The notes: generated from the sequence alone by a model not told the origin. Positions 1 to 63,638 are shown, counted from the stretch's first letter. The stretch: DNA of 63,638 nt from Schmidtea nova (GCA_044892505.1 CM097883.1:231756363-231820000); one strand, 5' to 3'. Translations and numbers: made by a program.

Positions 1-179
1 GACTATAGATCAAAATTTTTTTTTATAAACAATAACACAATATTTCGGCACAGCCTTTATAAAGGCTGTGCCGAAATATTGTGTTATTGTTTATAAAAAA
101 AAATTTTGATCTATAGTCATTATGAGAATTATTGATAATAATAATAAAAAAAGATCAAAGGTGAAAAAAGATAATTATG

Positions 180-212
<33 letters not shown>
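1..212. mobile_element. Family-A palindromic element (PLE-associated, non-autonomous), copy 1, cut by the window edge; centre deleted; (AAT)n tail
   Basis: About 1-59 is the reverse complement of about 60-119 (gactatagatcaaaa...ggcacagcctttat|aaaggctgtgccgaaa...gatctatagtc), followed by ...gatcaaaggtgaaaaaagataattatg(ata)n. Confidence 0.75.
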
Positions 213-214
<2 letters not shown>

Positions 215-518
215 TTTCATTTCCACTATCCGAAGTCCCATTAATTTTATCTAAACACCGAAAACAAAAAAGATTTCAAAGATATTTTGAAATGTGAAAT
301 TCTTTAAGGGCTCTCAAAGGTGGTCAGAAAGTTGAAGTCAAACTGAAACATAAATTTCTTATAAATTTAAACATTTGTTGATGCTCTCATTTTGTTGGCC
401 GGTTATCCATAATTTTAGTTTGAAATATCTAAATCCAGTAGGGTATTTAGAGTCCCAGGAACAATGAGCATCACATAACAAAACTTCATAAGTCAGTTTT
501 ATCTTTTTGCATATTAAC

Positions 519-604
519 CATTTAAATCATGGATATCCAATCTTTTGGCTTCTTTAGACCGCATTTGAAGAAATAAAACTGGCTCGGGTCGCACAAAAAA
601 TATG
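519..604 (-). CDS. Possible exon of an unrelated gene (IFFVRPEPVLFLQMRSKEAKRLDIHDLNG, loosely like the start of a C2 domain)
   Basis: Open frame bounded by attag and G|gttaat. The similarity to the C2 motif EAxxLxxxDxNG is judged by eye, and no convincing SDPY exon follows. Confidence 0.25.
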
Positions 605-720
605 CTAATTCTAATAATTGTTAAGCATAAAGTTATTAATTATTGATATAATGAGATTTGATCGCGAGGTTTCGTAATATAATTAGAAAAATTCCATAAT
701 TTTCTTATTATTTTTGTAAT

Positions 721-850
721 ACTGCAGGTCAAAGGCTGTGCCGAAACATCGTGTACCTAACAACGAAAAAGGATTTGACCTGTAGTCTTACAAAAATTAA
801 TATGAAAATTATTGACTTAAAATAAAGAGATCAAAGGTGAAACCAAAAGA
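721..850 (+). mobile_element. Diverged single arm of family A
   Basis: aaaggctgtgccgaaacatcgtgtac...tttgacctgtagtc...gagatcaaaggtgaaaccaaaagataatgatga aligns with the family-A arm. Confidence 0.65.
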
Positions 851-943
851 TAATGATGATATAATTAAGAAGGCATTACAAGGTTAATTTTTTTTATAAA
901 ATCCATATAATTTAACATTTGATCAATCTAGTTATAAACTTAT

Positions 944-1142
944 TTTTATTATCAATAATTCTCATAATGACTATAGATCAAAATTTTTTTTTATAAACAA
1001 TAACACAATATTTACTTGATAAAGGCTGTGCCGAAATATTGTGTTATTGTTTATAAAAAAAAATTTTGATCTATAGTCATTATGAGAATTATTGATAATA
1101 ATAATAAAAAAAGATCAAAGGCGAAAAAAGATAATTATGATA
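944..1142. mobile_element. Family-A palindromic element; left arm has lost its ribozyme part
   Basis: Inverted arms (atcaataattctcataatgactatagatc.../...gatctatagtcattatgagaattattgat) around tttacttgat. Confidence 0.75.
1013..1044 (+). ncRNA. Putative minimal type I hammerhead, U3-A8 core variant, with truncated stem I
   Basis: TAC-TTGATAA-A-GGC-TGT-GCC-GAAA-TA-T-T-GTG: core UUGAUAA, 3-bp stem II, GAAA, palindromic stem III remnant, 2-3 bp stem I. Confidence 0.45.
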
Positions 1143-1432
1143 AACTTATTTGTTTATTTAAAAATTTCCTGAGATTTGAAAGACAGATTAATTCATTATT
1201 GAAGGGATTTAATGTTTACAGTGACGTTTGGTGGAGAACACAGATATTCATTTTCAACAAACTTTACATCCAAGGGTCAAACGTGCGCATTATTCAAAGT
1301 CAAAATCGTTCACTATTCATAGGATGTATTATTCACTTGTTTGGATGTCTACAGAAATATCTTAAAATATTCAATTGTTTAATTTTATAATATTTAGAAT
1401 GAATGGTTGCATTTATAAACGAACTTTTCTAC

Positions 1433-1650
1433 GTTTTGATTTAATGAAATTTCATGCACATTTTCAGTTTGAATGGGTTCGGAAAATAATAGGCTCTGCT
1501 GATCACTTTCATCTATACTCTCGAAATCCTGTAAACAATACAAAAAATCTAATACGGATATTTTAGATAATATTTTACATTTGAAATTTCAAAAAGTTGT
1601 CCAAAAATAGATTCATCACAAATGATTTGATTGGCTGATTCGTCAGCTGT
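1433..1650 (-). CDS. Two probable exons (1650-1579 TADESANQIICDESIFGQLFEISN; 1528-1433 DFESIDESDQQSLLFSEPIQTENVHEISLNQN) of an unidentified acidic protein
   Basis: Both are phase 0, with AG/GT boundaries and a 50-bp intron (1529-1578) of the same size class as the main genes' introns. Confidence 0.4.
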
Positions 1651-1946
1651 CTAAATGATGAAATCAATAACAAGATTAAACTGGAGTTTTTAATACAATA
1701 TTTCAGACTATGTATCAGGGGTGCTCAAACATTTACAATGTAGAATACAATAGAGCCGCAAGATTTTCAATGTAAACTTAAATTTAAATTAATTTTTATT
1801 ACCATAATTAATTAATGACTAAACGCAGTTTTTTAACATTTATTTTACTTATATTAACGTAGGGGTTGTGAAATTTTCTTAAAATTTCATTTACATACAA
1901 AAATTTCAATTAGAACTTACTAAACTATTGAGCCACAAAAAATGCC

Positions 1947-2136
1947 NNNNNNNNNNNNNNNNNNNNNNNNNNNNNNNNNNNNNNNNNNNNNNNNNNNNNN
2001 NNNNNNNNNNNNNNNNNNNNNNNNNNNNNNNNNNNNNNNNNNNNNNNNNNNNNNNNNNNNNNNNNNNNNNNNNNNNNNNNNNNNNNNNNNNNNNNNNNNN
2101 NNNNNNNNNNNNNNNNNNNNNNNNNNNNNNNNNNNN
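1947..2136. other. N run (190 bp)
   Basis: Undetermined or masked bases. Confidence 0.95.
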
Positions 2137-2671
2137 TCCATACAAATTACACCCTATTTTCAAACAATTTTTCTTCGGATATACTTCTTAAGGGTAGGTG
2201 CACTTATAAGAGAAACGTTGAAAAATAAAATACGTTTGATACACCATATGCAATAAAATTTGAAGGTCTTTGTATATGATAAATGTCGTGAAGTTTAATA
2301 TTCTAGCAAATAAATTGTTTCAGTTATGAAAAGAGATTAAAAATGAAGGTTTGTGTATTTAAGTTTATTGAGTCGACTCAATTTAACTAGAAAAAGGGTT
2401 CAAACTCTTGTTATGTCTATATTAAAGACTTTTATGTCGAGGATACAACTTTATTTAAAAAATAAACAATTTGTAAGGATACAACTTTTTTACAACAATA
2501 CAACAAGGATACAACAATTATTTTTTAATTAAGAATTCATCAAGTTTTGTTTGCCTTTAATGAGGAAGTAAGAAAAGTGCAAGAGAAACAAAACCCCAAT
2601 AATAGAAGCTCTTCTTCAATTAATCCCTTGGTTTTAGTATAAATAACTAGTTATAAAATCAAAAGATTACC

Positions 2672-2815
2672 ATGTCGGATTTTAAAATCTTATCGAAAAA
2701 TCTTTATAATCATTATGAACGCATTAAATGTGAAGCGTTGTTGATAGCATCGTTGAATCCTAAAATTAATGTGCAGAATGCTGTGAACACGTGTATTTTG
2801 AATGTTTTTAAATAG
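2672..2815 (+). pseudogene. Penelope-like element GIY-YIG endonuclease C-terminal remnant
   Basis: Reads MSDFKILSKNLYNHYERIKCEALLIASLNPKINVQNAVNTCILNVFK*, homologous to the end of the 9873-10388 ORF (DFKIILKNFNNKWERILCEALVIKSQSPT...). Confidence 0.8.
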
Positions 2816-3096
2816 TTCATGTGTTTTGTTGTATTAAATTGAATGATGAAATTAATTAAAAATTAAAATTGAAAAAATTAAATTGAATGAGTTTTGAGTT
2901 AAAATTTAATAAGTAAAATTTTTTTTAAAAATATATATATTTTTTAAATATTTTAGAAATTTTAAATAACATTTGTAAATTAAAATTTTTATTTTAAAAT
3001 AAATGTTAGAAAAAAATTTCAAAAACAAAAAAGTTAACACCTATAATTTTTTTACATTAAAATTTTTTGTTTAGCCTGAATTAAGCATAGTTTTAT

Positions 3097-3140
3097 AGAG
3101 ACCTGATGATGGCAGAGAGTCTGTCGAAATATATTGTTCT
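3097..3140 (+). ncRNA. Minimal type I hammerhead ribozyme downstream of the PLE remnant
   Basis: AGAGAC-CTGATGA-T-GGCAG-AGAGT-CTGTC-GAAA-TATA-T-T-GTTCT: canonical core, 5-bp stem II, palindromic TATA stem III, stem I with one bulge. Confidence 0.65.
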
Positions 3141-3339
3141 TTTGTTGCATAAATGAGTAAAATAATTCGATTGTTTTTACAATTGAAAGCAAATATTAGG
3201 AAAAAATAATTCTTATTTTTCAAAATTTTTAATCATAACTTGTCGAGATGAAATCTACTTTTTAAATTTCTTTTTTTGAAAAAAAAATTCACAATTGATG
3301 ATAAAATTATAATTACTTTCTCTAATATTTTCTTTCTCC

Positions 3340-3439
3340 AATATTTTCTTTCTCCTAATTTCTGGTTTAATATAAATTATTAAAACAAAATTGTTTTAAT
3401 AATTTATAAAAAATCAGAATTCAGGAGAAAGAAAATATT
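3340..3439. repeat. About 100-bp imperfect foldback (MITE-like)
   Basis: aatattttctttctcct...tataaattattaaaacaa|aa|ttgttttaataatttata...aggagaaagaaaatatt. Confidence 0.6.
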
Positions 3440-3629
3440 CAACAAGAAGTGATAAGTCAATTGAAAATAATTTTGTTTTGGAGTGATCAGGATATTTTTA
3501 AGATCGAAATATTTCATCAACTAAACTTTATTGTTATATAATGAAATAGTTATGCCGATTATTTAAATAATTAGTTTGTGTAAATATTCGGCTTTTATGA
3601 TTATTATGATTTAAATCAAATTATGGATA

Positions 3630-3653
3630 TTAAAAGTTATAAATCGGATTTAA
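3630..3653 (-). CDS. Gene A putative terminal exon (LNPIYNF*)
   Basis: tttcag acceptor, phase 0 matches the upstream exon, TAA at 3630-3632, AATAAA about 100 bp downstream. Confidence 0.5.
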   Translation of the reverse strand, partial: LNPIYNF

Positions 3654-3711
3654 CTGAAATAAAATTTAAATTGATTAAAATTAATACATAATTTAGCAGA
3701 ATATCATTAAC

Positions 3712-3777
3712 CAAAATTTGTTTATTTCCTTCCAAAACTCTAAGTTGATTTAAGAGTTCTTTTGTTTTATCTTCATT
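3712..3777 (-). CDS. Gene A exon (NEDKTKELLNQLRVLEGNKQIL)
   Basis: AG/GT boundaries, 66 bp, phase 0-0; homologous to gene B exon 55078-55001. Confidence 0.8.
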
Positions 3778-3824
3778 CTAAAATCCAAAAATAGTTCATT
3801 AAAACAATGTTTAAGATTATTAAC

Positions 3825-3984
3825 TTTAATTCCTTGTTCTTGTAATATTCTAAGGCGATCATTCCAACTTTCAGTTTCCTTGAAATAACACTCTTTGATG
3901 TGTGCAAAATGAATGTCACTTTGTTTAAGAACTTCTCGATAAATGTTTAAATGTTGACTTAATTTTTCATTTTCTTCTTTATAT
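3825..3984 (-). CDS. Gene A exon, kinectin/RRBP1-like C-terminal coiled-coil motif (YKEENEKLSQHLNIYREVLKQ...ETESW)
   Basis: 160 bp, phase 2-0, the same length and phase as gene B exon 55283-55124; joins exon 7925-7849 in frame (AG+A). Confidence 0.85.
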
Positions 3985-4278
3985 CTAATATATTTAATAT
4001 CAATAAAAAATAGCAATAAAATTTAATTTGCATGTTACAAAAGTTTATAATCAATGTTTACATTTATTGTTTTGTTTAAATAAATTAAAAATAATTTCAA
4101 CAAAACTTCATAAAAATTCGTAAATCAAGCCAATAAGTGAAAATCTAAACAAACAATAGAAATTATTGTATCTTAAAAAAAATTTTACAATTAATTTTAA
4201 TGGTTTTATTTACTCTTCTTTTATTGTGTGACATGCTTCCGGAATCAATTTGCTGACGTTATTTATTGAAATTTCAAT

Positions 4279-4280
<2 letters not shown>

Positions 4281-4358
<78 letters not shown>
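4281..4358. repeat. (TACA)n/(CA)n/(TA)n microsatellite
   Basis: Direct inspection. Confidence 0.9.
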
Positions 4359-4360
<2 letters not shown>

Positions 4361-4530
4361 TAATTATCTTTTTTCACCTTTGATCTTTTTTTATTATTAT
4401 TATCAATAATTCTCATAATGACTATAGATCAAAATTTTTTTTTTATAAACAATAACACTATTGTTATTGTTTATAAAAAAAAAATTTTGATCTATAGTCA
4501 TTATGAGAATTATTGATAATAATAATATAT
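4358..4530. mobile_element. Family-A palindrome with both ribozyme segments deleted from the centre
   Basis: Arms meet at aaacaataaca-ctat-tgttattgttt. Confidence 0.75.
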
Positions 4531-4537
4531 ATATATA

Positions 4538-4725
4538 TCAATAATTGCCATAATGTTAAGACTATAGATCAAAATTTCTTTAAAAAGTACACATTATTTC
4601 GGCACAACCTTTAATACACACTTGATAAATGCTGTGTCGAAATATTGTGTACTTGTTTAAAAAAATTTTGATCTATAGTCTTACCATTATGGCAATTATT
4701 GATATTAATATTGAAAAAAGATAAT

Positions 4726-4730
<5 letters not shown>
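4538..4730. mobile_element. Family-A palindrome (diverged subfamily) followed by (TA)n to about 4790
   Basis: caataattgccataatg...ggcacaacctttaatacacacttgataaatgctgtgtcgaaatattgtgtac...ccattatggcaattattg. Confidence 0.75.
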
Positions 4731-4794
<64 letters not shown>

Positions 4795-5149
4795 TTAAAT
4801 ATCATTCTTGGCTCCTGGTCAAGGATTTCGTGGGAGTTTTGACGATTGGATCCAATATTTCTATAAATTTTCAATTCAAAGTCACTTCCTACTGAGTCTA
4901 TTTGGTTACCGATAGTTAAAGTTATTACTTAAAGCAATGGAGATATTTGTTTTAAAACCAATACAATTTACTACCTTTCGAATTGTGATTTATTTACAGC
5001 ATCAGATTGGTGTCAAGAAAAAGATAGAAATGGTAAATGATAAGATCATTAATTATTATTTTATTATTTCTATTCATATTAATTTGATATTTGATATTTA
5101 TCATTTTATAAATTTTTGTTATTATATTTGTATTATTGACCTGCACAAT

Positions 5150-5750
5150 TTAACAAACCCCACTATATCACGATTATGTAAATTTCTTCATGCAATTCCC
5201 TCATTTAAATCTGAATATTTAAACAACTTAACGATTTTAGGATGAATTAAAATAAATACCAAGTCTTTCGAAAATGCGTATGTTAAAGAAGTGAATGCTG
5301 AATATGATGATTTTCTATGTTTTGAAATTAATCCAAAATTTAACGAACCTCTCTTGTTTGATCTAGTAGAAAAGTATGAAAATGAAAGTTCTGAAAATGA
5401 AAAAACAAATGATAATTCTGTTGAAGAGGTAAAAGAAGATACAGTAATAACAGGATTCAAAGTCTATGCAAGAAAACTTGAAAAATACTTCCAAGCTAAT
5501 ATTCCTGACAAGATGAACAAAATATGGGATTTGATTGATGAAATTCATGGAGAAAAAGCATCTAGACAATTGAAAATCACGGACTTTATTATGCATCAAA
5601 GAAATAAAAATTGTGATAAATAGGTGTAATAAATACATTTTTTGTGAAATCTTTGATATTGTTATGCTAATAACAGTTCATATTATTTTTTAATTTGAAC
5701 ATTTGAAAAAATTGGAACGCTAGTGTAGCCATATTAAACAGGGTTGACTG
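5150..5750 (+). mobile_element. pogo/Tigger-like DNA transposon 3' remnant
   Basis: ORF 5291-5623 is acidic and ends in RQLKITDFI, a PIP-box-like motif as at pogo transposase C-termini. The terminus ...aaacagggttgactg|TA (reverse complement TA|CAGTCAACCCTG) fits pogo CAGT ends and a TA TSD. Confidence 0.5.
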
Positions 5751-5888
5751 TATTATATAAATTTACATACTAAATTAAAAAATTATAAATTGCTAACATA
5801 ATTTTATATATTTAATTTATTACAGTTTGTTTTAAATATAATAATTAATTTTTTAAAAATCAATTAATCTCATATTAATAATTCTTAC

Positions 5889-7450
5889 ACCCCTTGTTTA
5901 TAAGCTTTTAATAATTCAACATTTCTTTTCAACAGTTTTCTTTTTTTTATAATTCGTATTTTATTTTACCTAATTTCTAGATTATTTTGAAAAGACCCAC
6001 ATATTTCTTTCACTTTTATTAACATTTGGCTATTTATTATAAATTCTTTGTTTATTATATTATCTTGTTTGTATTTCCTTTTCCTGTTTTCAAAACCATA
6101 TTTCGTACCTCATTTAACCTGTCGAATTTTGTACAGTTGCATTTAGAATGAATTCTATTTTTGGTAATATCTCTGACCAATCATTGTGTCGTTTGTCTTT
6201 CAATGAGGCATTTAAATAATCTATGATTGTTCTGAACTGACTTTCTATTAGTCCATCTGCATTGAGATGATATGGGCTTGAATATTTTATTTTTATAAAG
6301 TGCATTTTCATTAGTTCTTTAAACACATTAGATTCAAATATTATTTCACAATCAAAATTAATTATTTTTGATGCTCCGAATTTTAGGATATAAATTTTTT
6401 CATAATTGTGTTTACAGTGGTTTTATCATCTTGTTTTGAAACTGATTTAGTCCTATATATTGACAAAATTGATCAATCTTTGCGAAAATATATTTCTTTC
6501 GAAGAAAGCTTACTTGAGGTGAACCACAAAAGTTTCAATGGATTATCTTTAATTATCTAACTTATACTTGTTTTATTATTATCTCTTTTGTTTTAGTTGT
6601 CATTGCCTTCTGTTTTTGGAGATTAAACAGTCATATTTTGCTATTTTTGTCTTTGACTTAAACTTTTCCCATAAGTATCATATTTGAAATATTGTGGAAA
6701 TAGCTAAAGGTTCCTTCCTTGTTATGAAGTATTCTAGTTCATGTTTGTTCATTGAATGTTAACCAAACGCTAAAACTTTCATTTTCTTCCATATCTCTTT
6801 TTGATAAAACAGTACATATTGTGTCAAAATTGGAATCCGTATCTAAAATAAAATCGCCTTTAAAATTTGAATATGTAAGTATTGGTTCTAGTGATAAACT
6901 TTAAAGATTATCACAACTGACTATACAGATAACAATGACACGATCAATTCAATATCATCACAGGTTATTATACAATGCTTATTACAGCATTTATTACAGC
7001 TTATTACAACACTAGCTTATAATTCCTAAATTTTAACGATCACTCATTTCTGACTTGTATTCAACAATTGACAAAGCGAACTGGATGTTCTCTTTCTTTG
7101 ACCTGATATATACTCGATAGGCTTCGACTCCTTTATTATTCGATTAATTCTTTTTTCTCACGTTTTCCAATAATACAACTTTATTTTGACTCAATAAGTT
7201 TCTTAATCAGTTTCCTCTATCACAATTTAATTTATCAATCTAAGTTCTAATTCATCTGCTGAGTTTCTCCCTTTTATAGTTTGTTATTCCTTGGTACTTG
7301 AGAGTACTCTTGTTTTCCCATTTTTTTGCCTTCAGCATATTTCATACTTTCTTCATAGCTCCTGCATCATCTCTGACAGTTGTCGATATATGTCATTATT
7401 TTCATTTTAGTTATTTCGAATGTTCTTCTGCACTTTTTTTATCTCTGACA
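5889..7450 (-). mobile_element. Degenerate Gypsy/Ty3 LTR retrotransposon remnant in a gene A intron
   Basis: RNase H fragment GDFILDTDSNFDTICTVLS (about 6780-6860), integrase fragment SSPYHLNADGLIESQFRTI...ILPKIEFILNAT (6114-6326), and PPT aagggg followed by TG at 5889. Many stops; outer boundary approximate. Confidence 0.8.
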
Positions 7451-7848
7451 AGCTGTCAAGATATAAATTTTCCTCTTATTTTTGTTTTCAATTTTGGAAT
7501 TTATTTTTACCTTTTGTATTTGTTAATTAGCAATAACCTTCTTTTACTTTATTGTTTGAAATGTTTTATTTTTTTAAATTTTTTACTCTCATTCTTTCTT
7601 CTCAGAATTTCAGAACATAACACTGTTTACTCTATCAAATTTCCCCCAAACATTTTATTTATTTTTTATGATATTATTTAATTTTATTATTTAGGTTTCC
7701 TCAACAGTTATAAGAAATAGCATCGAATATCACAAAACACATTGAATACATAATAATACTGGAGACTATAAAACCAATACTGTAATAAAAGTTTATTTTA
7801 TAAAATAAATAAATTTATAACGCATACTTTGCTAATTTGTCACGTAAC

Positions 7849-7925
7849 CTTGAATTTTCAAAATCATGTTCATTGATGGATGATTTAGATGCCTCCCATA
7901 TTTCTTCATATTTTGAATTAATTAT
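7849..7925 (-). CDS. Gene A exon (IINSKYEEIWEASKSSINEHDFENS)
   Basis: 77 bp, phase 0-2, AG/GT boundaries, 45-bp upstream intron. Confidence 0.8.
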
Positions 7926-7970
7926 CTATACTTTTATAATTTAGAAACAAAGTTAAAAAAACTAAATTAC

Positions 7971-8054
7971 ATCTTGGTCTTTTAATAATTGATGGAATCG
8001 GCCTTGGAGTTGCGATTTCGGAAAAAATGACTCTTGGATTGATGCTCTCAACTC
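7971..8054 (-). CDS. Gene A exon (ELRASIQESFFPKSQLQGRFHQLLKDQD)
   Basis: 84 bp, phase 0-0, the same size as and homologous to gene B exon 58161-58078. Confidence 0.85.
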
Positions 8055-8096
8055 CTACAAAACAAAAAAATACAAACAAAAAGAATCTTCAATTAC

Positions 8097-8175
8097 CTGA
8101 TTTTTATTTCGTTGCTCTGCTATTTCAACATTTAGTTTCTCAATAGAATCTAAAAATTTTACCGTCGAAGAAATC
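8097..8175 (-). CDS. Gene A exon (ISSTVKFLDSIEKLNVEIAEQRNKNQ)
   Basis: 79 bp, phase 2-0, the same size as and homologous to gene B exon 60046-59968 (LDSIEKLNFEISEQR). Confidence 0.85.
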
Positions 8176-8216
8176 CTAACAAAGTATAAAAGAATCCAAA
8201 TACTCGAACGTCTTAC

Positions 8217-8326
8217 TTTAAAGAGGTTATATCGCTTTCACAAAAAGAATTAACATGAAACTTAAAAGCTTCAACTGAACAAGATGGAAATTCTTGAATT
8301 CCAGGAATGTGATTTTCTATATTTTC
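8217..8326 (-). CDS. Gene A exon (ENIENHIPGIQEFPSCSVEAFKFHVNSFCESDITSL)
   Basis: 110 bp, phase 0-2, gtaaga donor, 41-bp downstream intron; phase compatible with the giant-exon donor at 11333. Confidence 0.75.
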
Positions 8327-8627
8327 CTAAGATTTAGTTTAGGATAAAAAATACGACTTGAATTATAAAACATTGCTAGGTTCTTATTTATATTTTATAA
8401 TATACATCATTAAAAATATGCTTATCAAATGTCAATAAACATAGAATTTCCCAGTTTACATATATCAGTGTTTGAAAGTACAAAATGGAGATTTCTTGGT
8501 AGCAGCATTTATTAAGTATTAAATAATTAATAAATGAAAAAATAAGACTTTGCTGCAAAAGTTATTATTAAGTGAAAATTTTCGATTATAAAATAATCCT
8601 TATCAATCTCATATTCAAAATATGGCC

Positions 8628-8800
8628 TGAATCTTCACCGTATATTACTGTTTCTTTCTAGTGAATTATCTCTTTTATTTTATTGGATGTAAATCTGATT
8701 AATATAAATTTTAAAATTTAAAATTAATATAAATCAGATTTACATTCAATAGAAAAGAGATACTTCATGAGAAAGAAACAGCAATACATGAGGAAGATTC
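8628..8800. repeat. About 170-bp imperfect foldback (MITE-like)
   Basis: gaatcttc...ctgtttctttct...tgtaaatctgatt / aaatcagatttaca...agaaagaaacag...gaagattc. Confidence 0.65.
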
Positions 8801-8903
8801 CAGTTTTATTTTGAATTTCCAAACATGCTTTATTTGACCCAGAAAATAACAATATTCAGACTACAAAACAATTATTGATTATCACATATGGCTACATAGA
8901 TTA

Positions 8904-9060
8904 NNNNNNNNNNNNNNNNNNNNNNNNNNNNNNNNNNNNNNNNNNNNNNNNNNNNNNNNNNNNNNNNNNNNNNNNNNNNNNNNNNNNNNNNNNNNNNNNN
9001 NNNNNNNNNNNNNNNNNNNNNNNNNNNNNNNNNNNNNNNNNNNNNNNNNNNNNNNNNNNN
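8904..9060. other. N run (157 bp)
   Basis: Undetermined or masked bases abutting a family-A element. Confidence 0.95.
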
Positions 9061-9228
9061 ATAGATCAAAATTTTTTTTTATAAACAATAACACAATATT
9101 TCGGCACAGCCTTTATCAAGTGTGTATTTCTGTGCCGAAATATTGTGTTATTGTTTATAAAAAAAAAATTTTGATCTATAGTCATTATGAGAATTATTGA
9201 TAATAATAATAAAAAAAGATCAAAGGTG
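9061..9228. mobile_element. Family-A palindrome flanked by N runs
   Basis: Inverted arms; the left arm keeps the full ribozyme segment. Confidence 0.75.
9087..9129 (-). ncRNA. Best-preserved putative U3-A8 variant type I hammerhead
   Basis: Reverse complement: AATA(C)ACAC-TTGATAA-A-GGC-TGT-GCC-GAAA-TA-T-T-GTGT-TATT; 8-bp bulged stem I formed within one arm. Confidence 0.55.
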
Positions 9229-9403
9229 NNNNNNNNNNNNNNNNNNNNNNNNNNNNNNNNNNNNNNNNNNNNNNNNNNNNNNNNNNNNNNNNNNNNNNNN
9301 NNNNNNNNNNNNNNNNNNNNNNNNNNNNNNNNNNNNNNNNNNNNNNNNNNNNNNNNNNNNNNNNNNNNNNNNNNNNNNNNNNNNNNNNNNNNNNNNNNNN
9401 NNN
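9229..9403. other. N run (175 bp)
   Basis: Undetermined or masked bases. Confidence 0.95.
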
Positions 9404-9443
9404 ATGGCCTATTATTAATAAAAACACGAAATCGCCAAACAAT

Positions 9444-9482
9444 AGAAATATATTTCAAGGACATAGTCCTCATCATCAGTCT
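9444..9482 (-). ncRNA. Minimal type I hammerhead, mirror copy in the left PLE arm
   Basis: Reverse complement of 10457-10495. Confidence 0.65.
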
Positions 9483-9872
9483 GCCATCATAATCTAAATC
9501 AAATGTTATATACGGAAACAGTAATGGCGTAATGGCTATGATTTAATGAGTTAATTAAATAATCTCAATAAATTTGTTGCTGATTGAATATTAATTGTAG
9601 GGGATTGTGATTTAATCACCAACGCCTCACATAATATTCTTTCCCATTTATTATTAAAGTTTTTTAATATAATTTTAAAATCTTTTAAATCAGTTTCTCC
9701 TATACACATTTTTCTATGCTCAATAATATTACTCACACCTCTCAATCGGCTATGTTCCTGAACCCGTGTGCGGAGATGACGGGAAGTCTCTCCAATGTAT
9801 GTGGCATTGCACCCATTACAAGAAAACTTATACACTAGATCAGAAACTAAACCTATTGGGGTTTGAGATTTA

Positions 9873-10388
9873 TTGATTGAGCCTGATGAAAGCATTGGAA
9901 ATGGTAGTCCATCTAATGATAGTGAACATTTAAAAACGCACGTTTTAGTAATTCCATATTCGGAAGGTTTTAAAAATTTTAAGTGTTCTATAATGAAATC
10001 CTTAGGAAATTCTAACATATTTAACATAGTGTCAAAGTCTTTAAAATCAGTAAATATGTTTAGTAATAAATCTCAAACCCCAATAGGTTTAGTTTCTGAT
10101 CTAGTGTATAAGTTTTCTTGTAATGGGTGCAATGCCACATACATTGGAGAGACTTCCCGTCATCTCCGCACACGGGTTCAGGAACATAGCCGATTGAGAG
10201 GTGTGAGTAATATTATTGAGCATAGAAAAATGTGTATAGGAGAAACTGATTTAAAAGATTTTAAAATTATATTAAAAAACTTTAATAATAAATGGGAAAG
10301 AATATTATGTGAGGCGTTGGTGATTAAATCACAATCCCCTACAATTTATATTCAATCAGCAACAAATTTATTGAGATTATTTAATTAA
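9873..10388 (+). pseudogene. 5'-truncated PLE ORF: RT-endonuclease linker and GIY-YIG endonuclease
   Basis: VLVIPY...LVYKFSCNGCNATYIGETSRHL.TRVQEH...ERILCEALVI; the reverse transcriptase domain is absent. Confidence 0.85.
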
Positions 10389-10456
10389 CTCATTAAATCA
10401 TAGCCATTACGTCATTACTGTTTCCGTATATAACATTTGATTTAGATTATGATGGC

Positions 10457-10495
10457 AGACTGATGATGAGGACTATGTCCTTGAAATATATTTCT
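10457..10495 (+). ncRNA. Minimal type I hammerhead ribozyme in the PLE 3' region
   Basis: AGA-CTGATGA-T-GAGGAC-TAT-GTCCTT-GAAA-TATA-T-T-TCT: canonical core, 6-bp stem II, palindromic stem III, short stem I. Confidence 0.7.
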
Positions 10496-11333
10496 ATTGT
10501 TTGGCGATTTCGTGTTTTTATATATATATATAATGATACATATATCTGACACTCATTTTCAAAAAATAATAAAGAACGTCGAATGCTTTTAAAATGTGGA
10601 AAAGAATAAAATTAACAGAATTGCACAAAGAAATGAACGCTATTGTTAATGAGTAAATATAGGTTTATTACTTGAAAATAGATAGATAAAACAAGATCTA
10701 ATAGAGAAAGCCTTTAAGAAGAAAAATAGGCACGACAATAAAAATGAATGTATAGAATTCTATTATCATAATTTTGCTAAACTGGGTTCTTAAGTTGCAA
10801 AAAAGGATAAGAAATTAGGATTTTCTATAAATATACAGATAGCATAAAAAAGATGATAAAAATTAGTGAATAAAATATTTTCCGATACAATCAATGGCGT
10901 TTAGCAAGCTTCAGGCAGATCTTTGATTCTATCAAGAGACGCTTCTGATGGAGAAAAAGAATCAATGGCGGATCAAAATGTGGGAAACGTTTGATCTTTC
11001 ATAAGGTTAAAAGGTGGCATGGATCCCCAAGATTTTAATAATATCTGAGTTCGAATTCAAAATGCTACGTAATAAAATATTACAAAATAAAATAAACAAT
11101 TTGAACTGAAAATAAATAAATGTTAAATAACAGATTTTATAAATTCAAATTGGATTATGAAAAAGTCAGTTCAATTATATTATGGAAAAAAAGTAGAGAC
11201 AAGTAATTAAAAAACGAAGAATTAAATAGATATCAACACTAAAAAATAAAAGAAAAAAATAGATTAAAAGAAAAAGAAAAAATCCTAATAAAAAAATAAC
11301 TAAAAAATTTATAAAATAAATAAAAAAACAAAC

Positions 11334-14300
11334 TTCCGAAGGAAATTTCAATTTGAAATATTTAGATTGCAAATGCAATAATTCCCGTTCCAAACACTCA
11401 ATGTGGGTTTGGAGTTCAATGACCAATGGAATAGGAAGGTAGGACCGGCAGCTTGAGATGAGGGAGAGCATATCGTTGATCATAAATTCTTTATCGGATT
11501 GAACCAGATCCAATTTAAGTAACTTTGAGATAATATCGGATGTAAATTCATGAAAGTCTATAAGAATAGCAGCTTTTTCATTTCTAATCAACATCAAATC
11601 GTGATTTTTGTTCTCTAGTTCTTTATACAACTCAACAAGTTTCTCGTTTGCGTCTCCATCCTTTCGGTAAATAACACATTCACTCATTTCCTTTGCCAAG
11701 AAATCGACATTTAGTTCCAGCTCCTCTCTCTGTCTTGTTAGTTCATGTATGATGCTGTTCTTTTCTTTCAGTTTCAATTCTACTTCTGTGTCTTTATTGA
11801 TAAGTTCCCGTTTCAGTTGATCAATTTCATGTGTCAAAGCTGATTTATGATCTTCAAGCACTGAAATGGCGCGGTTCTTTCCTTCTAATTCCTGATAGAT
11901 CTCAGTCAGTTTGCCCTCAGACACATCTGTTGGTGTTTCGTGAATGATTACGGAAGTCTTCTCTGAAGACGTCAATGTCTCAACAATTCTTGATTGATCT
12001 GTTGTCGTGAATTGAGAATTTATTCTTTCTGTACGAAGTTGTTGAATTTCTTTCAAAAGATCTTCGATTCTTGTTTGCAATTCTTCAATTATTTTCGCAT
12101 CATCAGTCACAGAGACCGCCATCGATTGAGGTGCTTGTTCTGGTTTTATTATCTCTTCTCCGTCAACAAAAGTATCGCCTTCAGTAACATAGTCTTTATG
12201 AATGATTGTTCTTGTTATTTGTTTAAATGAATCAACGGACTGTTCTCTTAATTCATGTAATTCCGTTTGTAATCTTTCAACATCCGTCAATAGAGCCAGT
12301 TTCTCATTTCTGAGTGTTACAATGTCGAGATTCTTTGAGTCGATCTCTTTGTACAATTCTCCAAAAATGTCACTAAAGTCGCTGTCTTGACCAAATGTTT
12401 CTGTTTTTTCTGTCACTCTTCGACTCATTTGATCAATGTTTGATTCCAGAGATACTTTAATGGAATGCAATTCACTGATGATTGTTTCTTTTTCTTTTAA
12501 TTTCAAAGTGAAACTTTCGTATTTCTGATGCATTTCTCGTCGCAATTTATCAATGTCATCTAATAGAGTAACCTTTTCATTTCTCAACAACATCAAATCG
12601 TGATTTTTGTTCTCTAGTTCTTTATACAACTCAACAAGTTTCTCGTTTGCGTCTCCATCCTTTCGGTAAATAACACATTCACTCATTTCCTTTGCCAAGA
12701 AATCGACATTTAGTTCCAGCTCCTCTCTCTGTCTTGTTAGTTCATGTATGATGCTGTTCTTTTCTTTCAGTTTCAATTCTACTTCTGTGTCTTTATTGAT
12801 AAGTTCCCGTTTCAGTTGATCAATTTCATGTGTCAAAGCTGATTTATGATCTTCAAGCACTGAAATGGCGCGGTTCTTTCCTTCTAATTCCTGATAGATC
12901 TCAGTCAGTTTGCCCTCAGACACATCTGTTGGTGTTTCGTGAATGATTACGGAAGTCTTCTCTGAAGACGTCAATGTCTCAACAATTCTTGATTGATCTG
13001 TTGTCGTGAATTGAGAATTTATTCTTTCTGTACGAAGCTCTTGAATTTCTTTCAAAAGATCTGCGATTCTTGTTTGCAATTCTTCAATTATTTTCGCATC
13101 ATCAGTCACAGAGACCGCCATCGATTGAGGTGCTTGTTCTGGTTTTATTATCTCTTCTCCGTCAACAAAAGTATCGCCTTCAGTAACATAGTCTTTATGA
13201 ATGATTGTTCTTGTTATTTGTTTAAATGAATCAACGGACTGTTCTCTTAATTCATGTAATTCCGTTTGTAATCTTTCAACATCCGTCAATAGAGCCAGTT
13301 TCTCATTTCTGAGTGTTACAATGTCGAGATTCTTTGAGTCGATCTCTTTGTACAATTCTCCAAAAATGTCACTAAAGTCGCTGTCTTGACCAAATGTTTC
13401 TGTTTTTTCTGTCACTCTTCGACTCATTTGATCAATGTTTGATTCCAGAGATACTTTAATGGAATGCAATTCACTGATGATTGTTTCTTTTTCTTTTAAT
13501 TTCAAAGTGAAACTTTCGTATTTCTGATGCATTTCTCGTCGCAATTTATCAATGTCATCTAATAGAGTAACCTTTTCATTTCTCAACAACATCAAATCGT
13601 GATTTTTGTTCTCTAGTTCTTTATACAACTCAACAAGTTTCTCGTTTGCGTCTCCATCCTTTCGGTAAATAACACATTCACTCATTTCCTTTGCCAAGAA
13701 ATCGACATTTAGTTCCAGCTCCTCTCTCTGTCTTGTTAGTTCATGTATGATGCTGTTCTTTTCTTTCAGTTTCAATTCTACTTCTGTGTCTTTATTGATA
13801 AGTTCCCGTTTCAGTTGATCAATTTCATGTGTCAAAGCTGATTTATGATCTTCAAGCACTGAAATGGCGCGGTTCTTTCCTTCTAATTCCTGATAGATCT
13901 CAGTCAGTTTGCCCTCAGACACATCTGTTGGTGTTTCGTGAATGATTACGGAAGTCTTCTCTGAAGACGTCAATGTCTCAACAATTCTTGATTGATCTGT
14001 TGTCGTGAATTGAGAATTTATTCTTTCTGTACGAAGTTGTTGAATTTCTTTCAAAAGATCTTCGATTCTTGTTTGCAATTCTTCAATTATTTTCGCATCA
14101 TCAGTCACAGAGACCGCCATCGATTGAGGTGCTTGTTCTGGTTTTATTATCTCTTCTCCGTCAACAAAAGTATCGCCTTCAGTAACATAGTCTTTATGAA
14201 TGATTGTTCTTGTTATTTGTTTAAATGAATCAACGGACTGTTCTCTTAATTCATGTAATTCCGTTTGTAATCTTTCAACATCCGTCAATAGAGCCAGTTT

Positions 14301-17300
14301 CTCATTTCTGAGTGTTACAATGTCGAGATTCTTTGAGTCGATCTCTTTGTACAATTCTCCAAAAATGTCACTAAAGTCGCTGTCTTGACCAAATGTTTCT
14401 GTTTTTTCTGTCACTCTTCGACTCATTTGATCAATGTTTGATTCCAGAGATACTTTAATGGAATGCAATTCACTGATGATTGTTTCTTTTTCTTTTAATT
14501 TCAAAGTGAAACTTTCGTATTTCTGATGCATTTCTCGTCGCAATTTATCAATGTCATCTAATAGAGTAACCTTTTCATTTCTCAACAACATCAAATCGTG
14601 ATTTTTGTTCTCTAGTTCTTTATACAACTCAACAAGTTTCTCGTTTGCGTCTCCATCCTTTCGGTAAATAACACATTCACTCATTTCCTTTGCCAAGAAA
14701 TCGACATTTAGTTCCAGCTCCTCTCTCTGTCTTGTTAGTTCATGTATGATGCTGTTCTTTTCTTTCAGTTTCAATTCTACTTCTGTGTCTTTATTGATAA
14801 GTTCCCGTTTCAGTTGATCAATTTCATGTGTCAAAGCTGATTTATGATCTTCAAGCACTGAAATGGCGCGGTTCTTTCCTTCTAATTCCTGATAGATCTC
14901 AGTCAGTTTACCCTCAGACACATCTGTTGGTGTTTCGTGAATGATTACGGAAGTCTTCTCTGAAGACGTCAATGTCTCAACAATTCTTGATTGATCTGTT
15001 GTCGTGAATTGAGAATTTATTCTTTCTGTACGAAGCTCTTGAATTTCTTTCAAAAGATCTGCGATTCTTGTTTGCAATTCTTCAATTATTTTCGCATCAT
15101 CAGTCACAGAGACCGCCATCGATTGAGGTGCTTGTTCTGGTTTTATTATCTCTTCTCCGTCAACAAAAGTATCGCCTTCAGTAACATAGTCTTTATGAAT
15201 GATTGTTCTTGTTATTTGTTTAAATGAATCAACGGACTGTTCTCTTAATTCATGTAATTCCGTTTGTAATCTTTCAACATCCGTCAATAGAGCCAGTTTC
15301 TCATTTCTGAGTGTTACAATGTCGAGATTCTTTGAGTCGATCTCTTTGTACAATTCTCCAAAAATGTCACTAAAGTCGCTGTCTTGACCAAATGTTTCTG
15401 TTTTTTCTGTCACTCTTCGACTCATTTGATCAATGTTTGATTCCAGAGATACTTTAATGGAATGCAATTCACTGATGATTGTTTCTTTTTCTTTTAATTT
15501 CAAAGTGAAACTTTCGTATTTCTGATGCATTTCTCGTCGCAATTTATCAATGTCATCTAATAGAGTAACCTTTTCATTTCTCAACAACATCAAATCGTGA
15601 TTTTTGTTCTCTAGTTCTTTATACAACTCAACAAGTTTCTCGTTTGCGTCTCCATCCTTTCGGTAAATAACACATTCACTCATTTCCTTTGCCAAGAAAT
15701 CGACATTTAGTTCCAGCTCCTCTCTCTGTCTTGTTAGTTCATGTATGATGCTGTTCTTTTCTTTCAGTTTCAATTCTACTTCTGTGTCTTTATTGATAAG
15801 TTCCCGTTTCAGTTGATCAATTTCATGTGTCAAAGCTGATTTATGATCTTCAAGCACTGAAATGGCGCGGTTCTTTCCTTCTAATTCCTGATAGATCTCA
15901 GTCAGTTTGCCCTCAGACACATCTGTTGGTGTTTCGTGAATGATTACGGAAGTCTTCTCTGAAGACGTCAATGTCTCAACAATTCTTGATTGATCTGTTG
16001 TCGTGAATTGAGAATTTATTCTTTCTGTACGAAGTTGTTGAATTTCTTTCAAAAGATCTTCGATTCTTGTTTGCAATTCTTCAATTATTTTCGCATCATC
16101 AGTCACAGAGACCGCCATCGATTGAGGTGCTTGTTCTGGTTTTATTATCTCTTCTCCGTCAACAAAAGTATCGCCTTCAGTAACATAGTCTTTATGAATG
16201 ATTGTTCTTGTTATTTGTTTAAATGAATCAACGGACTGTTCTCTTAATTCATGTAATTCCGTTTGTAATCTTTCAACATCCGTCAATAGAGCCAGTTTCT
16301 CATTTCTGAGTGTTACAATGTCGAGATTCTTTGAGTCGATCTCTTTGTACAATTCTCCAAAAATGTCACTAAAGTCGCTGTCTTGACCAAATGTTTCTGT
16401 TTTTTCTGTCACTCTTCGACTCATTTGATCAATGTTTGATTCCAGAGATACTTTAATGGAATGCAATTCACTGATGATTGTTTCTTTTTCTTTTAATTTC
16501 AAAGTGAAACTTTCGTATTTCTGATGCATTTCTCGTCGCAATTTATCAATGTCATCTAATAGAGTAACCTTTTCATTTCTCAACAACATCAAATCGTGAT
16601 TTTTGTTCTCTAGTTCTTTATACAACTCAACAAGTTTCTCGTTTGCGTCTCCATCCTTTCGGTAAATAACACATTCACTCATTTCCTTTGCCAAGAAATC
16701 GACATTTAGTTCCAGCTCCTCTCTCTGTCTTGTTAGTTCATGTATGATGCTGTTCTTTTCTTTCAGTTTCAATTCTACTTCTGTGTCTTTATTGATAAGT
16801 TCCCGTTTCAGTTGATCAATTTCATGTGTCAAAGCTGATTTATGATCTTCAAGCACTGAAATGGCGCGGTTCTTTCCTTCTAATTCCTGATAGATCTCAG
16901 TCAGTTTACCCTCAGACACATCTGTTGGTGTTTCGTGAATGATTACGGAAGTCTTCTCTGAAGACGTCAATGTCTCAACAATTCTTGATTGATCTGTTGT
17001 CGTGAATTGAGAATTTATTCTTTCTGTACGAAGCTCTTGAATTTCTTTCAAAAGATCTGCGATTCTTGTTTGCAATTCTTCAATTATTTTCGCATCATCA
17101 GTCACAGAGACCGCCATCGATTGAGGTGCTTGTTCTGGTTTTATTATCTCTTCTCCGTCAACAAAAGTATCGCCTTCAGTAACATAGTCTTTATGAATGA
17201 TTGTTCTTGTTATTTGTTTAAATGAATCAACGGACTGTTCTCTTAATTCATGTAATTCCGTTTGTAATCTTTCAACATCCGTCAATAGAGCCAGTTTCTC

Positions 17301-20300
17301 ATTTCTGAGTGTTACAATGTCGAGATTCTTTGAGTCGATCTCTTTGTACAATTCTCCAAAAATGTCACTAAAGTCGCTGTCTTGACCAAATGTTTCTGTT
17401 TTTTCTGTCACTCTTCGACTCATTTGATCAATGTTTGATTCCAGAGATACTTTAATGGAATGCAATTCACTGATGATTGTTTCTTTTTCTTTTAATTTCA
17501 AAGTGAAACTTTCGTATTTCTGATGCATTTCTCGTCGCAATTTATCAATGTCATCTAATAGAGTAACCTTTTCATTTCTCAACAACATCAAATCGTGATT
17601 TTTGTTCTCTAGTTCTTTATACAACTCAACAAGTTTCTCGTTTGCGTCTCCATCCTTTCGGTAAATAACACATTCACTCATTTCCTTTGCCAAGAAATCG
17701 ACATTTAGTTCCAGCTCCTCTCTCTGTCTTGTTAGTTCATGTATGATGCTGTTCTTTTCTTTCAGTTTCAATTCTACTTCTGTGTCTTTATTGATAAGTT
17801 CCCGTTTCAGTTGATCAATTTCATGTGTCAAAGCTGATTTATGATCTTCAAGCACTGAAATGGCGCGGTTCTTTCCTTCTAATTCCTGATAGATCTCAGT
17901 CAGTTTGCCCTCAGACACATCTGTTGGTGTTTCGTGAATGATTACGGAAGTCTTCTCTGAAGACGTCAATGTCTCAACAATTCTTGATTGATCTGTTGTC
18001 GTGAATTGAGAATTTATTCTTTCTGTACGAAGCTCTTGAATTTCTTTCAAAAGATCTGCGATTCTTGTTTGCAATTCTTCAATTATTTTCGCATCATCAG
18101 TCACAGAGACCGCCATCGATTGAGGTGCTTGTTCTGGTTTTATTATCTCTTCTCCGTCAACAAAAGTATCGCCTTCAGTAACATAGTCTTTATGAATGAT
18201 TGTTCTTGTTATTTGTTTAAATGAATCAACGGACTGTTCTCTTAATTCATGTAATTCCGTTTGTAATCTTTCAACATCCGTCAATAGAGCCAGTTTCTCA
18301 TTTCTGAGTGTTACAATGTCGAGATTCTTTGAGTCGATCTCTTTGTACAATTCTCCAAAAATGTCACTAAAGTCGCTGTCTTGACCAAATGTTTCTGTTT
18401 TTTCTGTCACTCTTCGACTCATTTGATCAATGTTTGATTCCAGAGATACTTTAATGGAATGCAATTCACTGATGATTGTTTCTTTTTCTTTTAATTTCAA
18501 AGTGAAACTTTCGTATTTCTGATGCATTTCTCGTCGCAATTTATCAATGTCATCTAATAGAGTAACCTTTTCATTTCTCAACAACATCAAATCGTGATTA
18601 TTGTTCTCTAGTTCTTTATACAACTCAACAAGTTTCTCGTTTGCGTCTCCATCCTTTCGGTAAATAACACATTCACTTATTTCCTTTGCCAAGAAATCGA
18701 CATTTAGTTCCAGCTCCTCTCTCTGTCTTGTTAGTTCATGTATGATGCTGTTCTTTTCTTTCAGTTTCAATTCTACTTCTGTGTCTTTATTGATAAGTTC
18801 CCGTTTCAGTTGATCAATTTCATGTGTCAAAGCTGATTTATGATCTTCAAGCACTGAAATGGCGCGGTTCTTTCCTTCTAATTCCTGATAGATCTCAGTC
18901 AGTTTGCCCTCAGACACATCTGTTGGTGTTTCGTGAATGATTACGGAAGTCTTCTCTGAAGACGTCAATGTCTCAACAATTCTTGATTGATCTGTTGTCG
19001 TGAATTGAGAATTTATTCTTTCTGTACGAAGTTGTTGAATTTCTTTCAAAAGATCTTCGATTCTTGTTTGCAATTCTTCAATTATTTTCGCATCATCAGT
19101 CACAGAGACCGCCATCGATTGAGGTGCTTGTTCTGGTTTTATTATCTCTTCTCCGTCAACAAAAGTATCGCCTTCAGTAACATAGTCTTTATGAATGATT
19201 GTTCTTGTTATTTGTTTAAATGAATCAACGGACTGTTCTCTTAATTCATGTAATTCCGTTTGTAATCTTTCAACATCCGTCAATAGAGCCAGTTTCTCAT
19301 TTCTGAGTGTTACAATGTCGAGATTCTTTGAGTCGATCTCTTTGTACAATTCTCCAAAAATGTCACTAAAGTCGCTGTCTTGACCAAATGTTTCTGTTTT
19401 TTCTGTCACTCTTCGACTCATTTGATCAATGTTTGATTCCAGAGATACTTTAATGGAATGCAATTCACTGATGATTGTTTCTTTTTCTTTTAATTTCAAA
19501 GTGAAACTTTCGTATTTCTGATGCATTTCTCGTCGCAATTTATCAATGTCATCTAATAGAGTAACCTTTTCATTTCTCAACAACATCAAATCGTGATTTT
19601 TGTTCTCTAGTTCTTTATACAACTCAACAAGTTTCTCGTTTGCGTCTCCATCCTTTCGGTAAATAACACATTCACTCATTTCCTTTGCCAAGAAATCGAC
19701 ATTTAGTTCCAGCTCCTCTCTCTGTCTTGTTAGTTCATGTATGATGCTGTTCTTTTCTTTCAGTTTCAATTCTACTTCTGTGTCTTTATTGATAAGTTCC
19801 CGTTTCAGTTGATCAATTTCATGTGTCAAAGCTGATTTATGATCTTCAAGCACTGAAATGGCGCGGTTCTTTCCTTCTAATTCCTGATAGATCTCAGTCA
19901 GTTTGCCCTCAGACACATCTGTTGGTGTTTCGTGAATGATTACGGAAGTCTTCTCTGAAGACGTCAATGTCTCAACAATTCTTGATTGATCTGTTGTCGT
20001 GAATTGAGAATTTATTCTTTCTGTACGAAGTTGTTGAATTTCTTTCAAAAGATCTTCGATTCTTGTTTGCAATTCTTCAATTATTTTCGCATCATCAGTC
20101 ACAGAGACCGCCATCGATTGAGGTGCTTGTTCTGGTTTTATTATCTCTTCTCCGTCAACAAAAGTATCGCCTTCAGTAACATAGTCTTTATGAATGATTG
20201 TTCTTGTTATTTGTTTAAATGAATCAACGGACTGTTCTCTTAATTCATGTAATTCCGTTTGTAATCTTTCAACATCCGTCAATAGAGCCAGTTTCTCATT

Positions 20301-23300
20301 TCTGAGTGTTACAATGTCGAGATTCTTTGAGTCGATCTCTTTGTACAATTCTCCAAAAATGTCACTAAAGTCGCTGTCTTGACCAAATGTTTCTGTTTTT
20401 TCTGTCACTCTTCGACTCATTTGATCAATGTTTGATTCCAGAGATACTTTAATGGAATGCAATTCACTGATGATTGTTTCTTTTTCTTTTAATTTCAAAG
20501 TGAAACTTTCGTATTTCTGATGCATTTCTCGTCGCAATTTATCAATGTCATCTAATAGAGTAACCTTTTCATTTCTCAACAACATCAAATCGTGATTTTT
20601 GTTCTCTAGTTCTTTATACAACTCAACAAGTTTCTCGTTTGCGTCTCCATCCTTTCGGTAAATAACACATTCACTCATTTCCTTTGCCAAGAAATCGACA
20701 TTTAGTTCCAGCTCCTCTCTCTGTCTTGTTAGTTCATGTATGATGCTGTTCTTTTCTTTCAGTTTCAATTCTACTTCTGTGTCTTTATTGATAAGTTCCC
20801 GTTTCAGTTGATCAATTTCATGTGTCAAAGCTGATTTATGATCTTCAAGCACTGAAATGGCGCGGTTCTTTCCTTCTAATTCCTGATAGATCTCAGTCAG
20901 TTTGCCCTCAGACACATCTGTTGGTGTTTCGTGAATGATTACGGAAGTCTTCTCTGAAGACGTCAATGTCTCAACAATTCTTGATTGATCTGTTGTCGTG
21001 AATTGAGAATTTATTCTTTCTGTACGAAGTTGTTGAATTTCTTTCAAAAGATCTTCGATTCTTGTTTGCAATTCTTCAATTATTTTCGCATCATCAGTCA
21101 CAGAGACCGCCATCGATTGAGGTGCTTGTTCTGGTTTTATTATCTCTTCTCCGTCAACAAAAGTATCGCCTTCAGTAACATAGTCTTTATGAATGATTGT
21201 TCTTGTTATTTGTTTAAATGAATCAACGGACTGTTCTCTTAATTCATGTAATTCCGTTTGTAATCTTTCAACATCCGTCAATAGAGCCAGTTTCTCATTT
21301 CTGAGTGTTACAATGTCGAGATTCTTTGAGTCGATCTCTTTGTACAATTCTCCAAAAATGTCACTAAAGTCGCTGTCTTGACCAAATGTTTCTGTTTTTT
21401 CTGTCACTCTTCGACTCATTTGATCAATGTTTGATTCCAGAGATACTTTAATGGAATGCAATTCACTGATGATTGTTTCTTTTTCTTTTAATTTCAAAGT
21501 GAAACTTTCGTATTTCTGATGCATTTCTCGTCGCAATTTATCAATGTCATCTAATAGAGTAACCTTTTCATTTCTCAACAACATCAAATCGTGATTTTTG
21601 TTCTCTAGTTCTTTATACAACTCAACAAGTTTCTCGTTTGCGTCTCCATCCTTTCGGTAAATAACACATTCACTCATTTCCTTTGCCAAGAAATCGACAT
21701 TTAGTTCCAGCTCCTCTCTCTGTCTTGTTAGTTCATGTATGATGCTGTTCTTTTCTTTCAGTTTCAATTCTACTTCTGTGTCTTTATTGATAAGTTCCCG
21801 TTTCAGTTGATCAATTTCATGTGTCAAAGCTGATTTATGATCTTCAAGCACTGAAATGGCGCGGTTCTTTCCTTCTAATTCCTGATAGATCTCAGTCAGT
21901 TTGCCCTCAGACACATCTGTTGGTGTTTCGTGAATGATTACGGAAGTCTTCTCTGAAGACGTCAATGTCTCAACAATTCTTGATTGATCTGTTGTCGTGA
22001 ATTGAGAATTTATTCTTTCTGTACGAAGTTGTTGAATTTCTTTCAAAAGATCTTCGATTCTTGTTTGCAATTCTTCAATTATTTTCGCATCATCAGTCAC
22101 AGAGACCGCCATCGATTGAGGTGCTTGTTCTGGTTTTATTATCTCTTCTCCGTCAACAAAAGTATCGCCTTCAGTAACATAGTCTTTATGAATGATTGTT
22201 CTTGTTATTTGTTTAAATGAATCAACGGACTGTTCTCTTAATTCATGTAATTCCGTTTGTAATCTTTCAACATCCGTCAATAGAGCCAGTTTCTCATTTC
22301 TGAGTGTTACAATGTCGAGATTCTTTGAGTCGATCTCTTTGTACAATTCTCCAAAAATGTCACTAAAGTCGCTGTCTTGACCAAATGTTTCTGTTTTTTC
22401 TGTCACTCTTCGACTCATTTGATCAATGTTTGATTCCAGAGATACTTTAATGGAATGCAATTCACTGATGATTGTTTCTTTTTCTTTTAATTTCAAAGTG
22501 AAACTTTCGTATTTCTGATGCATTTCTCGTCGCAATTTATCAATGTCATCTAATAGAGTAACCTTTTCATTTCTCAACAACATCAAATCGTGATTTTTGT
22601 TCTCTAGTTCTTTATACAACTCAACAAGTTTCTCGTTTGCGTCTCCATCCTTTCGGTAAATAACACATTCACTCATTTCCTTTGCCAAGAAATCGACATT
22701 TAGTTCCAGCTCCTCTCTCTGTCTTGTTAGTTCATGTATGATGCTGTTCTTTTCTTTCAGTTTCAATTCTACTTCTGTGTCTTTATTGATAAGTTCCCGT
22801 TTCAGTTGATCAATTTCATGTGTCAAAGCTGATTTATGATCTTCAAGCACTGAAATGGCGCGGTTCTTTCCTTCTAATTCCTGATAGATCTCAGTCAGTT
22901 TGCCCTCAGACACATCTGTTGGTGTTTCGTGAATGATTACGGAAGTCTTCTCTGAAGACGTCAATGTCTCAACAATTCTTGATTGATCTGTTGTCGTGAA
23001 TTGAGAATTTATTCTTTCTGTACGAAGTTGTTGAATTTCTTTCAAAAGATCTTCGATTCTTGTTTGCAATTCTTCAATTATTTTCGCATCATCAGTCACA
23101 GAGACCGCCATCGATTGAGGTGCTTGTTCTGGTTTTATTATCTCTTCTCCGTCAACAAAAGTATCGCCTTCAGTAACATAGTCTTTATGAATGATTGTTC
23201 TTGTTATTTGTTTAAATGAATCAACGGACTGTTCTCTTAATTCATGTAATTCCGTTTGTAATCTTTCAACATCCGTCAATAGAGCCAGTTTCTCATTTCT

Positions 23301-61294: not shown

Positions 61295-61615
61295 ATCATC
61301 AGTGCCATTTATGACATAATAAGTTTTCATTTTAAATACTTTATCATGTTCAAAGATAGCTGATTGGTCATAAAATTATGAATGAACCGAAAAAATAAAA
61401 AAAATATTATTTTCGATTTTTGTTAGTTTCATTTTAAGTTTCTGTTTCGACTTCGGGCCTTTCACAATCACTAACGTAACTAGGTAAGTTTTCACTAAAT
61501 GGCAACTGTCTGTTATTACTTTTACATGCACCAGATTATTAACCACCTTATTACCAAAATAGTAAACATGTGTCATACCAGATGCAAATTAACAATAAAA
61601 TAATGGATATTTACT
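61295..61615. repeat. Copy 2 of the diverged repeat of about 300 bp
   Basis: See 59345-59620. Confidence 0.7.
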
Positions 61616-63019
61616 GCTATTTACCGCTTTCTAAAAAACTATACAAAAATAATTATTTTGATGAGCTATTTTGTCGTCATGGTGACAACCTCATTTGCTT
61701 CTCCTTAGTTACAATATTAATCATACCAATGCAATTGTGACCCTGGCATGACTACTTAAATTATAATTTTTCAAATAATTTGATGGTATATGACAAACTG
61801 TTTAGATTTGTTACAAGGACTACTTAATTTTTAATCTTAAAATATATAATTTATTTTATCTTAAAATATATATTTAAATTTTATCTGTTAATTATTTTGC
61901 ACATTTTCAGACTATATAGTATAAATTGATATATTCTGAAGAATTGAACGAATTGATTTTTATGTATAATATTCTTCAAAAGTTTAGAAATTTGTAAAAT
62001 CAAATTGTAAAAATCAATAAAACAGATAAAATTTAAACCTGTTTATAACCTAAGCAGTTATATTTCTAAAGTAAAATGACTTAGACTTTGCGACACGTCG
62101 ATTGAAAATTATAGTCTAATATTGTTTAATGAAAACGAGAACAATTATTTTGGCTCAAATGTCATTAATTTCCTATTTTTACAAGTTCTATTGTGAATTT
62201 TGTTCTCCAAATACACAATACTTAAGACTTTCATGAATTTTTTTAGTGATATTGTCAAATTAGTGTAAAAATGAGCAAATAAATATGAAATAAAAAATCA
62301 ATGAAGATAATTATCGGTCAAAAATCAATATTTTTTATTTACAGGGAGAACACAGTCACTTTATACAAGTTATTTTTAGGAAATTTTCTTCAATATAGTA
62401 AACTTGTGTCCGTCTTTCAATATATTAACTTAAGATTTTACCCAAACTCTTACTTTTTATCAACAATATGGCATTTTTAATTTAAAGCCATCTGGAAACA
62501 TTGTACAATTCGTTCAATTACAGAAATTTTTTTTAAAATTGTTATTTATTTCTCTAAATTTAAAATTTAGGAAATATATTTCTTTAAAAAAAATCTATTT
62601 TACATAAATTAATATGTAATTTCAATTAAAAGACACGTTGACTTGAAAATGAGAGAAAAACAACAATATATAAAATCAATATAACAGGAAATGAATAAAT
62701 TCATTATTTAAAAAATCAACATTATTGAAAAATCGCTAAATCAACATTAATCCTTTATATGTTCGGATAAATCCGAATCCCTTTGTGTGCGGTTCTCAAG
62801 GGCGATATTCGGATTTTACATAATGAATTTTGTATAAAAATTAATCATTTTTACTATATAATTGACTTATTGTGTGACTACATGAAATCTTATTCGTCAG
62901 TTAAGGGGTTAAATAGAAAATCAATATAATTGGAAAATCAATATCAAATAAAAAATCAATGTTATGGAAATAATATTTAATTGATATTTCATTCAAAAAA
63001 ACTAATTAAAATTACTCAC

Positions 63020-63638
63020 AATGGCAGTATTTTTTAATTCGTAATATTTTCGCTGAAGAGCTAGCAATTCCGACTCAAGTTTGACAATGTGGGATTTCAT
63101 TTCTTCACTGGTACGATCACAGTTTGCAAAAGACTCGGTTGGTCTGACATAGGTTCCTTGAATAAAACTCTCAACAGGGGCAATAATTTCCAATTGTTGA
63201 CGACTCAAATCTATTGATTCTCGCAATTCTTTTTCCAATTGTTCGTATTTGGTTTTCCATTCAGTGTTTAATTCATTGACTTTCCTTTCAAGATTTCCAT
63301 TCAACTCATCATTTTGACGTTTCAAGTTCTCATTGGCTTTAACTAACTGCGATTTCAATTCACGTGTTTCACGTTCAACCTTCAACAGCTCTGCATTTTT
63401 CTCTTCCAGTTGCTTGGAAACGCTCTCAAACTCAACTTTCGATTTGGAATTCTGTAAATTAATTTCATTTTCACTGTTTGACTTTTTCAAATCTTCTATT
63501 TTTTTCTCAAATTGATTCTTTTCCTTTACCAGTTCTGCGATAACGATTTCATTATCCTTTAATTTTTGTGTTAATTCGATAATTTTCTCATTGGCTGAAT
63601 AATCCCTAGAAATATTTTCATTTTTCAAATGATCGATT
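63020..63638 (-). CDS. Gene B large coiled-coil exon, 3' part (open to the window edge); counterpart of gene A's giant exon
   Basis: Frame is open to 63638 with an ATT|gtgagt donor. ANEKIIEL matches the repeat's ANEKLVEL, and HIVKLESELLALQRKYYELK matches HIECLERELLHLQSKYFKLK at the end of the giant exon. Confidence 0.85.

What the first reader, a model, noticed from the sequence alone, without database searches (positions are those of the whole stretch)
9087..9129. Putative hammerhead ribozyme with a covariant U3-A8 core inside a repeated palindromic element
Seen: family-A arms read AATA(C)ACAC-UUGAUAA-A-GGC-UGU-GCC-GAAA-UA-U-H-GUGU-UAUU. Stem I (4+4 bp with a bulge) and stem II form within one arm, so they are not a by-product of the palindrome. 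The copy at 56769-56810 keeps an 8-bp stem I with a different register, and position 17 is U or C (C at 57142-57172 on the minus strand). Established: the core C3-G8 is a tertiary Watson-Crick pair, U3-A8 is a tolerated natural covariation, and minimal type I hammerheads with palindromic stem III occur in PLE pLTRs and can act as dimers. The canonical hammerheads here share the extra base after A9 and the GAAA-TA(TA)-T-T layout. A CUGANGA motif scan would miss this family.
Basis: partly seen in the sequence, partly recalled or inferred. Interest (0 to 1): 0.85.

Follow-up and report, generated by a model that had tools for sequence, protein, structure and literature searches.

The report
Penelope-type mini-hammerhead motif, U3-A8 variant
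The motif is real and sits at the very start of a very abundant ~130-base retroelement of the Penelope type, but this U3-A8 hammerhead variant was already described in flatworm Penelope elements in 2014, and nothing here shows that it actually cleaves.

Summary
On the minus strand, 9087-9129 reads stem I, UUGAUAA, A, GGC-UGU-GCC, GAAA, UA, U, U, stem I'. Sixteen related arms lie in the window.

The arms are not a DNA-transposon palindrome. Each arm is a ~125-135-nt retroposon-like unit that starts at the motif and ends in (AAT)n or (AT)n. Pairs sit head-to-head, one arm full-length and the other 5'-truncated at a variable point. Some copies carry an optional ~50-nt 3' extension. These are Penelope-like element (PLE) hallmarks. 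A true PLE pair with GIY-YIG ORF ends and canonical minimal hammerheads lies 300 bp away, in the same layout.

Evidence on the ribozyme is mixed:
- **For:** chance expectation is about 0.01 per 32 kb. Core positions differ in 2 of 144 cells, against 16% in the rest of the unit. The motif lies on the element's sense strand.
- **Against:** there is no stem covariation. Helix II is broken without compensation in three arms. One subfamily lacks stem I. A covariance model built from canonical PLE hammerheads gives only 9-12 bits. At this locus a -61 kcal/mol hairpin would sequester the motif.

Natural U3-A8 covariation was published in 2011, and in Schistosoma PLEs in 2014. First-stage readers of this scan flagged this family on other DNA of the same genome many times. 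Verdict: a new member of a known kind, with cleavage untested.

The parts
9087..9129 (-). Complete U3-A8 minimal hammerhead-like motif. Stem I 5' strand 9120-9128; U3-A9 9119-9113; extra A 9112; helix II and loop 9111-9103; G12-A14 9102-9100; A15.1-U-A-U16.1 9099-9096; U17 9095; stem I 3' strand 9094-9087. Predicted cut lies between 9095 and 9094.
   Evidence: Sequence read; descriptor hit 9091-9123(-); the MFE of the 52-nt RNA is the hammerhead-compatible fold.
9061..9129 (-). Full-length arm (unit) of the palindrome. Its 5' end is at 9128/9129. Its 3' part is masked by N below 9061 and was not filled in.
   Evidence: Public contigs diverge into heterogeneous flank at 9128-9131 (table 7).
9130..9228 (+). 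Inverted partner arm, 5'-truncated inside helix II (starts CTGTGCC). It has no core and no stem I 5' strand. It runs into N at 9229.
1..183 (.). Head-to-head pair. Minus arm 1-59 (cut by the window start), plus arm 60-183, followed by (AAT)n to about 213. Both arms are truncated at A8/A9, with centre TTTATAAA.
716..866 (+). Divergent solo unit. Its 5' end reads GTAATAC. The core is replaced (AGGTCAA in place of TTGATAA) and it reads GAAACATC, but AAAGGCTGTGCCGAAA is identical to the family.
945..1144 (.). Head-to-head pair. Minus arm 945-1013 is truncated at A13/A14. Plus arm 1014-1144 starts at positions 2.2/2.1 (ACTTGATAAA).
4351..4527 (.). Head-to-head pair without any hammerhead core. The minus arm (4351-4458) starts at G1.1. 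The plus arm (about 4462-4527) starts at about U1.2. The two are separated by TAT.
4538..4733 (.). Head-to-head pair flanked by (AT)n. Minus arm 4538-4612 is truncated at U7/A8. Plus arm 4613-4733 is full-length, but its helix II reads UGC/GUC (10.1-11.1 mismatch).
56463..56598 (-). Solo full-length unit that directly abuts (AAT)n. Helix II reads GUC/GCC (broken). The alternative hairpin ACAGACUU/AAGUCUGU is predicted instead.
56686..56908 (.). Head-to-head pair. Minus arm 56686-56768 starts at position 2.2, has helix II GAC/GCC (broken) and the short 3' end. Plus arm 56769-56908 is full-length, has helix II GGC/GUC and a 3+5 bp stem I.
57043..57303 (.). Head-to-head pair. Minus arm 57043-57172 starts at U3 and has C17. 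Plus arm 57175-57303 is full-length, begins GTATTACAGAC, has only 2 contiguous stem I pairs, and is cut by N.
9441..10498 (.). Comparison locus: a head-to-head pair of 5'-truncated autonomous PLE copies. GIY-YIG ORF ends lie at 9551-10027(-) and 9873-10388(+). Canonical minimal hammerheads lie at 9441-9485(-) and 10454-10498(+), each about 27 nt from its 3' end in a (TA)n or (TAA)n tract.
   Evidence: Homologues with canonical motifs occur in L003 and L004.
3097..3141 (+). Canonical minimal hammerhead of a second family. A decayed copy of it lies at 43349-43393(+).

Best explanation
Family A is a short, non-coding retroelement of the Penelope type, about 125-135 nt long. It is either a non-autonomous parasite of PLEs or an extreme solo piece of a PLE tail. 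I infer that a PLE reverse transcriptase/endonuclease copies it into (AAT)n or (AT)n microsatellites.

The palindromes are the head-to-head double copies that PLE insertion typically leaves. One arm is full-length. The other is an inverted copy truncated within the first ~35 nt, probably through priming from both cut strands or through snap-back self-priming.

Nucleotides 1-42 of the unit are a derived minimal type-I hammerhead, homologous to the canonical ones in neighbouring PLEs. The C3-G8 pair is replaced by U3-A8, helix II is shrunk to 3 bp, and AUAU stands in for helix III.

If the motif is active, two sense copies would pair through AUAU, probably with protein help, and cut after U17. 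That is between 9095 and 9094 on the minus strand.

What is shown: the motif, the architecture of the unit, the PLE-like insertion signatures, and the conservation of the core block. What is inferred: homology to true hammerheads, mobilisation by PLE enzymes, and any catalysis. At this locus a transcript crossing both arms would fold into a long hairpin, so this copy is most likely inert.
For: **Motif.**

**Unit anatomy.**
- The alignment of arms shows a defined 5' end at AATACACAC or GTAATACAGAC, and 3' ends in microsatellite.
- There are two alternative 3' ends about 50 nt apart, each preceded by AATTAT(T)GATAAT. This matches the optional PLE 'tail' and the two RT start sites described in PMC11167929.
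- Solo units abut microsatellite on both sides (56463-56598, 716-866).
- In public contigs of the same organism, 5,000 to 18,000 contigs per run lie on the stretch. They diverge into heterogeneous flank exactly at 9128-9131, so most copies are solo units that begin at stem I.

**PLE context.**
- Head-to-head inverted 5'-truncated copies, microsatellite bias and tails are published PLE hallmarks (PMC8557442, PMC3846280).
- A pair with GIY-YIG ORF ends and canonical minimal hammerheads lies at 9441-10498 in the same arrangement.
- Those canonical motifs are under structural selection: 84% of cells pair against 57% in shuffles, with 7 compensatory pairs and 0 of 500 shuffles as high.

**Conservation.**
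- Among 10 arms the core positions differ in 2 of 144 cells, against 140 of 870 in the rest of the unit (Fisher p = 4e-8). Helix II varies more, at 6 of 87 cells.
- No variant reaches 5% between 9095 and 9128 in the public contigs.

**Precedent.** U3-A8 covariation occurs naturally and such cores are active in vitro (PMC3088659). U3-A8 minimal hammerheads were found in Cercyon PLEs of S. mansoni (PMC4209133).
Against: - No stem covariation appears in the six arms that have a full motif.
- Helix II has uncompensated breaks in 56564-, 56743- and 4630+.
- Stem I is reduced to 2 contiguous pairs in the arms whose 5' strand reads ACAGAC.
- The divergent unit at 716-866 keeps the helix II-GAAA block but not U3-U7.
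- The block TTTTGATCTATAGTC is as conserved as the core, at 3 of 150 cells, so conservation is not specific to the ribozyme.
- The arms are not independent copies, so the Fisher test is optimistic.
- The model of canonical PLE hammerheads gives only 9-12 bits, E = 1.4-8. Rfam finds nothing, but it also misses the canonical controls.
- The fold has z = -0.53.
- A 3-bp helix II and a 4-bp all-AU dimer helix are weaker than in the published minimal hammerheads, which have a 7-8 bp helix II, and even those cleave poorly in vitro (PMC4209133).
- No family A unit in this window is linked to a PLE ORF.
- No RNA data could be obtained.
Confidence: 0.6

Rival explanations
1. Relic or exapted module. 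The motif descends from a PLE hammerhead but no longer cleaves. C3>U and G8>A are ordinary GC-to-AT transitions in a 30% GC genome, and helix II collapsed. The block is kept because the PLE machinery recognises it, or because it forms another 5' structure, or simply because the copies are young.
For: - Helix breaks are uncompensated and there is no covariation.
- The divergent unit at 716-866 keeps AAAGGCTGTGCCGAAA but loses U3-U7.
- In the ACAGAC arms a competing hairpin, ACAGACUU/AAGUCUGU, is the predicted fold.
- PLE clades without hammerheads proliferate well (PMC8557442).
- Hammerhead mutants do not impair PLE insertion in vitro, and no RNA ends were seen at the cut site in Anolis (PMC11167929).
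- The score against the canonical model is at noise level.
Against: - Both members of the tertiary pair changed together and every other core position is intact in all 8 arms that retain the core.
- U3-A8 cores are active in vitro (PMC3088659).
- In the public contigs, the best-supported alternative palindrome junctions place arm starts within a few nt of the predicted cut site (table 5). One such pair lies at 4351-4527. This hints at cleaved templates.
Confidence: 0.28
2. Chance resemblance inside a foldback or MITE-type DNA transposon. In this reading the palindrome is the mobile unit, and the UUGAUAA...GAAA string is an accident of AT-rich sequence.
For: - UUGANAA is common in 30% GC DNA, with many partial matches.
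- The U3-A8 descriptor has a non-zero chance rate of 0.01 per 32 kb, which is a few hundred hits per gigabase.
- The palindromes form very stable hairpins.
Against: - Solo arms with defined 5' ends exist and seem to be the majority.
- The inner junction varies from pair to pair, while the outer ends are constant and lie in microsatellites of varying length, not in a fixed target duplication.
- The motif sits at nt 1-42 on the sense strand, in the same layout as canonical motifs of coding PLEs 300 bp away.
Confidence: 0.05
3. The relevant product is the long hairpin RNA or DNA. The palindromes would matter as sources of small RNAs or as cruciform-forming, fragile sites, and the hammerhead-like string would be irrelevant to that role.
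For: - The hairpin has -61.3 kcal/mol and z = -17.
- There are sub-threshold matches to many miRNA precursor models.
- In A. vaga, small-RNA profiles switch polarity across inverted PLE structures (PMC3846280).
Against: - All miRNA hits fall below the gathering scores and differ between models, as expected for any perfect hairpin.
- Most copies appear to be solo arms.
- This reading does not explain the conserved core block.
- It does not exclude the main explanation.
Confidence: 0.07

Closest known systems
Minimal hammerhead ribozymes (min-HHR) of Penelope-like elements, U3-A8 variant of Cercyon PLEs in Schistosoma mansoni (Cervera and de la Pena 2014, PMC4209133)
   Same: - Type-I layout without a real helix III.
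- Palindromic 15.2-16.2.
- Unpaired nucleotide between A9 and 10.1.
- G10.1-C11.1 pair.
- Short helix I.
- U3-A8 in place of C3-G8.
- Flatworm host, according to earlier notes of this scan.
- Mostly single dispersed motifs, with some pairs on opposite strands 100-700 bp apart.
   Different: - Helix II is 3 bp with a UGU loop, against the published 7-8 bp.
- The palindrome is AUAU (4 nt), while the canonical neighbours here have AUAUAU.
- The motif forms the first 42 nt of a ~130-nt non-coding unit and is not embedded in a coding PLE's repeat.
- No link to a PLE ORF was seen in this window.
Canonical min-HHRs of the PLE copies in this window (9441-9485, 10454-10498, 3097-3141) and of related contigs L003 and L004
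   Same: - Same order of elements, same extra base, GAAA-UAUA-U-U/C.
- Head-to-head pairs.
- 3' ends in AT-rich microsatellite.
- UAUUGUUU follows stem I both in family A and in 10454-10510.
   Different: - Those have C3-G8 and a 5-6 bp helix II with clear compensatory changes.
- They lie about 70-115 nt downstream of a GIY-YIG ORF.
- A model built from them gives family A only 9-12 bits.
Animal non-LTR retrozymes (Cervera and de la Pena 2020, PMC7229834; Li et al. 2026 preprint 10.64898/2026.07.22.740005)
   Same: Short non-coding units with a type-I hammerhead, regarded as non-autonomous derivatives of PLEs. Earlier notes of this scan report them as abundant in this same genome.
   Different: Retrozymes are head-to-tail tandem repeats of about 170-400 nt with canonical cores, and they give rise to circular RNAs. 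Family A shows no tandem copies in the window. It occurs solo or head-to-head and ends in microsatellite.
Schistosome SINE-like elements with hammerheads (Sm-alpha, Sj-alpha; cited in PMC6765202)
   Same: A short interspersed retroposon of a flatworm that carries a hammerhead.
   Different: Those carry a canonical, active hammerhead with loops that make tertiary contacts, and a promoter upstream of it. They share no sequence with family A and show no head-to-head habit. This comparison rests on the literature and was not tested here.

Membership tests
Hammerhead ribozyme, minimal type I (PLE type) | Core C3-U4-G5-A6-N7-G8-A9 and G12-A13-A14 | tested here: inconclusive
   U4, G5, A6, A9 and G12-A14 are present in all 8 arms that retain the core. 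Positions 3 and 8 are U and A, the published isosteric variant (PMC3088659, PMC4209133). The divergent unit at 716-866 lacks U3-U7.
Hammerhead ribozyme, minimal type I (PLE type) | A15.1-U16.1 pair, palindromic 15.2-16.2, and H17 not G | tested here: met
   GAAA-UA-U-U/C occurs in 11 of the 12 family A arms that retain this segment. The exception, 4594-, reads GAAAUAA.
Hammerhead ribozyme, minimal type I (PLE type) | Unpaired nucleotide between A9 and 10.1, and a G10.1-C11.1 pair closing helix II | tested here: met
   The extra A is invariant. G10.1-C11.1 is present in all arms but 4630+. Helix II is only 3 bp, and its middle pair is broken in 56564- and 56743-.
Hammerhead ribozyme, minimal type I (PLE type) | Helix I of 4 or more bp flanking the core | tested here: inconclusive
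   - 4+4 bp with a bulge in 9087-9128(-).
- 3+5 bp in 56769-56810.
- 4 bp in 4613-4654.
- Only 2 contiguous pairs in 56555-56596(-) and 57177-57218.
Hammerhead ribozyme, minimal type I (PLE type) | Helices supported by compensatory changes across copies | tested here: not met
   75.8% of cells pair against 75.2% in shuffles. The covariation score is 0.109 against 0.109, with 273 of 500 shuffles as high. The sample is only six arms of low diversity. The positive control on canonical PLE motifs passes.
Hammerhead ribozyme, minimal type I (PLE type) | Significant score against a covariance model of the family | tested here: not met
   Rfam gives no hammerhead hit at E up to 10, but it also misses the canonical controls and so is uninformative. 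My own model built from four canonical PLE motifs scores 57-59 bits for canonical copies, 30.9 for a decayed copy, and 9-12 bits (E = 1.4-8) for family A.
Hammerhead ribozyme, minimal type I (PLE type) | Site-specific self-cleavage 3' of H17 | not testable with these tools
   Only assembled contigs of unknown library type were available, so no RNA ends could be read. The one indirect hint is that arm starts cluster near G1.1 in alternative junctions.
Penelope-like element (PLE) or PLE-dependent unit | ORF with RT and GIY-YIG endonuclease | tested here: not met
   Family A units are about 130 nt and non-coding. The neighbouring canonical pair has GIY-YIG ORF ends at E = 0.004-0.005, below Pfam's cut-off. 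Family A can therefore be at most a non-autonomous unit or a solo tail piece.
Penelope-like element (PLE) or PLE-dependent unit | Inverted 5'-truncated copy adjacent to the 5' end (head-to-head), with a variable junction | tested here: met
   There are seven pairs in the window. Five combine one full or nearly full arm with one more truncated arm. In the other two (1-183 and 4351-4527) both arms are truncated. All seven junctions differ. The hallmark is described in PMC8557442 and PMC3846280.
Penelope-like element (PLE) or PLE-dependent unit | Insertion bias for microsatellites and an optional 30-40-bp tail | tested here: met
   Outer ends lie in (AAT)n or (AT)n. There are two alternative 3' ends about 50 nt apart with a repeated end motif. 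The tail here is somewhat longer than the published range.
Non-LTR retrozyme | Head-to-tail tandem repeats, each with a hammerhead | tested here: not met
   No tandem family A copies occur in the window.
MITE or foldback DNA transposon | Terminal inverted repeats as the mobile unit, with a fixed target-site duplication | tested here: not met
   Solo arms have defined ends, inner junctions vary, and there is no fixed duplication.

The most novel reading that the evidence does not exclude
Family A would be an ultra-compact hammerhead (U3-A8, 3-bp helix II, AUAU dimer helix) that really cleaves in vivo, and its cleaved RNA would be reverse transcribed. The hammerhead-less head-to-head pairs whose arms begin at or next to G1.1 would then be the genomic footprints of ribozyme-cut templates. 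One such pair lies at 4351-4527, and 11 of the 15 best-supported alternative junctions in public contigs are of this kind. This would be the first in vivo trace of PLE hammerhead cleavage, in a ~130-nt SINE-like PLE parasite that looks extremely abundant (5,000-18,000 contigs per run lie on it; the true copy number is not known).
Probability: 0.15. Interest if true: 0.6.

Novelty: new member of a known kind. Interest (0 to 1): 0.3.

Why it matters
The biological role of hammerheads in Penelope-like elements is still open. They cleave poorly in vitro, are dispensable for insertion in vitro, and are absent from very successful PLE clades.

A family that is this abundant, this small, and that places the ribozyme-like motif at nucleotide 1 is a convenient natural test case. 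Its copy-number history, the distribution of its 5' ends and its RNA ends could show whether cleavage happens in vivo, or whether the motif survives for another reason.

For annotation, the practical point is different. CUGANGA scans and the Rfam models miss both this family and the canonical PLE motifs. Such palindromes should therefore be masked as PLE-type repeats and not reported as new ribozymes or as miRNA hairpins.

Tried and rejected
- **Rfam.** I searched at gathering threshold and at E up to 10, on 11.5 kb and on two short stretches. There was no hammerhead hit, even for canonical controls, only sub-threshold miRNA-like hits caused by the palindrome.
- **Public collections.** A metagenome scan and a viral scan for the helix II-GAAA-stem I string gave two unrelated chance matches and none, respectively. 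No independent copies could be collected for covariation analysis.
- **Sequencing runs.** The only runs are assembled contigs of unknown library type, so starts, ends and strand of RNA cannot be read.
- **PLE relatives.** A protein search with the GIY-YIG ORF end, followed by fetching three contigs, found relatives that carry canonical motifs, not U3-A8 ones.
- **Candidate at 43361.** The TTGATAA there is not a U3-A8 core. It lies inside helix II of a decayed canonical motif that reads CUGAAGU.
- **Dimer folding.** Co-folding two monomers predicts domain-swapped or GAAAUAUAUUUC duplexes. It cannot represent the dimeric hammerhead, so I drew no conclusion from it.
- **Supplements and papers.** The supplement of PMC4209133 and the paper PMC5785218 are not held.
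- **Masked stretches.** I did not fill or infer the N stretches next to the finding. No contig looked human.

Full report
**What is there**

The window is 30% GC and holds seven masked N stretches, two of which flank the finding. In hammerhead numbering:
- U3-A9 is 9119-9113.
- The extra A is 9112.
- Helix II is 9111-9103.
- G12-A14 is 9102-9100.
- A15.1-U-A-U16.1 is 9099-9096.
- U17 is 9095.
- Stem I pairs 9120-9128 with 9087-9094, as 4+4 bp with a bulged C.

The block GGCTGTGCCGAAATAT occurs 13 times with up to 2 mismatches, against 0 expected. A second block, TTTTGATCTATAGTC, occurs 14 times against 0.49 expected. Together they define 16 arms.

A relaxed descriptor finds three U3-A8 arms and three canonical motifs. 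Simulated sequence of the same dinucleotide make-up gives 0.01 and 0 hits per 32 kb.

**What the repeat is**

Aligning the arms outward shows a short unit. It has these features:
- It begins at AATACACAC, or at GTAATACAGAC in a second subfamily. That is exactly the first nucleotide of stem I.
- It runs through the motif, a variable A-rich stretch, the conserved TTTTGATCTATAGTC box and an AATTATTGATAAT box.
- It ends in (AAT)n or (AT)n.
- Some arms stop at the AATTATTGATAAT box (56743-, 4594-, and the left arm of the pair at 945-1144). Most carry about 50 more nt that end in a near-repeat of the same box. This gives two alternative 3' ends.
- Solo units abut microsatellite on both sides (56463-56598 and 716-866).

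Seven pairs sit head-to-head. In five of them one arm is full or nearly full and the partner is truncated at a different point: positions 2.2, U3, U7/A8, C10.3 and A13/14. In the other two both arms are truncated, at A8/A9 in 1-183 and at G1.1/U1.2 in 4351-4527. The finding itself is such a pair. The minus arm (9061-9129) is complete at its 5' end. The plus arm (9130-9228) starts inside helix II.

Public contigs of the same organism show that the family is extremely abundant: 5,000-18,000 contigs per run lie on these 168 bases. Contigs leave the reference into heterogeneous AT-rich sequence at 9128-9131, so most copies are solo units with that 5' end.

**Why I call it Penelope-type**

Published hallmarks of PLE insertions are an inverted 5'-truncated copy next to the 5' end, a strong microsatellite bias, an optional tail, and hammerheads near the 3' end (PMC8557442). 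Head-to-head palindromic junctions are explained by self-priming (PMC3846280). A purified PLE protein nicks and extends both DNA strands and starts reverse transcription at two adjacent internal sites that delimit the tail (PMC11167929). All of these fit family A.

A positive control lies in the window itself. The segment 9441-10498 is a head-to-head pair of longer copies. Their ORF ends match GIY-YIG at E = 0.004-0.005, below Pfam's cut-off but in both arms. Each carries a canonical minimal hammerhead about 70 nt after the stop codon and about 27 nt before a (TA)n or (TAA)n tract.

Proteins 53-69% identical to that ORF end occur on AT-rich metagenome contigs, and the two I inspected with enough downstream sequence also carry canonical minimal hammerheads.

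The orientation that 5' truncation and the 3' ends assign to family A is the orientation in which the motif reads as a hammerhead. This is a non-trivial agreement.

**Is the motif a ribozyme?**

In favour:
- It has every feature that Cervera and de la Pena list as emerging from PLE minimal hammerheads beyond their descriptor: the base between A9 and 10.1, G10.1-C11.1, and palindromic 15.2-16.2 (PMC4209133).
- Positions 3 and 8 have both changed, to the isosteric U-A pair. That pair is known to covary in nature and to be active in vitro (PMC3088659).
- The core-equivalent positions are nearly invariant among 10 arms, at 2 of 144 cells. The rest of the unit differs in 140 of 870 cells, and helix II in 6 of 87.
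- No variant reaches 5% between 9095 and 9128 in the public contigs, and summed depth peaks over helix II-GAAA-AUAU.
- The MFE fold of the isolated 52-mer is the hammerhead-compatible one.

Against:
- The six arms with a complete motif give no covariation: 75.8% paired against 75.2% in shuffles, and a score of 0.109 against 0.109. Four canonical PLE motifs covary strongly on the same test: 84% against 57%, seven compensatory pairs, 0 of 500 shuffles as high.
- Three arms carry uncompensated breaks in the 3-bp helix II.
- The arms whose 5' strand reads ACAGAC keep only two contiguous stem I pairs and are predicted to form a competing hairpin.
- The divergent unit at 716-866 keeps AAAGGCTGTGCCGAAA exactly but has lost U3-U7.
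- The TTTTGATCTATAGTC box is as conserved as the core.
- The arms are related copies, so the Fisher test overstates significance.
- A model built from canonical PLE motifs scores family A at 9-12 bits, within noise.
- The fold is no better than shuffles, at z = -0.53.
- A 3-bp helix II and a 4-bp all-AU dimer helix are weaker than in published minimal hammerheads, which already cleave poorly (PMC4209133, PMC6765202).
- At this locus any transcript that crosses both arms would fold into a -61.3 kcal/mol hairpin. That hairpin buries helix II, GAAA, AUAU and the 3' strand of stem I.

**A lead worth recording**

Relative to this reference, 11 of the 15 best-supported alternative junctions in the public contigs join 9088-9099 to 9143-9149, with different filler letters (tables 5 and 5c). 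In these palindromes both arms start within a few nucleotides of the predicted cut site, which is G1.1 at 9094 and 9145. The window holds one such pair at 4351-4527.

This could be the footprint of ribozyme-cut templates. It could equally be a fold-back hot spot at the AAUAUU hexamer, or one amplified sub-lineage. Only the top 15 of 134 junctions were shown, and depths from contigs are not copy numbers.

**Comparison with what is known, and novelty**

Natural U3-A8 covariation was reported in 2011 (PMC3088659). In 2014 a U3-A8 minimal hammerhead was found through the Cercyon PLE of Schistosoma mansoni. A matching descriptor retrieved about 1,300 mostly single motifs, and dual motifs on opposite strands 100-700 bp apart were noted (PMC4209133).

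Family A is therefore a new member of that kind. Its distinguishing traits are the 3-bp helix II, the AUAU palindrome, its position at nucleotide 1 of a ~130-nt non-coding unit, and its very high abundance. It is not a retrozyme in the strict sense, because there are no tandems. It is not a MITE either.

First-stage readers of this scan noted the same family on other DNA of this genome many times. Some of those notes state that coding Penelope copies carry this tail, which I could not check here. Earlier notes also call the organism a flatworm or planarian, which I did not verify.

**Verdict**

My estimates are:
- About 0.6 that the motif is a PLE-derived hammerhead variant in a PLE-mobilised unit.
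- About 0.3 that the family still cleaves in vivo.
- About 0.05 that the resemblance is chance.

Interest is modest, at 0.3. The biology is known in outline, cleavage is untested, and the main value lies in correct annotation and in a clean natural test case for the unresolved role of PLE hammerheads.

Noticed in passing
window 11175-39971 (-): A single open reading frame of 9,598 aa runs through about 28 exactly spaced 999-bp (333-aa) tandem units. Pfam finds no domain above threshold in a two-unit sample or in either end. It could be a giant repetitive protein gene or exon, or an assembly collapse or expansion.
   Followed up: partly
window 45084-45294 (-), and about 44514 (+): A fragment of eukaryotic SSU rRNA scores 107.8 bits over model positions 1151-1666, with a large internal gap. 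A similar short stretch lies on the opposite strand about 700 bp away. This looks like an rRNA pseudogene fragment in an inverted duplication.
   Followed up: no
window 9441-10498: A head-to-head pair of 5'-truncated coding PLE copies with GIY-YIG ORF ends and identical canonical minimal hammerheads. The pair starts 38 bp beyond the masked stretch (9229-9403) that follows the finding.
   Followed up: yes
window 3097-3141, 10454-10498; L003:1090-1134; L004:1677-1721: Canonical PLE minimal hammerheads from two window families and two metagenome contigs show strong compensatory covariation in helices I and II. Rfam release 15 detects none of those in the window, even at E = 10.
   Followed up: yes
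window 4351-4527, and public contigs laid on 9061-9228: In some hammerhead-less head-to-head pairs both arms start at or next to the predicted cleavage site. Eleven of the 15 best-supported alternative junctions in public contigs are of this kind.
   Followed up: partly
window 716-866 (+): In this divergent unit the core is replaced, and the new sequence CAGGTCAAA is perfectly complementary to the equally altered box TTTGACCTG about 45 nt downstream. This is either a different 5' structure or coincidence.
   Followed up: no
window 43349-43393 (+), 7172-7216 (-), 43549-43580 (-): Decayed canonical minimal hammerheads scoring 30.9, 14.4 and 13.9 bits with the canonical model. The first ends in (AAT)n like family A.
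   Followed up: partly
window 56951-56990 (-): A tail-only fragment of the family (ATGATCAAAGGTGAAAAAAAGATAATT) embedded in (AAT)n. It is an extreme 5' truncation.
   Followed up: no
runs X5, X7, X8 (soil metagenomes) and X6 (organism B): Parts of the 168-base stretch (18-46% of sampled words) occur in soil metagenome runs and in a second organism. Related copies may therefore exist outside this genome.
   Followed up: no
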